Shown piece by piece: positions 1 through 64,000 of a stretch of DNA of 64,000 nucleotides. The stretch lies in NCBI GenBank assembly GCA_019186845.1, contig JABARW010000018.1:3180-67179 (forward strand), in the 5' to 3' direction. The notes under the pieces were generated by a model. It saw only the letters and a program-made list of their open reading frames with translations. It was not told where the DNA came from and searched no databases. Origin of the DNA: Planctomycetota bacterium. Its GTDB lineage: Bacteria; Planctomycetota; UBA8742; UBA2392. The number at the start of each line of letters is the position of its first letter. Within the stretch, counting starts at the first letter, position 1. Both the position numbers and the translations under genes were made by a program.

Positions 1-38
1 GTGACGCTTAATGGGGCCAGGGGCGGGACCGGATACCC

Positions 39-1925
39 ATGACGAAGGAACAGGCGAAGCTGAACGCCTTGTGCAACGCCTGCGCCGAGCGCGCATGGCG
101 CCTGGCCTGGCACACGCTGCGCGACGCCCACGAGGCCTTTGATGCCGTGCAGCAGGCTTTCGTGGTGGCAGCGCGCCACCCCGAGCGCCTGCCGCCGGGC
201 GATCCCTGGCCATGGTTTGCTGTGGTCGTAGTGAATGAGGCGCGAAATCTGAGGCGCAAGAAGCGCCCCCAACCCCAGGAGCGGCCGCCGGAACTTGGCC
301 GCGCCGCCCAACCGGAGTCTGTCTTGGAACAGCAGGAGTCTCACGAGGCGTTGCAGCGGGCCCTCGACGAACTGCCCCTGGCGGAACGCGAGGCCATCGT
401 GCTCACGCAGATTTCGGGACTGACCCACGCCCGCGCCGCAGAGGCGTTGGGCATCCCCGAGAAGACGCTTTCCGCCCAAGTGGCGCGCGGCAAGGAGAAG
501 CTGCGGCGGCGACTACAGCGGGATGATCAGTCGATTTCGAGTTATCTCGCATTACTGCCGGCGGGCGTGCCGCCGCAGGGATGGGAAAACGCACTGGCAC
601 TATGGAAGTCTGCCGCCTCGGCGGCGGCGGTACCGGCGGCGGGAGCCGCCCTGGGAGGAGCAATTGTGGCAAAGAAGCTGATGGCGGCTGCGGGTCTGGC
701 GGTGGCTCTGGGTGTCGGGTTTGCGGGCGGAGTGGCGGTCAACGGCCACTGGGCATCGCCCGCGCCGGGAGAGCGGGCGGCCCGTGACGGTGCCGCCTGC
801 TCCCCGGCAAGCCCGGGCGTGTTGCGACCAGCCGGTGCCCGACAGGACGAAGCCCCGGTGCAGGACGCAGCGCTGCGGGCCGCGGAAAAGGAGCGCGACG
901 AGGCCCGTGCCGAAGCGGCAAACCTCAAGCAACGCGCCGGCACGCTGGAAGCCGAGCGCGACCGCTTGAAGCGGGAAGCGGAGAAGGCGCAAGCCGAACT
1001 TGCTCCCTACAAGGAAGCCGAAGCGCTGCGGGGCCCTACCTTCACGTTTGGCGAAGCAGGACAGCTTGATGCCATCCGCGAGGCGGACTGGAAGGAAATG
1101 GCAGAGGCCGACGCCGAGGTACAGCGCTGCCTCGTGACGATCCGCGAGTACCAGCTCAAGGGTGAACGGGCCCCGGATGAAGTCTACTTCAAACTGCAGG
1201 AGAACACGGAGCGGGTGCGCAAGTACGAGTATCGCACCATCCGCCGCCTGCCCACGGCGGCCCAGCACAACGGTGAACTGACCCATCCCATCTCCAGCAC
1301 CAACTTGCTGGCGACCACCCTGAAGCTTGCCGGCCAGCCCCTGGACGAGCGTCAGGTGGCGGAGATAAACCGGCTGGGCGAGGAGTTTGACGCGCGCTTC
1401 AAGCAACTGCGCGAAAGCTACGGCGCCAACACGCTGCGCAGCCAGAAGATCACTGACGAGTTCCTGCTGAAGGGAGCCTTCCGCGACTCCATGCTCGGCG
1501 TGCTCAACGCAGCCCAGTATGCCGTGGCCGTGGAACCCAAGGTGTTCAAGATCGCCGGCCTGGACCTCCACTGCGCCACGCTCATGCTGATTCATACTTC
1601 GCCGGTCATCAGCGCCAACAGCGCCGACGAACTGCGCGGCAAGCTCTCTGAGGTGCTGGCCAAGCGCTACACGCTCACCGAGGCCCAGACGGGACAGTTA
1701 GGGCCGGCGCTGGATGGCTGGCTCGCGGCAGTCGGCGGCATTTTGTCTCCGGTCCCTGCCCACAGCCTGCGCAACTACACGTTTGAGCAGGCCGCGGCGG
1801 CATGCAAGGCCACGGTCGCGCTGCAGACTGAAATGCTGGCGCTGCTGGCACCGGGGGAAGCCCAGCGGTCGAAGATCATGGAGGATGTGGCCATCTTCGT
1901 GCCGCGCGTGATCAAGGCGGACTAG
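39..1925 (+). CDS. ECF-type sigma-70 family factor fused to a TM segment, a coiled coil and a ~290-aa C-terminal domain of unknown function
   Basis: The N-terminal ~180 aa show sigma region 2-like (DAVQQAFVVAAR...WFAVVVVNEARNLRRK) and region 4 HTH (ELPLAEREAIVLTQISGLTHARAAEALGIPEKTLSAQVARGKEKLRRRL). A Gly/Ala-rich hydrophobic stretch follows, then an E/K/R/A-rich coiled-coil-like region. The C-terminal domain aligns by eye with ORF 61582..62844. Confidence 0.8.
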   Translation: MTKEQAKLNALCNACAERAWRLAWHTLRDAHEAFDAVQQAFVVAARHPERLPPGDPWPWFAVVVVNEARNLRRKKRPQPQERPPELGRAAQPESVLEQQESHEALQRALDELPLAEREAIVLTQISGLTHARAAEALGIPEKTLSAQVARGKEKLRRRLQRDDQSISSYLALLPAGVPPQGWENALALWKSAASAAAVPAAGAALGGAIVAKKLMAAAGLAVALGVGFAGGVAVNGHWASPAPGERAARDGAACSPASPGVLRPAGARQDEAPVQDAALRAAEKERDEARAEAANLKQRAGTLEAERDRLKREAEKAQAELAPYKEAEALRGPTFTFGEAGQLDAIREADWKEMAEADAEVQRCLVTIREYQLKGERAPDEVYFKLQENTERVRKYEYRTIRRLPTAAQHNGELTHPISSTNLLATTLKLAGQPLDERQVAEINRLGEEFDARFKQLRESYGANTLRSQKITDEFLLKGAFRDSMLGVLNAAQYAVAVEPKVFKIAGLDLHCATLMLIHTSPVISANSADELRGKLSEVLAKRYTLTEAQTGQLGPALDGWLAAVGGILSPVPAHSLRNYTFEQAAAACKATVALQTEMLALLAPGEAQRSKIMEDVAIFVPRVIKAD

Positions 1926-2562
1926 GAGGTTTTGAGATCAGGGCTTGGGTGGCTCGCTTGCGGTCTACCGCGCGCTGCAGCCTCTGCTCGACCAGGGCAT
2001 CGAACCGCCGGGCGACGACCGCAGCCACGGGAAAGCTGAGCACCAGAGTACCCACCAGAATCCAGGCGCTGTATTCTTCGAACCAGGACACACTCTCGGC
2101 CGCGTAGTAGCCCATGAAGCCGTACATCGTTCCGCCCAGCAGGGCCCCCAGCGCGCAGGACAGGATGGTCCTCACCAGTCCCACGTGGCGCAAACCCGCC
2201 GCCGCAGGCACAAAGCGCCCAAACCACGGGATGAAGCGGCCGAGCACCAGAAAGGGCAGGGCGTAGCTGTTCATGCCCTCGGTCAGAAGGGCCAGCCTTG
2301 CCTTGTTCTTTTCACTCTTGACCAAACGGTCGAGCCAGCTTGCACGCCAGCGCCCGATCAGAAACAGGGTGACATCCGACGTCAGGCTTCCGGCTGCGCC
2401 CGCCAGAATCACGCCTCCAAGCCAGAACCCCTCGATGCGTGAGGCCAAGGCCCCGCCCACAATCACAAACATGGTCAGGCCCGAGTGGTCGGCCATGGTG
2501 CCGAACATCACGGCCCAATAACCGTACTCCCGTATGTAAGCCTCCGCTGTCGCCCAATCCAT
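1912..2562 (-). CDS. DedA / SNARE-associated family membrane protein
   Basis: Multi-pass hydrophobic protein with a DedA-like N-terminus (YGYWAVMFGTMADHSGL) and G-rich TM segments. I chose the internal ATG at 2562 (MDWATAEAY) because the longer ORF overlaps the kinase gene end. Confidence 0.65.
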   Translation of the reverse strand: MDWATAEAYIREYGYWAVMFGTMADHSGLTMFVIVGGALASRIEGFWLGGVILAGAAGSLTSDVTLFLIGRWRASWLDRLVKSEKNKARLALLTEGMNSYALPFLVLGRFIPWFGRFVPAAAGLRHVGLVRTILSCALGALLGGTMYGFMGYYAAESVSWFEEYSAWILVGTLVLSFPVAAVVARRFDALVEQRLQRAVDRKRATQALISKPPSPP

Positions 2563-2626
2563 GGCGCGAAGGTTAGCAACACGAGCCGCACGCGACAGCA
2601 GAAGTGCGTGGACTGCCGCACCTCCC

Positions 2627-4768
2627 TCAGGCTCCCGGCCAATCAAGGACCTGCCTCACCTTCGCGGCAAGTTCGTGGGGCGAATACGGCTTGGGCAGGA
2701 ACTGCACCCCGCGGTCCAGCACGCCGTGATGCACGATCACGTTGGGGGTGTAGCCCGAAGAGTAGAGCACCTTCAATCCCGGCCGCTGCCCCTGGAGAAT
2801 CTGGGCCAGTTGCTTGCCGCTGATGCCCGGCATGACCACATCCGTCAAGAGCAGGTGCAGGGGCCCCTGCAGGGAAGCCACTTTGTCCAGAGCATCCTGG
2901 GCCTGGGCCGCCGTATGAACGACATAACCCAGCTCGCTCAGGCTCTGGGCCGCGAACTCGCGCACCATGGTCTCGTCCTCCACGATGAGCACCACCTCGT
3001 TTCCGCGCGTTCCGCTGGCCTCCACGCGCGCCTCGCCCGGCGAAGCTTCGTCTCCGGCGCGCGGGAGATAGACCTTGAAGGTCGTCCCCGTGTTGACCTC
3101 GCTGTAACAGGTCACGTGGCCCCGGGCCTGCTTGACGATGCCATAGACCGTGGCCAGCCCCAGGCCCGTGCCTTTGCCCACTTCCTTCGTAGTAAAGAAC
3201 GGCTCGAACACGCGTTGCCGCACGCTCTCGGACATGCCGTGGCCGGTGTCGCTGACGGCCAGCATGACATACTCGCCGGGGGCGACATCGCTGAGATTGC
3301 GCGTGTACTCCGGAGAAAGCACGACATTGCCCGTTTCGATAATCAGCTTGCCCCCGCGCGGCATGGCGTCACGGGCGTTCACGGCCAGATTCATGATGAT
3401 CTGGTTGACCTGGCCGGGGTCGATGAACACCGACCACAGGTTCTGCGACTTGTAGGTCTTGAGCTCGATGTCCTCGCCGATGATGCGGTTGAGCATGCGC
3501 TCGGCCTCGGGGATCAACTCCTGCAGGTTGACCCTGCGGGGTTGCACAATCTGGCGTCGCGCAAACGTGAGCAGCTGTCCTGTGAGCTCCGCCGCCCTTG
3601 TGCCGGCGGACATGATGCTGCGCAGCGCATTGGACATGCGCGGGTCCGACGAAACCGCTGGCTGGTCGGACAGCAGGTTGGCATAGCCGATAATCACAGT
3701 CAGCAGGTTGTTAAAGTCGTGGGCCACACCCCCGGCCAGCAGGCCGATGCTCTCCATCTTCTGGGAGTGACGCAACTGGGCCTCAATGTGCTTTTGCTCC
3801 GTGATGTTGCGTGTGAACACTGCCACACCGTCGCCCACAGCCACCACCTGTTGTTGCAGCCACTTGGCATGGATGTTGTCGGCGTCGATGGCGAATTCCG
3901 CCGTCCAGGGCTTGCGCGTCTCGACGACCTCAATGTAGCGGTCAAGGAAACCACCGGTGCGGGTGACCGGGAAAACATCGCAGACCAGCCGGCCTTCCAG
4001 CTGCTCGCGCTTCATCCCCACCAGTTGCTCGATGGCCGCGTTCACCTGAACGATGCGGAAGTCTACGATGCGGTTTTGCCCGTCTCTCACCGCCTCCATC
4101 AAATCAAAGCCGTCGAGGCTGGCCTCGATGGCAGCCCGGAAACGCCTGTCACGGTCCTGGATTTCAGCATCGTGGTGTGCGGCAATGGCCTGCAGTTCCT
4201 GACTGCGCATGCGTTCCAGACTGTCATGGGCTTCCTTCAGCCTCTCGTTTGCCAGAAGCAGTTCCCTGGCTTTTGCGACGAGGTCCTGTTCGACGCGCCG
4301 GGTACGAAGCTTCAATTCTTCGGTGGTGCGGGTCTGTCGTTCGCTTTCCAGTTTCAGCCGCACCAGCTCCGTCACATCCTCGACGCGGTGAATGATCCAG
4401 GCCACCTTCCCGTGCTCATCGAAGACGGGAACGTTCAGGGGGCTCCAATAGCGCTCTTCAAAGCCGCCGCCTGCTGACTCCGGACGGCGGATGTCATAGC
4501 GCTGGACAGCCATGGTGTCCGGCGCACGAGAATGGATTACGCGCTCCAGCGAGGCGCGCAGGTTGCGAGTGCCGTCCAGAAAGGGGACTTCCGGATTGTC
4601 GGGAAAAACTTCAAACAGCGGGCGGCCAAGGATGCCCTGGCGCGTGGTCATGGTCGCCTGAAGGTAGGCCTCGTTGACTGCATCAATGTGGAACCCCGGC
4701 GACAAGACCAGCATGGGGCTGGGCGATGCCTCGAACAGCCGGCGGAAATCCGGAGTCAAACGGTGCAT
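2627..4768 (-). CDS. Hybrid sensor histidine kinase (PAS-PAS-HisKA-HATPase-receiver)
   Basis: H-box GGVAHDFNNLLTVIIGYANLL. ATPase G-boxes (DTGHGM, GKGTGLGLATVYGIV). C-terminal receiver domain (VVLIVEDETMVRE...LLLTDVVMPGISG). Confidence 0.85.
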   Translation of the reverse strand: MHRLTPDFRRLFEASPSPMLVLSPGFHIDAVNEAYLQATMTTRQGILGRPLFEVFPDNPEVPFLDGTRNLRASLERVIHSRAPDTMAVQRYDIRRPESAGGGFEERYWSPLNVPVFDEHGKVAWIIHRVEDVTELVRLKLESERQTRTTEELKLRTRRVEQDLVAKARELLLANERLKEAHDSLERMRSQELQAIAAHHDAEIQDRDRRFRAAIEASLDGFDLMEAVRDGQNRIVDFRIVQVNAAIEQLVGMKREQLEGRLVCDVFPVTRTGGFLDRYIEVVETRKPWTAEFAIDADNIHAKWLQQQVVAVGDGVAVFTRNITEQKHIEAQLRHSQKMESIGLLAGGVAHDFNNLLTVIIGYANLLSDQPAVSSDPRMSNALRSIMSAGTRAAELTGQLLTFARRQIVQPRRVNLQELIPEAERMLNRIIGEDIELKTYKSQNLWSVFIDPGQVNQIIMNLAVNARDAMPRGGKLIIETGNVVLSPEYTRNLSDVAPGEYVMLAVSDTGHGMSESVRQRVFEPFFTTKEVGKGTGLGLATVYGIVKQARGHVTCYSEVNTGTTFKVYLPRAGDEASPGEARVEASGTRGNEVVLIVEDETMVREFAAQSLSELGYVVHTAAQAQDALDKVASLQGPLHLLLTDVVMPGISGKQLAQILQGQRPGLKVLYSSGYTPNVIVHHGVLDRGVQFLPKPYSPHELAAKVRQVLDWPGA

Positions 4769-4951
4769 GCTCGGAGATCCTCGCTGCCGATGCTATGCGC
4801 AGTTCTGAGGCGCCTGGGTTCTAGTAACCACACAACGACTAACTCGTATGATACAGGATACGTTAGCTGAAAAAAATGGCAGATAATATCCAAAGATGCC
4901 AAAGTCCTCGCCCCAGGACGAAGACTTGCTTGCGGCGGTGTCTGCTGAGAC

Positions 4952-5614
4952 TCAGGTCGTGGGCTTACCCAGCATCGACGAGAGTTCGCGGCGCAGCCGC
5001 GAGTCCGTCTTGAACAGGCCCGTCAAAGCACGGGTCACTGTCATGGCACCCACTTTCTGCACGCCGCGCATCACCATGCACATGTGCGCGGCTTCGACCA
5101 CAACAGCCACGCCGCGCGGCGCGAGCACTTTGTCAAGCGCATCGGCGATCTGCTGGGTAAGGTTCTCCTGGATCTGGAGGCGGCGGGCAAACATGTCGGC
5201 GATGCGGGGCAACTTGGAGATGCCAATGACCTTGCCCGAAGGGATGTAGGCAATGTGGGCTTTGCCGTAGAAGGGCAACAGGTGGTGCTCGCAGAGACTG
5301 AAGATGTCGATGTCCTTCACCAGCACGATGTCTTCATTCGAACTGTCGAACAGCGCGCCATTGACGATTTCACTCAGGTCTTCACTGTACCCCTTGGTGA
5401 GGTAGCGCATGGCCGCCTCGACACGGCGGGGCGTCTTGAGCAACCCCTCGCGCGAGGGATCTTCACCCAGCCCGCGAAGCATGCCCGTGACCAGGGGGGC
5501 CAATTCGTCCCCCGGCTTGATGGCGCCGATGTCCACGACGCCCCCAATGGCGCCGCAGGTCTCGGAAAACAGCTGGTCTTCCTCAAAGAAATCGTCGCGA
5601 GAGGGTGTGGTCAC
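4952..5614 (-). CDS. folE: GTP cyclohydrolase I
   Basis: Signature [18 protein letters not shown] and [12 protein letters not shown] start at 5614. Confidence 0.9.
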
Positions 5615-5858
5615 GGTTAATGCCTTTCTACGTTTGTCCCGCGGGGCGGGAGTGTCACGAAAGAGCCTGGATCAACTGCCAATCCGTGCCGTTCAGGAAG
5701 CGAACCGTAGCACGCCATGGATAATAGACAAGCCTTGTCCAACATTCCAATGTAATGAAAACAAATTTTCGTTACAATCAAAGCGCGCGATTGTCCCTCG
5801 GGTTGGCGCGCAATCCTTTGAGCAATCCCGCTAACGCCGTTAACGTGCCCTCCATTCC

Positions 5859-7268
5859 ATGACTCTTCACTTTCCGAACATCAACATCAAAGGCGATCGC
5901 GCGCGACTCCTCCAGCCCTATCGCCACGCCACAGAAGCTCTCAATGCCCTGGTGCTTCCGCCGGGGCCCCAGAACAAGCTCAGGGCGCCCGTACTCAAAG
6001 GACTCACGGCCGGCCGCGTCGATGCCTGGGACGCAGCCTTCGCGACCTTGGGCCTGCGCTTTGCCCGCGAGGGCTTCTTTGCCCCCACCAACGCCTTTCT
6101 CGTCGCCCTGGATCGCGAGGGCTTCGTGCCTGCATCACTCAGCACAGAAACGGGGGCCTGGGCCGGCGAAGAGCGGGCATCTGCCCCGCTGCTGAGCTTT
6201 GCGGAGTGGGAGTTGTATCGCGCGCGCGGCAACCGCGAGCGCCTCGCCCACGCCCTGCCCTTGCTCGCCTCCGACTTTGACTGGCGCGAGCAACACCAGC
6301 GCCTGCCCAACGGGCTCTACGCCGGCACCCCCGAGGCCTACCGCCTGGGCGTCACTTCCCGATTCTGGATGGGCGGAAAGTTCAACGCCGATGGGGCCAT
6401 CAAGGCCAGCTGGGTGGATGCCTCCTGCCTGCAGGCGCTTCACGCCCGCTGCCTGATGGACATCGCCCATGAACTGGGCGAGCGCGAGCTGGCAGCGCGC
6501 TTTGAATGGGCCATGCGTGACCTTTCTTCAAAGATCAACGCCCTGCTCTGGAGCGATGGCGACGGCTGGTATTTCGACCTGGACGAAAAGGGAACGCGGC
6601 TGGGAGTGCGCTCGCTGGCCAGCTTCTGGGCGATTATCTCGACGGTGGCCCCCATGGCGCGTGCGGAGCGGCAGATTGGCGCCTTGTCCGACGTGACGAA
6701 GTTTGAGCGCGCCCACCCCTACAGCACGCTTTCGGCCAGCGAGCGCGAGTATCGTGGCCGCGACGGCCGGCCCCTGGGGGTGGCGCGAAGCGATTTCAAC
6801 GTGATCGGCTACGAAGCGCTGCACGCACTTGAGCGAGGGGCCCAGGCGGATTTCAACGCGGAAGACCATCTGGCGCGCGTGTCCCGCGTGCTGGCGGACA
6901 CTCACGAGCTGTTCCTGGCCTATGACCCCGACCGTGACCAGCCCGTGTCGCAGGCAGACGGCGCCACGGGCGCCAACGCCTCGCTGACGGCGGCCTTGAT
7001 GGTGCACATCGCCTTGACCTACCTGGTGGGCTTGCGGCCCCATGCGGGCAAGGGCGAGCTGCAGCTCCACCTGCGCCTGCGCGACGCCTTCAGCGTGGAG
7101 GGCTACCCCTTCAACGGCGGCAGCGTGATGATCGAGGCCCAGGCTGTGGGGGCTGCCCGGCGCAAACTCGAAGTCATGACCGACGTCCCCCTCAAGCTGC
7201 GGGTGCGAACCTCCGAGCGCACGGAAACCCACGACCTTTCTCCCGGCAGCCACTCTCTGCAGGCTTGA
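5859..7268 (+). CDS. (alpha/alpha)6-barrel glycoside hydrolase-like protein (GH63 / trehalase-like)
   Basis: Resembles six-hairpin glycosidases around WVDASCLQALHARCLMDIAHELG...LLWSDGDGWYFDLDEKG and ELFLAYDPDRDQP. The family assignment is tentative. Confidence 0.4.
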   Translation: MTLHFPNINIKGDRARLLQPYRHATEALNALVLPPGPQNKLRAPVLKGLTAGRVDAWDAAFATLGLRFAREGFFAPTNAFLVALDREGFVPASLSTETGAWAGEERASAPLLSFAEWELYRARGNRERLAHALPLLASDFDWREQHQRLPNGLYAGTPEAYRLGVTSRFWMGGKFNADGAIKASWVDASCLQALHARCLMDIAHELGERELAARFEWAMRDLSSKINALLWSDGDGWYFDLDEKGTRLGVRSLASFWAIISTVAPMARAERQIGALSDVTKFERAHPYSTLSASEREYRGRDGRPLGVARSDFNVIGYEALHALERGAQADFNAEDHLARVSRVLADTHELFLAYDPDRDQPVSQADGATGANASLTAALMVHIALTYLVGLRPHAGKGELQLHLRLRDAFSVEGYPFNGGSVMIEAQAVGAARRKLEVMTDVPLKLRVRTSERTETHDLSPGSHSLQA

Positions 7269-7343
7269 GATCTGATACATCGGGCGGGAACAAGGCGGCC
7301 CGCCTCGCCGTTTTAGAATCCGGCGGTTCAGTCAGGCACGACC

Positions 7344-8360
7344 ATGAAGTTCCAGGACTATTACGAAGTGCTGGGCGTTTCCCGCAACGCCAGCGAAGAC
7401 GAAATCAAGAAGGCCTACACCAAGCTGGCCCTGAAGTGGCACCCCGATCGCCACCAGGGGGCGTCTCGCGCCGATGCCGAGGCCCGCTTCAAACAGATCA
7501 ACGAAGCCAAGGAAGTGCTGCTCGATCCGGCCAAGCGCCGCAAGTACGACCAGTTTGGCCAGCACTGGGAGCACGGGCAGGAATTTACACCGCCGCCCGG
7601 CGCGCGTGGCCGCCCCGTGTCACCCGAGGAGTTTGCCAGCGTGTTCGGCCAGGGGGGCTTTTCGGACTTCTTCGCCAGCATGTTCGGTGAGGACGTGATG
7701 GGCCGCTTCGGAGGGTCGCGCGCTGCGCGGGCCACCAGGGCCCGGCGCGGCCACGACGCCCACGCGGAACTGCGTCTGGGCATCGGCCAGGCTGTCGCGG
7801 GCGGCAAGCGGGCCTTTGAACTTTCCACCGCCGTGGCCTGCCCCTCCTGCGGCGGCGCCGGCACCCTGGATGATGACCATGTGTGCCCCGCCTGCGCCGG
7901 ACTGGGCAGTGTGCGCAGGCGCCAGACCGTCGAGGTGACCCTGCCGCGCGCCATTCAGGACGGCATGAAGCTGAGGCTCAGGGGCCTGGGCGATCCCGAC
8001 GACGACGGCGGCCCCGCGGGAGACCTTTACCTGACGCTGGTGCTGGAGTCCGACGACACCTACCGCCGACGCGGCCAGGACATTGAAGCCGACTTGCCGC
8101 TGGCACCCTGGGAAGCCCTGGAGGGAGGGCCCGTGGAGCTTCACACACTGGATGGCACAGCCACGCTGAACGTGCCGCCGAACACGGTGTCGGGAGCCAG
8201 GCTGCGCATGCGGGGCCTTGGGCTGGAGCAGGACGGCCGGCGGGGCGACTTTTACGCCGTGGTGCGCCTGGCCCTGCCTGAACCGCTGAGCGAGCGCCAG
8301 AAGCAGCTCATTCAGGACATGAAGGGCGGAACAGTGCGCGGCGGCGCGCGCAAAGCTTGA
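7344..8360 (+). CDS. J-domain co-chaperone (DnaJ/CbpA-like)
   Basis: J domain [33 protein letters not shown]. Only two CxxCxG zinc-finger motifs are present ([16 protein letters not shown]). DnaJ C-terminal beta domains follow. Confidence 0.8.
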
Positions 8361-8398
8361 GGATTGCGCCCGCGCGCCCCTGAACCGAACATGGGCCC

Positions 8399-9004
8399 AT
8401 GACCACGATCGTCGAAGTGGTGCCTTACAACCCGCGCTGGCCCCGCGCCTTCGAAGAAGAGCGCTGCCGGCTGCTCGCCTTGCTGGCCCCCGTGGACGTG
8501 ATCGAATTGATCGAGCACATCGGAAGCACGGCCGTCCCGGGACTCGCCGCCAAGCCCGTGCTGGACATCCTGCTGGGCGTTTCCAATCCGGCAATTCTTG
8601 ACGTGTCAAGAGAAGAACCCTGGAACCCGGAACTGGACAAGGTCATTGAACCCGCGGGCCACCCCCTGCACGTGCAGCTGGTACGGGCTCTGGCGCGTCT
8701 GGGTTACGTTTACCGCGGCGAGGCCTCGATTCAGGGGCGGCTGTTCTTCCGCAAGGACACCGGCCTGGCCCGCACGCACCACATCCATGTCGCGCTCGTC
8801 GGCGGGGCCTTCTGGAAGGACCACTTGCTGTTCCGCGATTACCTGCGGGCTCACCCGGACTGGGCCAAGGCCTACGGCGAGCTCAAGCGCAAGATGGCCA
8901 TGGAACACGGTCACAGCCGCCTTGCCTACACGGACGCCAAAGACCCACTGATCCAGGAACTGATGGCACGCGCCCAGGCCTGGCGCGAGCGCGGCCAGAT
9001 CTGA
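8399..9004 (+). CDS. GrpB family protein (UPF0157)
   Basis: IEHIGSTAVPGLAAKPVLDILLGV and HHIHV motifs are typical of GrpB. Confidence 0.7.
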   Translation: MTTIVEVVPYNPRWPRAFEEERCRLLALLAPVDVIELIEHIGSTAVPGLAAKPVLDILLGVSNPAILDVSREEPWNPELDKVIEPAGHPLHVQLVRALARLGYVYRGEASIQGRLFFRKDTGLARTHHIHVALVGGAFWKDHLLFRDYLRAHPDWAKAYGELKRKMAMEHGHSRLAYTDAKDPLIQELMARAQAWRERGQI

Positions 9005-9011
9005 CCTGGCT

Positions 9012-10310
9012 TCAGGCCGCCAGCCACTCGGCCATGCGCAGGATTGCCGTCGTCACGTTGGGCGCCACGGCCTTGAGGAAAGTCTCGTCCAGGGCGCGCT
9101 CGGCGCCCCATTCCCGCGCCGCGGCAAGCGCGCGGGCACCGTCGAAATCCACGTAGGCCAGGCGCGCCGACAACTCATCGGGCGCGCGGCCAAATTCGCT
9201 ACCGGGCAGAATCGCCACGCCGGTTTCCTGCAACAGGCGCTCGCAGAGCTGGGCTGAATGCCTGATTTTGCGCGCCCGCAGCTTGTCGCGCAGGGCCGAG
9301 AATTCCGGAAACAGGTAAAACGCGCCCTGCGGGCTGGGTACAGCCGCGCCGGCGTCGCTGAGCCTGGCCGCGCACCAGTGGCCCAGGGCGCTGAGTACAC
9401 GGCGCGCCAGCACGAGGTATTCCTCGATGTCTGTGCCGCCGCGAAAAGCCCGCACGGCGGCGAACTGGATTGGCGCGCTGGTGGCCGTGTAAGTCTCGCT
9501 GCCGACGCTGGACATGGCATTCTGAAGCCAGCCCAGGTCGCGCGGAAACATGAACGTGCCCAGCCGCCAGCCGCCGGCCCCGCACCATTTGGACAGCCCG
9601 GAACTGATGATGGTGCCCTCGGGGTAATGGCGCGCCACGCTGACGTGCAGACCGTCAAACTGCAGCTCGCCGTAGATTTCGTCCGACAGCAGCACCAGCC
9701 GATACTGACGCGCCACGGCCGCAAGCTGCTCCAGTTCCGTTGGGCTGTAGGTGAGACCCGTGGGGTTGCTGGGGTAGTTCAGGATCAGCACCCGGGGGCG
9801 CTTGGGGTCGCTTTCGCAATGCTCAGCCAGTTGGGCCGGCGTAAGGCGATAGCCATCCTCGCGGCCGGTGTGGAGCCAGTGGATGTTGCGCCCGATAATG
9901 CGGGCCTGTGGCGCATAGCTCACCCAAGCCGGCGTCGGAATCAGGATGTCGCCATAAAACACAAGCTGAAGCAGGAACATCAGCTCCTTGCTGCCGGGCC
10001 CGATGAGCACGTTGTCGGCCGTGCCCTGCACACCCTGGCGCCGCCTGTGATACTCGGCCACGGCCTCGCGCAGGGCGGGCAGTCCTTTGACCGGAAGGTA
10101 ATCCTTCTGGAAGGCGTTGGCGCGCAACTCCTCGACAATAGGCGCCGGCACGGGAAAGGGAGACTGCCCCAGCCCCAGCTTGAAAACCTGCCGCCCCTCC
10201 TGCCGTATGGCGTCGCTGCGCTCATTGATCGCGACGGTGGCCGAGGGCTTCATGCCGCGCACGTTGAGGTTGAGGTGAACGTCGGTTGCGGGCTGGCGTG
10301 AGGAAGTCAT
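9012..10310 (-). CDS. Class I/II PLP-dependent aminotransferase
   Basis: MKPSATVAINERS..., NYPSNPTG, and the PLP-lysine motif SSGLSKWCGAGGWRLG. Start set at the ATG at 10310 (MTSSRQP). The 728-aa track ORF is an upstream extension with no coding signal. Confidence 0.75.
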   Translation of the reverse strand: MTSSRQPATDVHLNLNVRGMKPSATVAINERSDAIRQEGRQVFKLGLGQSPFPVPAPIVEELRANAFQKDYLPVKGLPALREAVAEYHRRRQGVQGTADNVLIGPGSKELMFLLQLVFYGDILIPTPAWVSYAPQARIIGRNIHWLHTGREDGYRLTPAQLAEHCESDPKRPRVLILNYPSNPTGLTYSPTELEQLAAVARQYRLVLLSDEIYGELQFDGLHVSVARHYPEGTIISSGLSKWCGAGGWRLGTFMFPRDLGWLQNAMSSVGSETYTATSAPIQFAAVRAFRGGTDIEEYLVLARRVLSALGHWCAARLSDAGAAVPSPQGAFYLFPEFSALRDKLRARKIRHSAQLCERLLQETGVAILPGSEFGRAPDELSARLAYVDFDGARALAAAREWGAERALDETFLKAVAPNVTTAILRMAEWLAA

Positions 10311-10643
10311 GAAGTCCTTTGAAGAATTCTCCGCGGCGGCTTCAAGCCCCGCAAAAAAAAATTCTGTTCGCGGCCTGTTGTGTTTGTGCGGCGAACCCCG
10401 CCTGCTTACACTTCGGCTGGCAGCCCCGGCGCGCACCTCGCAGCACCGGCTGCCCGCAAAAGCTGATATCAGGCCACCTTCAGGCCTGTGTGATGTAGGC
10501 CGAGTCGCGCGGAAGGGCCGCAACAGGGCCCACGACCGCTCCGCAGGACCGGCCCAGGGAACGACAACCGCCGTGAGCTTTGGGGCCTGATCCCCCGGGG
10601 CTGTTTCGTCGGCGCCGCCAGGGCGGCGCGAAAGGAGATCACT

Positions 10644-12017
10644 ATGACTGCCACGCTTCAGTCCCGGCCGTTTCGTATCATCACCCAGCTCGACATCAGC
10701 CGCATTCCGCAGTTGCAGCACCTGGATCCGGACTTCGTGCTGTCCATGAAGGCCGTGGCTTCCGTGCTGCCCTTTCGCGTCAACAACTACGTGCTTGAAG
10801 AACTCATTGACTGGTCCAACATTCCGGCCGATCCCATCTTTCAGCTCGTGTTTCCGCAGCCGGGCATGCTGCATCCCCAGGACCTCGCTTCCATGCGGGC
10901 CCTGATCGCGTCCGGCGCGCCTCGCCCTCGCATCCTCAAAGCCGCGCGCGAGATCCAGCATCGCATGAACCCGCACCCGGCCGGACAGAAGCAGCTCAAC
11001 GTACCGGAGATGGACGGCGAACCCGTGGCCGGCATGCAGCACAAGTACCGCGAAACCGTACTGTTCTTCCCCCAGGCCGGGCAAACCTGCCACGCCTACT
11101 GCACCTACTGCTTCCGTTGGGCGCAGTTTGTCGGCATCGAAGATCTCAAGTTCGCCAGCGGCAGCCCCCAGACCCTGGTCCGCTACGTCGAGCAGCACCC
11201 GGAAATCACCAGTGTGCTCTTCACCGGCGGTGACCCCCTGGTGATGAACTCAAAGGTTTTGCGCCAGTATGTGGAGCCCCTGCTAAACATCAGACACCTG
11301 CTCAGCATCCGCATCGGCACGAAGTCCGTGGCCTACTGGCCCTATCGTTTCGTCAATGATCCCGACTCCGACGACCTGCTCAGGCTCTTCGAACAGGTGG
11401 ACCGCAGCGGCAAGAACATGGCCATCATGGCGCACTTCAGCCACCCGCGCGAACTGCAGACGGACATCGCGCGCGAGGCCCTGGCTCGCCTGGCCAACGC
11501 CAACGCCACGGTGCGCTGCCAGGCGCCCCTGATCCGACACGTGAACGACGACTGGCGCTGCTGGTCGGAAATGTGGCGCGAGCAGATCCGCCACAACGCC
11601 ATTCCCTACTACATGTTCGTGGAGCGCGACACCGGCCCCAAGGAGTATTTCAAAGTGCCGCTGGCCCGCTGCCTCGACATCTTCCAGAAGGCCTACGCCA
11701 CCGTCAGCGGCCTGGGACGCACCGTACGCGGCCCCTCCATGAGCTGCACGCCGGGCAAGGTGGTTGTCGACGGCGTCACGGAGATTCAGGGTCAGAAGGT
11801 CTTCGTGCTCAAGTTCCTGCAGGGACGCAACCCGCAGTGGTCCGGCCGTATCTTCTTTGCCGCTTACGATGAAAACGCCGCTTGGCTGGATGATCTGAAG
11901 CCCGCCTTTGGCGAGGACCGCTTCTTCTTCGAACCCGAACTGGAGGCCATGAAGGCCAGCGGCAATGCGCGGGTGTGGCAGAAGCCCGGTTTCCCGGGCT
12001 TCGTCGAGGAGAATTGA
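10644..12017 (+). CDS. KamA-family radical SAM aminomutase (lysine 2,3-aminomutase-like)
   Basis: Radical SAM CxxxCxxC motif in a KamA context (HKYRETVLFFPQAGQTCHAYCTYCFRWAQF). AAAGGAG RBS 6 nt upstream of the ATG. Confidence 0.75.
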   Translation: MTATLQSRPFRIITQLDISRIPQLQHLDPDFVLSMKAVASVLPFRVNNYVLEELIDWSNIPADPIFQLVFPQPGMLHPQDLASMRALIASGAPRPRILKAAREIQHRMNPHPAGQKQLNVPEMDGEPVAGMQHKYRETVLFFPQAGQTCHAYCTYCFRWAQFVGIEDLKFASGSPQTLVRYVEQHPEITSVLFTGGDPLVMNSKVLRQYVEPLLNIRHLLSIRIGTKSVAYWPYRFVNDPDSDDLLRLFEQVDRSGKNMAIMAHFSHPRELQTDIAREALARLANANATVRCQAPLIRHVNDDWRCWSEMWREQIRHNAIPYYMFVERDTGPKEYFKVPLARCLDIFQKAYATVSGLGRTVRGPSMSCTPGKVVVDGVTEIQGQKVFVLKFLQGRNPQWSGRIFFAAYDENAAWLDDLKPAFGEDRFFFEPELEAMKASGNARVWQKPGFPGFVEEN

Positions 12018-12026
12018 CGGTAGCTG

Positions 12027-12431
12027 CTAGCGCACTGCCGCGCCGGCCACGTTGATGACTATGCCCAGCACGATCCAGATCAGGCCGATGATGATGCCGG
12101 CATAAGCCAGGCCGACGCCGGCGTTGCGGCGCTTGGCCTCACCCAGCCCCACACCGCACAGGATGACGCCGACCAGCGGACAGATGAACAGCGAGAGAAT
12201 GAAGCCGGCAATCACAGTACCGGGAATGCCCTGGGGCACGGGTGGCGCACCGTAGCCAAAGGGCTGGCCATAGGCCTGAGGCTGGCCGTAACCCTGCTGC
12301 GGGCCGTAGCCGGGCGGGTAGGCGCCGGGCTGCCCGTAACCGGCCGGTTGCTGGCCATAGCCCTGAGGTTGCTGCCCGTAACCGCCCTGACCGCCCTGCT
12401 GATAAGGATTCTGGTTATAGCCGCCGCTCAT
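12027..12431 (-). CDS. Small membrane protein with a G/Y/Q/P low-complexity N-terminus and a DUF4190-like TM domain
   Basis: About 70 aa of GYGQQP-type repeats, followed by two hydrophobic helices ([24 protein letters not shown]...[17 protein letters not shown]). Confidence 0.55.
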
Positions 12432-12524
12432 GGCCGCCCCTGTCTGTTGGTGAAGTTGAGCCGTTATTGTGAAGCGCGGCGCTTAAATTGCCAGTGGGCA
12501 CCGTTCCAAACTTCGCGCGCCCGC

Positions 12525-13619
12525 TCAGGCCTGCTTGGCCATCTCCTTGAGCCGTTCGGCTCGTTCCCACTTGCGCAGGGCGAAGATCACCTCGTCCAGG
12601 CGTCCTTCCATGACCTGCTCAAGGCCGAAGTTCTCGTTGCAGCGATGGTCAGTGCAGCGGTTTTGCGGGAAGTTGTAGGTGCGGATCTTCTCGCCGCGCT
12701 TTCCTGAGCCAATCACGCTGCGGGCTTCTTTTCGTTCAGCGGCGATACGTTCCTGCTCGCGCTCGTAAAGCTTGGCCCGCAGAATGCGCAGCGCCTCGTC
12801 CTTGTTCTTGTGAAAGCTGGGCGTCATCTGGCAATCCACGAAGATACCCGTGGGAATGTGCCGCATCTGGCAGCGGGAAGCCGTCTTGTTCACGTTCTGG
12901 CCGCCGGGGCCGCCGGAGCGCGCAGCCTGGATGTCGAGATCGGCCTCATTGATCTTGATATCCACCTCTTCCACCTCGGGCAGCACGGCCACGGTGGCCA
13001 GCGAGGTGTGAATGCGGCCCTGCGTTTCCGTCGCGGGAACGCGCTGCACGCGGTGTCCGCCGGCCTCGTACTTGAACCATTTCCATACGTTGTCGCCGGT
13101 GATCGAGTAGGTGCCGGACTTCACGCCGCCGACTTCGCTCTCCACTTCATCCATCACCACGAGCTTGAACTTGTGCTGGGCGCAAAAGCGCGCGTAGGTC
13201 TCCATCAGCTCACGGGCAAACAGCGTGGCTTCGTCACCGCCTTCGGCGCCGCGGATTTCAAGGATACAGTTGCGGCTGTCGCTGGCGTCCTCGAGCACCA
13301 GCATGTCTTCGGCTTCCTCGGCCAGCCGGGCGAACTGGGGCTTGAGTTCCTTGAGCTCTTCCTCGGCCATGGCGCGCATTTCGGCGTCGCCGGACTTGTC
13401 AGCGATAATCTCCTCGTCGCCTTTGATCTGGGCCTCGAGCTTGCTCAGTCGATCGCAAACCTCCGCCAGCTCCTTGAGCTGGCCGCGCTCGCGCTGGACT
13501 TCCTTGAAGAGCGCCTGGTTGCCATAGACGGCGGGGTCTTCAATGGATTTGGTCAGCTCCGCATAGCGCGCTGCGCGCTTTTTCAGCATTTCAAGGACAA
13601 CCATGACCTGCTCCCGCAA
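12525..13619 (-). CDS. prfA: Peptide chain release factor 1
   Basis: GGQ motif (SGGPGGQNVNKT) and the RF1-specific PAT tripeptide (RVPATETQGRIHTS). Confidence 0.9.
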   Translation of the reverse strand: MREQVMVVLEMLKKRAARYAELTKSIEDPAVYGNQALFKEVQRERGQLKELAEVCDRLSKLEAQIKGDEEIIADKSGDAEMRAMAEEELKELKPQFARLAEEAEDMLVLEDASDSRNCILEIRGAEGGDEATLFARELMETYARFCAQHKFKLVVMDEVESEVGGVKSGTYSITGDNVWKWFKYEAGGHRVQRVPATETQGRIHTSLATVAVLPEVEEVDIKINEADLDIQAARSGGPGGQNVNKTASRCQMRHIPTGIFVDCQMTPSFHKNKDEALRILRAKLYEREQERIAAERKEARSVIGSGKRGEKIRTYNFPQNRCTDHRCNENFGLEQVMEGRLDEVIFALRKWERAERLKEMAKQA

Positions 13620-13637
13620 TGATTCCTTACGTCAGCC

Positions 13638-13675
13638 AAATGAAAAGCGTGGCCGGGCTTGCGCCCCGCCACGCT
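13638..13675 (-). terminator. Hairpin plus U-tract between rpmE and prfA (terminator/attenuator-like)
   Basis: On the minus strand: AGCGTGGCGGGGCGCAAGCCCGGCCACGCT followed by TTTCATTT. The stem has 8 bp, a bulge, then 3 bp. Confidence 0.5.
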
Positions 13676-13688
13676 CGATTTCACCGGG

Positions 13689-14084
13689 CTAACGTCCGCG
13701 ACCACGGCCTCCGCCACCGGGGCCGCCGCGGCCCTTCTTCTCTTCCTTCTCCTCCACCGGAATGATCACTTCGCGGTTGGCGCCCAGCAGGCGCTTGCGC
13801 TCCAGCGCCGTCTTGAGGTCTTCCTTGGGCGCGGCCACTTTCTTGACGTCCAGCTTCTGGGTGGCCTTGACCTTGGCCTTGTCCTTGTCCCAGGCGAAAC
13901 GCTTGGTGAAGGCATCCACGCGGCCGGCGCTGTCCACGAACTTCTGCGTGCCCGTGTAGAACGGGTGGCAGCCGCTGCAGATGTCAACGCTCAGCGTTTC
14001 CTTCTTGTACATGATGTGGAACTTGTTGCCGCAGGTGCAGCTCACTTCGCAGAGGTGCACTTTCGGATGGATGTCAGCCTGCAT
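13689..14084 (-). CDS. rpmE: 50S ribosomal protein L31 with a ~65-aa basic C-terminal extension
   Basis: MQADIHPKVHLCEVSCTCGNKF...CSGCHPFYTGTQKFVDSAGRVDAFTKRF is canonical L31 with zinc-type Cys. A K/E-rich tail follows, ending in GRGGPGGGGRGRGR. Confidence 0.85.
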   Translation of the reverse strand: MQADIHPKVHLCEVSCTCGNKFHIMYKKETLSVDICSGCHPFYTGTQKFVDSAGRVDAFTKRFAWDKDKAKVKATQKLDVKKVAAPKEDLKTALERKRLLGANREVIIPVEEKEEKKGRGGPGGGGRGRGR

Positions 14085-14340
14085 GGGTCTCTCGCTCTGG
14101 CCCCCGCGGAACCGGACGACAGGGCCTCATGGCCTGCCGCGCTTCCGGCCCTCCTTGGCGGGCGGAAAATTGGACGCGCAACTGTAGCGAGGAACGCCCC
14201 GCTGGCAAGGGGTGAGCAGGGGCGGGGTAAGAGTCCGGCGGCCGGAATTCTTCTGGAACCGGGATGCCCGATGATTCGTATTGGTAGTGCATCTGACGCG
14301 CACTAGACTGCCTTTGAGAACCCCATCGCTTGGGAGACGC

Positions 14341-17300
14341 ATGCCGGAAAAGCGCGACCCATCTGCCGGCCGCCGCAACGTCATTCTGGCGGCATTGGCC
14401 GTCGTGGTTCTGGTGCTGATTGCCGCAGGAGTGGTGATTATTTCGCCGCCGGGCGAACGCGGCCGCCCCCTGCGGCCCGGGGAAGACTCCGCGTCGAGGC
14501 ATTCCCGCAACAGTGATCTCTTTGAAGAAGAGGGGCTTGATGAAGCCCGGCCTGGCCAGCCCCGGCCACAGGACGGGGTCAAAACATCCAACCCCGCGGG
14601 CCAGGGCCAGGAGGCTTCGGAGCCCCGCCCCGCAGACAGTCGCGGAAAAGTGCCCGGCGCCGATGAAGCGGCGGAGGTTGTTGACCCCGAAGAGATATCG
14701 GGTCCGGCCAAGGGCCACCTGATCATCCGGGTGACCGACCGCGCCGATGACCGGCCGGTGATTGGCGCCAGTGTGTATTTTCCGATGCGCGAAACCAACC
14801 TCGAAAGCGAGGGCGGCGAGATCCGTCTGCTGCCCGGCATGGCGCAAGCGGTCAAACGCACGAACAAGCACGGCATTGCGGTCTGGAAGGAAGGCGAACT
14901 CCATAGGTTGCCGGGTTTGGGATTCAAGACCGAGGGCGTGGCCGATATGGGCGTTGCCCGCCTGACCTCATCCAGCGTAGTCGTCACCGCCCCCGGCTAC
15001 GCCGACCTGTTTGAAACTGTCGCCGTCCCCGCCCTCGATCCCAGGGGCAGTGAGGTCGCGCTGAAACTCTCCAGCGCCGTGCGCGTCTCCGGCAAGTGCC
15101 GCCTCAAGCGCGGCGGCAACGCCGCCAGCGTGCGCATCGAGGTGCGGCAATCTTCGCGCCAGGGGGTCAGCGCCAATCCGGCCAACGGCTTCACGGTCGT
15201 GGCGGACAGTCTGGGCGAGTTCCAGCTGAAGGTGGCCAACGATTACCTCTATCAGTTCGCCGTAAAGCACAGCGGCTATGCCCCCTACCTGAGCCAGGTG
15301 TTCGACTTTAAGCGTGACGAGCGCGAAGTCAGCATCGTGCTCGAGCCGGCGCAGGGCATCGAGGGCGTCGTGACCGACAAATCGGGCAAAGGCATCGCCG
15401 GCGCGACGGTCACCAGCGTTCACGAGCGCCTGGGGGTGGAAACGGACAGCGACGGGCGCTTCATCTTCGATCTTGTGAAGGACCGCATTTACTCCAACGA
15501 CATTCACCTGCGCATCACGGCCGCGGGCTATGCGCCTCTTTCGCGACAGGTCCTAGCCAACGACCGCAACGTGAAGATCGAGCTCTCACGCGAAGGCACG
15601 CTCAAAGGCGTGGTGGTCAATGAAAAGGGCAAGCCGGTCATGGAGGCCCGCGTTACGTGCCGCTACATGGAGGGCCGCGAGGAAATCTTCAGCGCCGAAT
15701 CTAACGTCGACGGCGAGGGCAACTTCAGCTTTGCGGGGTTTGGCCAGGGAGTAGCCCGCCTCATCGCTCACACCCAAGACGGTCTGAGCAGCGAGGTGGC
15801 CCAGGTCAAGGTCGCGCCGGAGACGGAGGCCGGCCCCGTGCAACTCAAGCTCACGACCGCGGCAGCCATCACCGGCCAGGTTCGCGTCCGGGGCGGAGGA
15901 GGCATTGAGAAAGTCACCCTGGCCCTGAATGGCAAGCCCGTGGCCAGCACCGACGCCGAGGGCAACTTTTCAATCGCCGCGCTCGACGCGGGCGAGCACA
16001 GCCTGAAGGTCGTCAACCAGTATCCCATTGAAGACGGGCAGCTTCGCCAACTGCCGCTGTTCACGACCGACGGCAAGGCCTTCTATTACCTGCCGGCGGA
16101 GCGCAAGCTGAGGCTGAAGCTTGGCGCCAGCGAAGCCGTCATCTTCGAGTGCGACCCATTCGAGGCCAAGTTTGACCGCACCATCACGCTGCGCATCATC
16201 ACGGTGCCGGCCGAAACGGCGACAGCCGTCGTCGTGACCATCAACCCGGTGTTCGGCGCGCCTCCCGCCGGCATTGAAATGCCCAAGCCCTATGCCTTCC
16301 CCGTGGATATCCCCGACGGCCGGCTGGAAACGCAAAGCAAGCTGCTCAACGGCGTGAGCTATGAGGTCACCTTTGTCCATCCCCGCTACTTCACGGCCAC
16401 CCTCAACCACCAGGCCCTGGCCCAGGTGAAGGACGGCGAGACCGTCGAGGTGAGGCTCGAGCGCGCCTTCATGATCAAGGGCTACGTCAAGGACAGCCAG
16501 GGCAACGGTCTGGAGGGCGTAGGCCTGTCCAAGGACCCCGATAACAAGTGGGCCCAGAGCGCCACGACGGACATCCATGGCTACTTCGAGTTCGGCCAGT
16601 TGAAGGAAGGCGATTATGTGATCAGCGCCTTCAAGACCAGCTACTACCTCGAACAGAAGGCAATCAATATTCAGGGGCGCGATCCGGACCTGCTTCAGAT
16701 CCAGCTCATCAGCGCCAACGAAATCCGCATTATCGTGATGAACAACGGCCAGCCACAGCCGGGCGCGCGCTGCCACATCTACCGCAATGAAAACGACAGC
16801 AGCAACCCCGACGACTGGAAGGTCCACTTCGATATCGGCACGACCGACGCCAACGGCGTGAAAGTGATCAACTTCCACTGGCAGCGCAACTATCAGGTCG
16901 TGGCCCTGCACGGCAGCCGCATCGGCTACGTCAACTTCGACAACCTTCGCGAAACGCCCTCGCGGGAAGTGACCTTGAGTCTGGAGCCGGCCTATCAGTT
17001 ATCAGGCCAGGTCGTCGATGCCCAGACCGGTGCGCCCGTGCCCGAGGCCTTCGTGCGCGCCCACATCGAACCCACCGGCGTTGAGGGCAAAGACGGCAAC
17101 CTGTTCCAGACCCAGAGCAATTCAGCCGGCAGCTTCTCGCTTACGGTTCCCGCCGGGATGTACCACTTCTACGTGCCCCAGAGCACGCTTTACCGCCGCT
17201 TGGACACCACGGGCAACCCGGTGCCCCAGGGCACGACGGGCATCGCGCTGGCGGTGCAGCTGCGCGACGACATCCAGGGCAACTACGCCCAGATGGTCTC

Positions 17301-17643
17301 TTTCAGTTGCCCCGCATCCATGACGGCCGGGCAGGAGTATGAAGTCAGCGTCACGATGCGCAACTCCGGCTCCACGACCTGGAACTCCACGGGCGCCAAC
17401 GCCTGGCGACTGGGCTCCCAGGCGCCGCAGGACAACAACACCTGGAACATCTCGCGCGTCAACATTGCCGCAGGCGTCGAGGTGCGTCCCGGCGAAAGCT
17501 ATACGTTCACCTTCAACGTTCGAGCCCCCGCGACTGCCGGCCAGTACAACATGCAATGGCGCATGGTGCAGGAAAACGTCCAATGGTTCGGGCAGTACAC
17601 GCCCCTGCGGCAGGTTACGGTGGTCGCGGCCTCCGGCGGGTAG
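14341..17643 (+). CDS. Large N-terminally anchored protein with many carboxypeptidase-regulatory-like beta-sandwich repeats and a C-terminal NBR1-like domain
   Basis: TM/signal anchor (VILAALAVVVLVLIAAGVVII). Recurrent motifs G.V.D..G.P..GA.V....... at ~90-aa spacing. C-terminus YEVSVTMRNSGSTTWNS...YTFTFNVRAPATAGQYNMQWRMV. Start taken at the ATG at 14341. Confidence 0.6.
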   Translation: MPEKRDPSAGRRNVILAALAVVVLVLIAAGVVIISPPGERGRPLRPGEDSASRHSRNSDLFEEEGLDEARPGQPRPQDGVKTSNPAGQGQEASEPRPADSRGKVPGADEAAEVVDPEEISGPAKGHLIIRVTDRADDRPVIGASVYFPMRETNLESEGGEIRLLPGMAQAVKRTNKHGIAVWKEGELHRLPGLGFKTEGVADMGVARLTSSSVVVTAPGYADLFETVAVPALDPRGSEVALKLSSAVRVSGKCRLKRGGNAASVRIEVRQSSRQGVSANPANGFTVVADSLGEFQLKVANDYLYQFAVKHSGYAPYLSQVFDFKRDEREVSIVLEPAQGIEGVVTDKSGKGIAGATVTSVHERLGVETDSDGRFIFDLVKDRIYSNDIHLRITAAGYAPLSRQVLANDRNVKIELSREGTLKGVVVNEKGKPVMEARVTCRYMEGREEIFSAESNVDGEGNFSFAGFGQGVARLIAHTQDGLSSEVAQVKVAPETEAGPVQLKLTTAAAITGQVRVRGGGGIEKVTLALNGKPVASTDAEGNFSIAALDAGEHSLKVVNQYPIEDGQLRQLPLFTTDGKAFYYLPAERKLRLKLGASEAVIFECDPFEAKFDRTITLRIITVPAETATAVVVTINPVFGAPPAGIEMPKPYAFPVDIPDGRLETQSKLLNGVSYEVTFVHPRYFTATLNHQALAQVKDGETVEVRLERAFMIKGYVKDSQGNGLEGVGLSKDPDNKWAQSATTDIHGYFEFGQLKEGDYVISAFKTSYYLEQKAINIQGRDPDLLQIQLISANEIRIIVMNNGQPQPGARCHIYRNENDSSNPDDWKVHFDIGTTDANGVKVINFHWQRNYQVVALHGSRIGYVNFDNLRETPSREVTLSLEPAYQLSGQVVDAQTGAPVPEAFVRAHIEPTGVEGKDGNLFQTQSNSAGSFSLTVPAGMYHFYVPQSTLYRRLDTTGNPVPQGTTGIALAVQLRDDIQGNYAQMVSFSCPASMTAGQEYEVSVTMRNSGSTTWNSTGANAWRLGSQAPQDNNTWNISRVNIAAGVEVRPGESYTFTFNVRAPATAGQYNMQWRMVQENVQWFGQYTPLRQVTVVAASGG

Positions 17644-17668
17644 GGCCGCATGTTTGCGCTTTGGCCGG

Positions 17669-18283
17669 TCAATACTCCCGGCGCAGAATCAGGAAGGTCT
17701 GGCGGCCGGGCAGCACGTCCTGCTCGTGGCGCAGGTCAAAATCCAGCGCGTAAAGGCGCTCGATGAACTCACTGGGCTGCCAATAGCCGCGCCACACCTT
17801 GCCCGCGCCGGACTTGTGGGTTTCCAGCCCCTCGCCGCTGCCGATTTTCAGCCTGACACCCAGCACGCCGCCGGGACGGAGCGCGTCGCGCAGGCCGCGG
17901 ACTGTGTCGTCAAACTCTCGCCGTTCTATGTGACCCAGCAGGGCATCGGCGAAGATGGCGTCAAAGCCGCTGCGGGTGAAGGGCAGGTGCCTCATGTCCG
18001 CGCAGACCAGCGGAGCCAGGGGCGCCTCTTTTCGCAGGTGCGACAGGGCGACCCGACTGAAGTCCATGCCTACCGCATAGGCCCCCTGCTCACCCAGTTC
18101 GTGAAGCAGCGCGGCAGCGGTGCCCCCCATCACCAAGCAGCGAATGGAAGGGCGCCCTACGTATTGATAGAGCAGCCGCGCGTGGTGCGTGAGGCCCGCA
18201 GCCGGACGCGGATCAAACTGGTTCAAAAGGGCGGCCGCGGCGCGCTCGTAGGTCTGGCGTGTAATGTCAGCGTTGCTGGGCAT
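17669..18283 (-). CDS. Class I SAM-dependent methyltransferase
   Basis: Motif I-like CLVMGGTAAALLHELGEQGAYAVGMDFS and post-I/II acidic residues. Confidence 0.7.
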   Translation of the reverse strand: MPSNADITRQTYERAAAALLNQFDPRPAAGLTHHARLLYQYVGRPSIRCLVMGGTAAALLHELGEQGAYAVGMDFSRVALSHLRKEAPLAPLVCADMRHLPFTRSGFDAIFADALLGHIERREFDDTVRGLRDALRPGGVLGVRLKIGSGEGLETHKSGAGKVWRGYWQPSEFIERLYALDFDLRHEQDVLPGRQTFLILRREY

Positions 18284-18450
18284 GAAGCCGTTTCAGATTC
18301 CGCGGGCACTGGAGCCGCAAGCAAGCATACATCCCCTGAAAACCCTACAATGAACTGCTGAAAACGCCCCTTCCAACGGCCCGGTAAGGTAGCGCGACAG
18401 CCCGTCAGGATATAGCTTGCAGCCTGGAGAATTGGAAACCGACAAAGGAC

Positions 18451-19641
18451 ATGGCCATGAAGACCGCCGTCATCTGCGAAGCGCTGCGCACGCCCATCGG
18501 GAAGTTTCAGGGATCCCTGAGTTCGTTTGAGGCCCCCAGGCTGGGCGCCCACGTGGTGAAGGCGCTACTGGCTAAGAGCAAGCTCGACCCTGAACGCGTC
18601 GACGAAGTGATCATGGGCAACGTGCTTCAGGCAGGCCTGGGCCAGAACCCCGCGCGCCAGGCGGCGCTGCACGGTGGTGTGCCGCCCAAGGTGGGCGCCA
18701 TGACCATCAACAAGGTCTGCGGCAGCGGCCTCAAGAGCGTGGCCCTGGCCGCCCAGGCCATTCGCTTGGGCGACGCCAGCTGCATCATCGCGGGCGGCTT
18801 TGAGAGCATGAGCAATACGCCCTACCTTCTGCCCGGCGTGCGCAATGGCCTGCGCCTGGGACACGGTCAGGCCATTGACGCCATGATTCACGACGGCCTG
18901 TGGGACAAATACAACGACTTCCATATGGGCATGACGGCCGAACTGGTCGCGGGCGAATACGGCATCAGCCGCGCCGAGCAGGACAAGTTCGCCTGCGAAA
19001 GCCACATGAAGGCCCTCAAGGCCATTGACCAGGGCGCCTTCAAGGCGGAAATCACTCCCCTAGAACTCAAGGGCAAGAAGGGTGAAGTCACCCTCGTAGA
19101 TACGGACGAGGGCCCGCGCCGTGATACGACCGTGGAAGCCCTGAGCAAGCTCAAGCCGGCCTTCAAGCCCGAAGGGGGCACCGTGACCGCCGGCAACGCC
19201 CCCAGCGTCAATGACGGCGCGGCCGGAGTCATCGTGTGCGCGGAAGATGAGGCCCATCGGCTCGGGCTCAAACCCCTGGCGCGTATCACGGGCTATGCCA
19301 CGGGCGGCCTCGAACCCAAGTGGGTCATGATGGCGCCCAGAGAAGCGGTCAAGAGCCTCTTGAGCAAGACCGGTGTCAATATCGGCCACTTTGACCTGAT
19401 CGAACTGAACGAGGCCTTCGGCGTCGCGGCCATTGCCCTGCAGCGCGAACTCAAGATTGACCCGGCGCGGCTCAACATCCATGGCGGCGCCGTGGCCCTG
19501 GGGCACCCCATCGGAGCCTCCGGCTGCCGCATTCTCGTAACGCTGCTTCACGCGTTGAAGGGGCGCAACCTCAAGCGGGGCCTCGCCGGGCTCTGCCTGG
19601 GGGGCGGCAATGCCGTGGCCCTCAGCGTCGAGTTGGTGTAG
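18451..19641 (+). CDS. Acetyl-CoA C-acetyltransferase (thiolase II)
   Basis: Active-site context NKVCGSGLKS, NIHGGAVALGHPIGASG, LCLGGGNAVAL. Confidence 0.9.
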   Translation: MAMKTAVICEALRTPIGKFQGSLSSFEAPRLGAHVVKALLAKSKLDPERVDEVIMGNVLQAGLGQNPARQAALHGGVPPKVGAMTINKVCGSGLKSVALAAQAIRLGDASCIIAGGFESMSNTPYLLPGVRNGLRLGHGQAIDAMIHDGLWDKYNDFHMGMTAELVAGEYGISRAEQDKFACESHMKALKAIDQGAFKAEITPLELKGKKGEVTLVDTDEGPRRDTTVEALSKLKPAFKPEGGTVTAGNAPSVNDGAAGVIVCAEDEAHRLGLKPLARITGYATGGLEPKWVMMAPREAVKSLLSKTGVNIGHFDLIELNEAFGVAAIALQRELKIDPARLNIHGGAVALGHPIGASGCRILVTLLHALKGRNLKRGLAGLCLGGGNAVALSVELV

Positions 19642-19645
19642 CCGC

Positions 19646-20410
19646 CTACTTGGCCGTCATGCCCCCGTCGACGGGCAAGTCCATGCCCGTGAGAAACGAG
19701 GCCTCGTCACTGGCCAGGTAGACTGCGGCCAGGGCGACGTCGCGCGGCATGCCCACATTCGTCAGCGGATGCAGGAATGCCATCTGCGAGCGCCACTCGT
19801 GAATGCCCAGTTCGGCCTTGCTGCGATCTTGGAGCGGCGTGTCCACCACGCTGGGTGAAATCGTATTGAAGCGCAGACCCTTGTCGCCAAAGTCCACGGC
19901 GCAGCAACGGGAGAACATGGCCAGGGCGGCCTTGCTGGCTGAATAGGCCAGCTTGTCTGCGTCGGCGGCCTTGCCGTGGGCCGCTGAAACACTGAGTACG
20001 CAGCTTCCGCGGCGCGCCAGCAGCATGGGCAGGCAGGCTTGGGTGACGAGAAAGGCACCGCGAAGATTGGTGTTGAACACGCGATCCCAGATCTTCAATT
20101 CCGTGGTCTCGAGCGTGCCGGGCTCAAACAGGCCCGCGTTATTGACCAGCACATCAAGCCCGCCCAGCAGTGAGCTGGTGCGGGCCGCCAGGGCCTTCAC
20201 GTCTTCGGGGTCGGTGACGTCACACTCCACGAAATGGGCGTGCGGCGTGACGTGATGCAGAGCCTCGACGGCTTGCTGCAGGGGACCCGGCCGACGCCCG
20301 CAAATGACCACGCGCGCGCCCTCAGCCACGAAAGCCTCCGCGATGGCGCGGCCGATGCCCGTGCCGCCTCCCGTGATCAGAACCCGCTTGTCCTTGAGTC
20401 GCTCGCCCAT
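19646..20410 (-). CDS. Short-chain dehydrogenase/reductase (SDR)
   Basis: TGGGTGIGRAIA cofactor motif and YSASKAAL catalytic YxxxK. Start at the ATG at 20410 (MGERLKDKRVLITGG). Confidence 0.8.
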   Translation of the reverse strand: MGERLKDKRVLITGGGTGIGRAIAEAFVAEGARVVICGRRPGPLQQAVEALHHVTPHAHFVECDVTDPEDVKALAARTSSLLGGLDVLVNNAGLFEPGTLETTELKIWDRVFNTNLRGAFLVTQACLPMLLARRGSCVLSVSAAHGKAADADKLAYSASKAALAMFSRCCAVDFGDKGLRFNTISPSVVDTPLQDRSKAELGIHEWRSQMAFLHPLTNVGMPRDVALAAVYLASDEASFLTGMDLPVDGGMTAK

Positions 20411-20474
20411 GGTTACTCCTGCCCCGCGGACCCAGTCTAGTTTTTGTTGGCCGCGCCGACACAGAATGGGCATC

Positions 20475-20503
20475 TTGGACTGATTCAGTCCAAATCGTAT
20501 AGT
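20475..20503 (+). promoter_or_regulatory. Predicted promoter (-35 TTGGAC, 17-nt spacer, -10 TATAGT) overlapped by a perfect 9-1-9 palindrome, TTGGACTGA-T-TCAGTCCAA
   Basis: The palindrome at 20475..20493 was read directly. Its core GACTG-ATT-CAGTC fits the GACTR-WWW-YAGTC core of the IscR type-1 site as I recall it. It lies 36-64 nt upstream of the nifU ATG. Confidence 0.45.
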
Positions 20504-20538
20504 CGGCAGTCAGGGCAACAGGGCGACGAATCGAGGCC

Positions 20539-21453
20539 ATGCAGTACTCCGAGAAGATCCGCGATCATTTCCTGCATCCGCGCAATGCCGGCGAACTCGA
20601 GGACGCCACCGTAATTGGCGAGGCCGGCTCGCTCGCCACCGGAGACGCGTTTCGCCTTTACCTGCGCATTAATTCGCAGGATGTGATTGAAGAAGCCCGC
20701 TTCCAGGCCTTCGGCAGCCCGACCGCCATTGCGACCAGCAGCGCCCTGACCGAAATGATCAAGGGTAAGCACGTCGATGAGGCCGTACGCCTGAGCACGC
20801 GGGACATCGCGGCCTACCTCGATGGTGTGCCGCAGGAGCGCATGCATGCGCCGGTCATGGGCATGGAGGCGCTGGAAGACGCCTATGCCAAGTACCGGCG
20901 CCTTGAAACGCTGGACGAAGACGGGCAGTCCGCACGCATCGTCTGCCGCTGCTTCAATGTAAGTCACGGCCGTATCGAGCGCGCGATTCGCGACCACCAC
21001 CTGAGCACCATTGCCGAAGTCACCCACCACACCAAGGCCGGCGGTGACTGCAACTCGTGCCACGCGGACATTGAAAACCTGCTGGCACGCGCCCGCGCCG
21101 AGCGCGCCCGCGCAGCCGAAGAAGAGCGCATCCGCACGGCCCGCGACAATGCGCGCAAGGCCCAGCCCGCGGGCGGCATCTCGGACTTGCAGCGCGCAGC
21201 GCTGATTCAGGAGGTGCTGGACCGTGAGGTGCGGCCGGGCCTGGCCATGGATGGCGGCGACATGGAACTAGTGAGCGTGGAGGGCGCCACGGTGCGCGTC
21301 AAGCTCGGCGGCCACTGCGTCAGTTGCAGCAGCAGCACGGCCACCATGCGCTACTTCGTGGAAGACAAGTTGCGCGAACTGGTGGACCCCGCTATTGAGG
21401 TCATTGACATCACCGAGCACGGGCAGGAGTTGCACGCACCGCCCATGCGCTGA
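20539..21453 (+). CDS. nifU: NifU-type Fe-S cluster protein (IscU-like domain lacking Cys ligands, central 2Fe-2S domain, C-terminal Nfu domain)
   Basis: The full three-domain NifU architecture is present. Central CRCF...GGDCNSCH and C-terminal GGHCVSCS are conserved. The N-terminal domain reads GSLATGDAF, FGSPTAIATSS and MHAPVMG. Confidence 0.85.
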   Translation: MQYSEKIRDHFLHPRNAGELEDATVIGEAGSLATGDAFRLYLRINSQDVIEEARFQAFGSPTAIATSSALTEMIKGKHVDEAVRLSTRDIAAYLDGVPQERMHAPVMGMEALEDAYAKYRRLETLDEDGQSARIVCRCFNVSHGRIERAIRDHHLSTIAEVTHHTKAGGDCNSCHADIENLLARARAERARAAEEERIRTARDNARKAQPAGGISDLQRAALIQEVLDREVRPGLAMDGGDMELVSVEGATVRVKLGGHCVSCSSSTATMRYFVEDKLRELVDPAIEVIDITEHGQELHAPPMR

Positions 21454-21465
21454 CCGCGGACTTCC

Positions 21466-22689
21466 ATGGCCGACCTCCTGTACTTTGACAATAACGCCAC
21501 CACGAAGCTGGCGCCCGAAGCCCGCGCCGCCCTTGAACCCTTCCTGGGCGAGCTGGTGGGCAACCCCAGCTCGGCGCATAACGCGGGAGGCCGCATCCTG
21601 CACGCCGTGGAAAAGGCGCGCGAGCAAGTCGCCCTCATGCTGGGCTGCGAGACAGGAGAGATCATCTTCAACTCGGGCGGCACCGAGGGCCTGAACACGG
21701 CCATTGAAAACGCGCTGGACGCCCTGCCCACGCGCAAGCAGATCATCATTTCCAAAGTCGAGCATTCGGCGGTGTCAAACGTGGTGCGGCCCCTGGCGCG
21801 CAAGGGCTATCGCATCACGGAAATCAACGTGGACCGTTTCGGACGCCTCGACCTCGCCCAACTGAATCACGAAGTGGGCCATGAAACGGCCCTGATCGCG
21901 ACGCTGTGGGCGAACAATGAAACCGGCGTCGTGGCACCCGTCGCCGAAATCGGCGACATGGCCAAGCGCGCGGGGGCCATGTTCGTGGTTGATGCCGTGC
22001 AATGCCCCGGCAAGCTGAAACTCGACATGAAGGCGCAGGCCGCCATCGACTACCTCGCCGTTTCAGGCCACAAATTCCACGCCCTGCCCGGCTGCGGCGC
22101 ACTCTTCGTGCGAAAGGGTACCTCCTATCGGCCCCTGATACGCGGAGGCAACCAGGAGCGCGGCCGCCGCGCCGGCACAGAAAACGTGCCCGGCATTGTC
22201 AGCATGGGGGCGGCAGCCCGCTGCATCAACGAACACCTCGACGCCGACATCAAGCGCCAGACCGAGCTGCGTGACATGCTGCAGTCCGGCCTGCTGGCAA
22301 AGCTCGATAACGTCATCGTCAATGGCGACGAGCAGTCCCGCCTGTGTAACACGCTCAACGTGGGCTTTGAGTTCGTTGAAGCCGAGGCCGTCCTGCTGAT
22401 GCTGGATGCCGCGGGGGTCGCCGCCAGTTCCGGCAGCGCCTGCGAGTCGGGCAGCCTGGAAACAAGCCACGTGCTCCGCGCCATGGGCGTGCCGTTCACG
22501 GCCATCCATGGCAGCGTGCGCTTTTCGCTCTCGCGCTACACGACAGCGGCCGAGGTAGGAGCGCTGGTAGACAGCACGGTCAAGATCGTCAGGCGCCTGC
22601 GCGAGATCAGCCCCTTTGGGCGCGAAAAGCCCGCCCCGAAGAAGCCCGGGGACCTCGAAGCCCACAAGGCCTACTTCGCTACGACCTGA
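21466..22689 (+). CDS. nifS: Cysteine desulfurase (class V aminotransferase)
   Basis: PLP-lysine motif SGHKFHALPGCG. Active-site loop SSGSACESGSLETSHVLRAMG. Confidence 0.9.
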   Translation: MADLLYFDNNATTKLAPEARAALEPFLGELVGNPSSAHNAGGRILHAVEKAREQVALMLGCETGEIIFNSGGTEGLNTAIENALDALPTRKQIIISKVEHSAVSNVVRPLARKGYRITEINVDRFGRLDLAQLNHEVGHETALIATLWANNETGVVAPVAEIGDMAKRAGAMFVVDAVQCPGKLKLDMKAQAAIDYLAVSGHKFHALPGCGALFVRKGTSYRPLIRGGNQERGRRAGTENVPGIVSMGAAARCINEHLDADIKRQTELRDMLQSGLLAKLDNVIVNGDEQSRLCNTLNVGFEFVEAEAVLLMLDAAGVAASSGSACESGSLETSHVLRAMGVPFTAIHGSVRFSLSRYTTAAEVGALVDSTVKIVRRLREISPFGREKPAPKKPGDLEAHKAYFATT

Positions 22690-22740
22690 GGGCGATTGCC
22701 GGCCATCGACAACGCCGGCGGCTCAGCGGAAAATGCCCCC

Positions 22741-23460
22741 ATGGATTTCGACCACCCCGTGGCCGCTGTGATTCTCGCGCTGGACGCGCACGAGGTGCCC
22801 CACGCCCGTCTGCTCGCCCGCGAACTCGCCGCCGACTGCGACAGCCAGACCATGCTCGTGCTCGGCGAGGCCTTCGCCGAGCGCGGCTTGGTGTCTCCAC
22901 TGGCGGACCTGTGGCAGTACCGATGGTCGCGCCAGGGACCCGTTGAGGTCGAAGCCGAGGCCTACGCCCTGGCCATCAACGCTCTGGCTGTCGAACACAT
23001 GCGCGAAATGCGCTTTGACGAAGCCCGCCCTCTTCTGCTGAAGGCGCTCGAGGCCCTGCCGCAAAACCTGGCCCTCATCCAGAACTTCGCTTCCTGTTCC
23101 CTGGAACTCGGAGAGTTCCAGGCGGCGCTCGACGGCGTGAATGAAGCCGTGTCCCGGGCTCCCCAGGATCCCGCGCTGCACGAACTTCGCGGCCGCGTGC
23201 TCTATCAATCGGGCGATGTCGAGCTCTCCGTACCCGAGTTCACACAGGCTTTTGACGCCGGGCGGGCCTCGGCGGGCCTTTGGCTGCTGCGCGCCCTCTG
23301 CCTCGATGCCCGCATTGATGAAGCCATCGAGGACATGGAGAAGCTGCTCGCAGAGCACCCCGAGCGCGGCAAGGCCATGCTGGACCTCGAGTTTTCCGAC
23401 CCGGGTTCGCCCCTGCAGATTCTGCGGGACGATGAGCGCGCCCGCCCTCTGTTTGAATGA
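22741..23460 (+). CDS. TPR-repeat protein
   Basis: Repeated 34-aa helical units (EARPLLLKALEALPQNLALIQNFASCSLELGEFQAALDGVNEAVSRAPQD...). The start is uncertain (ATG 22741 or TTG 22696). Confidence 0.5.
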   Translation: MDFDHPVAAVILALDAHEVPHARLLARELAADCDSQTMLVLGEAFAERGLVSPLADLWQYRWSRQGPVEVEAEAYALAINALAVEHMREMRFDEARPLLLKALEALPQNLALIQNFASCSLELGEFQAALDGVNEAVSRAPQDPALHELRGRVLYQSGDVELSVPEFTQAFDAGRASAGLWLLRALCLDARIDEAIEDMEKLLAEHPERGKAMLDLEFSDPGSPLQILRDDERARPLFE

Positions 23461-23501
23461 CCCAGCCCGCGGGCCGCAGCTGAAACCACTCCGGCGGCCC
23501 G

Positions 23502-24374
23502 CTACAGATGCTTGTTAAAGAAGTCCAGGGCCGCATCCACGGCCTGTACAAACTCCGCCGTGCGACGGCGGAAAGGGTGCTGGGTGCCCAGCACGTGGTC
23601 CGTGTTTTCAATCGAAAGCAGGCGGGTGTTGGCGCCCCTCAGACCGTTGCTGTTGGCGGCCTCAAGCAGCGCCAAAGACTCTTCGAAGGCGACGCTCTGG
23701 TCATCGACGCCATGAATCAGAAGCCAGGGCACCTCGAGGCGGGAGGCCGCGCGGTGGATGTCAAAGGCCTCGGGATTTGAGCTGACTTCCTCGAAAAAAG
23801 GCCGGCCCACGCGCATTTCCTGACCCGTGCGCGCGTTGGTCAGCTTCATGTGACCGTAGGCCTTGAGGTTCGCTTCGACCTCGGCGGGCGGAAAGCGATT
23901 GGGCGTGGAAATGGCCGCCAGCGTGACCAGGGCACGGATACGCGGATCGCGCGCAGCATAGAGCACGCTCAGCCCGCCGCCCATGGAGTGCCCAAACAGG
24001 CCCATGCGCGCGCGGTCCAGCTCACATTTGTCCGTCAGCAGGCCCCGCGCGGCAGCCTCCACCACCTGGCGCAGGTCAAACAGGCGCTTGCCCCAGGTGT
24101 CCCGCTCGAAGAGGTCGAGACGGTTGAACAGGTCGGTGTCGCCGTGAACGCCGCAATGGGAAAGGCTCACGGCGGCCGCCGCGATGCCGTTGTCGGCAAA
24201 GCCTCGCGCCAGCGTGGGGAAGAAGCCCCAGTGCTTGAAGCCCTTGAATCCGTGCAGAATCAGCACCAGCGGCGGCGAGCCCTCGCCCGCGGGGAGGTAG
24301 AGATCGCCCGCGATTTCCTCGCCGTCGGCGCCCCGCAGCAGGAAAGTATCATCTGGTGCAACCTTGGAAGCCAT
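23502..24374 (-). CDS. Alpha/beta hydrolase
   Basis: Nucleophile elbow GHSMGG and an LILHGFKG oxyanion region. Start at the ATG at 24374 (MASKVAPDD). Confidence 0.7.
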   Translation of the reverse strand: MASKVAPDDTFLLRGADGEEIAGDLYLPAGEGSPPLVLILHGFKGFKHWGFFPTLARGFADNGIAAAAVSLSHCGVHGDTDLFNRLDLFERDTWGKRLFDLRQVVEAAARGLLTDKCELDRARMGLFGHSMGGGLSVLYAARDPRIRALVTLAAISTPNRFPPAEVEANLKAYGHMKLTNARTGQEMRVGRPFFEEVSSNPEAFDIHRAASRLEVPWLLIHGVDDQSVAFEESLALLEAANSNGLRGANTRLLSIENTDHVLGTQHPFRRRTAEFVQAVDAALDFFNKHL

Positions 24375-24402
24375 GAGTCGTCCGGGCAGTCCCCTGGCCG
24401 CG

Positions 24403-25104
24403 CTACTGCGGCTTATCAGGGTCCTGCACCTGCACTTCGTCCACCTCGGCCTCGCCCGCGCCTTCCTGCGCAGCGGCAAGAGAGGCCAAATCCTGCTGGC
24501 GCGGCAGCTCACTGAGAGACTTCAAGCCAAAGGCGCGCAGGAACTCGCCGGTGGTGCCATACAGAGCGGCATTGCCACGGTTCTTGTCGCGCTCGGTCAC
24601 CTGGATGAGGCCGCGCTCAAGCAGGGCGCGCACGAGGTGGTCGCTGGAGGAACCGCGAATGCTCTCGATGTCGAGGCGCGAAATGGGCTGCTTGTAGGCA
24701 ATGACCGCCAGACACTCCAGCACGGCAGGGCTGAGCTTTTGCGCCTCGCGCTCGCGAACCAGCTTGTTGAGCAGTGTGTCATGCTCGGGACGTGTGGTGA
24801 GCTGGTAGCCCTGGGCCAATTCCTGCAGCGAAAAGGCCGAGCCCAGATCATCGTAGCGCTTGGCCAGCAGAGACAGGCACTGCTTGACGGGAATGACGCT
24901 GGGGACTTCCAGCAGGTCAGCGATACGGCGCGCTGAAATGGGCTTGCCGTGCACAAACAGCAGGGCCTCGATGCGCGCGGCCATGGCATCCGGCGGCATG
25001 AAAGAGGCCGACAGGGAGTCCCCCACCTGGGTCGCGTCATCGGCCCCGGCGGACTCGCGGTCTTCCGGCGTGTCCGCTTCAGGGTTGGATGAATCAGGCG
25101 TCAT
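24403..25104 (-). CDS. scpB: Segregation and condensation protein B
   Basis: ScpB-like winged-helix repeats (EALLFVHGKPISARRIADLL...VLECLAVIAYKQPISRLDIESIRG). Confidence 0.8.
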   Translation of the reverse strand: MTPDSSNPEADTPEDRESAGADDATQVGDSLSASFMPPDAMAARIEALLFVHGKPISARRIADLLEVPSVIPVKQCLSLLAKRYDDLGSAFSLQELAQGYQLTTRPEHDTLLNKLVREREAQKLSPAVLECLAVIAYKQPISRLDIESIRGSSSDHLVRALLERGLIQVTERDKNRGNAALYGTTGEFLRAFGLKSLSELPRQQDLASLAAAQEGAGEAEVDEVQVQDPDKPQ

Positions 25105-25213
25105 GGTCGTCTAGTGGACGGCGTCGGAAATCAAGACTCGAAATGGAAGGCCGCGCCCAAGGCTACACGCTGCCGCCCTTTTTGCATTTCTCAATTTGAA
25201 TTTTGCGTCGCCC

Positions 25214-26170
25214 CTATTTGTCCGGCTCGCAGTGAACGCCGGGCACCCTGAACTCCATGGTGTAAACCCCGCGCGACATGACCACCCGCACCCAGCGGCC
25301 AAAGCGGTCGTCATCGACGTCCGGAAACGCCAGAAACTCGGGTCGGCGGTCAAAAAACTTCGCGGTGTTGGCCAGGTTTGTCTTGTTGCGCTTCACGATG
25401 TGCCAGCCATAGGCGCTCTTCACGGGCTTGGAATACTCCCCGTCCTTCAAGGCATAGGCGGCATCCGCCACTTCTGCGGCCAGTCCGTCACCCTTGTAAT
25501 GCCGCGGCAGCTTGCCGCCCAGGTTGGCCGAACCGATGTCCTGGCTTTCCTTCACCGCCAGATCGTCCCAGTTGGCGCCCCGCTGCAGCCGCACCCAGAC
25601 GTCCTGGGCCGTCGCCTGGGTCTTGCAGAGGATGTGGGCGAGGTCGTAGCTCTCCGTCGAAGTCTCGAAGTAGTTCACGATCAGGCGCTTGAGCAGAATA
25701 ATGCGGGCGCGCGAGCCCAGGTAGGCCTCCAGGCGCTCCTGCGTGAGGTTCTGGCTCTTGAGCCACTCCTCCCACGGCACGGCGCCTCCGTAGCGGTCCT
25801 GCACCTGCTTCTTCATCTCGGAAACCTGGCGCTTGACCTCGAGATCGATTTCCAGCTTCTTGATCTCGCAGCCGATGCGCTCGGCTTCCAGGTCCAGGAG
25901 GTTGACGTGCACGAGATAATCTACGGACTTGGTCAGGACCTTGTAGCGCTCATCGGGAATCAGCGCCTCGAAGTCGTAGATGCGGGCGATGAGCTGTTCC
26001 GCAGTGACGATGCGGTTTCCCACCCGTGCGACTTCATTGACTTTGAGCGTGGTCTTGGGCTTGTCAGCGGGTTTCTCGGCCCCTTGAGCGCCCACCAGGT
26101 ATCCCGCAGAACTGAAAAGGCCGGCGAGCAGCGCCAGCGCGCCAAGCCTCAAGGCGAAACGTCGCAACAT
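25214..26170 (-). CDS. Secreted parvulin-type peptidyl-prolyl isomerase (SurA/PrsA-like)
   Basis: Signal peptide MLRRFALRLGALALLAGLFSSAG. Parvulin core AHILCKT...SAYGWHIVKRN. AGGAGAG RBS before the ATG at 26170. Confidence 0.75.
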   Translation of the reverse strand: MLRRFALRLGALALLAGLFSSAGYLVGAQGAEKPADKPKTTLKVNEVARVGNRIVTAEQLIARIYDFEALIPDERYKVLTKSVDYLVHVNLLDLEAERIGCEIKKLEIDLEVKRQVSEMKKQVQDRYGGAVPWEEWLKSQNLTQERLEAYLGSRARIILLKRLIVNYFETSTESYDLAHILCKTQATAQDVWVRLQRGANWDDLAVKESQDIGSANLGGKLPRHYKGDGLAAEVADAAYALKDGEYSKPVKSAYGWHIVKRNKTNLANTAKFFDRRPEFLAFPDVDDDRFGRWVRVVMSRGVYTMEFRVPGVHCEPDK

Positions 26171-26269
26171 GGTCTCTCCTGCTTCGTCTGAATTCGGGGC
26201 CCGCCCCATCCTACACAGGCGCAACGAAACTTCACCCGGCCGGCAAGTGGCTTTTCAACGGGCCAAGGC

Positions 26270-28363
26270 TTGGCTTTCGCCGGCCTGGCCCCTTCGCTAG
26301 ACTTGGCACCAAAGGGACTTCCCGTGGCGTCGCAGCGACAGAACCGTGACGAGGTTGACCCCCTGCCGTCGGGCCCGCCCGCGGCGTCTCCGGACCTTGT
26401 ACCGGAGCTGGACCCCGACGCGCCCGACGACAGCGCCAGCGAAACCCGCGTGCCGCCCCCTGCGGCTCGTGCGCCGGCCACCGGTCACCTGCCCCCGAAC
26501 TCCAAGCCGGGCACCGCCAGCCCCATGCGCGCTCCCGGATGGGACAACTCGGGCACCCGGCCGCGCGAGGCCGTGGAGCCCCCGCGCGGCGTTTCACCAC
26601 CCAAGCAGCGTCCCGTTCTGCCCATCGCGGCCCGCACCGCCACGGATTCAGTGCCCGTCAAAGTTGAGTCCGCCGCGGCCCTGGAGCCGGTGCAGACGGA
26701 TTCGGCCAACCTGCTGCACCCCGTGCAGGTGGACATTCCGGCGCCCCCGCCGCCCTCCACGGAAATCAAGGCGCCGGCACCAGGCCAGAAAAAGATCGAG
26801 TTCTCGCCAGAATCCGCCAATGCCGTGCTGGAGGTCACCGCCGAGCCGCCCCTCGAAACAGCGGATATTGACACGTCAAGACCCAAGGGCCGGTCGCCCA
26901 GCGGCTTTCGCGCCGAGCCGCCGCCGCGCCCGGAAGACGACTTCCCCGAGACCACCAGCGACTCCGCCACGTCCGGCACAAGGCAGGACACCGCCGAACG
27001 CGCCCTGGCCAACCTGAACCTCGACGAGGAGGAAATCCCGCCCAGCCCCGAGATCACCAAGCGCTTTGACGTGATCCTGCAGCTGGGCAAAGGCGGCATG
27101 GCCGTGGTCTATCTATGCCGCGACCCGCGCCAGAAGGGCAAGATCGTCGCGGTCAAGGACATACGCACCGAACTCAAGCCCGGCATGCGCATGGCTGAGC
27201 GCGTCGAGCACGAGGTGATGCTGCTCAAGGAACTCGATCATCCGCGCATCGTCAAGGTCCATGACCTGCTCAAGTTCCCGCGCGGCTCGGCCATCATCAT
27301 GGAGTACATCGACGGCCTGCCTCTGGACCATGAAATCGGCGCGGGGCGGCGTATCACCTGGGATTTCGGCGTGCGCATCCTGCGCGAGATCGGCGATGCC
27401 CTGGCTTACGCCCACTCGCGCGGCGTCATCCACCGGGACCTCAAGCCCGACAACATTCTCTACTCCGAACGCCACAACATCATGAAACTCGTGGACTTCG
27501 GCCTGGCGCGGCTGTACGGCGAAGAGATTGATGTGAGCATGACGCGCACCGGCATGGTGGTGGGCACGCCCCATTACATGAGCCCCGAGCAGGTCAGCGG
27601 CAAACAACTCGACCAGCGCAGCGACGTCTATTCGTTCGGCGCCACGCTGTATTACCTGATCACGGGACAGCGCCATGTGGAGGGGTCCAACATCATGGAC
27701 ATCCTCGAGCAGCAGCGCTCGGGCGAAATCGTTCCGCCCAGCTACATCAACCGCGACATGCCGGACTGGCTGGCTTACATCATCGGCAAGATGATGGAGA
27801 TCAAGGCCGATGACCGTTACCAGAGCATGGACGATGTCCTGGCCGACCTGCGCGCCGCCGAGGAAGACCCCGTAAACTTCGTGAAGAACAACCCCCGGGG
27901 TCCCGTCAAACGCTACGGCAGCCGCCCCCTGATGCCCTATGAGCCCGAGCCCGAACCGCCCCTGACGGACACCGCTGAAGAACGCCGCCTTCAGGCCAAG
28001 ACGGCCCGCATACATGAAGAGGGCGCGGCGGCAATGGGCCCGCCCACGGCTCGCGACACCGACAAGCCCACTCACCGCGTGAAAGACCCGCGCATCGTCG
28101 AGGACCTGCCCAAGGGCGACCCCTCGCTTACCCCCCCTCCGGGGCCGCCCCTGGCCGTGGCCCAGCTCATGGAAATCTCGGAGCTGGTGCGCGAAGTCAG
28201 CCACCGCCTGCAGCGCACGGAGGACAAAGTCGAACAGCAGACCTTCAGCCCCCTGGCGCTCTTCCTGATTGTGCTGCTGAGCTCGCTGATTGCGGCGGCC
28301 ATGGTGGCAGGGTTGATTCTTTACCTGCACCGAAGCGGTCAGATTTCCCTGCTGGTTAACTGA
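26270..28363 (+). CDS. Ser/Thr protein kinase with a Pro-rich N-terminal region and a C-terminal TM anchor
   Basis: LGKGGMAVVY, HRDLKPDNIL, DFGLAR, GTPHYMSPE. C-terminal helix LALFLIVLLSSLIAAAMVAGLILYL. The start is uncertain (TTG 26270 or ATG 26525). Confidence 0.85.
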   Translation: MAFAGLAPSLDLAPKGLPVASQRQNRDEVDPLPSGPPAASPDLVPELDPDAPDDSASETRVPPPAARAPATGHLPPNSKPGTASPMRAPGWDNSGTRPREAVEPPRGVSPPKQRPVLPIAARTATDSVPVKVESAAALEPVQTDSANLLHPVQVDIPAPPPPSTEIKAPAPGQKKIEFSPESANAVLEVTAEPPLETADIDTSRPKGRSPSGFRAEPPPRPEDDFPETTSDSATSGTRQDTAERALANLNLDEEEIPPSPEITKRFDVILQLGKGGMAVVYLCRDPRQKGKIVAVKDIRTELKPGMRMAERVEHEVMLLKELDHPRIVKVHDLLKFPRGSAIIMEYIDGLPLDHEIGAGRRITWDFGVRILREIGDALAYAHSRGVIHRDLKPDNILYSERHNIMKLVDFGLARLYGEEIDVSMTRTGMVVGTPHYMSPEQVSGKQLDQRSDVYSFGATLYYLITGQRHVEGSNIMDILEQQRSGEIVPPSYINRDMPDWLAYIIGKMMEIKADDRYQSMDDVLADLRAAEEDPVNFVKNNPRGPVKRYGSRPLMPYEPEPEPPLTDTAEERRLQAKTARIHEEGAAAMGPPTARDTDKPTHRVKDPRIVEDLPKGDPSLTPPPGPPLAVAQLMEISELVREVSHRLQRTEDKVEQQTFSPLALFLIVLLSSLIAAAMVAGLILYLHRSGQISLLVN

Positions 28364-28392
28364 CAGGGGCGGCCGGAGGCCGCCCCTGTCAG
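28360..28392. terminator. Perfect 15-bp hairpin between convergent genes (bidirectional terminator candidate)
   Basis: CTGACAGGGGCGGCC-GGA-GGCCGCCCCTGTCAG. It overlaps the kinase stop codon and is followed by TTCTT on the plus strand. Confidence 0.6.
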
Positions 28393-28405
28393 TTCTTGGG
28401 TCGCA

Positions 28406-29497
28406 TCAGTTGCCGCTGGCCCCTGCGTCCGGCGCGGTTTTCACGTAGACGGCGCGGTAGCCCTTGATGACCGGGTTGTCAATCTTCTGGTTCACCGTCT
28501 TGCAGCCAATCTGGTCCAGCTTGGAAGCGTCGTCCTTCTTGAAGAAGTGGCGCAGCACTTTCAGGCGGCAGATGGTTTCGCCCTTCTCGTTGAGCACAAT
28601 CAGCTCCGAGCCCTCGGGCGGGGCATCGCCGCTCACGGGGTTCACCAGCACGTTGCTGGCTTCGCCGGGCTTGCCGCCGCCGGTCACCGCCGCCACTGTG
28701 CCCTCAAAGGAATAGACACCCTCGCGGGGAGGCTGCTCGACCTTGGGATCCTTGGGCGTTTCCGTGCCCTCGGGAAGCTTGGCGCCGCCCTTGCGCAACT
28801 GTTCGATCAGGTCGTCGTACTGTTTCTTGATGTTGTCGCGGTCGGATGTGGCGTTCTGCAGATCCATTTCAAGCTGGGTCACCTTGTCGCGCAATTTGCG
28901 GTTGCTTTCGACGGTGGCGCTGGACTTCAACTCGGACAGTTCGGCGCGCAGCCGGGAGACTTCGTCGGCCGTCAGCAGCGAGCGTTCCTGCTCGGCCTTG
29001 AGGTCTGCCTGCGCCTTCTTGTGGGACTCCTGCTCGGTCCGCAGGGCGGCTTCCGTTTCGAGCAGCTTCTTCTGGATATCGAGGACCTGGTTGGGGTCGA
29101 CGTTCTTGACCTTGCCCTCCAGCGTCTCGATCATGGCCTTGAGAGCCACGAGCGCACTCTGCAGCTCGTCCACCTTCCTGAGCTTGGTTTCCAGCTCGTC
29201 GGTGCGCTTGCTCTGGGCCTTGGCCGCCTCTTCCTGCGACTTTTCGAGGTTCTTGAGGCCCGTCGCGATGTCACCGCTGATGCTGTTGAGCTTGCGGTTC
29301 ACTTCATCCAGGGACTCGCCGCCGCCCTTCTGCTGCTGGGCCAACAGCAGCTTGGTCAGGTCTTCGTTGCCGCCCTGCTTCTTGAGGTTCTCAAGTTCCG
29401 CCTGCAACTTGGCGTTCTGAAGCCTCGCTTCGTTGTCCTGGCAGCCGGCCAGGAACACCAGGGCAACGGCCAGGGCGGCCAAAATCAGGTTCCGCAT
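28406..29497 (-). CDS. Coiled-coil lipoprotein with a small C-terminal beta domain
   Basis: Lipobox MRNLILAALAVALVFLAGC. About 250 aa of heptad-like E/K/L/Q sequence. Start at the ATG at 29497. Confidence 0.6.
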   Translation of the reverse strand: MRNLILAALAVALVFLAGCQDNEARLQNAKLQAELENLKKQGGNEDLTKLLLAQQQKGGGESLDEVNRKLNSISGDIATGLKNLEKSQEEAAKAQSKRTDELETKLRKVDELQSALVALKAMIETLEGKVKNVDPNQVLDIQKKLLETEAALRTEQESHKKAQADLKAEQERSLLTADEVSRLRAELSELKSSATVESNRKLRDKVTQLEMDLQNATSDRDNIKKQYDDLIEQLRKGGAKLPEGTETPKDPKVEQPPREGVYSFEGTVAAVTGGGKPGEASNVLVNPVSGDAPPEGSELIVLNEKGETICRLKVLRHFFKKDDASKLDQIGCKTVNQKIDNPVIKGYRAVYVKTAPDAGASGN

Positions 29498-29650
29498 GGG
29501 TGGAAAACTCCAGGCATGGACGCTTGTGTTCGGGGTGCAGCCCGCGTCCCTTCTTGCTTCGGGGTCAAGCGGGTTATTGAACCAGACTGTGGAAGAACGG
29601 TCAAGGCGCGCCGCCACATCCGGTCATGGGCACGGCCTCAAAGCCCCGGG

Positions 29651-30907
29651 CTACAGCCCGTTCATGACGTAGTCGATGAGCCGCGTTCCATCGTCAATCT
29701 TGATGCCCGCGCCCTCGGCGTTGGCTTCAGTCAGGGTCAATTGCGAGCGGCTTTCGACGCCCGGGCCCCACATCATGAAGGGCACCGGCCGGTCGTCGTG
29801 CTGGCGGTTGTCCACGCGGCTCATGAGCGTGGGAACGACGGTCAGGCGCACGTCGGTGGCCTTGTCCAGGACCTTGAGCACGGGCTTGAAAAAGTAGCGA
29901 TCAATCAACTCGATGCTCTTGACCTTGCCCGGCGTGTCGCCCCGGTGGCTGTGCTCGTCGGGGTAGCTGAAATGGGCCATTACCAGCCCGTCCTGCTTGA
30001 GCGCCGAGAGCGTGGAGTCGCAAATCCGCTTGATCTCCTCCGTCTCGCTGGCCCGCGACTCCAGGTTGTCCACCTCTACGCGTTTGAGGCGGCCGCTGGG
30101 GTCCGCCAGCCGCGGAATCACGGCGCCGCCCGGCGCAACCACCTGAATACCCGCCGCCACCGCCACTCCGCGGAACAGGGGCGAATAGGAAACCAGTGTG
30201 GCCTCGAGCCCGAAGGTCTTCTGGAAGCCCGGCACATCCACGGCCGTGCCCCCGCCCCAGGGCCATATGGCGTTGGCCGGATTCTGCTTGAGGTCCAGGC
30301 GAATGCGGTTGATCTCGTGCTTGGCCAGCACCAGCGGGGCATCTTCAATCAGCTTGCGAAGCACCTCGCTGCCGGGGCCCTCTGGCATGCCTTCTGCCGT
30401 CGGCAGGTTCAGCACGTTGAAGGGATTGACCGTCGTGGAACCTTCAAAATCCGTGCCTTCCACCACCAGCAGATGGTTGTGGCCATGTCCCTTGATGAAG
30501 CGCAACTTCGGATTGTTGAAATGGCCCTCGAGCGCCTTCAGCAGCGCGGCACCTTCGTCGTCCGTGAGGCCGCCGGCCCTCGTATCCACGATCTTTCCAT
30601 CAGCCACGGTCACGAACTGCAAGCGAAACGCCCATTCGCCATCAGCCAGCACAATGCCCGAAGCCAGCGCCTCGTAGTAGCCGCGCCCCGTGAGGTAAGG
30701 CCCCGGCGGATAGCCCAGGATGGTGAAAAGAGCGGCCAGGGTTTCGGGTGCCTGACCCTTGGGCACGGTGCGGATGGTCCCGAGTCGGCCGGCCAGGGCC
30801 AGCTTGTCGATGGCGGGGGTATTGGCGGCCTCAAGGGGGGTCTTGCCGCCCAGTTCGCTCTGGGGCAGGTCAGCCAGGCCATCAATCAGGACCAATAGAT
30901 AGCGCAT
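29651..30907 (-). CDS. apgM: Cofactor-independent phosphoglycerate mutase, archaeal-type (ApgM family, alkaline-phosphatase superfamily)
   Basis: N-terminus MRYLLVLIDGLADLP...GKTPLEAANTPAIDKLA and C-terminal metal-site region HFSYPDEHSHRGD. Confidence 0.7.
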   Translation of the reverse strand: MRYLLVLIDGLADLPQSELGGKTPLEAANTPAIDKLALAGRLGTIRTVPKGQAPETLAALFTILGYPPGPYLTGRGYYEALASGIVLADGEWAFRLQFVTVADGKIVDTRAGGLTDDEGAALLKALEGHFNNPKLRFIKGHGHNHLLVVEGTDFEGSTTVNPFNVLNLPTAEGMPEGPGSEVLRKLIEDAPLVLAKHEINRIRLDLKQNPANAIWPWGGGTAVDVPGFQKTFGLEATLVSYSPLFRGVAVAAGIQVVAPGGAVIPRLADPSGRLKRVEVDNLESRASETEEIKRICDSTLSALKQDGLVMAHFSYPDEHSHRGDTPGKVKSIELIDRYFFKPVLKVLDKATDVRLTVVPTLMSRVDNRQHDDRPVPFMMWGPGVESRSQLTLTEANAEGAGIKIDDGTRLIDYVMNGL

Positions 30908-31094
30908 AGGTGGCGTCGAGCCGCAAAGCGCAAGTATGACGGAATACTGCCCTTACGGATAACGTTCCGTTACCGGAGCTATGGGACGATAGCGGCTTGC
31001 CTTGAGCATGCAAGCGCCGCACAAGGAAAACTGTGGGGCGCGGGCGGCAATGCACGTTAACATGGGTACTTCTAAAGCCTGACCAGGTGACCGG

Positions 31095-33641
31095 ATGAAG
31101 CAGATTTCCCTCGGGCTGGTGCTCTTGCTGCTGGCCTCCACGCTGGGCGCGCAGGCCGAGCTGATTCGCGCCAAGGCCGTCCTGGAGCCGGTAGACCCCA
31201 AAGAAGGCAAGGCAGTCCCCGGCGGCGAGGTGAAGCTGCGCCTCCAGTTCGAGGTAGACAAGGGATTTCACGCCTACCACAAGGACAACCCGGGTTACAG
31301 CAAACCCATCAGCGTCAAGTTCAGCGAGCTTTCGGGCCTCACGGAGGTGGGAGAGGCCCAGTGGCCGAAGTATCACGAGGGCCACCCCGACCCCAAGGAC
31401 CTTTCCTGGGTCGAGTACGAACTCAGCGGGACCTTCGAGATTGTGTACAACTTCAAGGTGCCGCTCGCGTCCAAAGGCGCCCTGAAAGTCTCGGGCAGCT
31501 ACGAGGCCCAGGTCTGCGACGAGAAGGGCTGCACTGATCGCAGCGGAGAGTTCAGCGCCAGCCTTGACGTCTTTGATGCGCCCCGAGCCACGCCAGGCGG
31601 GGGCGACAGCGAGGCGCTCAAACGCCTCGAAGATAAAGTCGAAGCCCTGGCCCAGGAGCTCGGGTCCCATAAGAAGGACCTCGAAGCCATCCGCAAGGCC
31701 AACGAGGAGCTGAACAAGGCCCTCAAGGACTTCATCAAGTCGCAGCAGGAGAAGGCCGGGCCTTCGGGCGAGAAGGACGACCACGGGTTTTATGTCAGCT
31801 ATGATTTCGCCATCGCCGAGGCGCGCAAGCAGGGCAAGCTTTTGCTGATTGACTTCAACGGCGAGTACTGAACTGCATGCCGCCGCATGGAGCGTGAGGT
31901 CTTCACGCTGCCGAAAGTCAAAGAGCTGCTGGCGAAGTTTGTTGTGGTGGGCCTGAAGACGGACATCAAGGACTCACGCATCAACGAACTCTACGCCAAG
32001 TACAAGGATCCTGAAGATCCTACGATCCCCTATTACGTGGTGCTGGACCACAACGAAAAGGCCCTGGGCGGCATCCATGCCACCCTGGGCCCGGAACCCA
32101 ACGGCGACGATGACAACGGCTTGCCCCCCTCGGCCTTCGTGAAGTTCCTGGAGGAAATGAGCGCCAAGGGCGTAACCGGCGACAAGCCCGTCGAGCCCAA
32201 GCCTCAGCCCAAACCCGCCGCGGACAAGCCGCCCGCCGCCCAGCAGGGTGATGCTCAGGCCGAAGATGAGGGGCCCACGTCATTCACGGCCCTGTGGAAG
32301 TTTCTTCTGGAGGCCTTCGTCGTCGGCTTGATCACGCTGCTGACACCCTGCGTTTTGCCCGTACTGCCCCTGACCATCGGCTTCTTCGTCAAGCAGGCGG
32401 AGCAGAAGCGTCCGCCATTGATCACGGCCGGCATCTACTGCGGCGTCATCCTTGTGAGCTTTACATCGATTGGAGTGCTGGCGTCCCTGCTGCTGGGAGC
32501 TTCCGGCGCCGGAGATATCGCGCGCAGCTGGTGGCTCAACCTGGGCCTCGGCATCCTGTTCATTGTGCTGGCCCTGAGTTTCCTCGGGCTGTTTGAACTG
32601 CGCATGCCCACCTTCCTTACTTCCAAGGCGGGTCAGGCCCAGTTCCAAGCCAACAAGGCGGGCAAGGGCTATGTCGCCGCGATGATCAGCGGCACCTCGT
32701 TCACACTGATTTCGTTCTCCTGCACGGGGCCCTTTGCGGCCTTTGTGCTGGCCCGCGCGGCTTCGGGCGATGTCATCATGCCCGCCTTGGGGATGTTCGC
32801 CTACGCGTCAGGCATGGCCCTGCCTATTTTCATCATGGGCCAGTTCCCCGCGCTGATCAAACAACTGCCCAAGTCCGGTGGCTGGATGAACGCCATCAAG
32901 GTGGTGTTTGGCCTCATCGAGCTGGCCCTGGCCTTTGCCTACCTGGGGTTTGCCGAGCTGGCGCTTCGGGGCTCTGCCCCGGAGATCTTCTCCAAGAATC
33001 TGGTCATTGCCGTGTGGGTGGCCTGTTCCGTGGCGGCGGGCCTGTACCTCTTTGGCCTGTTCCGGCTCCCCCATGACCATGACCGCGTTGAGCAGATTGG
33101 GGTGTTCCGCGCCATCTTTGCCCTGGCTTTCTTCTGCCTGGCGGCCTTCATGCTGCCCATGCTGTTTGGCGCCCCGCTGGGCAACTTCGGAGCCGTCATA
33201 CCACCCGGCGCCAAGGACGCCCCCTCGGCATTTGGCGGCAAGGGTGGCGGCGAAGGCGGCGACCATCTCAAGCCACCCGTCAAGTCCATGGACCAGGCCA
33301 AATCCGAAGCCGCCAAGACGCAAAGGCCGATCTTCATCGACTTCACGGGCCCTGCGTGAAAGGACTGCCTGTGGGTTGAGGAGAACATTCTCCACAGCCC
33401 CAAAGTCAGCCGTGTGCTGAATGACAAGTTTGTGTTTGCCGAGATGTGGGTGGAGCGCGGCAGTGAGGGCGAAGCCGTGCTGAAGGGTCTGAAGTTCAGC
33501 TCAGCCCTGCCCCAGTACGCCGTGGTCGACGCGGAAGGCAAGCTCGTCTCGCGCTATGACCGGCCCCAGAATGTTGCGTCCATCACGCCGGACGCCTTTG
33601 CCGCGTGGCTGGAAGAGAGCCTCAAGTCGTACCGGCCCTGA
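31095..33641 (+). CDS. DsbD-like thiol:disulfide reductase with two predicted selenocysteines (signal peptide, DsbD-alpha-like domain, coiled coil, Trx-like UxxC, DsbD/CcdA TM core, Trx-like UxxC)
   Basis: One reading frame (31095, 31887 and 33414 share the same phase) is interrupted only by TGA at 31869..31871 and 33357..33359. Readthrough gives DFNGEY-U-TAC-RRME and DFTGPA-U-KDC-LWVEE. TM core Cys motifs are LLTPCVLPVLPL and ISFSCTGPF. The alpha-domain motif is QVCDEKGC. A strong terminator appears only after 33641. Confidence 0.75.
31891..31909 (+). promoter_or_regulatory. Candidate bacterial SECIS hairpin 1
   Basis: A-GCGTGA-GGTCT-TCACGC-T: a 6-7 bp perfect stem with apical loop GGUCU, starting 20 nt after the TGA at 31869. 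Confidence 0.6.
33367..33399 (+). promoter_or_regulatory. Candidate bacterial SECIS hairpin 2
   Basis: Lower stem CTGTGG/CCACAG (33369..33374 with 33392..33397). 5' bulge GTTG. Upper stem AGGA/TTCT (with one G.U pair). Apical loop GAACA about 26 nt after the TGA at 33357. Alternative foldings exist. Confidence 0.4.
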
Positions 33642-33659
33642 CCGTGCCGCACGCATGAC

Positions 33660-33694
33660 CGGGAAGCCGCCTGCAGGGCGGCTTCCCGCGTTTT
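33660..33694 (+). terminator. Rho-independent terminator
   Basis: CGGGAAGCCGCC-TGCAG-GGCGGCTTCCCG (12-bp perfect stem) followed by CGTTTT, 19 nt after the final TGA of the DsbD-like gene. Confidence 0.75.
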
Positions 33695-33767
33695 GGGCCG
33701 GTTCTTTGGGCGTTCTTTTTGGTCAAACGTCAGGAAAGGGGTCGTTATCTCTGGTAAACTCAGGGGG

Positions 33768-35708
33768 ATGCCGACGGGTGAAGACACACAGAAGGTCGTC
33801 AAGGCCGCTCCCGAAGACCTGGCCAAGGCCACGCGCACGATTGAAATCGGCGGCCCCCCCGCAAAGCGCATCTATGACCAGATGTCCCTGGTCGCCCTGG
33901 TGCTGGACGAGGAACTGCGCATCGTGCGCTTCAACGCCGCCGCCGAGCGCGCCCTGGGCAAGCGCTTTGACCAGGTGCTCGGCCGCCCCTGCTTTGACGC
34001 CCTGCCCGACCTCTCTGAAATCGCCGACTGCAGGGCCTGCGAGCGGGCCATTGCCATGGGCATTCCCACGGAGGTCAAAGACGTCGAAATCTACGACCAC
34101 GCCCGGGGCAAGCGCTTCACTTTCGATTTTCAGATTGACCCCATCGTGGGCGACAACGGCAAGCTGGCCGGGGTATCCATGATCGGCCTGGACGTGACCG
34201 AACGCTTCAAGCTGCGCAAGCGCCTGGCCCGCCACAACGAAGACCTCAAGACCCTGCACGCCGTCAGCAATGCCCTGCGCAAAACGATGGATCTCGAGAA
34301 GGCCTTCGTCATCATCGCCAGCGCCCTGACCAGCGAGGCCGGCGGCGGCTACGACAAGGCCCTCATCCTCGTGTGCGACCAGGACCGCGAGCACCTGCTG
34401 GGGCGAGTTGCCGTGGATTCCCTGGGGCTGGACACGGCCGAGGGCATCTGGCGTTCGCTCACCACACATGACGGCCCCCTGGACAAGATGCTGGAGTCGG
34501 CCTTCCCGGTCCTGCATCGCCGCTGGGGCGCCCTGACCGAAAAGGTCAAGCGGGTGAAGGTGCCTCTCGACTCCCCCGACAGCCTCATGATTCACGCCCT
34601 GCGCACGGGCGAGCCCGTCACACACGAAACCTGCTCCGAACAGGGGCTCGAACACCTTCACCTGCACCCGACGCTGGCCGAGCATTTCCCGATGACATGC
34701 TTTGCCGCCGCGCCGCTGAAGACGGATCAGGACGCAATTGGCGTGGTCATTGTCGATTCCTCCAGCCGCCCCCGGCGCTTTTCGCCCGAGCGCCTGAACA
34801 TGCTCAAGATGTTCGCCAGCCAGGCCGCGCTGGCCATCAACAACGGCCTGATTTTCCAGAACGTTCTCGCGCGAGCCCAGAAAGACAGCCTGACTGGCCT
34901 TTACAACCACGGCCACTTCCAGGAGACCCTGCGCGCGGAAATCGAGCGCGCCCGCCGCTACGGCCAGCCCCTGAGCGTGGTCATGCTCGACATCGACCAC
35001 TTCAAGAAATTCAACGACAGCTACGGCCACCAGACCGGTGACAACGTGCTGCGCCAGACCGCGCAGGTCCTCACGGCCGGCGTGCGCGTCACCGACCTCG
35101 CCGCGCGCTACGGCGGTGAAGAATTCGCCCTGCTGCTGCCTCACACCAGCCTCGAACATGCCATTGACCTCGCGGAGCGCACCTGCGCCGGCGTCGCGCG
35201 CAAGGTCGTCGTGGCCGGCCCCAAGGGTGAACGCCTGGGCGTTACGGCAAGCTTCGGCGTTGCCACTTTCCCAGTTCATGCCCAAAGCGCGGCCGAACTC
35301 GTCAGCCTGGCCGATGAAGCGCTCTACATGGCCAAGAAGAACGGCCGCAACCAGGTACGCAGCGCCTCGGAGGTTCTGGCCCTGACGCCCCAGCAGCGCG
35401 AGGCCGTCAAGCAAAAGCACTCCGCGCCTGCGGCTCCCCCGGCCCAGACCGCCCCCGCCCCCCTGCCGGCCGAGGCGGCAGGCGGCAAAGATTCGGCACT
35501 GCCCCCCACTGTCGTGGAGCTGCCTCCGCGCTACCAGCAGCGGCTGGAGGCGGCCATTGCCGAGCGTCACCAGCAGAAGTCCTCCCGTGACCGAGACACC
35601 GTGCGCATCGTGAAATCCACGCCGGAGCAGCCGCCGCGCCGCACCCAGAAGCGGCGTGAAGATGAGGGCAAGCCGCGGCGGCGCTCGGGCCGAACGCGCA
35701 AGCCCTGA
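33768..35708 (+). CDS. PAS-GAF-GGDEF diguanylate cyclase with a Pro/Arg-rich C-terminal tail
   Basis: GLYNHGHFQE...DIDHFKKFNDSYGHQTGD...RVTDLAARYGGEEFALLLP (an I-site RxxD plus GGEEF). Start taken at the ATG at 33768 (MPTGEDTQ). Confidence 0.85.
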   Translation: MPTGEDTQKVVKAAPEDLAKATRTIEIGGPPAKRIYDQMSLVALVLDEELRIVRFNAAAERALGKRFDQVLGRPCFDALPDLSEIADCRACERAIAMGIPTEVKDVEIYDHARGKRFTFDFQIDPIVGDNGKLAGVSMIGLDVTERFKLRKRLARHNEDLKTLHAVSNALRKTMDLEKAFVIIASALTSEAGGGYDKALILVCDQDREHLLGRVAVDSLGLDTAEGIWRSLTTHDGPLDKMLESAFPVLHRRWGALTEKVKRVKVPLDSPDSLMIHALRTGEPVTHETCSEQGLEHLHLHPTLAEHFPMTCFAAAPLKTDQDAIGVVIVDSSSRPRRFSPERLNMLKMFASQAALAINNGLIFQNVLARAQKDSLTGLYNHGHFQETLRAEIERARRYGQPLSVVMLDIDHFKKFNDSYGHQTGDNVLRQTAQVLTAGVRVTDLAARYGGEEFALLLPHTSLEHAIDLAERTCAGVARKVVVAGPKGERLGVTASFGVATFPVHAQSAAELVSLADEALYMAKKNGRNQVRSASEVLALTPQQREAVKQKHSAPAAPPAQTAPAPLPAEAAGGKDSALPPTVVELPPRYQQRLEAAIAERHQQKSSRDRDTVRIVKSTPEQPPRRTQKRREDEGKPRRRSGRTRKP

Positions 35709-35784
35709 GCACGCCGGTTGCGGTTCTCGTTCCCTTGACCGCCTTCCCTTGCTAGAAGCAGACGCTCGACTGATGGAGTGATCG

Positions 35785-37356
35785 ATGGACCGTGTGGCAA
35801 TCAAGCGCGCCCTGATCAGCGTCTCGGACAAAACCGGCATCGTTTCTTTCGCGCAGAAGCTGGCGCAGTTCGGCTGTGAGCTGCTCTCCACGGGTGGCAC
35901 CGCAAAAGTCCTGCGCGAGGCGGGGCTCAAGGTTATCGACGTCTCCGATTACACCGGCTTTCCAGAAATGATGGACGGCCGGGTCAAGACCCTTCACCCC
36001 AAGGTCCATGGCGGCCTGCTGGCCCGCCGCGACCTGAAGGAACACCAACAGGCGGCCCAGAAGCACGGGATTGGCATGATCGACATGGTCATCGTCAACC
36101 TCTATCCCTTCGAGGCGACGGTGGCCAAACCGGGAGTCTCGCGCGAAGACGCCATCGAGAACATCGACATCGGCGGGCCCTCCATGGTGCGCAGCGCGGC
36201 CAAGAACCACGAGGCCGTCGCCGTCGTGACCGACCCCGGCGACTACGAGGCCCTGGCGGCCGAACTCCAGTCTCAGCAGGGCGCCTTGGGCCTGGCCACA
36301 CGGCGCCGGCTTTGCGCCAAGGCCTTCCGCATGACGGCGTGGTACGACCACGCCATCTCCGAATACCTTGATGACGACGGCGGCAGCTTCCCCGCGCGCA
36401 AGCTCGTCGCCCTGACCTTGAACCAGAGTCTGCGCTACGGCGAGAACCCCCACCAGGAAGCCGCGTTTTATCGCACGGGGCGCTTTGCCCAGGCCCTGGG
36501 CGGGCTGGAGCAACTGGCGGGCAAGGAGCTGAGCTACAACAACCTGCTGGACCTCGACGCGGCCCTGCGCGTGGCGGGCGAGTTTGACCGCGAGCACTTC
36601 GCAGTCATCATCAAGCACACCAACCCCTGCGGGGCGGCCGCCGGCGCCAGCGCGGCCGAGGCTTTTTCGCGCGCCTACGCCTGCGACCCGGTGTCGGCCT
36701 TCGGCGGCATCGTGGGCCTGAACCGTCCCTTTGACCTGGCGACGGCACAGCAGCTTCTCGAGGGGGAAAAATTCATTGAGGCCATTGTGGCGCCGGACTT
36801 CGAGGCACGGGCCATGGATGAAGTAGTGAACAAGAGCGGCAAGAAGTGGCGCAAGAGCATCCGGCTTATCAAGGCAAGCACCCTGCCGACTTCGCCCGTG
36901 CCCCTGGAGTATCGCGCGGTCTCGGGCGGCATGCTGGTCCAGCACCTTGACGTGCGCCGTGTGCAGCCCGCCGAGATGAAGGTCGTCACCAAGACTCCGC
37001 CCGACAACCGCATCATGGACGAGCTGTTCTACGCATGGACCTTCTGCAAGCACTTCAAGAGCAACGCCATCGTTGTGGCGCGGCACAAGTCCCTGCTTGG
37101 TTACGGCGCAGGCCAGACCAACCGCGTGGACTCCACCAAGCACGCGCTCGAGCGCGCCGGAGAAAAGGCGCGGGGCGCCGTGCTGGCCAGTGACGCGTTC
37201 TTTCCGTTCGCCGATTCCATCGAGCTGGCGGCGGCCGCCGGCATTGCGGCCATCATTCAGCCCGGCGGCAGCGTGCGCGACGAAGAGGTCATCCAGGCCT
37301 GCGACAAGCACGGCATTGCCATGGTGTTCACCGGCATGAGGCACTTCAGGCACTAA
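35785..37356 (+). CDS. purH: Bifunctional AICAR formyltransferase / IMP cyclohydrolase
   Basis: [29 protein letters not shown], the C-terminal AICARFT domain, and the end FTGMRHFRH. Confidence 0.95.
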
Positions 37357-37784
37357 TGGTCCACCCCGTCAAAATCGAGAGCTATGTTCCCGGCGGCGCC
37401 AAGCCCGGCAGCCTGACGTTCTTGCTCGACGGCAGGCGCATGAAGGCACTGGTCGAGCATGACTGCGATGAAGCCCGCGAAGTCTGGAAATCGGGCGCCG
37501 AATACCCCGTGGCCCTGACGCTGGTGGCCCGCGGCAAGGTGGACTACGCCGAGCCCGGCACGCCCGGCCTCACGCTCACGCGGCAAGCGGGGCTTGGCGA
37601 TGTCATGCGCTTTCTTGGCCGCACCTGGCAGAGCATCGACCACGCGACGGTTCTGCTCCAGACTGAGCCGCAGGTGGCCCTGCGGCTGGCCGAGCCCCAG
37701 TTCGCCACGGATTTCCGCGGCGGAAGCTGGCTCACCGGCGAGGGCGTGCTGACGGCGGCCCTCCCCGAAGACCACCACGACTGA
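37356..37784 (+). CDS. Hypothetical protein, translationally coupled to purH
   Basis: The ATG overlaps the purH TAA (TAATG). 142 aa with no motif I recognise. Confidence 0.5.
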   Translation: MVHPVKIESYVPGGAKPGSLTFLLDGRRMKALVEHDCDEAREVWKSGAEYPVALTLVARGKVDYAEPGTPGLTLTRQAGLGDVMRFLGRTWQSIDHATVLLQTEPQVALRLAEPQFATDFRGGSWLTGEGVLTAALPEDHHD

Positions 37785-37789
37785 CTCCC

Positions 37790-38656
37790 GTGCTCAACCT
37801 ACTGACCAAGCTGTTTCTCGCGGTGACGCCGGCGGCCAACACAGCCGGCGAGGGGGCTTCCAAGGCCGCCGAGGACCCGGGTTGGGTCAACGCCTTCATC
37901 AACAAGCTCTATGACCCGACCTGGAACGCCGAACATCGTTTCCAGATCTGGGCGCTGATCGTCTTTGTCCTGATTTCCACGGGCTTTGGCCTGCCCACCC
38001 CCGAAGACATCTGGCTGATGCTGGCCGGGTTTACGACGTGGCTTTCTTCGGGCGGGGAGTTTGTCTGGTACTACTACCTGCCGGTGCTGGTGCTGTGCTC
38101 GATCAGCAACGTGATCGGCGACCTCGTGGCCTGGGGCATGGGCTATCGCTGGGGCCTGGGCGTTCGTGATCGCTTCAAGTTCGTCAAGAAAATGATCACC
38201 GACAAGCGACTGGCCCGCGTGCAGGGCTGGTTTGACAACTACGGGCTGTGGGCCGTGTTCTTCGGCCGCCTGGTGGCGGGCGTGCGCTTTGTGACGTTCG
38301 TGATGGCCGGGACCATGAAGATCAAGTGGTGGAAGTTCGCCCTGGTCGATTTCTGCGCCTGCATGTGCAGCATTCCCATCTGGTTGACCCTGGGCGCCCT
38401 GATTGCCATTCACGGTCGCGAGTACGCCGACAACCTCTCCAAGCAGCTCAGCACCGGGGTTCTGGCGGGCGGCGCCGTGCTGCTGGTCGTTGTGGTGGCT
38501 TTCTACAAAATCCGCAATGCGCGCCGCGCGGCGCGCGAGGACGCCGCGGTCAGCAAGGAAGTCGACCTGTCCAGCGATGCCATCAAGGCCGAAACGCCCG
38601 CCAGGCCGGGAGACCCGGCCGAGGCCGAGGTCGAACTGGGCCGCAAGGCACCCTGA
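37790..38656 (+). CDS. DedA / SNARE-associated family membrane protein (second copy)
   Basis: GLPTPEDIWLMLAGF and FFGRLVAGVRFVTFVMAGTMKI are DedA-like. GTG start. Confidence 0.7.
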   Translation: MLNLLTKLFLAVTPAANTAGEGASKAAEDPGWVNAFINKLYDPTWNAEHRFQIWALIVFVLISTGFGLPTPEDIWLMLAGFTTWLSSGGEFVWYYYLPVLVLCSISNVIGDLVAWGMGYRWGLGVRDRFKFVKKMITDKRLARVQGWFDNYGLWAVFFGRLVAGVRFVTFVMAGTMKIKWWKFALVDFCACMCSIPIWLTLGALIAIHGREYADNLSKQLSTGVLAGGAVLLVVVVAFYKIRNARRAAREDAAVSKEVDLSSDAIKAETPARPGDPAEAEVELGRKAP

Positions 38657-38758
38657 GCGCCGGAATTCCGCTTTTTGTCGGGGTTTTCGCACAGCGCTGA
38701 TTCCTGTCGCAGGCCTTGGTAAACTTGGCCCCGCCCGGAAGCCTGGGCGGGGGGATGC

Positions 38759-39769
38759 ATGGCCGGGGAGATTTCACGAAACGAACGGCAGTTGAACCTC
38801 ATCAGCGCCTTGCTCAAGGCGCGTGATGGCATTGACTGGCAGCGGATTTCGACCATCGCCGGCTACGACGACGGCCTCTCACGCCGCTCGCTGCAGAAGC
38901 GCCTCGAACGCGACATCAAGGAACTTCAGGAAGTCGGGCTCCTCGTCACCGCCACCACGGGCGAAGAAGGCACCCGCACCTACGCCATCGACCGCGGCCG
39001 CTGCCTTCTGCCCGCCCTGCGCCTGACGCCCGAGCAGCGCGTGCTGCTTTACCGTGTGGGCGTCAGCTACCTCGACGAAGGCGGTGCGGGCCCCCTGACG
39101 GAGCACCTTTCGCGCGCGCTGGTCAAATTGCAGGCCGGATCCGGCATTGACGCCCTGCCCGACGAACTGCCCCCGGGCATTCTGCGCCGCTCCCTGCACC
39201 GCCGCCCGGCCGAGGCCAGACACCTCGACGTCATCGGCCTGGCGCTGCTCGAGCGCCGGCGCATCCGCTTCAATTACGGCAGCCGCCGGCGCGAAGAGTC
39301 GCGCCGCCAGGTGGCCCCGTACGCCCTCGTGACGCGGCGCGGCGGCTGGTACCTCATTGCCTACGATCCGGAGCGCAAGGGCGAACGCACGTTCAAGCTC
39401 TCGCGCATTCGCGGCAAAGTCAGCTTCGCGCCCGACAGCCGCGTGGGTGAATACGAAATCCCGGCGGGCTTTGACGCGGAGCGAAGCTTTTCATCCGACA
39501 TTTTCGGCGCCGGGGCCGGGGCATTTTGCGAAGTGCAAGTGCGCTTTGACGCCGACGTCGCCTTCATCATTGAGAACGAGTTTTCCGGCCTTCACCGCAT
39601 CGAGCCCGCCGCGGGCGGCGGCGTGGTGCTGCACCTCGAACGCGCCTATCCCTTTGAGCTGATGCGCTATCTGGGCGAGTTCGCCGGCCACTGGGAAATC
39701 ATCGCGCCCAAAGCCCTGCGCGAACAGACGCTGAACTGGGTTCACACAGCCCTGGGGAGGCTGGCATGA
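38759..39769 (+). CDS. HTH-WYL domain transcriptional regulator (PafB/PafC-like, first of a pair)
   Basis: N-terminal wHTH (RQLNLISALLKARDGIDWQRISTIAGY). WYL domain (RIRFNYGSRRREESRRQVAPYALVTRRGGWYLIAYDPERKGERTFKLSRIRG). Confidence 0.8.
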   Translation: MAGEISRNERQLNLISALLKARDGIDWQRISTIAGYDDGLSRRSLQKRLERDIKELQEVGLLVTATTGEEGTRTYAIDRGRCLLPALRLTPEQRVLLYRVGVSYLDEGGAGPLTEHLSRALVKLQAGSGIDALPDELPPGILRRSLHRRPAEARHLDVIGLALLERRRIRFNYGSRRREESRRQVAPYALVTRRGGWYLIAYDPERKGERTFKLSRIRGKVSFAPDSRVGEYEIPAGFDAERSFSSDIFGAGAGAFCEVQVRFDADVAFIIENEFSGLHRIEPAAGGGVVLHLERAYPFELMRYLGEFAGHWEIIAPKALREQTLNWVHTALGRLA

Positions 39770-40749
39770 GCGAGGTGGCCCGGCTGGTTTCACTGGCCAG
39801 CTTCCTGGCCTCGCACCCCCGGATCTCTCTGGGAGAGGCAGCGCGCGCCACGCACCGCACGCCCCAGGAACTGCTCAAGGACATGAACGCCCTGATGATG
39901 GTGGGCGTCCACCCCTACACACCCAGCGACTACATCGGCTATGCCACTTCAGGCCCCGGGGAAAACGGCCTGATTACCCTCTACTCCGCCGATCACTTCA
40001 AACGTCCGCCCAACTTCACGCCCCAGGAAGCCCTGGCCCTGAAGTACGCCCTGGAGCACTACGCCCAGGCCGCCGACGGCCCCACCCGCCGCCAGATCGA
40101 CGAACTTGCCGCGGCGCTGGCCGAGAGCCTTCACGGCCAGGCCGCCCGGGAGCTCTCAAGGCGCGAGCGCGGCTTCATTCTTCCCCGCCGCACCGAGCGC
40201 ATGCGCGAGATGATCGGGCGGCTGGCCCGCGCCGGCGAAGAACGGCGCGTAGTGGAGCTGGAGTACTTCTCGGCCCATCGCGGCACGCTTTCGCGCCGCC
40301 GCGTCCACCCCTACCGCATAGTGGAGTCCGGATCCCACTTCTACCTGCTTGCCCTGTGCGAACTGGCCGGGGCCACCCGCCACTTTCGCGTGGACCGCAT
40401 CCGCCATGCGCAGATGCTGGATGAAGTCTTCACGGAAGCCGTCCCGGTCCGCAGCAAGGCGGGCCGCATGGAGCCCGCCATGCGCGGCCGGCAGTTCGAG
40501 ACGCTCATGGTCGAGTTCAGCCGTGAAGCCGGGCCCGACGTGCTTGAGGAATACGGCCAATTGCCCGACGTTGAAGTGACCGCCAAAGCCAACGGGCGCG
40601 TCGTCCTGAAGCTGCCTCTGTTCAACGAAACCTGGGCCGTGGGCTTTGTGATGAGCTTTGGCGAACACGCCACCATTTTGCGCCCGCAGAGTGCCCGCGA
40701 CGCCCTCAAACGCACCCTGGAGCAGGCCCTGAAGGCCCATCAGGCATGA
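39766..40749 (+). CDS. HTH-WYL domain transcriptional regulator (PafB/PafC-like, second of a pair)
   Basis: 4-nt ATGA overlap with the upstream gene. WYL domain (VVELEYFSAHRGTLSRRRVHPYRIVESGSHFYLLALCELAGATRHFRVDRIRH). Confidence 0.8.
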   Translation: MSEVARLVSLASFLASHPRISLGEAARATHRTPQELLKDMNALMMVGVHPYTPSDYIGYATSGPGENGLITLYSADHFKRPPNFTPQEALALKYALEHYAQAADGPTRRQIDELAAALAESLHGQAARELSRRERGFILPRRTERMREMIGRLARAGEERRVVELEYFSAHRGTLSRRRVHPYRIVESGSHFYLLALCELAGATRHFRVDRIRHAQMLDEVFTEAVPVRSKAGRMEPAMRGRQFETLMVEFSREAGPDVLEEYGQLPDVEVTAKANGRVVLKLPLFNETWAVGFVMSFGEHATILRPQSARDALKRTLEQALKAHQA

Positions 40750-40753
40750 CCCG

Positions 40754-41542
40754 TCAGCGGCGGCCGCGAAAAGGCATGCCCGCCACATACACCACCGCGC
40801 AGAGCAGGAATGACAGGGCCACGATGGCCAGCGGATAGTGCAGCTTCACGAGCAGATTGGCAATCAGCTCAAACACGGGCCCGCCACGCGCCCCCAGCAG
40901 GCGATCTACGATCAGGTGCATGATCAGCGCCATTCCGCACAGCACGAGCAGACCCACCGCGCAGTTCTTCAAGTCCTGCCTTGACGGCGCCAAGGCCATG
41001 GAAATGCACATGGAAAAGTAGAGAAACAGGTAGGTTCGCACATCCGTCCAGGCTGCCGTGGTGAGCGCCAGCTCGAGGTCGTGGTACACAAGCGTGAACA
41101 GCTGCATGACGAAATCGAAGGTCTGCGGCGTCGTGCCCGAGGCCGTCACGCGATAGAAATTCATGGCTCCGCCCAGAGACCAGCCCAGCAGCCAGAACGC
41201 CAGGGTGCAGCCTGCCAGGGGCGCCAGCGAAATGATGACGTCCCCCGGATAACGCAGTTTGGGCGGGCCGTGCCTGACCTCCCCGCTGCCGTCGTCACGA
41301 AACAGGGTGATCTTGTGGATTTTGGCGCCGGTCAGCAGGCAGCCGGCGGCGTGGGAAAGCTCATGCAGGGCCACGCCCGGAGCAATCAGATAGGCCAGCA
41401 GGCGCGGCGGCAGGGCGCGCAGCCAGCATTCGCGCAGGATGTAGCACAGGGCAATCAGCAGCGTGACGCCCAGAGAGAAGTTGAGAAAAGCCGTCAGGGT
41501 GGGCATGGCTCGTGTCGCCGCTGGCGCAATGCCCTTCGTCAA
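40754..41542 (-). CDS. Polytopic membrane protein with an HExxH motif (peptidase M50B-like)
   Basis: VALHELSHAAGCLLTGAKIHKITLFRDDGSGEV resembles the M50B zinc-site context. About 6 hydrophobic helices. The start could be 41542 or 41506. Confidence 0.55.
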   Translation of the reverse strand: MTKGIAPAATRAMPTLTAFLNFSLGVTLLIALCYILRECWLRALPPRLLAYLIAPGVALHELSHAAGCLLTGAKIHKITLFRDDGSGEVRHGPPKLRYPGDVIISLAPLAGCTLAFWLLGWSLGGAMNFYRVTASGTTPQTFDFVMQLFTLVYHDLELALTTAAWTDVRTYLFLYFSMCISMALAPSRQDLKNCAVGLLVLCGMALIMHLIVDRLLGARGGPVFELIANLLVKLHYPLAIVALSFLLCAVVYVAGMPFRGRR

Positions 41543-41565
41543 TTGCCCGGCAAGTCTTTAGAAGT

Positions 41566-43116
41566 TCAGGTGGGACGGGCCATGACCACGCGGTTTCGGC
41601 CCCCCGCCTTGCACTCGTAAAGCGCCGTGTCTGCCTCGCGCAAAAGCTGGTCTTCGCTGATGGTCGTCTTGGTTACATAGGCCACGCCGATGGAGACGGT
41701 GACCTTCATTGACTTGCCTTCGTCGGACACCAGCGGCAATTCCAGTTCTTCGATCTTGCGGCGCAGATATTCGGCCTTGGAACGCGCAGCCTCACCCATG
41801 GTTTCAGGCAGGATGGCACACAGCTCCTCGCCACCGTAACGGCACACGGAGTCCAGGTCGCGGAAGCTCGCCTTCATCAGAGCGCCCACGGCGGCCAGCA
41901 CGGCATCGCCCTGCTGGTGGCCGTAGCTGTCGTTGACCTTCTTGAAGTGGTCGATGTCCAGCATCAGCAGCGAGAGATCGCGCTGGTAGCGCAGGGCGCG
42001 CCTGAACTCAAGCGTCAGGTTTTCCTCGAAGACCCTGCGGTTGAACAACCCCGTCAGGTTGTCGGTGCGGCTGGCCAGCGTGATGCGCTCGAGGTTCTCG
42101 CGGTTGGAAATGACCAGTCCGAGAAAGTCTGCAATGGTGATGACGAGGTCCTTGATGGACTGTGCCACCATGCTGTGGTTCTTGTAGAAGCGCGCCAGGC
42201 TCTTGGGCAGACCCACGTGCAGCAGGCCGCGAATCTCGTTGCCGGCCTTGATGGGCGCGATGTGGCTGCCGGTTTCGTCGATGGCCAGGGCCTGCACGCC
42301 GCTCATCACGTTGCCGTAGAGCGTGTTCAGGTTGGTCTGGATCTTCGTGGTGGCGCGGAAGGGATGCGCATAGCGCACCTCAAGTTCGCCCTCGCGGTTC
42401 TTGAGCAGCACGGCGCAGTTGGAAAACCCGGCCTCATTGACCATGGTCAGGGCCGCTTCCTTGAACACATCACTGATCTGCTCGATTTCCAGCAGCCGCT
42501 TGGTGAGCACGGGCACGGCGCGCAGCACCTCAGCCAGAGCGATGATGCGTGTATTTGCCTCCGCGATCTCGATGTTCTTCTTCTGGTTCTCCTTGGCCGC
42601 GCGCTGAGCCTCCAGAGAAAGTTCGCGGTTGTACTCGCTCTCGCTGCGCAGTTTGTTCTCAAGCTTGACCTGCTCGCTGACGTCGCGCGCGCTGCCCACG
42701 TGCAGGATGCGCCCGAGGTAATTCACCACCGAATAGCAGATCTCGAGCGTGCGCACCTCGCCGTCAGGCAGCACCACGCGAAAGCGCAGCGAGCCGCGCT
42801 CACCGGGCCGCGAAGCCTGGCCGCGCTGGGTGGATACCAGCACACGGTCGTCCGGGTGGATCAGGGAGGAGGTGGCCAGGGGCGTCTTGTTTTCGACGAG
42901 CTGCTCGGCTGTATAGCCCACCAGCTCGCAAAACGCCGGGTTGACCTTCACGAAGACATCGGCCACAGGGTCAAGCACGTACTGCCCGTCCATCCCGTTC
43001 TGGAAATGGACCTGCAGCAGGTTGGACTGAATGGTCGCCGTTGACTCTTCCATGGCACTCAACACAAACCGGTCGCCCCAAGGCGACCGGTCTTGCGTCG
43101 TCGGGGCAACCATCAC
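41566..43116 (-). CDS. PAS-GAF-GGDEF diguanylate cyclase (GGEEL variant)
   Basis: GLFNRRVFEE...DIDHFKKVNDSYGHQQGD...FRDLDSVCRYGGEELCAILP. Confidence 0.85.
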   Translation of the reverse strand: MMVAPTTQDRSPWGDRFVLSAMEESTATIQSNLLQVHFQNGMDGQYVLDPVADVFVKVNPAFCELVGYTAEQLVENKTPLATSSLIHPDDRVLVSTQRGQASRPGERGSLRFRVVLPDGEVRTLEICYSVVNYLGRILHVGSARDVSEQVKLENKLRSESEYNRELSLEAQRAAKENQKKNIEIAEANTRIIALAEVLRAVPVLTKRLLEIEQISDVFKEAALTMVNEAGFSNCAVLLKNREGELEVRYAHPFRATTKIQTNLNTLYGNVMSGVQALAIDETGSHIAPIKAGNEIRGLLHVGLPKSLARFYKNHSMVAQSIKDLVITIADFLGLVISNRENLERITLASRTDNLTGLFNRRVFEENLTLEFRRALRYQRDLSLLMLDIDHFKKVNDSYGHQQGDAVLAAVGALMKASFRDLDSVCRYGGEELCAILPETMGEAARSKAEYLRRKIEELELPLVSDEGKSMKVTVSIGVAYVTKTTISEDQLLREADTALYECKAGGRNRVVMARPT

Positions 43117-43739
43117 ATCGCTACACGCCGCTCGCTGCCCGGCACCACAGTATCCACAATGCGCACCGAGGGTTCGCGCGACGCAACCACCGCTTCATCC
43201 ACCGCCGCCACAGCGCGGCTGCTTCCTTTAAGCAGGCGCAACTGCTGCAACTCGCCCATGGCCCGCGCAATAAGCCCATGGCCGACCGCTTCTGCTTCTG
43301 TGCTGGGCATTGTGGGCGTTTCCACTTCGCCGCCGACCAGCCCAACACTTTGTATGATCTCCGCAACGGGCTCGCAGCGCTCGGTATCAGCGCCCAGGGG
43401 CAGTATGGCCGGAGACTCAACTCCAATTTCACCTGCAACGTTAGCTTGCATGATAGCAACGGCCAGACCGGATTCATGGGTAACTTCTTCTCTATTAGAA
43501 CAAATGTCATTCTGAACTTCAGGCTTCAAGCAATCGCTTACGACTGTCACCGCACCCAGAGGCTCTGGCTTTCCCACCAGTCCCCGGCCGGAGTCTTTCA
43601 TGTCGCGGGAGATACGTGCGAGGCGCTGGGAAGCCCGCTTGAGTTTGGCCCAGGCAAAGTCCAGTGCCACGGCCGCGAAAATCAACACACCCAACCCCAT
43701 AAGCACATGGGGCACGTACTCGACAAAAAGTAATGTCAT
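43113..43739 (-). CDS. Hypothetical N-terminally anchored protein, translationally coupled to the downstream cyclase
   Basis: Strong RBS (TAAGGAGGG) before the ATG at 43739. One TM helix (VLMGLGVLIFAAVALDFAW). 4-nt overlap with 41566..43116. Confidence 0.5.
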   Translation of the reverse strand: MTLLFVEYVPHVLMGLGVLIFAAVALDFAWAKLKRASQRLARISRDMKDSGRGLVGKPEPLGAVTVVSDCLKPEVQNDICSNREEVTHESGLAVAIMQANVAGEIGVESPAILPLGADTERCEPVAEIIQSVGLVGGEVETPTMPSTEAEAVGHGLIARAMGELQQLRLLKGSSRAVAAVDEAVVASREPSVRIVDTVVPGSERRVAM

Positions 43740-43794
43740 GTTCCCTCCTTAACTGAGCGTGGCAATTGGCAAAGCGGGCAATAGCATCGCCGCC

Positions 43795-44568
43795 ATGAGC
43801 CACGTACTCGCCGTGATTCCTGCGCGCCTGGCGTCCACGCGACTGCCGCGCAAGGTCCTCCTCAACAAGACCGGCAAGCCCCTCGTGCAACACGTCTATG
43901 AAGGGGCCAAAGCCTGCAAGCTTATCGACAAGGTGGTGGTCGCGACTGATGCCGAAGAAGTCGCCCGCGTGGTTCGCGGCTTTGGCGGAGAGGCCGTCAT
44001 GACCTCCCCTGACTGCCAGAGCGGAACTGACCGCGTGGCGCAGGCGGCCCGCAAGTTCCCCAGGGCCACGCTGGTCATCAACGTACAGGGCGACGAGCCT
44101 GAAATGAGTCCCGTGCCCCTTACCGCCCTGGTCGCGGGCATGAAGAAAATGCGCGCAGCGCAGATGGGCACGATCGTGACGCCATGGCCCGCGGGCGTGC
44201 CGTTGTCAGAGCCCGGATTTGTGAAGGTGGTGACGGACAGAAAGGGCTTTGCGCTCTATTTCTCTCGCAGTCCCGTGCCCTTTTTCCGCGAGCACTCTGA
44301 ACTGCCGGCCGATGGCCGCCGAGAAGACGGCCAGCCCCGCTATCTCAAGCATGTGGGGCTCTATGCCTTCAGGCCGAAGTTCCTGCAGAAGTACGCGAAA
44401 ATGGCCCAGACGCCGCTGGAGAAGGCCGAAAGCCTTGAGCAGCTTCGCGCCCTGGAAAACGGCGTAAAGATCGCCGCCTTCCTTAGCGAATACCGCGGCT
44501 ATGAGGTCAACACGCCGGCCGACTATGAAGCCTTCGTGGCCCGCGAACTTGGCCGCCGCGGGCGCTGA
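43795..44568 (+). CDS. kdsB: 3-deoxy-manno-octulosonate cytidylyltransferase
   Basis: VIPARLASTRLPRKVL, NVQGDEP. Start taken at the ATG at 43795. Confidence 0.85.
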   Translation: MSHVLAVIPARLASTRLPRKVLLNKTGKPLVQHVYEGAKACKLIDKVVVATDAEEVARVVRGFGGEAVMTSPDCQSGTDRVAQAARKFPRATLVINVQGDEPEMSPVPLTALVAGMKKMRAAQMGTIVTPWPAGVPLSEPGFVKVVTDRKGFALYFSRSPVPFFREHSELPADGRREDGQPRYLKHVGLYAFRPKFLQKYAKMAQTPLEKAESLEQLRALENGVKIAAFLSEYRGYEVNTPADYEAFVARELGRRGR

Positions 44569-44582
44569 AGGCCGAGGCTGGT

Positions 44583-45383
44583 TCAGCTCTTGGCGCCGCC
44601 GAAGAGCTTGCGCAGCATATGCAGTGTGTGCTGACGGCCCAAGTTGGCGATGGCTTCCGTCAGGGGGATGTGCTTGGGGCAGACCTCAACACAGTTCTGC
44701 GCGTTGCCGCACTCCGTCAGGCCGCCGGGGCCCATGGTTGCCTCGATGCGATCATGGGCGTGCATTTTGCCGCTGGGATGGTCGTTGAACAGCACGACCT
44801 GACCGATCACAGCCGCGCCGATGAAGTTGCCTTCCTTGGTGTACTGGGGGCAAGCCTCCATGCAGCAGCCGCAACTCATGCACTCGGAGAGCTTGTAGCG
44901 CCACTCCTGGGTCTTTTCGCTGTAGCGGGGGCCGGGACCGAGGTCGTGGGTGCCGTCAATGTTGATCCAGGCCTTGGACTTCTTGAGGTCCTTGAATATG
45001 CGCTGGCGGTCCACCCACAGGTCGCGCTTGACGGGAAACTTCTCCATGGGTTCGAGGGTGATTTCGCGGCCGACCGTGGGGTCATCAATCAGCGCGCTGC
45101 AGGCCTGGCGCACGCGCCCGTTGATGTTCATGGTGCAGGCGCCGCAGACCTCTTCGAGGCAGTTGCACTCCCACACCACGGGAGCCGTCTCCTTGCCGCC
45201 GGCCGTCTTGGGGTTGCGCTGCACCTGCTGAAGCGCCGAAATCACGTTCATGTTCTTGGCGTAAGGAACGGTGAACTCCTCCCAGTAGCTCTTGGAGGTC
45301 GGGCCGTCCTGCCGCTTGATCTTGAGGCGTACGCTGGTTTGGGCGGTGGCGAGCGCGCGTTCGGCGATGCTGGCTTCGGGCAT
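44583..45383 (-). CDS. sdhB: Succinate dehydrogenase / fumarate reductase iron-sulfur subunit
   Basis: 2Fe-2S motif CNCLEEVCGAC...C. 4Fe-4S/3Fe-4S motifs CMSCGCCMEACP and CGNAQNCVEVCP. Confidence 0.85.
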   Translation of the reverse strand: MPEASIAERALATAQTSVRLKIKRQDGPTSKSYWEEFTVPYAKNMNVISALQQVQRNPKTAGGKETAPVVWECNCLEEVCGACTMNINGRVRQACSALIDDPTVGREITLEPMEKFPVKRDLWVDRQRIFKDLKKSKAWINIDGTHDLGPGPRYSEKTQEWRYKLSECMSCGCCMEACPQYTKEGNFIGAAVIGQVVLFNDHPSGKMHAHDRIEATMGPGGLTECGNAQNCVEVCPKHIPLTEAIANLGRQHTLHMLRKLFGGAKS

Positions 45384-45457
45384 GTTGGTCTCGATTGATG
45401 GGTGCAGAACCCCCGCGCGTAATATAGTCGCGATGGGTCCCGCGGCAACATCAGAGC

Positions 45458-46651
45458 ATGCACGTCGTTTTCCTGAGTGAGCATTTCCACAAGCGGCCCA
45501 GCGGTCCGCGCAAGGCCTGCCTTGAACTGGCCCGCGCCATGGAGCAGCAGGGCCATCGCGTCAGCCTCATTGGCATGGCGCCCCGCAACGAAGACGAAGC
45601 CTGGACCGGCAGCGGGCCGGCATGCCTGAGGCGATACGCATGGCGCTGGCTGCCGGTTCGCCTGGGCCGGCCGCGGTTCTTTGCTCGTGAACTGGCGCGC
45701 CTGCACGCGCAAAGCCCCATCGACGCCGTCCTGGCCATGGGGCTTGAGGCCGGGGCGGCGGCCCTGCGCTTTCGTGCCCAAAGCGGCGTGCCCTACGTGC
45801 TCAACCCCCGCAGCTACCTGGGCGAAGCCGTCGGGCATCCCAAATTCAGCCTGGCAAGACGCCTCACGGAGCAATGCAACGGCTTCATCGCCCTCTCACC
45901 TGCCGCGTGCAAGGCGTGGTTTGCTCGCCTGGGCAGTGAGGTGCCGGGCCTGGCGCGAGGCATCTTCAATGGTTGCACGCCCGGGCGACCCAGCGGGCCC
46001 CAGAGCGCGCACCGCGAGCCGATGATTCTCAGCGTGGGCATGCTGCGACGGACCAAGGGGCACCACCTGGTGATCCGCGCCCTGGCTGAGCTCAAGCGCC
46101 AGCCCTGGACCTTGCTGATTGCCGGCGATGGCAAAGAACGCGCCCACCTTGAGCGCGACATCACGCGACTGGGGCTGACCTCGAAAGTGAAACTGGCGGG
46201 GCTGGTCGACCGCGGCGAGTTGGATGCCTTGTACGGTCAGGCAGATTTCTTCTGCCTCTTCCCCATCTACTTTGAGGCCTGCGGCAACGCCTTTCTTGAG
46301 GCCATGGCGGCGGGCCTGCCCATCGTGGCCAGCCAAGCCGGGGGAGTTCCTGAAGTCCTCGCCACCGAGCATGGGCGCGGCGTGCGGCTTGTGCCTCTGC
46401 GGGGCGCGGCCGACGTGGATGAAGACCTTGTCCTGCCTGACCTCGTGGCGGCCCTCGCCGACCAATTGGCCATACGACGCGGCACGCCCCCATGGACCGC
46501 GCAAAGCATCGCCCTGACCTGCCGCGCCGAGACCCTGACCTGGCAGCACGCCGCACAGGGCTATATTGAGGTTCTTGCGCAGGCGCGGCTGACGGCGCCG
46601 CAGCCTCTGCGGATTTTGGGCCCGCCTCGCCCCCCGCGCTACAGCCTTTGA
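45458..46651 (+). CDS. Glycosyltransferase family 4 (GT-B)
   Basis: E-x7-E region FEACGNAFLEAMAAGLPIVASQAGGVPEV. Confidence 0.8.
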   Translation: MHVVFLSEHFHKRPSGPRKACLELARAMEQQGHRVSLIGMAPRNEDEAWTGSGPACLRRYAWRWLPVRLGRPRFFARELARLHAQSPIDAVLAMGLEAGAAALRFRAQSGVPYVLNPRSYLGEAVGHPKFSLARRLTEQCNGFIALSPAACKAWFARLGSEVPGLARGIFNGCTPGRPSGPQSAHREPMILSVGMLRRTKGHHLVIRALAELKRQPWTLLIAGDGKERAHLERDITRLGLTSKVKLAGLVDRGELDALYGQADFFCLFPIYFEACGNAFLEAMAAGLPIVASQAGGVPEVLATEHGRGVRLVPLRGAADVDEDLVLPDLVAALADQLAIRRGTPPWTAQSIALTCRAETLTWQHAAQGYIEVLAQARLTAPQPLRILGPPRPPRYSL

Positions 46652-46696
46652 CTGCCGCGGGTTTCCCTTTCCCTGCAGGCTGCTAATCTCGCCGGG

Positions 46697-47620
46697 GTGC
46701 AGAAGCAAGTCGCGCTCATCACCGGCGCTGCCGGATTTCTGGGAAGGCACGTCTGCGCGGCCCTTGGCCGCCGCGGCTGGACCATTCGCGCCGTGGACAA
46801 CTTCTCGGCGGGCAGCCGAGAGCCCTTGCCCGGCGCCGAAATCATCGAAGCCGACGTCTCAACGGCGGCCGGCGCCGAGTTGGCGTGCCGCGGCGCGAGC
46901 GCTGTCGTGCATCTGGCGGCGTTTTCGTCTGTGCCGCGTTCCCTGGCCGACCCTGACCAGGCCCGGCGCGACACCGAGCAATCCACGCTGGATCTGATCC
47001 GCGCGGCATCGGCCCGGGGCATCAGTCGCTTTGTGTTCGCGAGCAGTTCCAGCGTTTATGGAGACGCCGGCAAGCCCCCCGTCCAGGAGGATTCGCCGCT
47101 GGCGCCCAAGAGCCCCTATGCCCAGGCCAAGCTCGCCAGCGAAGTTCACTTGCGGCAGGCGGCCCCGGGCCTCGACGCTGTTTGTCTGCGGTTTTTCAAC
47201 ATTTATGGTCCCGGCCAGCGGCCGGACGCCACTTACGCCGCCGCCATTCCACAGTTCTGCCGCCGCATCCTGCGCGACGAGGAAGTCACCATCTATGGCG
47301 ACGGCGAGCAAACCCGCGACTTCCTGTACGTGGAGGACGCCGCCCTGAGCGTGGCGGCGGCTTTGGAAGCGAAGCGACGCTTTGACGGCGCGCCGGTAAA
47401 CGTGGCCAGCGGCGAGTGCGTCACCATCAACCGCCTGGTGGCGCTGATTGGCGAGCTGGCGGGCCGCCGGCCTCGCGTGCGCCACGAAGGCGAGCGACGC
47501 GGCGATGTCCGCCTTTCCCAGGCGGATGTAAGCCGCGCGAAATCCTGGATGGACTTTCAGGCTGCCACCCCCCTGCAAGTGGGCCTCAGCCGCACCCTTG
47601 CCTGGCTCTCCGGCCATTGA
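46697..47620 (+). CDS. NAD-dependent nucleotide-sugar epimerase/dehydratase
   Basis: ITGAAGFLGRHV Rossmann motif and SPYAQAKLASE (YxxxK). GTG start. Confidence 0.8.
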   Translation: MQKQVALITGAAGFLGRHVCAALGRRGWTIRAVDNFSAGSREPLPGAEIIEADVSTAAGAELACRGASAVVHLAAFSSVPRSLADPDQARRDTEQSTLDLIRAASARGISRFVFASSSSVYGDAGKPPVQEDSPLAPKSPYAQAKLASEVHLRQAAPGLDAVCLRFFNIYGPGQRPDATYAAAIPQFCRRILRDEEVTIYGDGEQTRDFLYVEDAALSVAAALEAKRRFDGAPVNVASGECVTINRLVALIGELAGRRPRVRHEGERRGDVRLSQADVSRAKSWMDFQAATPLQVGLSRTLAWLSGH

Positions 47621-47674
47621 CGGGCCAGGCCCAACTGCGACAATGCGGTTCTGGGCCGGCAACCGGAGCAAACC

Positions 47675-48730
47675 TTGACACGACTCATACCAGCAGCCGT
47701 CGTGGTGGCGTTGTTGTGCGGGTTCGCCCAGGCCACCCACGCCCAGCCCAAAGTTCAGGGCGAGGATGACAAGCCGCGCGCCAAACGCGACATCAAGCCC
47801 TGCCGCGATGACAGCGGCGAGCTGCTGCCCCTGTTCAAGCTGTATGAGGTGGCGGGCCGCAAGTGGAAGGTCAAACGCGTGACCAGCCCCACCTCCGAAG
47901 GGGCGGACCGCTTTGACAAGTGGTTCGGCTATGAAGTGCTGGAGGTGCTCGAGGACCGCGCCATCGTGCGCCACACGGCCATGGATGCTTCGGGCGCGCC
48001 GCGCAAGGACGACACACCGGCCAACGTGGAGGTGCGATTTGACGCCGACAACGTCATGTTCGGCACGCCCATAGGCTGCAACAAGGTAAAGGAAGAAAGC
48101 ATCACGGTGGCGGCCGGCAAGTTTGACTGCATCCAGTATGCGGGCGCCCTGGACAACACGCGTATCTGGGTGAGTAAGGAGTATCCTTCGCTGGTCGTGC
48201 GCATGACGGGCAACAGCGGCTCATCTGAGGTGATAGAGTTCGAGCGCTTCAGCACGGACACCGCGCCGCCCAGGAAGGCCGCGGCCAGAGAGGGCGAGCT
48301 TGACTTCTCGCTCTATAAGCAGAAACGGAGCTGGCTGATCAAGACGCTCTCCATCAAGGGCGGAGTCAACCACCACGGCCACATGAAATACGAGGTCTCA
48401 AAGCCCACGGCCAAGGGCGCCGAACTCAAGATTACTCCGCTGAACGAGAGCAAGAAGCCCCTGAAAGACGCCAAGCCCCAGGAGAAAGTCGTACCCTTCT
48501 CAGATGAGGGGCGCGAATTCATCGAGCCGCCCTTGGGCGCGACGAAACTGCGGCTGGAGAAACGCAAGACGGCTGCCGGCGTCATGAGCTGTGTGGTTTA
48601 CCGCTTCAAGGATGACCAGGGGCGCGAAGTGCAGCTCTGGATGGCGCAAGACCTGCCGGGCCTGGTGGTGCGCACGCTCATCGGCGAAAACGGCGCCGAG
48701 GGCGGGTCAGAACTGATTGAGTTCAAGTGA
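47675..48730 (+). CDS. Secreted protein with two copies of an unrecognised ~140-aa domain (paralogue 1 of 3)
   Basis: Signal peptide (AVVVALLCGFAQATHA). Repeat 1 runs LFKLYEVAGRKWKVKRV...GKFDCIQYAG...WVSKEYPSLVVRM...EVIEFERF. Repeat 2 runs FSLYKQKRSWLIKT...GVMSCVVYRF...WMAQDLPGLVVRT...ELIEFK. TTG start. Confidence 0.6.
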   Translation: MTRLIPAAVVVALLCGFAQATHAQPKVQGEDDKPRAKRDIKPCRDDSGELLPLFKLYEVAGRKWKVKRVTSPTSEGADRFDKWFGYEVLEVLEDRAIVRHTAMDASGAPRKDDTPANVEVRFDADNVMFGTPIGCNKVKEESITVAAGKFDCIQYAGALDNTRIWVSKEYPSLVVRMTGNSGSSEVIEFERFSTDTAPPRKAAAREGELDFSLYKQKRSWLIKTLSIKGGVNHHGHMKYEVSKPTAKGAELKITPLNESKKPLKDAKPQEKVVPFSDEGREFIEPPLGATKLRLEKRKTAAGVMSCVVYRFKDDQGREVQLWMAQDLPGLVVRTLIGENGAEGGSELIEFK

Positions 48731-48746
48731 TGGGCGGGAGGCTGCC

Positions 48747-49745
48747 ATGCGCGTCACGTTATTGATTCTGTTGCTCTGCTGCCTGTCTCACACGGCCCTG
48801 GCTCAGGGCAAGCAGGAGACCAGCTTTCGACTCTATCAGGTGGCAGGCCGCACCTGGACCACCAAGAGCACCCCTGTTTCCAGCGGAGACGGCAACCTGG
48901 ACATTGGCTATGCGCGCCACGAAGTGCTCGAGGTCCATGAAACCTACGCGCTCTGCTCCTCCCTGCGCCTGGACCAGAACAAGAAGGTGCCAAAGGGTGT
49001 TGAACCCAGCGAATACCGGGTCGACTTCAAGCCTGACATCTACCCCTTTGCCGCGCCCGGCGGCGCGACGATGCTGGGCACGGAAAACGTGAAGGCGGCG
49101 GGCCTGACGTTTGAGTGCGAACTCTGGTCCAGCGGCAATCCGCCCTCGCGCTACTTCCGCAGCACCCGCTACCCGGGCCTCGTGGTCAAGGTCGAGGCCG
49201 GCTTTGGCAGGGAGGACCTCGTCGAGTTTGATGCCTTCAAGGAAGACGAGCCCCCGCCCCCACCCAAGAAAGGCGGCAAAAAGGGCGAGAAGGAACCTCC
49301 CAAGGCCGAAGAAGAGCCGCCGGCGGAGCCGGGCTTTGCCCTGTTCAAGTCCAGGCGAAGCTGGCTGATCCGCGAGCAGTCTCCCTCGGGCGAGGTCTAC
49401 CGCCGCTACGAGGTCACCAAAGTGGAGGCCGAAGGCGCGGAGCTGAAGGTGACCGAGCTGGATGCCGCGCGCAAGCCCGTCAAGGGCAAGCAGGAGGTCG
49501 CCCGGGTCGACTTTGGAGACGCTTCGAGCCCCTGGATTCAACCGCCCGCCGGGGCGCGCAAAAACCGGACAGAGCGGCGCAAGACGGCCTTTGGCCTGAT
49601 GGAGTGCGTGGTCTACGACGTGAAGGTAGACGGCCAGGATCGCCAGTTGTGGTACTCGGCGAAGTACCCGGGCCTGCTGGTGAGGGCGCGCCTGGGCGAG
49701 AAGGGCAAGGGCGGCACTTGGGAACTCGTAGAGTTCAAGGAGTAG
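48747..49745 (+). CDS. Secreted protein with two copies of the same domain (paralogue 2 of 3)
   Basis: GGGAGG RBS. Signal peptide MRVTLLILLLCCLSHTALA. FRLYQVAGRTWTTK...LTFECELW...STRYPGLVVKV...DLVEFDAF, then a PPPPPKKGGKKGEKEPPK linker, then FALFKSRRSWLIRE...GLMECVVYDV...YSAKYPGLLVRA...ELVEFKE. Confidence 0.65.
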   Translation: MRVTLLILLLCCLSHTALAQGKQETSFRLYQVAGRTWTTKSTPVSSGDGNLDIGYARHEVLEVHETYALCSSLRLDQNKKVPKGVEPSEYRVDFKPDIYPFAAPGGATMLGTENVKAAGLTFECELWSSGNPPSRYFRSTRYPGLVVKVEAGFGREDLVEFDAFKEDEPPPPPKKGGKKGEKEPPKAEEEPPAEPGFALFKSRRSWLIREQSPSGEVYRRYEVTKVEAEGAELKVTELDAARKPVKGKQEVARVDFGDASSPWIQPPAGARKNRTERRKTAFGLMECVVYDVKVDGQDRQLWYSAKYPGLLVRARLGEKGKGGTWELVEFKE

Positions 49746-49886
49746 GCAGACCTGCGCCGGGAATTGGGCAGTTGGTAAGTTTTGGTTGGAATTGGAGTTT
49801 GTCGGCTTGTTTGCTGGTTTGCGCACGTAACACTTGCACGCATGGGGCAATGGCCCTGCAGGGCCAATTCTTTACTGGAGAAACGA

Positions 49887-50960
49887 ATGAACCGCTTCTG
49901 GCTGGGCCTGCTGCTTTCGGGCATTTGCGCTGCACCTTCCGTCGTCTCGGCCCAGATGGGCGGCGAAGGCGGTGGCGATGACATGAAGGAGTACATTGAG
50001 GGCTACTTCAAGACCTGCGACACCAACAGCGACGGCAAGATTTCGCTGGAAGAAATCAAGAAGCTCTGGCTCGAGCGCGACAAGGCACTGGCAGAGGCCG
50101 GTGAAGACGAAGAGAAGCTCTCCAAGCTGTGGGAGAAGTACGCCTACGTCATGGACGTCTACACCTTTGCCCTGTCAGACGCCAACGATGACAGTGCGGC
50201 CACGAAGGAAGAAGTCAGCGCCTACTTCAAGAAAGTGGACAAGGGCGAGGAAACCAAGCTCACCCGCCACGACGTGGACCTGATCTTCGGCTACTCGTGG
50301 GACACGGAGATGGTGAAGTACGACAAGAACAAGGACGGCGCCATCAGCAAGGATGAGCTGGACGCCGAAGACCAGGGCGACTTCGACCAGTACGACACCA
50401 ACGGCGACGGCAAAGTCACGAGGGACGAATTCCTCGCCCTCATGCGCAAGAGCTACGACGTTGGCGGCGAAGAGACGCCCAAAGAGGGCCCCAAAGAAGG
50501 TCCGAAGGAAGGCCCCAAGGAAACGCCCGCCGGCGGCGAAATCGACAAGAGCGCCTTTGCCCTCTACACCAAGGAAGGCCGCTCCTGGACGGTCAAGAGC
50601 ATCACGACCATCGAGGGCATGGATCCCATCATCAGCTACGTGCAGACCGAGGTCGTGAAGGTCGCTGACGACCACGCCGAAATCAAGACGACCATCCTGG
50701 ACAAGGACCGCAAGCCCATGGCGGGCATGCCGGGCACCACGAGCAAAATTGAGTTCCGCGTTCCCAAGGCCGGCCAGCCGGGCAATGTGCCCAAGGTTGA
50801 AACCACCACCGAGACCATCAAGATTGAAGCCGGCGAGTTCGAGTGCATTGTGACTACCACCGAGCAGTCCAAGTCCTGGATCAGCAAGAAGTACCCGGGG
50901 CTGCTCGTAAAGATGGAGACCAAATCAACCAAGATGGAGCTGGTTGAGTTCAAGGAGTAG
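49887..50960 (+). CDS. Secreted EF-hand protein with one copy of the same domain (paralogue 3 of 3)
   Basis: Signal peptide MNRFWLGLLLSGICAAPSVVSA. EF-hand loops DTNSDGKISLEE, DKNKDGAISKDE, DTNGDGKVTRDE and a degenerate DANDDSAATKEE. (PKEG)x3 linker. FALYTKEGRSWTVK...GEFECIVTT...WISKKYPGLLVKM...ELVEFKE. Confidence 0.7.
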   Translation: MNRFWLGLLLSGICAAPSVVSAQMGGEGGGDDMKEYIEGYFKTCDTNSDGKISLEEIKKLWLERDKALAEAGEDEEKLSKLWEKYAYVMDVYTFALSDANDDSAATKEEVSAYFKKVDKGEETKLTRHDVDLIFGYSWDTEMVKYDKNKDGAISKDELDAEDQGDFDQYDTNGDGKVTRDEFLALMRKSYDVGGEETPKEGPKEGPKEGPKETPAGGEIDKSAFALYTKEGRSWTVKSITTIEGMDPIISYVQTEVVKVADDHAEIKTTILDKDRKPMAGMPGTTSKIEFRVPKAGQPGNVPKVETTTETIKIEAGEFECIVTTTEQSKSWISKKYPGLLVKMETKSTKMELVEFKE

Positions 50961-50979
50961 TAAACCCGCCGTACCATCA

Positions 50980-51012
50980 GCGGGCGCCCCTTGGGGCGCC
51001 CGCTTTTCTTTG
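50980..51012 (+). terminator. Rho-independent terminator
   Basis: AGCGGGCGCCC-CTTG-GGGCGCCCGCT (11-bp stem) followed by TTTCTTT, 20 nt after the stop at 50960. Confidence 0.8.
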
Positions 51013-51176
51013 AGCGGCACCCTGCGTCCGGTAAAAACTACTTCCCCTTTTTCTGCAAAGTCTCTCGCCGCGCCCTGCCGAATGCTGATTACCGCTGGAC
51101 TCCGCGGCGCTTGAGCTGGGGGTCGCCGCGGCATCACCCAGCGTTACCACGCAAGACGACGCACAAGGAGGGACGC

Positions 51177-51938
51177 ATGTTGACCAAGGGCCGGATTTCT
51201 CTGCTGATTGCCGCGGGCGGGCTGCTGCTCGTGGGACTGCTTGCTGCTGCGCTGTTTGTTCCGGGCGGCGAAGACGCCGCGCCGGAAGCCGCACCCAAGA
51301 AGAAGGAAACACCCGTCAAGATGGATGTCGCGGTCAACCCCGCCACGTCGCTGCCGGGCTCCATGGGTCTGCCCAAAGTGACGCCGGAGGCCACACCGAC
51401 GCCAGCCGTGAGCCCCACGCCCGCACAGCCCAAGGCCGAGCCGGCCAGGGAACCGGCCAAGCCTGCCATCATTGAGTACAAGGTTCAGCCCGGCGACATG
51501 CTGGCCAAGATCGCCAAGAAGTACGGCTGCAAGCTTGAAGACATCTACAAGCTCAACGAAGGGCTGACCCCGGCCACGGCCAACAAGATCCGCGTGGGCC
51601 AGGTCATCCGCGTGCCCAACGGCCCGGGCGCGGTAGTGGAGGCCGAGGCCGAGAAGCCAAAGGCCGAAGCCAAGGGCTTCCCCCAGCGCACCGTCAAAGC
51701 CGAGGCCGGCGACACGGCTTTCTCTCTGGCCATCGAGTACTACGGCTCGCGCAGCCTCTTCCGCATGATTGTCGAGGCCAACCCCAACTTGCCCTGGAGT
51801 GACCGGCTCAAGGGCGGCGAAGAAGTGCTCCTTCCCGCCTGGGGCGAACAGGTCGATGCCAAGCCAGCCGCGCAGCCCAGGAAGGAAGAAGACAAAGCCA
51901 CGGTCGAGCGTGACAGCATCATTCCGCCGCGCCGCTGA
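51177..51938 (+). CDS. Membrane-anchored protein with two LysM domains
   Basis: AAGGAGGG RBS. TM anchor (ISLLIAAGGLLLVGLLAAALF). LysM 1 is YKVQPGDMLAKIAKKYGCKLEDIYKLNEGL...IRVGQVIRVP. A second, divergent LysM is present near the C-terminus. Confidence 0.75.
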   Translation: MLTKGRISLLIAAGGLLLVGLLAAALFVPGGEDAAPEAAPKKKETPVKMDVAVNPATSLPGSMGLPKVTPEATPTPAVSPTPAQPKAEPAREPAKPAIIEYKVQPGDMLAKIAKKYGCKLEDIYKLNEGLTPATANKIRVGQVIRVPNGPGAVVEAEAEKPKAEAKGFPQRTVKAEAGDTAFSLAIEYYGSRSLFRMIVEANPNLPWSDRLKGGEEVLLPAWGEQVDAKPAAQPRKEEDKATVERDSIIPPRR

Positions 51939-51967
51939 TGCACAGGCCCATACGAAGGAGCCGGCCC

Positions 51968-53035
51968 TCAGGCCGGCTCTTTCTCTTTAAGCGCCTGTGC
52001 CGTCTCCTGCCATGAACCCGGCGACTTCGGAGGCGCCGGGGCATAGCCGTGCTCGACATACCAGGCGGCGGCGCGTCGCAGAGTTTCGCGCAGCGAGCGT
52101 GTGGGCATGCCCAGCTCGCGCAGGGCGCGGGAGTTGTCGTAGAACATGGGCTTCAGCGCCATGCGCACGCCCGCCAGGGGCACCTGCGGCGCCTTGCCGG
52201 TTACCTTGGCCTTGAGCTCGCTGAAGAAGGCCGCGGTCAATGCAACTGTCTTAGGCACTTTGAAGCGGGGCGCGGGCAGGCCGGTGATGTCGGCCAGCGT
52301 CTCGAAAATCTCGCGGATACTCGCGTTGATGTGAGCCAGGATGTAGCGCTCGCCCTTCTTGCCCTTCTGCGCGGCGAGAATGTGCCCGCGGGCGCAATCC
52401 TGCACGTCAATGACATTCAGGCCTGTCTCCATATAGCCCGGCATCTTGCGCAGCAGGAAGTCGAGTACGACGCGGCCCGTCGGCGTGGGCTTGACGTCAA
52501 AGGGGCCCATGGGCGCGGCAGGGTTCACGATAACCACGGGGGCGCCCTCCTGCGCCAGCCTGAGCACCCGCTGCTCGCCCAGAAACTTGCTGCGCGCGTA
52601 ATGCACAGCCAGTTCGTCCAGCCGCGGAAAGTCCTGCTCGTGGGGCAGGCGCGCTTCCCCACGCGGAGGCTTGCCCACGGTGACCACGCTGGAGGTGTGC
52701 ACGATGACGCTGCAGCCCGCCAGGGCGGCCGTTTTGGTGACGAGTTCGGCGCCTTTCTCATTGGCGTCGTAGATGTGTTTGACCTCGTGGCGGCGCAGGT
52801 AAAGCTGGTTCATGCCCGCCACGTGAAAGCAGGCATCGCAGCCCACCAGCCCGCGCCCCAGCGCCTTGGGGTCGTTCACGTCGCCGGTCACGACCTCGAC
52901 GCTCAGGCCCTTGATGGCGCGGTGATCGGCGTTGGCGCGCATCAGCACGCGCACTTCGACACCGTCTTCCAGCAGTTCCCGCACCACGGCCGAGCCGATG
53001 AAACCGCTGGCGCCGGTGACAAATGCCTTCTTCAT
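51968..53035 (-). CDS. hpnA: Hopanoid-associated sugar epimerase-like NAD-dependent epimerase/dehydratase (HpnA-like)
   Basis: VTGASGFIGSAVV, YARSK (YxxxK), VIVNPAAPMGPFDVKPTPTGRVV and GLNVIDVQDCARGH match what I recall of the HpnA family. Start at the ATG at 53035. Confidence 0.6.
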   Translation of the reverse strand: MKKAFVTGASGFIGSAVVRELLEDGVEVRVLMRANADHRAIKGLSVEVVTGDVNDPKALGRGLVGCDACFHVAGMNQLYLRRHEVKHIYDANEKGAELVTKTAALAGCSVIVHTSSVVTVGKPPRGEARLPHEQDFPRLDELAVHYARSKFLGEQRVLRLAQEGAPVVIVNPAAPMGPFDVKPTPTGRVVLDFLLRKMPGYMETGLNVIDVQDCARGHILAAQKGKKGERYILAHINASIREIFETLADITGLPAPRFKVPKTVALTAAFFSELKAKVTGKAPQVPLAGVRMALKPMFYDNSRALRELGMPTRSLRETLRRAAAWYVEHGYAPAPPKSPGSWQETAQALKEKEPA

Positions 53036-53111
53036 GCCCTCCAGAGTATGGGCGCCTCGCCCGCTTCGCAATTGGACTCGGGGGCCACCCTGCTAAATTG
53101 AGTGTTGCACC

Positions 53112-55922
53112 ATGGCCAGCACCCAAAGCCACTCCAACGCAGTCCCTGAACCGCCGCGCCCGGGCATGCGCCAGCGCGTGCTGCTGGGCCTGGCCGCCTT
53201 TGTGTGTCGGCGCGCCCTGTGGATCGTGCTCGCGGCCCTGCTGCTGGCCGGCTTGTCCGTCTGGCTCTCGATCACCCGCCTTTCCTTCATCACTGATCGC
53301 AACGCTCTGGTGGACCCCGAGGCCGAGTTCAACAAACGCTTCCTGCGCTTCAACGCGGCCTTTGGCGACCAGGAACTGATGCTGCTCTGCATCACGCCCG
53401 CACCGGGGCCCGTCAACAACCCTGACTTCGATCCGCCGCAGCCTTCGGCAGCGCAGCGCGCCGAAATGAAGCAGGCCGCCGCCAAGGTGGCCCGGGCGCT
53501 GCGCGCGCGCCCCGAGCTGTTTCCCCGCGTGATGGAGCGCGTGGACCCTGATAGTTTCGGCGGCACGCGCATGCTGTACATGCCGCTCAAAGACCTTGAA
53601 GCCACGGCAGTCCAGGTGGAAGCCGCCAGGCCCCTGATTGCCCGCGTGGCCCAGGAACCCGGCATCCCCGGCCTGCTGCGCGGCCTGCGCGAGAACATCG
53701 ACCAGGGCAGCGTGAGCGAGCTCAGCGGCGAACAGCTGGCCCGCGCCGGCGCCGAACTGACGTCGCTGATCAAGTCGCTTTGCGAATCTCTGGATCCCGC
53801 AAAGCCGGCCCAGGCGCCCGGCGGGCTCTTCGCATTCAACAGCAGCGACCCCAACCTCGACACCGATGGCTACTTCTTCACGTGGGAAGGGCGCATGCTC
53901 TTTGTGCTCCTCCTGCCGGCCAAGGACCACGCGGCGCTGAACCAGGTCAAGGAACCCATGGCCTTTGCGCGTGGCGTGCTGGCTGAAGTGCAGCGCGAGC
54001 ACCCGGGCCTGTCCCTGGGGCTCACGGGCCGCCCGGCCATCTACAGCGACGAAATGGAAACCAGCAACCGCGACATGACCAACGCCACCATCCTCGCGCT
54101 GCTTTCGGTCGCCCTTTTGTTCGCGCTCTGGTTTCGCGGGCTGGTGCGGCCCGCCCTGGGAGTGTTTTCGCTGGTGCTGGCCCTGTGCTGGACCATGGGC
54201 TTCACCACGCTGGCCCTGGGGCACCTCAACATTTTTGCCATGGTGTTTGGCGTGGTGCTCATCGGCCTGGGCATTGATTTCGCCATCCATGTGCTCAACC
54301 ACTACCGCCACGGCCTGGGGCGAGGCCTCTCGGTGCGCGAGGCTCTCTACGACTGCTACGCCGAAATCGGCGCGGGCACGGTGACCGGGGCGGTGACCAC
54401 GGCAGCCGCGCTGGCCACGGCCATGCTGACCGACTTCCTGGGCCTGGCGGAGCTTGGCCTGATCTGCGGCGTGGGCATTCTGTTCTGTCTGCTGTCGATG
54501 CTGGTGGTCCTGCCCGCGATGCTGGTGCTTTATGACCGCCGCCGCCTCGATGAGGGCGACCGCAACCTGCGCGAGGTCATGCGCGCGCGCACTCTAGAAG
54601 AGGCCCTGCACCCCCTTCCGCAGCGCACCACGCCCCTTCAGCGGGGCGCCGCGGCGGTCATCCTGGCCGCCATCCTCGCCGGGGTCGCCTCGGTCTCCTG
54701 GGCGGTCACTCACGGCTGGACGCCCTTTGACTACGACCTGCTCTCGCTCAACGACCCCTCGAGCGAAGCCGTGCATTGGGAGCAATTGCTGGTGCGCCAT
54801 GACCAGCGCGCCAGCTATGCCGTCAGCCTGCGAGAACGCCCCGAGGAGATCCGCGCCCTGCATGATCGCTTCCTGCCGCTCGTCGAGCAGGGCGTGATCC
54901 GTGGCCTGGAAACCATCATCCCGGAACACGAAGCACAGAGCCGGGCCCTGCTCGCGCGACTGGATGCCGCCCTGCCTGCCAGCTTCGCCGGCCAGAACCA
55001 GCCCAGCGACGCGCGGGCCGTGCAAAGCGCGGCCAGGACCCTGCAGGCGGGGCTGCGCACCCTGGCCGGGCGCGGCGAGAACTTTGGGCGCGCCTTTGGC
55101 CCCGCGGCCGACCAGGCGGCGGCCCTCGTGGAGCTTTGCCGCCTGTCGCCCGAGGGGGTCTCGCGGCGCCTGGCCGAAGTGGAGCCAGGCTTCTGCGGCG
55201 CCCTGCGCAAGGCGCTCTCCGACCTCAAGCGTGACGCATCACCGCCCCCCGTCACGCCCCAGACGCTGCCCGAAGTCATGCGCAACCGCTACGTGGGCCA
55301 CCTGGAAGACGGCCGCCCCCTCTACGCCCTGTACATCTACCCGCGCAAGGACATGTGGGACCACGAGAACGCCCGCGAATTCAACCGCCTGCTGCTGGCC
55401 ATCGACCCCGAGGCCACGGGTGTCACGATCCAGATTCAGGAGTCGGCGGATATCATCGTCAACGGCTTCGTGCGCAGTGTGCTTTACGCGGCGTTGGTCA
55501 TACTCACGCTGATCGCGCTGGACCTGCGGCGCCCCCTGGCCACGCTGATTTCGCTGCTGCCCCTGATGGGAGGGCTTGCCATGCTCGGCGGTGTCATGGT
55601 GTTCAGCGGCCTGAAGTTCAACTTCGCCAACTTCTTTGCCGTGCCCATTTTGATCGGCACCACGGTGGACGCCGGCGTCTACCTCGTGCACAGCCAGCGC
55701 CACGGTGACCCCGTGCGCACCCTGCGCCAGACGCGCGGCGCCTGCGTGCTGTGCTCGCTCACCACGGCCCTGGGCTTTGGCACGATGATGATCGCCCACC
55801 ACCGCGGCGTCATCAGCCTTGGCGCCATTCTTACCGTCGGGACCTTTGCCTCGATGCTTGTGGCCTTCTTCGTGGTGCCGGTCGTGCTGGGCTGGTTCAA
55901 CGCACGCGGCAAGCGCGTCTGA
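53112..55922 (+). CDS. RND/MMPL-superfamily transporter (HpnN-like)
   Basis: 936 aa with two six-helix hydrophobic blocks, each preceded by a large soluble loop. It is divergent from the hpnA-like gene. Confidence 0.6.
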   Translation: MASTQSHSNAVPEPPRPGMRQRVLLGLAAFVCRRALWIVLAALLLAGLSVWLSITRLSFITDRNALVDPEAEFNKRFLRFNAAFGDQELMLLCITPAPGPVNNPDFDPPQPSAAQRAEMKQAAAKVARALRARPELFPRVMERVDPDSFGGTRMLYMPLKDLEATAVQVEAARPLIARVAQEPGIPGLLRGLRENIDQGSVSELSGEQLARAGAELTSLIKSLCESLDPAKPAQAPGGLFAFNSSDPNLDTDGYFFTWEGRMLFVLLLPAKDHAALNQVKEPMAFARGVLAEVQREHPGLSLGLTGRPAIYSDEMETSNRDMTNATILALLSVALLFALWFRGLVRPALGVFSLVLALCWTMGFTTLALGHLNIFAMVFGVVLIGLGIDFAIHVLNHYRHGLGRGLSVREALYDCYAEIGAGTVTGAVTTAAALATAMLTDFLGLAELGLICGVGILFCLLSMLVVLPAMLVLYDRRRLDEGDRNLREVMRARTLEEALHPLPQRTTPLQRGAAAVILAAILAGVASVSWAVTHGWTPFDYDLLSLNDPSSEAVHWEQLLVRHDQRASYAVSLRERPEEIRALHDRFLPLVEQGVIRGLETIIPEHEAQSRALLARLDAALPASFAGQNQPSDARAVQSAARTLQAGLRTLAGRGENFGRAFGPAADQAAALVELCRLSPEGVSRRLAEVEPGFCGALRKALSDLKRDASPPPVTPQTLPEVMRNRYVGHLEDGRPLYALYIYPRKDMWDHENAREFNRLLLAIDPEATGVTIQIQESADIIVNGFVRSVLYAALVILTLIALDLRRPLATLISLLPLMGGLAMLGGVMVFSGLKFNFANFFAVPILIGTTVDAGVYLVHSQRHGDPVRTLRQTRGACVLCSLTTALGFGTMMIAHHRGVISLGAILTVGTFASMLVAFFVVPVVLGWFNARGKRV

Positions 55923-55995
55923 TTGCCGTAAATCCGGCGGAATGCCCAAGGCCGATTCGCGTTATGATAGAGTAAGTGCCAGGGCCGGAGAGAGC

Positions 55996-56841
55996 ATGCG
56001 CGTCTTCTACTCGCTGGTGATTGCCGCGGTTTTCCTGCTGGGCGTGGGCGTTTCGCAGGCCCAGGAGGCCAAGAGTCCCGATCTGGGTCTCAGCGTTTTC
56101 AAGTTGGGCGAAGTCAACGCCAACGACAAGCAGGCTGGCGAGGCCATTGACAAGCTGGCCAAACACCTGAGCGATCAGGTCAAGGATGCGAAGTTCGCGC
56201 GGCGCGGCGTGCGCAACAAGCCCGACGACACCCTGACCCTGCTCAAGGACGACAAGAACCCCACGGCCCTGGCCATCGTCAGCCCCGGCTTTTACTTCAA
56301 GCACAAGGACAGCCTGAAGCTGACGGCCCTGGCCGAAGCGCGGCGCGGCGGATTCAACGGCGAACAGTACACGCTGGTGGGCAACGTGAAGGCCGAGAAG
56401 TACCCCGAAGGCAAGAAGGTTGCCACGACGCTCGACGCCGACCTCGACTGGCTCGACAAGGTCGTGCTGCCAAGGCCCCAGGGCGCCAAGCCCGTGCAGT
56501 GGGTCCATTACGACAACCTCGCCGACGCGGGCTACCTGTTTGTAGACGAGCCCAAAAGCGCGCCGGACTTCATCCTGCTGGACCGCGTGAGCCTGAAGGT
56601 CTTCCAGGACGACGCGGACCTCAAGGCTCTGGTCGCGGGAATCACAAGCGAATTGCTGCCCCAGGACCTGGTCGTGGAGGTGGATGGCCGCCTGGGCAAA
56701 CACCGGGACGCCACGATCAAGGTGCTGGCGGAACTCGACAAGACGCCCGAGGGCAAAAAGCTTGGCGAACTGCTTCAGACCGCCACCTTTCCCGCCCCCG
56801 ACAAAAAGCGGCTCGAAGCCGCAGCCGCCCGTTACCAGTAG
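55996..56841 (+). CDS. Secreted protein, possibly with a periplasmic substrate-binding-like fold
   Basis: GGAGAGAG RBS. Signal peptide MRVFYSLVIAAVFLLGVGVSQA. The fold assignment is only an impression. Confidence 0.4.
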   Translation: MRVFYSLVIAAVFLLGVGVSQAQEAKSPDLGLSVFKLGEVNANDKQAGEAIDKLAKHLSDQVKDAKFARRGVRNKPDDTLTLLKDDKNPTALAIVSPGFYFKHKDSLKLTALAEARRGGFNGEQYTLVGNVKAEKYPEGKKVATTLDADLDWLDKVVLPRPQGAKPVQWVHYDNLADAGYLFVDEPKSAPDFILLDRVSLKVFQDDADLKALVAGITSELLPQDLVVEVDGRLGKHRDATIKVLAELDKTPEGKKLGELLQTATFPAPDKKRLEAAAARYQ

Positions 56842-56846
56842 GCCCC

Positions 56847-57740
56847 ATGACGCTGACCCACACCCAATCCGCCTTTGACCTGATGCGCCGCCGCCGCTTC
56901 TGGGCCAACATGGGCTTGGGCGCCTTGCTGGTGCTCATGGGGCTGGTGCTGGGCGTATGCAGCTCCTGCCAGAGCGTGCCCGAAGATACTTTCAAGACCA
57001 CGGGCCCCCTGACTCCGGACAAAGTCGAAGACTACGGTCGGCTGGTGGCCGAAGGCCGTGACCTCTACGAAGCGCAACCCCGAAACGAAGAACGCCTGCG
57101 CAACAGCGTCTCGCGCTTCGACCATGCCATGACGCTCAAGAGCGACGACTACGACACGCTCTGGCAGGGTGCCCGCAGTTGCGCGTGGCTGGCGGCCTAT
57201 GCCGGCCAAAAGACCGACCGCGTCGAGTTCTCCAAGGCCGGCCTGCGTTACGCGCAGACGGCCCTCAAGGTCAAGCCCGCGGGCACGGAAGGGCTGTTCT
57301 ACTTCGCGGTGCTCAGCGGCCGCCTGGGCGAAAACGACAACAGCTACGGCCTGGACGCTGTCACGAAGATTGAAGAGAGCTGCAAGAGAATCATCGAAAG
57401 CGGCGCCGATGTCGCCTACGGCGGCGCCCATCGCGTTTACGGCATGCTCCTGCTGCGCGCGCCGGCACCGCCCACCAGCATCGGCTCGTTGCGCAACGCC
57501 CGAAAGCAGCTCGAAGCGGCCCTGGCCAAAGCACCGGACTGGCCGGAGAATCACCTGTGTGCGGCAGAGATGGAGTTCGCCTGGGCCAAGGACCGCGAAA
57601 AGCCGGAGTTTGCCGCCCAGGCGCGCGAGCGCCTTCAGAAGTATCTGCTGGCGCCCGAGGCCCGGGCGCCCCAGGGCCACGAGTTCGAGTTTGAGCGCTG
57701 GAAAGAAGACGCGCTCAAACTCCTCGCCGAGAATCGCTGA
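56847..57740 (+). CDS. Helical-repeat lipoprotein (possibly TatT-like TPR protein)
   Basis: ATG at 56847, 5 nt after the upstream stop. Hydrophobic anchor ending LVLGVCSSC. All-helical repeat sequence. The longer track ORF overlaps the upstream gene and was rejected. Confidence 0.45.
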   Translation: MTLTHTQSAFDLMRRRRFWANMGLGALLVLMGLVLGVCSSCQSVPEDTFKTTGPLTPDKVEDYGRLVAEGRDLYEAQPRNEERLRNSVSRFDHAMTLKSDDYDTLWQGARSCAWLAAYAGQKTDRVEFSKAGLRYAQTALKVKPAGTEGLFYFAVLSGRLGENDNSYGLDAVTKIEESCKRIIESGADVAYGGAHRVYGMLLLRAPAPPTSIGSLRNARKQLEAALAKAPDWPENHLCAAEMEFAWAKDREKPEFAAQARERLQKYLLAPEARAPQGHEFEFERWKEDALKLLAENR

Positions 57741-57752
57741 CATTCAGCGAAG

Positions 57753-58016
57753 TCAGGGATAGACATCGCCGTTCTCAAGCGCCTTGGCGTCTTCATAGGG
57801 CGCGGCCACGCGCCGATAGAGTTCGAGCTTGGCGCACTCCAGGGCCCCCACCAGCTCGTTCATGCGCGCGTAGGAGCGCGGCTCCAGCAGCGCGGCGCAG
57901 AGCCGCGAAACCACGTAGTTCAGGTGCCCGGCGAACTTCTCGCGCGGCAAGGCGGCGGCCAGGGCGTCGATGGCTGCGTCGAGCCTGGCGCGCTCCTCCT
58001 GCTTGATGTAGGGCAT
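57753..58016 (-). CDS. Small conserved hypothetical protein (87 aa)
   Basis: A clean ORF (MPYIKQEERARLD...PYEDAKALENGDVYP) with good third-position GC. I cannot name a family. Confidence 0.5.
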   Translation of the reverse strand: MPYIKQEERARLDAAIDALAAALPREKFAGHLNYVVSRLCAALLEPRSYARMNELVGALECAKLELYRRVAAPYEDAKALENGDVYP

Positions 58017-58037
58017 GGACTCTCCAGGCGGGCCAGG

Positions 58038-59414
<1,377 letters not shown>

Positions 59415-59437
59415 TCAAGCCGACCTAAACTGCCCCC

Positions 59438-60742
59438 ATGTCCGAATTCTCCCTCATCATCGTCGCCGGAGGCATGGGCACGCGCATGCAGAGCGCGACC
59501 AAGAAGCCCTTCCTTGAAATCGGCGGCCGCCCCATGCTCGAACACACCTGCCGCGCCTTTGCCGGCGTGCGCGGCATCGTCGAGACCGTCATCGTGCTTC
59601 CGCAGGATGAAATCGCCCGGCTCACGGGGACCCCGGCGCAGAGCGTGGAGCTGGCATCGGTCAAGGGCGGCGGCGAACTGCTGGACACCCTGCGCGCCCT
59701 GGGCGTCACGCGTTTCGTTGCCGGGGGCGCGCGCCGCCAGGACAGCGTGCACAACGGACTGGCGGCCTGTCGCCTTGGCGAGTTCGTGCTGGTACATGAC
59801 GCGGCACGGCCTTTCGTGCGGCGCGACCATGTGGAGGCGGTCATGGCCCAGGCGCGCCAAAGCGGCGCCGCCATCCTGGCGCTGCCGGTCAAGGACACAC
59901 TCAAGCGCGTGGATGACGCGGGCCGCATCGTGGGCACGGTGGACCGCAAACACCTGTGGGCCGCCCAGACGCCCCAGGCCGCGCGCCGCAAGGACCTGCT
60001 TGGCGCCTTTGCTCGCTTTGGCAAGGAAGATGTCACGGACGACGCGGCCCTGCTCGAACGCGCGGGCATCGCCTGCGCCGTGGTCACGGGAGACGCCGGC
60101 AACTTCAAGGTGACGACGCCCGACGACCTGGTCATGGCCGAGCGCATGATGGGGCCAAGGCCCAAGGCCACGAGCTGGCGGCTGTCCAGCGCCGGCCGCT
60201 CGACGCGGCCCCAGAGCGCCATTTTCCGCGAGCTGCCCTCCGCCGATACCATCATGGAGCTGACGCCGGGCGGCGAGGCGCACAAACGCACGCCCGATGA
60301 AGCCTTTAATGACGCCGTGGAAGCCGCGCGCATGGCGGATTTCACGTCGGCGCTGGTGTTCGCAACCGAGGCACTGGAACTCAAGCCGCAGTGGGCCGAT
60401 GCCTGGTCGCTGATGGCAGGCTGCTACGACCAGATTGGCGACCATGACCGCGCACTGCGCGCAGCCGAGCAGGCGGCAAAGTCGGAACCCGGCAAGGCGC
60501 AGTGGTGGATCAACTACGGCTTTCTGCTGCTGGGCGCCAGGCGCTGGCAGGAAAGCGAAGGGGCCTACCTCAAGGCGCTGGCCCTGGATGAAAAGAGCGC
60601 GGGGGCGCACTTCAACCTGGCGCTGGCCAAGGCCAACCTGGGCCGGCGCGCCGAGGCTTCCAGGCATCTCAAGCGGGCCGTCGAACTGAGACCCGACCTC
60701 GCGGCGGAAGCCCGCAAGTTCGAGGTCTTCCAGGGGCTCTGA
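59438..60742 (+). CDS. ispD: 2-C-methyl-D-erythritol 4-phosphate cytidylyltransferase fused to a C-terminal TPR domain
   Basis: IIVAGGMGTRM...KPFLEIGGRPML, VHDAARPF, KDTLK. After ~aa 235 there is a linker, then about 4 TPR units (WSLMAGCYDQIGDHDRALRAAEQAAKSEP...). Confidence 0.85.
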   Translation: MSEFSLIIVAGGMGTRMQSATKKPFLEIGGRPMLEHTCRAFAGVRGIVETVIVLPQDEIARLTGTPAQSVELASVKGGGELLDTLRALGVTRFVAGGARRQDSVHNGLAACRLGEFVLVHDAARPFVRRDHVEAVMAQARQSGAAILALPVKDTLKRVDDAGRIVGTVDRKHLWAAQTPQAARRKDLLGAFARFGKEDVTDDAALLERAGIACAVVTGDAGNFKVTTPDDLVMAERMMGPRPKATSWRLSSAGRSTRPQSAIFRELPSADTIMELTPGGEAHKRTPDEAFNDAVEAARMADFTSALVFATEALELKPQWADAWSLMAGCYDQIGDHDRALRAAEQAAKSEPGKAQWWINYGFLLLGARRWQESEGAYLKALALDEKSAGAHFNLALAKANLGRRAEASRHLKRAVELRPDLAAEARKFEVFQGL

Positions 60743-60745
60743 CAG

Positions 60746-61522
60746 CTACTTGCTGCGATCTTCGTCGACCTTGATGGAACCCAGGAATTCGCGGACGCGG
60801 CGTTCAACGTAGTTGACGCGGAACACGTTATCCACGATCAGGGTCTTGTGGGCGTCGGCGCCGGGGCCCGGCTTGAAGATGAGGCGGCCGCCGCCGAAAA
60901 TCACCCATTCCAGCAGGTCGGGGATTTCCTTCTCCACGCTCATCTGCAGGGTGGCGTACTGGCGCTCATCGCCCAGCAGGCCGTGCTTGTGCATCAGCCG
61001 ATTGGGCTCCAGCACCCAGTAATCAAAGCGCGTGGCCAGAAAGGCGAACAGAAAGAGCACGCCGAATATCGCGAAGATGCACAGGTAGAAATTGGGGTGC
61101 AGGGCGAGGTTGGCGTCTCGGAAGAACTGGTAAATCGCGCCGTACACCGCCGTCTGGCTCTGCAATTCGTACACATAGAGCCCCAGCAGGATGACCGCCG
61201 TAGTGGCGAACGTGGCAATGACGTTGCCGCGCCCGAAGTCAAAGGTCTGCACCAGCAGGTTGAAGAAGAAAACGAACATCCACCACCAGCCAAGGGCGGA
61301 AGGATCAATGAGCGGCCCCGGGTCCTTCCACCAGCCGCCGCCGAGGAAGTAGAACACGATGGATGTCAGGGCCAGGGGCCAGGCCAGTACGATCTTGGGC
61401 CAAGGATGGATAACGATGCGCTCGGGCATGGCAGGCCGCACCTGTTTCAAAGCCTGCGAAACGGGCACATCAGCGTTGGCGGCAGGCTTGCTGTCAGCGG
61501 GCTTGGCGGGTTCGTCGGCCAT
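60746..61522 (-). CDS. Membrane protein with a C-terminal bacterial PH-like domain
   Basis: Four hydrophobic helices, then LMHKHGLLGDERQYATLQMSVEKEIPDLLEWVIFGGGRLIF, which resembles YdbS/YdbT-type bPH domains. Confidence 0.45.
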   Translation of the reverse strand: MADEPAKPADSKPAANADVPVSQALKQVRPAMPERIVIHPWPKIVLAWPLALTSIVFYFLGGGWWKDPGPLIDPSALGWWWMFVFFFNLLVQTFDFGRGNVIATFATTAVILLGLYVYELQSQTAVYGAIYQFFRDANLALHPNFYLCIFAIFGVLFLFAFLATRFDYWVLEPNRLMHKHGLLGDERQYATLQMSVEKEIPDLLEWVIFGGGRLIFKPGPGADAHKTLIVDNVFRVNYVERRVREFLGSIKVDEDRSK

Positions 61523-61581
61523 GAAATTTCCCCTGGGTTCGCCGAAGTCTATTCTGCTTCGCGCCGCAATGCAAAGCGCAG

Positions 61582-62844
61582 CTACTTCGCCTGCACGACG
61601 CGGGGATAAACCACGTCGTCGTCGCCGCGCACGAGCTTGAGGGAATCACCGGCCAGATTCAGGGCCAGGATCAGCTCCTTCATGAACTTGATCTGGGCGC
61701 GGCCCAGGACCAGGGCCTCCGTTGAGCGAAAGACCTCCGCGGCGGACTGGCTCACCGGGTTGAGAAAATCGCCCAGCTCCGTCAGCCAGTTGTCCACCAG
61801 GAAGGCCTGCCCCTCGAGTGCCGCCGCCTCGATTTTCCAGCCGCGCGACATCTGGGCCAGGGCCTCGGCCCGCAGTTCTTCACGCGAGGCCTTGAGCAGC
61901 GGCCGCACGTTCAACGACAGCATCAGCGCGGGCGAGTAAAGGTCGATGCCCACCACGTGCTGCCATTCCTCGTTCACGATCACGGCCCGCTGATCGGCGG
62001 CCATCAGGCCGACGCAGCCGTCATAAAAGCGGTGCTTGAGTTCCAGCTCGTCGATGAGCTTCTCGAGCTTGAGCGTCTGCTCGGTGTAGCCGGCCTGCGC
62101 CTTTTCCCAGGCGGCCTCGTAGTCTTCTCCCAGTTCGGCCATGCGCTTGAGCTGGGCCTCGGTCAGCGGCTTGCCGGCACCCTTGAGCGCGTTGGCCATC
62201 AAGTTGGCCAGGCTGATGGGGTGGGTGTATTCGCCGTTACCCGAGGCATGGGTGGGCAGCTTGCGCAGGACCTTGATGGCGTGGCCCTGCAGGACGCGGT
62301 TGAGCGCCATGATCTCCTGCCTGTCCGCGGGGTCCGGCTCTTTGCCCTCGGCGTGGGCCTTCATGAGCTTTTCCAGCAGCAGGCGCATCTTGCCCGAGGT
62401 CTCGGCCAGTTCGTCCCACTTGGCCTCACGAATCTCAACCATGTCCGCATGCTTGCCGAACTTCACCAGCGGGTCCTTGCCGGGCTTGGGCGGCTCGGGC
62501 GGGGCCTTGGCTGCCTGCGCCTCGGCCAGATCCTTCTCCGCCTGCTCCAGACGGCTGGCGAGTTCCTTCTTCTCGCGGCGCAGGGCTTCGGTGGCCTTTT
62601 CCACGGCGGCATCCTGGCCGGCCTTGGCCTTGGCGCGCTCGTCGGCCCTGGCCGCGTCGATGTCATCGCCCGTGTAAAGGGCCTTGGGCCCCGTGGGCAC
62701 CTCGGTTTTTTCGCCGGCGCGCTCGCGGGGGCGCGAGGGCACGTCCTGCTTCTGCGGATCGGGCGCGGGCTTGAGCACCCAGCCGCCGGCCAAACCCACC
62801 GCAAGCCCGATCACCACCCCCAGGGCCAGAGTCTTGCTATCCAT
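61582..62844 (-). CDS. TM-anchored coiled-coil protein carrying the same ~290-aa domain as the sigma fusion at 39..1925
   Basis: TM helix LALGVVIGLAVGLAGGWVL and a coiled coil. The domain has GEYTHPISLANLMANALKGAGKPLTEAQLKRMAELGEDYEAAW, compared with GELTHPISSTNLLATTLKLAGQPLDERQVAEINRLGEEFDARF in the sigma fusion. Start at the ATG at 62844. Confidence 0.65.
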   Translation of the reverse strand: MDSKTLALGVVIGLAVGLAGGWVLKPAPDPQKQDVPSRPRERAGEKTEVPTGPKALYTGDDIDAARADERAKAKAGQDAAVEKATEALRREKKELASRLEQAEKDLAEAQAAKAPPEPPKPGKDPLVKFGKHADMVEIREAKWDELAETSGKMRLLLEKLMKAHAEGKEPDPADRQEIMALNRVLQGHAIKVLRKLPTHASGNGEYTHPISLANLMANALKGAGKPLTEAQLKRMAELGEDYEAAWEKAQAGYTEQTLKLEKLIDELELKHRFYDGCVGLMAADQRAVIVNEEWQHVVGIDLYSPALMLSLNVRPLLKASREELRAEALAQMSRGWKIEAAALEGQAFLVDNWLTELGDFLNPVSQSAAEVFRSTEALVLGRAQIKFMKELILALNLAGDSLKLVRGDDDVVYPRVVQAK

Positions 62845-62869
62845 AGCCGTGCACTCCCGTAATGGGCGC

Positions 62870-63844
62870 CTACTTGCGCGCCTCTTCAATGCGCTGCTTC
62901 AAAGCAATCAGGTTCTCGGCGCGGGCATCCTTGTCCAGGCCCGCCTGGGTGATGGCCAGAGCGTCATCGTACTTTTTCTGAACCAGGTACCACTTGCCAT
63001 AGGCCTCGTAAATCTCCGTGAAGCGGGCCTCCCAGGTCATCTTGGCCTGCATGGAAAGGGCCTTGTCGAGGTCGGCTTTGGCGCCCTCGAACTCGGAGAA
63101 GCCGGGCGGATAGTTGGCCTTGAACACCGCGACAAAATGCAGAGCGTCATAATAGTCCGGATCAATCAACTGCGCCTTCTTGGCCTCCTTCATGATGTTC
63201 GAGGCCAGGATGCCCTGCTCCAGCCCCTGCTTGACGTCGCGAAACGTGGAGGTCATGGCCTCGGCCAGGGCCAGGCGCAGATGCTTGTTCTCGGGTTCGT
63301 CGGCCACCAGCGCCTTGAGCTTGGCCACCACTTCCTTGCGCGTTTCGGCGTCGGTCTCCCACAGCAGGTCGTTGACCTTCTGGCGCGTCTGCGGATCTCC
63401 CAGGTTGGCGTAATAGCCGGGCAGCAGGTCGGCCAGCTTGCGCTTGGCTTCCTCCGCCTTGGCCTTGGCATCGGCGGGCAGCGCGGGCTTGGCCTCCGCA
63501 CCGGGCTCGGGCGCGGCTTTCTCTGGCGGCTTTGCCGGGTCGGCCGGCACGGCGGCGCGCTTTTCCAGGGCGGCGGCCACGGCCGCCTGAACATCGGCGA
63601 GCGTGACGGGCGGCGGCAAGTCGGCGAGCTTGCGATCGAGTTTGTCCTGGCCCTGCTTCAGAGCGGCCAACTCGGCCCGCGCGGACTTCAGCTCCTGGGT
63701 CTGGCTCTGCCCCTGCGTCTCCAGCTCGGCCAGGCGCGCGTCTGCTGCCGCGAGTTTCGTTTCCAAAGCCCCCACCCTGGGGTCGGACTGCCCGCAGCCG
63801 GCCAGAAAGAATGCCGCAAAAGTGACCATCAGCAAGCGCTTCAT
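62870..63844 (-). CDS. Coiled-coil / helical-repeat lipoprotein
   Basis: Lipobox MKRLLMVTFAAFFLAGC. N-terminal coiled coil and a C-terminal TPR-like helical region. It lies 25 nt upstream of 61582..62844 on the same strand. Confidence 0.6.
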   Translation of the reverse strand: MKRLLMVTFAAFFLAGCGQSDPRVGALETKLAAADARLAELETQGQSQTQELKSARAELAALKQGQDKLDRKLADLPPPVTLADVQAAVAAALEKRAAVPADPAKPPEKAAPEPGAEAKPALPADAKAKAEEAKRKLADLLPGYYANLGDPQTRQKVNDLLWETDAETRKEVVAKLKALVADEPENKHLRLALAEAMTSTFRDVKQGLEQGILASNIMKEAKKAQLIDPDYYDALHFVAVFKANYPPGFSEFEGAKADLDKALSMQAKMTWEARFTEIYEAYGKWYLVQKKYDDALAITQAGLDKDARAENLIALKQRIEEARK

Positions 63845-64000
63845 GCTTCCCCCCTGATTGTGGTGTTGCAGGGTATTTGGGCCAGATTGCCCAAGGCTTT
63901 CACTTTACCTGCTCTAATTCGGGGCAGGTTTTGTAGCCCGCGACTTCGAAGCTACATTGCCGCGGTGAACAAGGCTGCAACCATCGGCTTCTTCGCCCTT

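Follow-up and report, generated by a model that had tools for sequence, protein, structure and literature searches.

Does the stretch at positions 31095..33641 hold three small genes, or one gene whose two internal UGA codons are read as selenocysteine (Sec)? Within the window that we analyzed (64,000 nucleotides from a Planctomycetota bacterium; the features mapped by position below lie on its + strand), ORFs 31095..31871, 31887..33359, and 33414..33641 share one frame, and their sole interruptions are the TGAs at 31869-31871 and 33357-33359. The real stop of the read-through ORF is a TGA at 33639-33641, after residue 848, and the product has a predicted mass of ~90 kDa. The peptide contexts are FNGEY-TGA-TAC-RRMEREVF and FTGPA-TGA-KDC-LWVEEN, and each TGA stands at the first position of the xxC active site of a thioredoxin fold. 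A preliminary description of this DNA had reported the single frame with its two interruptions, which we reproduced with exactly these peptide contexts, and had read the locus as one 848-residue protein with two predicted Sec residues. These fall at positions 259 (UGA-1) and 755 (UGA-2). The TGA/Cys columns, the conservation, the downstream coding signal, and the hairpins described below all support that reading. From the sequence, we consider it very probable that 31095..33641 encodes a single exported, membrane-anchored DsbD-type protein-disulfide reductase in which both UGAs would be decoded as Sec, each by means of a SelB-binding bSECIS element that lies within the coding sequence about 25 nt downstream.

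We ran a Pfam search on the read-through translation with C substituted at the TGAs and used an AF2 model covering the N-terminal piece of the protein. The layout is a signal peptide, a DsbD-alpha-like fold, a helical hairpin, a thioredoxin (Trx) domain with UxxC, an 8-TM DsbD core, and a second Trx domain with UxxC; this order had been proposed earlier and was borne out, including the alpha-like fold and the eight hydrophobic segments. An AGGTG Shine-Dalgarno-like motif lies immediately 5' of the start at 31095, where a putative signal peptide begins (MKQISLGLVLLLLASTLGAQA; 31095..31157), with a hydrophobic segment at residues 6-24 and a helix at residues 2-17 in the AF2 model. Residues 24-159 (31164..31571) were modeled with a pLDDT of 86 as an Ig-type beta-sandwich carrying the Cys pair C141/C146 (QVCDEKGC), as expected of the N-terminal alpha domain of DsbD, which is Ig-like and has a redox Cys pair. 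Foldseek matched it to the nDsbD structures 1l6p, 1z5y_D, and 1vrs_B (TMt 0.56-0.58) and to ScsB-N (6c29), and Pfam DsbD_N at residues 40-147 scored marginally below its cutoff (24.0 versus 25 bits). A helical hairpin or coiled-coil linker follows at residues 172-220 (31608..31754), with AF2 helices at 172-191 and 196-220.

The first thioredoxin-like domain (Trx1; 31776..32129), with active site U259-T-A-C262, is DsbD-gamma-like and was matched by Pfam Thioredoxin_2/Thioredoxin_7 at residues 243-303. PDB alignment placed its site onto the CVAC of the solved E. coli cDsbD and also onto 3f9u and 2lst. The DsbD/CcdA transmembrane core (32277..33194) was matched by Pfam DsbD_TM (PF02683) at residues 401-615 (E=1.7e-31), and hydropathy gave eight hydrophobic segments; its redox residues C419 (TPCVLP) and C543 (FSCTGP), the Cys of TM1 and TM4 that characterize DsbD, are invariant across the family. 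The C-terminal thioredoxin-like domain (33282..33638), matched by Pfam Thioredoxin_7 at residues 730-813 (E=6e-25), has the active site U755-K-D-C758, so that the C-terminal CxxC-type site of a DsbD gamma domain is here UKDC.

We determined which codons occupy the two TGA columns in relatives. Both TGAs and the flanking synteny were kept in six of six distinct orthologs (69-81% identity; from nine loci). The UGA-1 column (31869..31871) was TGA in all close orthologs and also in L010, L011, L014, L016, L018, and L020, whereas 11 further loci of the family had TGC or TGT there. The UGA-2 column (33357..33359) was TGA in 25 loci, including 20 GTDB species representatives, and TGC in L012, L013, L015, L018, and nearly all non-Planctomycetota homologues. 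A census of TGA and Cys states over GTDB species representatives found TGA at one or both sites in 21 Planctomycetota representatives. Both sites were TGA in L010, L011, L014, L016, and L020, site 1 alone in L018, and site 2 alone in 13 loci. L012, L013, and L015 had Cys at both sites, and the Bacteroidota, Acidobacteriota, and Gemmatimonadota relatives in the census had Cys throughout. The homologues P0004, P0006, and P0007 likewise carry Cys in both columns, as do nearly all distant relatives, unlike the distant Planctomycetota L062 and L066, which have TGA. Judged by these columns, the two sites switch between predicted Sec and Cys independently of each other. Of the in-silico features by which Kryukov, Zhang, and Gladyshev recognize bacterial selenoproteins, the locus shows UGA aligned to Cys, conservation of the UGA and its flanks, and coding signal downstream.

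The preliminary description had also proposed a search for a SECIS element after each TGA, and there is a hairpin after each. The bSECIS model has a loop of 3-9 nt, a stem of 4-16 bp, a G at loop position 1 or 2, a spacing of 16-37 nt, and an MFE of <= -7.5 kcal/mol (PMC13188914). The candidate SECIS-1 (AGCGUGA-GGUCU-UCACGCU; 31891..31909) agrees with it in all respects, with a 7-bp stem, a GGUCU loop that begins 26 nt past UGA-1, and a core MFE of -13.0 kcal/mol. Its 7-bp stem is invariant at the nucleotide level in 11 loci with TGA at site 1, three of them at about 47-48% protein identity and one at 72%; the loop is GGUCU or CGUGU, and the alifold energy is -10.3 kcal/mol. Alignment of 11 Cys loci gave no structure at the same position (alifold -0.12). 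Since the stem does not vary, SECIS-1 yields no covariation signal, and its single-sequence fold is no better than those of shuffled sequences (z = -0.5).

The candidate SECIS-2 (GGGUUGAGGAGA-ACAU-UCUCCACAGCCC; 33373..33400) has a core MFE of -16.0 kcal/mol and a single-sequence z of -3.2, and among seven orthologs of the window clade it has an alifold energy of -15.5 kcal/mol with two compensatory pairs. It agrees with the model in three of four points, namely, stem, energy, and spacing (the loop begins 25 nt past UGA-2), and departs from it in the remaining one because the ACAU apical loop lacks the consensus G. In the sister U-K-N-C clade, SECIS-2 agrees with the model throughout: a UGGAA loop caps its 6-bp stem, pairing is 94%, and three of six pairs show compensatory changes. 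Its covariation score of 0.543 was reached by none of 500 shuffles (0.172 in shuffles), and controls slid along the alignment gave <=0.275.

That missing G bears on the alternative that survives best, in which the UGAs are read through without Sec, either by near-cognate insertion of Trp or Cys or by SelB-independent, hairpin-stimulated suppression. The Sec machinery of this genome is itself a prediction, a second point in favor of such read-through. ARAGORN and Rfam found no tRNA-Sec in the 64-kb window, and Pfam found no SelA, SelB, or SelD domains, hence no selA, selB, or selD, among its roughly 50 ORFs. ARAGORN also found no tRNA-Sec in 28 related loci, nor did tblastn with E. coli queries find SelA, SelB, or SelD in 820 kb of related loci. 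A complete Sec machinery is documented for some Planctomycetes (PMC4807772). Read-through of another kind would leave unexplained, however, that the UGAs fall exactly on the redox-nucleophile Cys columns, where they are swapped only with Cys codons, and that SECIS-1 and the sister-clade SECIS-2 fit the bSECIS model (G[G/U] loop, 16-26 nt spacing). This combination is the usual hallmark of a selenoprotein in bacteria, and we regard non-Sec read-through as improbable.

Decoding as Sec is likewise favored over a reading of the locus as a pseudogene, or as three separate small genes, in which nonsense mutations would have made both TGAs true stops. As the preliminary description had anticipated, public gene callers split the locus, into pieces of 258, 490, and 75 residues, and TGA is the usual stop codon of the genome. 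These splits would, however, break both Trx folds at the active site, and the Met that serves as the "start" of the second piece is conserved as part of the Trx domain, the Cys forms included (CRKMEK). The coding signal continues past both TGAs. GC3 is 0.81-0.83 in each of the three ORF segments, and ortholog differences 3' of each TGA are concentrated at codon position 3 (e.g., 14/12/42 and 11/7/32). The 93 codons after TGA-2 are stop free in all orthologs, with substitutions biased to the third position, and the family genes contain no in-frame TGA besides the two sites. It had been argued earlier that two nonsense mutations were unlikely to land on these codons by chance; the TGAs occupy the same catalytic columns in all orthologs retrieved and in many relatives at the species level, which excludes coincidence. 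A pseudogene or a set of three genes is therefore very improbable.

That TGC or TGT was turned into TGA by an error of sequencing or assembly is less credible still, since the same TGAs recur in independent assemblies (GCA_008363065.1, the Logan assemblies of SRR8109491 and SRR8109492, and QEVF01) as well as in numerous further samples and species; about half of 20 metagenome pattern matches were chance matches in non-coding sequence. A genome-wide recoding of UGA as sense, for Trp or Gly, can be dismissed as negligible, because TGA is the commonest ordinary stop (28 of 42 long window ORFs with coding-like GC3) and no other window gene requires read-through. The window's release factor, which has the PAT motif of RF1, is therefore uninformative on UGA. 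Three other same-frame, TGA-separated runs in the window were considered as selenoproteins and rejected, because each consists of ordinary neighboring genes that start independently: NifU/NifS/TPR, enolase/DUF6899, and glycosyltransferase/epimerase/ORF (the ORF has no Pfam match).

Past the real stop there is a terminator-like GC hairpin followed by GCGUUUU (33659..33694; the hairpin itself spans about 33659-33689). The preliminary description had placed a strong terminator solely after the third segment. The very stable hairpin is real by folding (-34.8 kcal/mol for the 59 nt past the stop, 33642-33700), but a terminator scanner did not list it, because only four U follow. In this region the scanner reported two weak sites on each strand, and this total of four does not exceed chance expectation (2.7 +/- 1.5).

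Like E. coli and Neisseria DsbD, the predicted Sec-containing reductase begins with an Ig-like domain bearing a Cys pair, continues with a DsbD_TM core whose TM1 and TM4 contain Cys, and ends in a Trx-like domain. Unlike those proteins, it has an extra Trx-like module and a helical hairpin between alpha and beta, and it would carry Sec instead of Cys at both Trx nucleophiles. Its alpha Cys pair is spaced CxxxxC, and that of E. coli DsbD is spaced CxxxxxC. It scored 153.2 bits against the cutoff of 330 for NCBIfam PRK00293 (DsbD), and by sequence it is a divergent DsbD relative and not an equivalog.

Selenoproteins named "Thiol:disulfide interchange protein" or "Trx-like 2" (PF13098/cd02953, UxxC) were predicted in Geobacter, Syntrophus, and GOS metagenomes (PMC1794560, PMC2398784, PMC13188914). 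The model cd02953 represents the DsbD-gamma domain. Like that family, the present protein has a DsbD-gamma-type thioredoxin fold with predicted Sec for the first Cys of CxxC, giving UxxC at both sites, and PF13098 scored 36.2 bits on Trx1 (cutoff 27). The catalogue description of Trx-like 2 (reference WP_011366075.1) gives one Sec and mentions no membrane core, whereas the present protein joins two Trx domains with predicted Sec to an 8-TM DsbD core and an alpha-like domain. Two other catalogued selenoproteins were compared. TsoB (NF045694, rhodanese/DsbD fusion-like) shares the DsbD-type membrane core, with an HMM match at residues 374-687, but the score of 155 bits lies below the cutoff (805), Pfam found no rhodanese match, and the TsoB motif is UxxxxU (PMC13188914) versus UxxC in the Trx domains here. 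The Trx7/PDZ selenoprotein (NF041199) shares a Sec-bearing Thioredoxin_7-type domain, but the score of 47.8 bits falls short of the cutoff (300), a PDZ domain is absent from the present protein, and the catalogued motif is CxxU, not UxxC. Sec in DsbD-gamma-like Trx domains is thus already catalogued (PMC2398784, PMC13188914), and the present protein most likely extends a known selenoprotein class rather than founding one. We found no full-length two-Sec DsbD among catalogued selenoproteins.

These comparisons suggest how the predicted enzyme might work. In the relay of E. coli DsbD, electrons pass from thioredoxin to C163/C285 of beta, C461/C464 of gamma, C103/C109 of alpha, and then substrates. 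By analogy, cytoplasmic thioredoxin would reduce the membrane pair C419/C543, which would then reduce the C-terminal module U755/C758. From there electrons may pass to C141/C146 of the alpha-like domain, either without an intermediate or by way of the additional module U259/C262, and on to periplasmic substrates. The surface-exposed attacking residue of both Trx modules would be a selenolate, and the relay would consequently pass through selenylsulfide intermediates. A selenolate should quicken exchange and hinder irreversible over-oxidation of the site. We tentatively propose, at somewhat less than even odds, that these proteins make up an uncatalogued family of full-length Planctomycetota DsbD-type TM reductases with up to two Sec and independent Sec/Cys switching, in which the periplasmic relay arm may be wholly selenolate and the SelB of this lineage may recognize the ACAU SECIS-2 as a bSECIS element of a non-canonical class.

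If the prediction of two Sec residues is correct, an entire Planctomycetota family of DsbD-like reductases is misannotated publicly, each gene being entered in two or three pieces as "hypothetical" or truncated proteins, and its hosts are frequent in wastewater and anammox-type metagenomes. The bacterial selenoproteome would gain a membrane-anchored, two-Sec electron-relay enzyme. The family clearly illustrates how a SECIS RNA structure restricts the overlapping protein sequence and changes in concert with it, and the U/U, U/C, C/U, and C/C forms of the same protein would provide a natural series on the benefit of selenium to a thiol-disulfide relay.

The ORFs at 31095..31871, 31887..33359 and 33414..33641 share a single frame interrupted only by TGA at 31869-31871 (UGA-1) and 33357-33359 (UGA-2), exactly as the preliminary description stated, and reading through both gives an 848-residue protein ending at a genuine stop, the TGA at 33639-33641. 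Third-position GC is 0.81 to 0.83 in all three segments, the level of real genes in this window (64% GC). We searched Pfam with the read-through carrying Cys at both TGAs, which matched DsbD_N (residues 40-147; 24.0 bits, slightly below the 25-bit cutoff), Thioredoxin_2/7 (243-303), DsbD_TM (401-615; E = 1.7e-31) and Thioredoxin_7 (730-813; E = 6e-25). The protein has a signal peptide, eight hydrophobic segments and redox residues C141/C146, U259/C262, C419, C543 and U755/C758. Past the true stop, 59 nt fold at -34.8 kcal/mol, with a hairpin followed by GCGUUUU. The hairpin of the previously claimed "strong terminator" is thus real, but its U run is too short for the consensus terminator scanner to list it, and that scanner returned weak sites only, at chance level.

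The two TGAs are neither sequencing errors nor marks of a decaying gene. GCA_008363065.1 carries the same three-piece gene, as do two independent Logan run assemblies. Its middle fragment is in NCBI (100% identical) as "hypothetical protein EDM80_11310," and a 96%-identical copy lies in QEVF01 ("Planctomycetota bacterium PLA1"). Nine loci (L001-L009) yielded six distinct orthologs with 69 to 81% identity. In all six, both TGAs sit in matching columns, and the gene is flanked by a phosphoglycerate-mutase-like gene on its upstream side and a PAS-GAF-GGDEF gene on its downstream side. Most ortholog differences 3' of each TGA fall at codon position 3, and the 93 codons after UGA-2 are free of stops in five of five orthologs. 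The recurrence of the TGAs in independent assemblies and orthologs excludes sequencing error, and the position-3 bias, the open codons after UGA-2 and the conserved TGAs exclude pseudogenization.

Genome-wide reassignment of UGA is also excluded, since TGA is the commonest ordinary stop (28 of 42 long window ORFs with coding-like GC3) and no other window gene was found to need read-through. NifU-like, NifS-like (Aminotran_5) and TPR ORFs at 20539-23460 (+) lie in one frame split by TGA, but they belong to different families and each begins at a start codon of its own; the arrangement is therefore coincidence rather than recoding. Likewise, an enolase and a same-frame DUF6899 ORF separated by TGA at 57753-59372 (-) are separate genes; the DUF6899 ORF has 86 residues, high GC3 and its own Met. 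A release factor RF1 gene (PCRF and RF-1 domains, PAT tripeptide) at 12525-14126 (-) adjoins the ribosomal protein L31 gene, and the window contains no RF2. Elsewhere, two WYL/WCX regulators, one with a PafC-type HTH, sit side by side as a PafBC-like pair at 38759-40749 (+), and two long ORFs of high GC3, at 9012-11198 (-) and 10644-12017 (+), overlap in antisense. The minus-strand ORF has its aminotransferase domain in the C-terminal half, and the plus-strand ORF, without a Pfam match, has the higher GC3 (0.83), so the aminotransferase gene probably starts well downstream of its first start codon.

Hairpins follow both TGAs. SECIS-1 (31891-31909, +) is a 7-bp hairpin, AGCGUGA-GGUCU-UCACGCU (-13.0 kcal/mol), whose loop begins 26 nt past UGA-1, and it agrees with the published bacterial SECIS (bSECIS) model on all four criteria (PMC13188914). 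Its stem, synonymous positions included, is identical in 11 of 11 loci with TGA at the first site, three of them at about 47 to 48% and one at 72% protein identity. At the same position, 11 Cys loci vary freely, with no consensus structure (-0.12 kcal/mol). SECIS-2 of the window clade (33373-33400, +; GGGUUGAGGAGA-ACAU-UCUCCACAGCCC; -16.0 kcal/mol, single-sequence z = -3.2) shows compensatory changes in two pairs among seven orthologs. The hairpin sought there is present but departs from the bSECIS model on one criterion, because its apical loop lacks a G (PMC13188914). In a sister clade with a U-K-N-C motif, SECIS-2 has the form G-N-N-N-C-G / UGGAA / C-G-N-N-N-C, 94% paired, with compensatory changes in three of six pairs and a covariation score of 0.543 versus 0.172 in shuffles (0/500); slid controls were all far below. 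The codons of both arms change together in this clade, as do the encoded residues (T..S, L..D, L..G, T..F), giving the peptides RTVERS, RLVERD, RLVERG and RTVERF (L014, L016, L017, L019-L031; alignment A2, columns 14-30). The hairpin thus visibly shapes the protein here, a clear example of paired amino acid replacements driven by RNA structure.

We scanned one genome per GTDB species and, for each of the 75 loci obtained, determined which codons stand at the Trx1 and Trx2 active sites. Cys does occupy both TGA columns in homologs, as predicted for a Sec protein: L012, L013 and L015 are Cys/Cys (Trx1/Trx2). TGA/TGA occurs in the window, its orthologs, L010, L011, L014, L016 and L020, TGA/Cys in L018, and Cys/TGA in L017, L019, L024-L028 and L031. 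L021-L023, L029 and L030 have TGA at Trx2 with no Trx1 found (L030 begins at a contig start, and the lost part could hold Trx1). All Bacteroidota, Acidobacteriota and Gemmatimonadota relatives have Cys, and these family genes contain no further in-frame TGA. In an unbootstrapped neighbor-joining tree, the Cys/Cys group nests within U-bearing groups, a topology that implies more than one apparent Sec/Cys switch. At Trx2, Lys comes directly after Sec in nearly all cases (U-K-N/D-C), whereas the motif of the Cys forms is C-[A/S/V/I/T]-N-C; at Trx1, the Sec motif is Y-U-[G/T/S]-[A/P]-C and the Cys motif [F/N/S]-C-x-P-C. These differences may reflect either chemistry or UGA-context/SECIS constraints. 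In further DsbD-like clades, represented by L101, L106 (soil metagenome Ga0066903) and the distant Planctomycetota loci L062 and L066 (TGA at Trx2), the nucleophile codon of the gamma domain is likewise TGA and is accompanied by hairpins particular to those clades, such as FIDFTGLT-U-KNC with CGAGAAG-AGUGU-CUUCUCG and FDFTGVG-U-[S/P]NC with CUGGAG...CUCCAG. The trait thus extends past the window's family.

In an AlphaFold2 model of the N-terminal piece (pLDDT 86), residues 24-159 form a beta-sandwich and residues 172-220 a helical hairpin. Among solved structures, the sandwich matches the N-terminal domains of E. coli DsbD, Neisseria DsbD and ScsB, bearing out the proposed DsbD-alpha-like domain, and the Trx1 site aligns with CVAC in the E. 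coli cDsbD structure as well as with a Trx7 structure from Bacteroides. From these domain matches and the modeled fold, the protein is a DsbD (alpha, 8-TM beta, gamma) in which alpha and beta are separated by an additional gamma-like Trx module. In one ortholog lineage (L006 1534-2976, L007 1543-2985), duplication of the alpha (DsbD_N-like) domain and an insertion bring the piece before UGA-1 to 480 residues, and more distant relatives have several alpha-like repeats (P0004, 1321 residues). The signal peptide and even number of membrane segments would place alpha and both Trx modules in the periplasm. If the protein works like E. coli DsbD, thioredoxin in the cytoplasm would reduce C419/C543, and this pair would in turn reduce U755/C758; electrons would then move, directly or via U259/C262, to C141/C146 and substrates. 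The first residue of the DsbD gamma CxxC forms the mixed disulfide with alpha. Because this residue is the predicted Sec in both modules, the relay would run through selenylsulfides, a chemistry expected to speed exchange and to protect against irreversible over-oxidation.

No database match of the gene, from any source, is named as a selenoprotein. It passes no NCBIfam model, scoring 155 versus 805 bits for TsoB, 153 versus 330 for DsbD and 48 versus 300 for Trx7/PDZ. We take cd02953 to be the DsbD-gamma domain model. A GOS study tied its "Trx-like 2" family to cd02953 (PMC2398784), so Sec in a DsbD-gamma-type domain is already known. That family (thiol:disulfide interchange protein, UxxC), TsoB (a rhodanese/DsbD fusion, UxxxxU) and a Trx7/PDZ protein (CxxU) are the three relevant entries among 119 prokaryotic selenoprotein families cataloged in 2026, none of which is based on PF13899 or PF02683 (PMC13188914). 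We found no description of a full-length DsbD that contains an additional Trx module, carries Sec in both modules and, across its family, toggles each site independently between Sec and Cys.

Residual doubt lies mainly with the G-less SECIS-2 loop and the Sec machinery, sought in the window and related loci only. The 64-kb window has no tRNA, Rfam match or Sec-pathway gene, and the other 756 kb of related loci have no tRNA or Sec-pathway gene. The trait does occur in the phylum, since some Planctomycetes are documented to possess the entire Sec machinery (PMC4807772). The two-TGA locus very probably encodes one DsbD-like protein with two Sec residues, as the preliminary description proposed. 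Such a protein would not surprise a selenoprotein specialist; its use lies in correcting the annotation and in providing a naturally occurring series of U and C versions of an electron-relay enzyme.

Follow-up and report, generated by a model that had tools for sequence, protein, structure and literature searches.

The hairpin that follows the first in-frame UGA of a DsbD-like gene in an uncultured Planctomycetota genome (31889-31912 in the window, the whole 64,000-nucleotide stretch of DNA that was analysed) is very probably a functional bacterial SECIS serving the UGA at 31869-31871. This reading is supported because the UGA aligns with a cysteine (Cys) codon in orthologues, the genome carries the selenocysteine (Sec) machinery, the hairpin is strictly associated with UGA, the codons of its stem are frozen, loops with GU recur in the same genome, and the rules of the bacterial SECIS model are followed. 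The source assembly is a MAG of 89 contigs and 3.74 Mb.

The DsbD-like gene

The gene is covered by two open reading frames in the same frame (31095-31871 and 31887-33359), and reading through two TGA codons gives a protein of 848 residues (Table 1). The domain order of the predicted protein is a DsbD_N-like domain, a Trx-like domain with the motif UTAC, the DsbD transmembrane core, and a further Trx-like domain with the motif UKDC. The corresponding Pfam matches are DsbD_N at residues 40-147 (weak), Thioredoxin_2 at 243-303 (Thioredoxin_2/7), DsbD_TM at 401-615 and Thioredoxin_7 at 730-813. Both in-frame UGA codons replace the first Cys of a CxxC motif, in two Trx-like domains.

Table 1. Features of the DsbD-like locus, with positions given in the window.
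Feature	Position	Strand	Basis
DsbD-like gene, 848 codons, two in-frame UGA (U259, U755)	31095..33641	+	Single frame from ATG 31095 to TGA 33639 with two TGA read through
First in-frame UGA	31869-31871	+	Predicted Sec259 in motif FNGEY-U-TAC; aligned with invariant Cys (TGC/TGT) in 11 orthologues, TGA in 21
Probable SECIS hairpin GG-AGCGUGA-[GGUCU]-UCACGCU-(G)-CC	31889..31912	+	RNAfold folds; Sec/Cys energy contrast; frozen synonymous stem codons
Second in-frame UGA, putative Sec755 in motif FTGPA-U-KDC	33357..33359	+	Aligned with TGA in most family members, TGC in six
Second post-UGA hairpin, two tiers, GGGUUG-A-GGAGA-[ACAU]-UCUCC-A-CAGCCC	33363..33407	+	-22 kcal/mol, z = -2.69
True stop codon TGA of DsbD-like gene	33639..33641	+	Frame end; homology to relatives stops at ...SYRP
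Intrinsic terminator-like hairpin then U run	33657..33694	+	13-bp G+C-rich stem, UUUU, -34.8 kcal/mol, z = -2.9

Thioredoxin-fold UxxC selenoproteins have long been known, including the 'thiol:disulfide interchange protein' family PF13098 (PMC1794560, PMC13188914). The DsbD-like protein has in common with them a Thioredoxin_2-type Trx-like domain with UxxC, however this domain lies here within an 848-residue DsbD-type membrane protein that has a second UxxC domain. None of the NCBIfam selenoprotein models reaches its cut-off for the 848-residue protein (TsoB 155 of 805, trx7_PDZ_seleno 48 of 300), and a full DsbD-type protein with two Sec is absent from the selenoprotein catalogue of the review PMC13188914. 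The selenoprotein catalogues and reviews consulted describe none from Planctomycetota.

Position and folding of the hairpin

On the plus strand, the region around the first UGA (31860-31919) reads GAGTAC TGA ACTGCATGCCGCCGCATGG AGCGTGA GGTCT TCACGCT GCCG. The 5′ strand of the stem, AGCGUGA (31891-31897), begins with A31891 exactly 20 nt after the TGA and pairs with UCACGCU (31903-31909) to form a perfect 7-bp stem beneath a 5-nt apical loop, GGUCU (31898-31902). The helix can be extended by pairing G31889 and G31890 with C31911 and C31912 across a bulged G31910. The coordinates and RNAfold both agree with the original prediction, made from the sequence alone, of a stem A-GCGTGA-GGTCT-TCACGC-T placed 20 nt downstream of the TGA and extendable with a bulged G and GG/CC pairs. 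The spacing between UGA and loop is 26 nt (31872-31897), and the GU of the loop is found at +31/32 when counted from the U of the UGA. The peptide MEREVFTL is encoded across the hairpin; the element is located within the coding sequence and therefore also fixes this peptide.

RNAfold gives the hairpin as the minimum free energy (MFE) structure in 28-, 47- and 65-nt contexts, at -8.9 kcal/mol for the 19-nt core and -12.8 kcal/mol for the 28-nt element. When 62-300 nt are folded, the pairs of the stem form with a probability of 0.82-1.0, and G-U-C in the middle of the loop remain single-stranded with a probability of 0.96 or more; no stabler competing fold that buries the loop appears in these contexts, in keeping with the exposed loop that had been predicted. 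The ensemble also shows a partial G31898.U31902 pair within the loop. Two variants of the structure were considered and rejected: a 4-nt GGUC loop closed by A31897-U31902 exactly as in fdhF, since this pairing would force U31903 into a bulge and shift the perfect stem out of register, and the inclusion of a small hairpin lying between the UGA and the putative SECIS (31876-31889), since it is not conserved in relatives.

The 65-nt fold around the hairpin is no better than that of shuffled sequences (z = 0.10), and only the 28-nt core stands out against shuffles (z = -2.56). Chance expectation was estimated from 20,000 random positions sampled from the source genome, which has a G+C content of 63.8%. 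An equally stable, uninterrupted hairpin that follows SECIS-like rules occurs at 5.5% of these positions, and one with at least seven perfect Watson-Crick pairs and a.?G[GU] loop at 0.5%. Taken alone, the hairpin is only modestly unusual in this G+C-rich genome, and the case for a SECIS therefore rests on context and comparison.

Comparison with SECIS models and E. coli fdhF

The rules of the bacterial SECIS consensus (bSECISearch; Zhang & Gladyshev 2005) are summarised in PMC13188914. They call for an upper stem of 4-16 bp that is capped by a 3-9-nt apical loop, a G within the first two loop positions, usually as G[G|U], a distance of 16-37 nt from the UGA to the apical loop, and a minimum free energy of -7.5 kcal/mol or lower (PMC13188914). 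The hairpin passes all four, with a 5-nt loop on a 7-bp stem, a loop that starts with GG, a distance of 26 nt, and an energy of -8.9 to -12.8 kcal/mol; the original prediction had placed the loop about 26-29 nt from the UGA, inside the range used by bacterial models, and the measured distance bears this out. Nothing essential differs from the consensus model in this stem-loop, which is situated in the coding sequence just after the candidate Sec-UGA. Its particularities are that the stem is extendable by 2 bp across a bulge only, in the source genome, and that the stem sequence is unusually invariant over two deep clades. The covariance-model check was negative: Rfam models gave no match to the hairpin at the gathering score over the whole 64-kb window, and at E <= 10 on 31840-31960 their one hit was an unrelated sRNA model, which falls outside the hairpin and on the other strand (11.4 bits, E = 7.5).

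The minimal element of E. coli fdhF was quoted correctly in the original prediction, TGACACGGCCCATCGGTTGCAGGTCTGCACCAATCGGTCGGTA being 100% identical in fdhF of 5419/5426 E. coli genomes. The 43-nt stretch that starts from the fdhF UGA and contains GGUUGCAGGUCUGCACC (nt 15-31 after the UGA) is also 100% identical in 5419/5426 E. coli genomes. The bulged U is nt 17 of this stretch and the loop G-U is nt 23-24, in agreement with the published E. coli minimal SECIS, which is defined by the bulged U17 and an 11-nt spacing and has its loop G-U at nt 23-24 (PMC8659212).

The proposed resemblance to the fdhF loop holds in part. Both elements have a GGUC(U) loop flanked by A...U in which the G-U is exposed, however the loop above the A-U pair has 5 nt (GGUCU) in the hairpin and 4 nt (GGUC) in fdhF. 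The 5′ strand AGCGUGA is fully paired and lacks a counterpart of the bulged U17, the only bulge being G31910 on the 3′ side. The helix begins 17 nt (G31889) or 19 nt (A31891) after the UGA rather than 11 nt, and the loop GU, at +31/32 against +23/24 in fdhF, is 8 nt more distant from the UGA. The candidate element fits the general bacterial SECIS model without reproducing the fdhF type.

Selenocysteine machinery and other selenoprotein genes

The genome encodes a complete Sec machinery. A tRNA-Sec with anticodon TCA (73.7 bits) adjoins selA, whose product SelA was recognised at 543 bits, and SelB carries the SECIS-binding domain SelB-wing_3 (PF09107) at 662-707. SelD is also encoded, and its gene is itself interrupted in frame by a TGA, within HGAG-U-GCK. 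When the genome was scanned, AhpC/TSA, Redoxin, SCO1/SenC and Thioredoxin proteins were found to have further in-frame TGA codons at their redox Cys, with a hairpin after each one. Other genes with UGA at a redox Cys number at least seven.

Two of the hairpins in these genes resemble the one after the first UGA of the DsbD-like gene. In the peroxiredoxin gene the sequence is CUUCACC-GGUCA-GGUGAAG, with GU at +29/30, and in the SelD gene it is GACCU-CGUGC-AGGUC, with GU at +31/32. All three have 5-7 bp in the stem and a 5-nt loop whose second and third positions are G-U, with this GU at +29 to +32; the SelD and peroxiredoxin hairpins differ in their stem sequences and in their loops, CGUGC and GGUCA, respectively.

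Comparison of Sec and Cys orthologues

Relatives were searched with stop codons read through, and the codon aligned to U259 was extracted. TGA occupies this codon in three genomes of the source genus and in four of another genus of the same family; a further eleven genomes from this family carry TGC or TGT, which encodes the nucleophilic Cys of a CxxC motif (columns C44 and C47 of the alignment). A search extended to every genome in the taxonomic family returned the same 23 genomes as before. A further 14 TGA forms came from a metagenome scan and from shortened ORF products. The metagenome pattern scan yielded 7 loci, one of its two peptide patterns requiring a Cys codon at the Sec site; the added ORF products start from an ATG within the hairpin, with the sequence MER[EDG]VF..., and stop at the second UGA.

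The hairpin is kept in 21/21 orthologues with TGA, as expected of an element tied to the UGA, and is present in 0/11 orthologues with TGC or TGT. With the hairpin structure imposed on each sequence, the energy of the 19-nt core lies between -8.6 and -8.9 kcal/mol for the first 12 TGA forms, between -5.5 and -8.9 kcal/mol for the 9 TGA forms added later, and between +0.9 and +11 kcal/mol for 11/11 TGC/TGT forms; the first 12 TGA forms differ from the 11 Cys forms with a Mann-Whitney p of 1.6e-5. A tree built from the domain places the Sec forms in two well-supported clades, separated by about 1.2 amino-acid substitutions per site and with Cys forms in between; an identical 19-nt core is found in both Sec clades. 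Sec and Cys orthologues coexist in one bacterial family and even in one genus.

Synonymous sites and residues of the region vary in a manner that depends on the form. Across the first 12 Sec forms the stem codons show no synonymous change, GAG, CGT, TTC and ACG being the only ones used, whereas 17/19 of the flanking codons whose amino acid is invariant use two or more codons in these forms (p = 0.0017 for frozen stem against drifting flanks, hypergeometric, from the codon table of the first 12 Sec forms). The 5′ stem and loop specify two residues, which read R-E in Sec forms, with R-D, R-G or S-E in a few, and are free to vary in Cys forms (KQ, KE, KT, RS, AR, AT, KF, KR). This pattern is the signature expected of a putative RNA element that overlies a coding sequence and is needed only with UGA.

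The helix lacks compensatory substitutions, with 0/9 pairs changed on both sides among the 21 Sec forms (17 distinct sequences). In the set of 17 distinct sequences, 94% of cells pair and 4/9 pairs never vary; the stem hardly varies, and there are therefore no compensatory substitutions to be seen. At the paired positions, the only departures seen are G.U pairs or A.C mismatches. In metagenomic variants the closing pair changes from A-U to G.U (L128-L130), an A.C mismatch arises at pair 31892/31908 (L131), and a double change leads to A.C at pair 31893/31907 (L127), all of which weaken the hairpin with no compensation. A loop variant, CGUGU, occurs in one subclade of Sec forms, and the bulged G31910 is absent in most relatives. 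Most of the stem falls on the first or second position of codons for conserved residues. These coding constraints leave few compensatory paths, and the missing compensatory changes are therefore weak evidence against the helix.

Alternative explanations

Sec could be inserted at UGA 31869 without the hairpin being the SelB-binding element: the structure might be kept because it slows the ribosome, hinders release factor 2 or reflects constraint on MEREVFTL, with SelB recruited otherwise. A helix without covariation, of a kind that arises at 0.5-5.5% of random sites, is compatible with this view, and so is the loop of the hairpin after the second UGA, which has no G, so that the loop rules of the lineage may differ from those of the model. 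The explanation is nevertheless improbable, since no other conserved structure is found between the UGA and +60, the upstream hairpin at 31876-31889 being specific to the source genome, and a purely amino-acid constraint leaves the frozen synonymous stem sites unexplained. Other residues are tolerated at the same positions in Cys forms, and the GU loops of the SelD and peroxiredoxin genes are located at the same distance from their own UGA, both of which also count against this explanation.

It is very unlikely that TGA 31869 is a genuine stop, with the locus being a broken gene or three separate genes and the hairpin incidental. The division of the locus by public gene callers accords with a stop, however 21 sequences belonging to two clades have TGA at precisely the codon aligned with Cys, invariably in frame and accompanied by the hairpin, the middle piece would start inside a thioredoxin fold, and the genome combines a full Sec machinery with its other UGA-at-redox-Cys genes. 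UGA recoding to standard amino acids exists in other bacteria. Nothing specific favours such a recoding here, be it to Trp, Gly or Cys and through a genome-wide or near-cognate mechanism rather than as Sec, and it is scarcely credible for a DsbD-like gene that itself ends in TGA followed by a terminator, in a genome whose SelA and SelB have no internal TGA; the in-frame TGA codons that were found sit at redox-Cys positions of thiol oxidoreductases, a signature of Sec.

Proposed mechanism and implications

The mechanism proposed for the probable SECIS is drawn by analogy, the models being E. coli and Moorella. SelB-GTP carrying Sec-tRNA(Sec) would bind the exposed loop GGUCU, chiefly at G31899 and U31900, through its C-terminal winged-helix domain. 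With the UGA in the ribosomal A site, the tethered SelB would then deliver Sec-tRNA(Sec) in competition with release factor 2, and residue 259 would become a selenocysteine nucleophile in the UxxC redox motif of the first periplasmic Trx-like domain of a DsbD-type disulfide reductase. The paradigm for these steps is the SelB/SECIS system of E. coli (PMC13188914, PMC8659212), from which we infer SelB binding and actual Sec insertion at UGA 31869.

Under this reading the element works like a textbook bacterial SECIS, with no concept changed, and adds a well-documented SECIS from Planctomycetota. The occurrence of Sec and Cys orthologues in one family constitutes a natural experiment on a predicted coding-region SECIS that constrains both RNA and peptide.

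The second UGA and gene annotation

The apical loop of the second post-UGA hairpin (33363..33407) is without G. This hairpin is kept in 6 relatives, among which 2 covarying pairs are found. A broader reading of the locus, in which Sec is present in both periplasmic Trx-like domains of a DsbD-type electron transporter, the mRNA has two structurally unrelated SECIS, and Sec is ancestral with repeated Sec-to-Cys loss, is possible but doubtful. If the G-less second hairpin is functional, the SelB of this lineage must read features that the current bacterial SECIS model does not include, and if the two-SECIS reading is true, the identical first SECIS in deep clades amid Cys forms would point to ancestral Sec and repeated Sec-to-Cys loss. 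Such a loss would run opposite to the general trend reported, which is the replacement of Cys by Sec (PMC1794560). The DsbD architecture with two putative Sec and the G-less second hairpin are the more unusual material of the locus, and are findings separate from the first SECIS.

The DsbD-like locus is cut into three pieces and misnamed by public gene-calling pipelines. The single reading frame described here would correct the annotation of a gene that these pipelines split in three.

Putative SECIS elements after the second UGA

The second in-frame UGA of the DsbD-like gene (33357-33359) is followed in the window by a two-tiered hairpin that is conserved in six relatives, with folding energies of -21 to -25 kcal/mol and two covarying pairs, and whose loop, at +29 to +32, is as far from its UGA as that of the first SECIS. 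The hairpin departs from the published bacterial SECIS model, failing its rule (ii), a G within the first two loop positions (PMC13188914), because the apical loop has no G: it reads ACAU in the window, and relatives have AAAU or AUA there. In the family's other genera this UGA precedes a different hairpin, GGACCGU-GGA-ACGGUCC, with the loop at +21 to +23 (loci L027-L042 and L127-L131; second-UGA-region alignment A4). Covariation in this hairpin is clear, with changes on both sides in three pairs (22 cells), a result reached by none of 500 shuffles. The same codon within a single DsbD-like protein family is therefore served by two unrelated putative SECIS designs.

Features of the DsbD-like gene and its surroundings (window coordinates)
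Feature	Position	Strand	Description
Small hairpin	31876-31889	+	CAUGC-CGCC-GCAUG, between the first UGA and the first SECIS
Second-UGA hairpin	33363-33407	+	two tiers, GGGUUG-A-GGAGA-[ACAU]-UCUCC-A-CAGCCC
PAS/GAF/GGDEF gene	33693-35708		diguanylate cyclase-type, after the DsbD-like gene

Sequences around the first UGA

The small hairpin is confined to the window's own genome, and relatives do not conserve it. A Cys-form orthologue, L026 (genome G008), branches beside the window's clade and retains the stretch GAG-AAA-GAG-GUC-UUC-ACC-CUG, which preserves the first SECIS's loop and a portion of its 3′ strand; this stretch could be a SECIS remnant left by a change from Sec to Cys.

Other selenoprotein candidates and Sec genes

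Beyond the DsbD-like gene, the window's own genome has no fewer than seven candidate selenoprotein genes with TGA at a redox Cys (contigs C11, C14, C17, C21, C26, C27, C52 and C2), the candidates being a peroxiredoxin/BCP, three Redoxin/AhpC-like proteins, SCO1/SenC, a Trx-TPR protein, one protein without a known family, and SelD. After the UGA, the candidates' loops group by spacing into two classes: AGUU or GUG at +20 to +24, and NGUNN or GUG at +28 to +34. Neither class cleanly accommodates the 8-nt loop that begins at +26 in the Trx-TPR gene (C14). In this genome selA is located approximately 0.7 kb from the tRNA-Sec gene on the same strand (C40:20962-23138).

Annotation, domain copies and gene neighbourhood

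In public protein records (P0004-P0022), gene callers split the DsbD-like protein at both UGAs, giving products of 478-490 or 650-657 residues that start at an ATG within the first SECIS (MEREVF...) and end in ...FTGPA or ...FTGYN. Each piece is labelled either as a "thiol:disulfide interchange protein" or as a "sulfite exporter TauE/SafE family protein". Orthologues in other genera (among relatives' genomes G003-G022) repeat the DsbD_N-like domain two or three times in tandem, whereas the window's gene has it once; the open frames with this repetition span 1000-1500 residues. Relatives of the window and most of the metagenomic loci (L128-L136) likewise have the PAS/GAF/GGDEF gene after the DsbD-like gene, and synteny is therefore conserved.

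Follow-up and report, generated by a model that had tools for sequence, protein, structure and literature searches.

What is the domain that three neighbouring genes of a Planctomycetota contig repeat five times, and what might an array of such proteins do at the cell envelope? The genes lie in a window of 64,000 nucleotides, the whole stretch of DNA analysed here. In public annotation the proteins are called 'hypothetical protein' or 'EF-hand domain-containing protein' with no Pfam domain recorded on the repeated part, in keeping with the preliminary description of the locus, where the domain went unrecognised. The best explanation overall, at a probability of roughly 0.6, is that the locus belongs to a set of several tandem arrays whose Sec-exported envelope proteins are built from DUF3108-like barrels, with a putative periplasmic binding role.

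The array consists of three consecutive ORFs on the + strand, g1 (47675-48730), g2 (48747-49745) and g3 (49887-50960), with all frames open. Each likely start, TTG at 47675 for g1 and ATG at 48747 and 49887 for g2 and g3, sits behind a GGAG-type ribosome-binding site; g2 and g3 are shorter than their maximal ORFs because the start codons preceded by such sites lie inside. The g2 ATG follows GGGAGG, 16 nt past the g1 stop. Judged by eye, the three N-termini are basic, hydrophobic signal peptides of the AxA type, ending in ATHA, ALA and VSA ahead of QP, QG and QM, respectively, while the C-terminal peptides read SELIEFK, WELVEFKE and MELVEFKE. ORFs, starts and termini bear out the earlier account of three same-strand neighbours, each with a signal peptide and a near-identical C-terminus. 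The features are as follows, window coordinates being those of contig C8 minus 3179.

47617..47644, + strand: sigma-70-like promoter match (TTGACG-16-GACAAT, with TG) upstream of g1; weak, from a consensus scan only, with 1 site against 0.5 expected by chance
47675..48730, + strand: g1, exported protein of 351 aa; TTG after GGAG, signal peptide at about aa 1-23, two barrel domains
47831..48250, + strand: g1 domain 1, DUF3108-like barrel (profile A2 match C8:51010-51429, E 5e-46)
48299..48730, + strand: g1 domain 2, DUF3108-like barrel (profile match C8:51478-51909, E 9e-46)
48747..49745, + strand: g2, exported protein of 332 aa; signal peptide at about aa 1-19, two barrels, Pro/Lys/Glu-rich linker
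48816..49238, + strand: g2 domain 1, barrel (profile match C8:51995-52417, E 4.4e-51)
49326..49742, + strand: g2 domain 2, barrel (profile match C8:52505-52921, E 6.5e-47)
49887..50960, + strand: g3, exported protein of 357 aa; ATG after GGAG, signal peptide, four-EF-hand domain, flexible linker, one barrel
49974..50462, + strand: compact four-EF-hand domain of g3, mature residues ~8-170 (full-length model and Pfam EF-hand matches)
50463..50534, + strand: disordered linker of g3, including PKEGPKEGPKEGPKE (pLDDT <50 at mature residues 173-192)
50547..50957, + strand: g3 barrel domain (profile match C8:53726-54136, E 2.1e-49)
50979..51004, + strand: terminator-like hairpin downstream of g3; 11-bp stem with 10 GC pairs, then a T-rich tail
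51177..51938, + strand: LysM partner gene for a 253-aa protein; N-terminal membrane anchor, LysM domain, second LysM-like unit

The N-terminal part of g3 matches Pfam EF-hand_5/1/6/7 (PF13202, PF00036, PF13405, PF13499) at 57-65 bits against cut-offs of 25-30. It holds four loops of 12 residues, whose D1 and E12 are invariant or nearly so across 19 homologues, and its model has four helix-loop-helix units with short paired strands at a pLDDT mostly of 87-97 (10-residue blocks). The nearest EF-hand folds found by Foldseek are calexcitin, calcineurin B and sarcoplasmic Ca-binding protein. Seen by eye, the loops carry no Pro of the lanmodulin type at position 2. The preliminary description was right about the presence of EF-hands and about a (PKEG)x3 linker behind them; its count of three canonical loops and a degenerate one gives way, with the homologues and the model, to four. 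The linker varies in length and sequence among homologues, and its pLDDT below 50, together with a pTM of 0.52, suggests that EF-hand domain and barrel are independent modules. The full-length model (mean pLDDT 86.8) has no confident inter-domain geometry and speaks neither for nor against a possible 'lid over barrel' arrangement. No EF-hands were found in g1 or g2 by Pfam scan, and 32 of 112 family representatives carry them. Calcium responsiveness, earlier floated for the module at large, is plausible from sequence for g3-type proteins only. An identity with lanmodulin (NCBIfam NF053806) was considered for the EF-hand part and rejected, at 16.4 bits against a cut-off of 135.

Beyond g3 lies the partner gene, in which LysM (PF01476) scores 48-49 bits against a cut-off of 20.9. 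Of 23 family genomes, 22 have it as a single copy, and in at least 19 it immediately follows an EF-hand-barrel gene; in these 19 or more genomes, from 7 genera, the LysM orthologue is ~200 nt (~1 kb in one genome) from the end of the barrel gene. All nine single-barrel genes tested in arrays elsewhere carry EF-hands, and seven are directly upstream of the LysM gene. What is conserved at the core is an EF-hand-barrel gene with a gene for a membrane-anchored double-LysM protein behind it. Here, a strong terminator-like hairpin lies between the two, so adjacency need not mean co-transcription. The preliminary description had set the array between envelope-sugar genes (GT4, epimerase) and a LysM protein. 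The LysM neighbour is conserved across genera; GT4 and epimerase genes precede the array in the closest genome alone, and the 'envelope-sugar' association was dropped; GT4, epimerase and HpnA/HpnN neighbours are genus-specific. Other conserved array neighbours look, by eye, like unrelated housekeeping genes, among them NuoF-like and formate-dehydrogenase-like subunits, a histidine kinase with response regulator, MraZ, PyrF and AroA.

Under the preferred reading, one Planctomycetota family would have multiplied the barrel module through repeated domain and gene duplication, and the barrels would work in the periplasm by binding a hydrophobic ligand or a partner protein of the envelope, in the manner of related LolA-like/YmcC-like barrels. 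In g3-type proteins, where a disordered linker tethers the EF-hand domain to its barrel, calcium binding could modulate barrel activity near peptidoglycan. Both DUF3108 and DUF3108_like are envelope families that occur widely and include solved structures, and we know of no member with an experimentally established function; for that reason, the binding role is drawn from analogy of fold only.

It is unlikely that the proteins are instead structural or adaptor components, calcium-stabilised connectors that join the inner membrane to peptidoglycan and the outer membrane in concert with the anchored LysM protein, acting through protein-protein contacts as GfcB/YmcC does and not as carriers of a small ligand. 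Tight pairing with the membrane-anchored double-LysM gene throughout the family speaks for such a role, as do the lipobox of some single-domain paralogues (AVAC followed by GG, marking lipoproteins), the transmembrane helix that anchors one paralogue, and the long flexible linkers and multiple beads, which would fit a spacer or tether. YmcC/GfcB, an outer-membrane lipoprotein with a LolA-like fold, binds partner proteins, forming complexes with GfcC and GfcD (PMC8592465). Against such a role, the hairpin parts the LysM gene from g3, the signal peptides of g1, g2 and g3 are ordinary ones with no lipobox by eye, and a conventional OmpA-domain protein is encoded in the genome.

It is quite improbable that the barrels are periplasmic lipid carriers serving an adjacent hopanoid-type export system, by which they would shuttle hopanoids or related lipids to the outer membrane. 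Such a role would suit the genes immediately downstream, HpnA (TIGR03466, 377.7 bits, above cut-off), an HpnN-like RND transporter (486 bits; BstA resemblance, 237 bits) and an ORF with a BstC-like stretch (61.9 bits), and it would suit fold neighbours that bind lipids or hydrophobes (LolA superfamily, MucB, nitrobindin, VioE). The HpnN-like and BstC-like scores nevertheless fall under their curated cut-offs, and across 41 genomes the HpnA/HpnN link is genus-specific: the genes adjoin the array only in the window genus (three genomes), plus HpnA alone in one other genus, and in the other family genera checked the array and HpnN are 20 kb to hundreds of kb apart or on separate contigs. Planctomycetes that lack the barrel family also have HpnN-like genes. 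At similarly long odds, the EF-hand-barrel and anchored double-LysM genes could form a family-specific, calcium-switched envelope device, in which the tethered barrel, close to peptidoglycan, would pick up or hold either a partner in the outer membrane or a hydrophobic envelope component (hopanoid, lipoprotein or lipopolysaccharide-type lipid), with the two-barrel paralogues as specialised carriers. If true, the DUF3108-like superfamily would gain its first function, and Planctomycetota would be seen to have a novel type of calcium-regulated transport or tethering in the periplasm.

The preferred reading, that of DUF3108-like barrels with a binding role, turns on the identity of the domain. 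The barrel is most probably a remote, shortened and very divergent member of the DUF3108-like (YmcC/LolA-like) superfamily rather than a new fold, an assignment on which a fold search, a PDB profile search, and recurrent Pfam matches with above-threshold paralogues converge. The AlphaFold2 model of the g3 barrel domain (pLDDT 94) has one helix and nine strands. For both models the best PDB match in Foldseek is 4fvs_A (E 1.4e-4 and 6.6e-5, probability 1.00), which superposes with an rmsd of ~9 A and TM-scores of 0.54 (query) and 0.37 (target); TM-scores to solved structures are modest, reaching at most 0.54. LolA-superfamily, nitrobindin, VioE, MucB and LolA barrels come next, and 3fzx is absent from the best 50 matches. 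The LolA/LolB-type matches are weak and of fold only (3buu, E 3e-3, TM 0.28; LolA 9gtx, E 0.053), with no LolA/LolB sequence match in the Pfam scan or the PDB profile searches. When a profile of 90 sequences was searched against 177,635 PDB sequences, three matches were obtained at E<=10, and below E 1 there were only 4fvs_A (E 0.0044) and 3fzx_A (E 0.76), the DUF3108 reference structure (PMC4364669), with the motif ET(I/V)xxPAGxFxC common to both. A smaller profile of 18 sequences yielded nothing meaningful from the PDB, its sole match being a ribosomal protein at E 0.79.

Pfam matches recur across the family. PF21347 (DUF3108_like) is matched by 36 of the 112 representatives and PF11306 (DUF3108) by 16, in both cases below threshold (best E 4.9e-6 and 3.7e-7), and besides EF-hand families on fused N-terminal parts no other Pfam family is found in more than 3. 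All five window copies stay short of the Pfam cut-offs: g1 attains at best 15.0 bits against 26 for PF11306, through a weak match in domain 2 (aa 288-333), and 11.9 against 27 for PF21347, the g2 barrels match neither DUF3108 nor DUF3108_like, and g3 gives no match at E<=1. Apart from this 15-bit hint, Pfam and NCBIfam scans of the three proteins return EF-hand families only, the barrel regions lying below every cut-off. Contig C3 of this genome carries two paralogues of still greater divergence that do exceed the PF11306 cut-off (29.9 and 28.6 bits against 26), and the window-domain profile recovers both (E ~1e-7 to 2e-9). With ~140 residues (142-143 profile positions), the barrel is ~50-70 residues shorter than DUF3108 barrels, and the profile alignment to 4fvs omits ~60 target residues. 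When g2 was compared with 5.8 billion proteins, only 17 homologues emerged, none with a precomputed Pfam domain on the barrel part, and a literature search found no paper on the planctomycete barrel family.

That the domain represents an entirely new fold or family without described relatives is very improbable: the failure of the window's three barrel regions to reach any Pfam or NCBIfam cut-off and the 'hypothetical' label in public records would fit it, but Foldseek points to 4fvs, 4fvs and 3fzx are the only PDB profile matches below E 1, and sub-threshold Pfam matches recur alongside paralogues above threshold. A domain that the preliminary description could place in no known family is accordingly assigned, by profile, fold and Pfam evidence, to the DUF3108/DUF3108_like superfamily; profile search and structure prediction place the family, though not in a well-characterised one, since this superfamily has no known function.

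How did one array come to hold five copies of the barrel? Full-length alignment and pairwise BLASTP confirm the earlier count of five ~140-aa domains, two in g1, two in g2 and one in g3. The alignment has 16 invariant columns, and 10 of 10 copy pairs are significant in BLASTP, where identities of 28-48% extend across 115-156 columns and E-values run from 1e-9 to 4e-41; g1 domain 2 and g2 domain 2 are 48% identical. Within g1, and likewise within g2, a flexible Pro/Lys-rich linker joins the two barrels. No duplication is seen among the copies at the DNA level, where the longest common words are 14-15 nt, at the EFKE-stop codons. Among the rows shown of a domain tree, 4 of the 5 window domains lie nearest to the corresponding domain in a sister genome (86-99% identity), and the fifth pairs with its sister-genome counterpart (99/89). 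An assembly duplication, the artefact against which the preliminary description had warned, is excluded by the low identity, the lack of DNA repeats >15 nt and these counterparts; there is practically no chance that the triplet is such an artefact or a set of decaying pseudogenes, as every frame is open, an independent MAG keeps the gene order and homologous arrays occur in many assemblies. The Cys of AGxFxC, which 89% of 203 domains have and for which others have Ala or Thr, is probably structural rather than catalytic.

Within its lineage the module is abundant. A profile search of the genome's contigs gives ~20 domain matches (3.7-Mb genome), and all 23 genomes of the same Planctomycetota family carry 3-20 copies; outside the family the domain occurs in 1 of 2 genomes of the same order, 1 of 5 of the same class and 0 of 11 from the rest of the phylum. 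The module is multiplied only in this one family and nearly absent outside it, and the lineage expansion of an exported module that had been proposed at the outset holds. A single-protein scan for related loci yielded one close MAG only; an exhaustive search counted ~410 clusters worldwide, with 1-4 domains per protein; for 140 of 165 proteins, <=5 residues follow the last domain. Second domains group into a single clade of the domain tree (100/97) and g1-type first domains into another (97/80), and two-domain genes were duplicated independently in two genera.

The array proteins are divergent members of an already known fold with a putative role. This planctomycete branch is a minimal, ~140-aa DUF3108-like barrel, massively multiplied within a single lineage (a 3.7-Mb genome has up to ~20 copies) and recurrently fused to a calcium-binding domain beside a conserved peptidoglycan-binding partner. 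These three features lead to testable predictions, namely that the proteins bind calcium, bind a ligand or partner, and reside in the envelope. They could help to assign a function to the whole DUF3108 superfamily and could add to the poorly known envelope biology of Planctomycetota.

Among known systems, the top PDB match by both fold and sequence is PF21347/4fvs, the putative lipoprotein BDI_3050 of Parabacteroides distasonis. It shares with the planctomycete module the strand motif E(T/S)IxxPAGxF(D/E)C and is likewise an exported envelope protein. In contrast to the ~200 aa of 4fvs, the planctomycete module has ~140, the stretch from the first strands to the AGxFxC hairpin being shorter; it also comes in 1-4 tandem copies, almost always C-terminal, and is fused to EF-hands or other N-terminal parts. 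The second-best PDB sequence match, PF11306/3fzx, is an exported protein of Bacteroides fragilis with a 'YmcC-like fold' and has the motif Cys in common; DUF3108 proteins are single-domain and ~210 aa long, whereas the module is shorter and occurs in up to 4 copies. LolA/LolB-like and YmcC (GfcB) barrels are, like the model here, partly open antiparallel barrels or sandwiches with an N-terminal helix and are periplasmic or at the outer membrane, as is presumed for the planctomycete proteins. The LolA-like fold matches (3buu, 9gtx, 3bk5 and MucB 6jau) have TM 0.28-0.51 and E 3e-3 or weaker, and unlike those systems the array has no Lol or Gfc partner genes nearby. Finally, the N-terminal part of g3 resembles calexcitin, calcineurin B and sarcoplasmic Ca-binding proteins, as well as secreted bacterial EF-hand proteins, in its four canonical 12-residue loops and compact predicted fold; unlike those compact four-EF-hand proteins, it is exported and fused to a DUF3108-like barrel.

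Three neighbouring same-strand genes, each with a signal peptide and a near-identical C-terminal peptide, had been described at this locus, along with five copies of a domain of about 140 aa (hereafter the barrel), and both observations hold. The ORF listing of the window gives three consecutive ORFs, whose likely start codons are each preceded by a GGAG-type ribosome-binding site:

47675-48730, + strand, g1, first gene of the array; likely start TTG 47675; product of 351 aa with two barrels
48717-49745, + strand, g2, second gene; likely start ATG 48747; product of 332 aa with two barrels
49782-50960, + strand, g3, third gene; likely start ATG 49887; product of 357 aa with one barrel

Read by eye, all three N-termini are basic, then hydrophobic, and end in an AxA-type signal peptide, while the C-termini are SELIEFK, WELVEFKE and MELVEFKE in gene order. 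The five segments of about 140 aa can be aligned from end to end, 16 columns being invariant, and all ten domain pairs are significant by BLASTP (28-48% identity, E 1e-9 to 4e-41). An assembly artefact is ruled out by this divergence, by the shortness of the DNA words that the region shares internally, 14-15 nt at most, and also because an independent MAG keeps the same gene order with domains that are 86-99% identical. The 141-nt spacer between g2 and g3 (49746-49886) holds a 16-nt palindrome at 49851-49866, TGGCCCTGCAGGGCCA, which sits 21 nt before the g3 ATG and may be a weak terminator or operator.

The EF-hands noticed in g3 are real and well over Pfam cut-offs, but they comprise four loops rather than three and a degenerate one: positions 1 and 12 of the loops show little or no variation among 19 homologues, and the g3 model contains four helix-loop-helix units. 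The modelled fold of this part is similar to that of calexcitin, calcineurin B and other compact four-EF-hand proteins. The linker has a pLDDT below 50 and the full-length g3 model a pTM of 0.52; barrel and EF-hand domain are predicted to be independent, well-folded units joined by disordered linkers. The products of g1-g3 are exported multi-module proteins.

The preliminary description could not assign the domain to a family, but profile and fold searches can place it. Direct scanning against Pfam and NCBIfam yields a sole hint of the barrel, a DUF3108 match of 15 bits in g1. An AlphaFold2 model of the domain, built from an 18-sequence alignment (pLDDT 94), has one N-terminal helix and nine strands. 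Its top Foldseek match in the PDB is 4fvs_A, the putative lipoprotein BDI_3050 (E 1.4e-4, probability 1.00, TM 0.54), followed by LolA-superfamily, nitrobindin, VioE, MucB and LolA barrels, and the full-length g3 model gives the same outcome. When a 90-sequence family profile was searched against 177,635 PDB sequences, only 4fvs_A (0.0044) and 3fzx_A (0.76) fell below an E of 1, both aligning on the motif ET(I/V)xxPAGxFxC, Cys included; 3fzx is a DUF3108 'YmcC-fold' structure (PMC4364669). Among 112 family representatives scanned singly against Pfam, 36 match DUF3108_like (PF21347; best E 4.9e-6) and 16 match DUF3108 (PF11306; best E 3.7e-7), and any further Pfam family, apart from the EF-hand families of the N-terminal fusions, appears in at most three of the 112. 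From these three independent lines, namely the fold search, the PDB profile and Pfam, we infer that the module belongs to the DUF3108-like superfamily as a distant member of reduced length. A truly new fold is contradicted by the same results. The Cys of AGxFxC is kept in 89% of 203 domains, and its replacement by Ala or Thr in others argues for a structural rather than catalytic role. A literature search found no paper on this barrel family.

Genome-wide, the window's own assembly (3.74 Mb, 89 contigs, 88% complete) contains 20 domain matches. Arrays and fusions on its other contigs include the following:

C31:22661-25757, minus strand, array of three genes with 1, 3 and 2 barrel domains, the first gene encoding a lipoprotein
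C3:64568-68708, minus strand, array of four genes for more divergent paralogues, two of them over the Pfam DUF3108 cut-off
C23:16124-18451, barrel fusion of 766 aa, its barrel C-terminal, with a single transmembrane helix and an extended acidic, Pro-rich part
C26:45024-46535, exported barrel fusion of 495 aa with two unrecognised N-terminal repeats of about 170 aa before the barrel

Single barrel copies fused to other N-terminal parts occur on C23, C26, C70 and C75; the acidic Pro-rich part on C23 is presumably cytoplasmic. The C31 type is a second conserved array, with conserved neighbours in other genera unlike those of the window array, among them, by eye, MraZ-, PyrF-, TPR- and Ser/Thr-kinase-like genes. 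In each C3 paralogue the signal peptide is followed by a (PKPEPK)-type repeat, and an 'LPWT...' sub-motif recurs in the N-terminal part. The two that exceed the DUF3108 gathering cut-off (29.9 and 28.6 versus 26 bits) were found by the window-domain profile, and one aligns across 125 residues; these divergent paralogues are a bridge from the window domain to DUF3108.

The proposed lineage-specific expansion is borne out by the distribution of the module. All 23 genomes of the same Planctomycetota family have matches, 3-20 each, and outside it they occur in one of two genomes of the same order, one of five of the same class and none of 11 from the rest of the phylum. An exhaustive search of 1.84 billion representatives returned 410 clusters at E<=1e-3, with one to four domains per protein, and in 140 of 165 proteins no more than 5 residues follow the last domain. 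Public records, from Planctomycetes/Planctomycetota MAGs, are named 'hypothetical protein' or 'EF-hand domain-containing protein', and the closest genome is 'Planctomycetota bacterium isolate PLA1'. In the domain tree, second domains of two-domain genes form one cross-genus clade (100/97) and g1-type first domains a separate one (97/80), which indicates that the two-domain architecture is old. Duplication of two-domain genes happened separately in two genera, one of them the window's own.

Downstream of the array lie the following features:

50979-51004, strong terminator-like hairpin with an 11-bp stem (10 GC pairs), TTGG loop and T-rich tail
51177-51938, + strand, LysM gene; 253 aa, membrane-anchored at the N-terminus, carrying one LysM domain (48-49 bits) plus a further LysM-like unit
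51968-57740, lipid export locus of hopanoid or sterol type, with HpnA, an HpnN-like RND transporter and a BstC-like ORF

Across 17 arrays from 12 genomes, the window-type array keeps a single neighbour, the LysM gene directly downstream. This pairing extends across genera, but the envelope-sugar setting does not: the nearest genome is the only other one to have the GT4 and epimerase genes upstream. Of the 23 family genomes, 22 have a single copy of the LysM orthologue, which in at least 19 genomes of seven genera begins some 200 nt past the end of a barrel gene (in one genome some 1 kb). EF-hands are present in 32 of the 112 family representatives and in all nine tested single-barrel genes of window-type arrays, of which seven immediately precede the LysM gene; the gene upstream of the LysM orthologue is of the EF-hand-barrel type. 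The C-terminal peptide of the partner, TVERDSxIPxR(R/K), is conserved in all 12 orthologues read. Since the strong hairpin lies between g3 and the LysM gene (19 nt past the g3 stop, with a 216-nt spacer to the LysM gene), the pair may be separately transcribed.

To our knowledge, the DUF3108-like superfamily has no known function. Its fold relatives LolA, MucB, nitrobindin and VioE bind hydrophobic ligands. By analogy with these, or with relatives of the GfcB/YmcC type, the barrels are most likely binding modules that would act in the periplasm. GfcB/YmcC is an outer-membrane lipoprotein adaptor that binds GfcC and GfcD (PMC8592465). Calcium bound to the EF-hands would tune barrel activity in proteins of the g3 type, and the conserved LysM partner would put this activity near peptidoglycan.

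The conserved pairing with the LysM gene also fits a less likely reading, a calcium-stabilised envelope tether or adaptor that works with the LysM protein, as does the lipoprotein or membrane-anchored nature of some paralogues, although a conventional OmpA-domain protein is present in the genome and speaks against such a role. The lipid export locus raises another, unlikely possibility, that the barrels are hopanoid carriers tied to it. Its HpnA is over the cut-off (TIGR03466, 377.7 bits), the divergent HpnN-like transporter is under it (TIGR03480, 486 versus 752 bits) and is also BstA-like (237 bits), and part of the ORF at 56499-57740 is BstC-like, also under the cut-off (NF045602, 61.9 bits). 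However, the array adjoins this locus in the window's own genus only, and elsewhere among the genera checked the distance to the HpnN-like gene runs from 20 kb to hundreds of kb, or the two are on separate contigs.

Taken together, the finding offers testable handles for a DUF superfamily rather than a new principle. Multiplied within a single Planctomycetota family, with a conserved LysM membrane protein as its partner, the module is a new, shortened, tandemly repeated, EF-hand-fused variant of known but uncharacterised DUF3108-like barrels: members of that superfamily span 200-210 aa, whereas the module has about 140, and about 60 residues of 4fvs are without a counterpart in the alignment.
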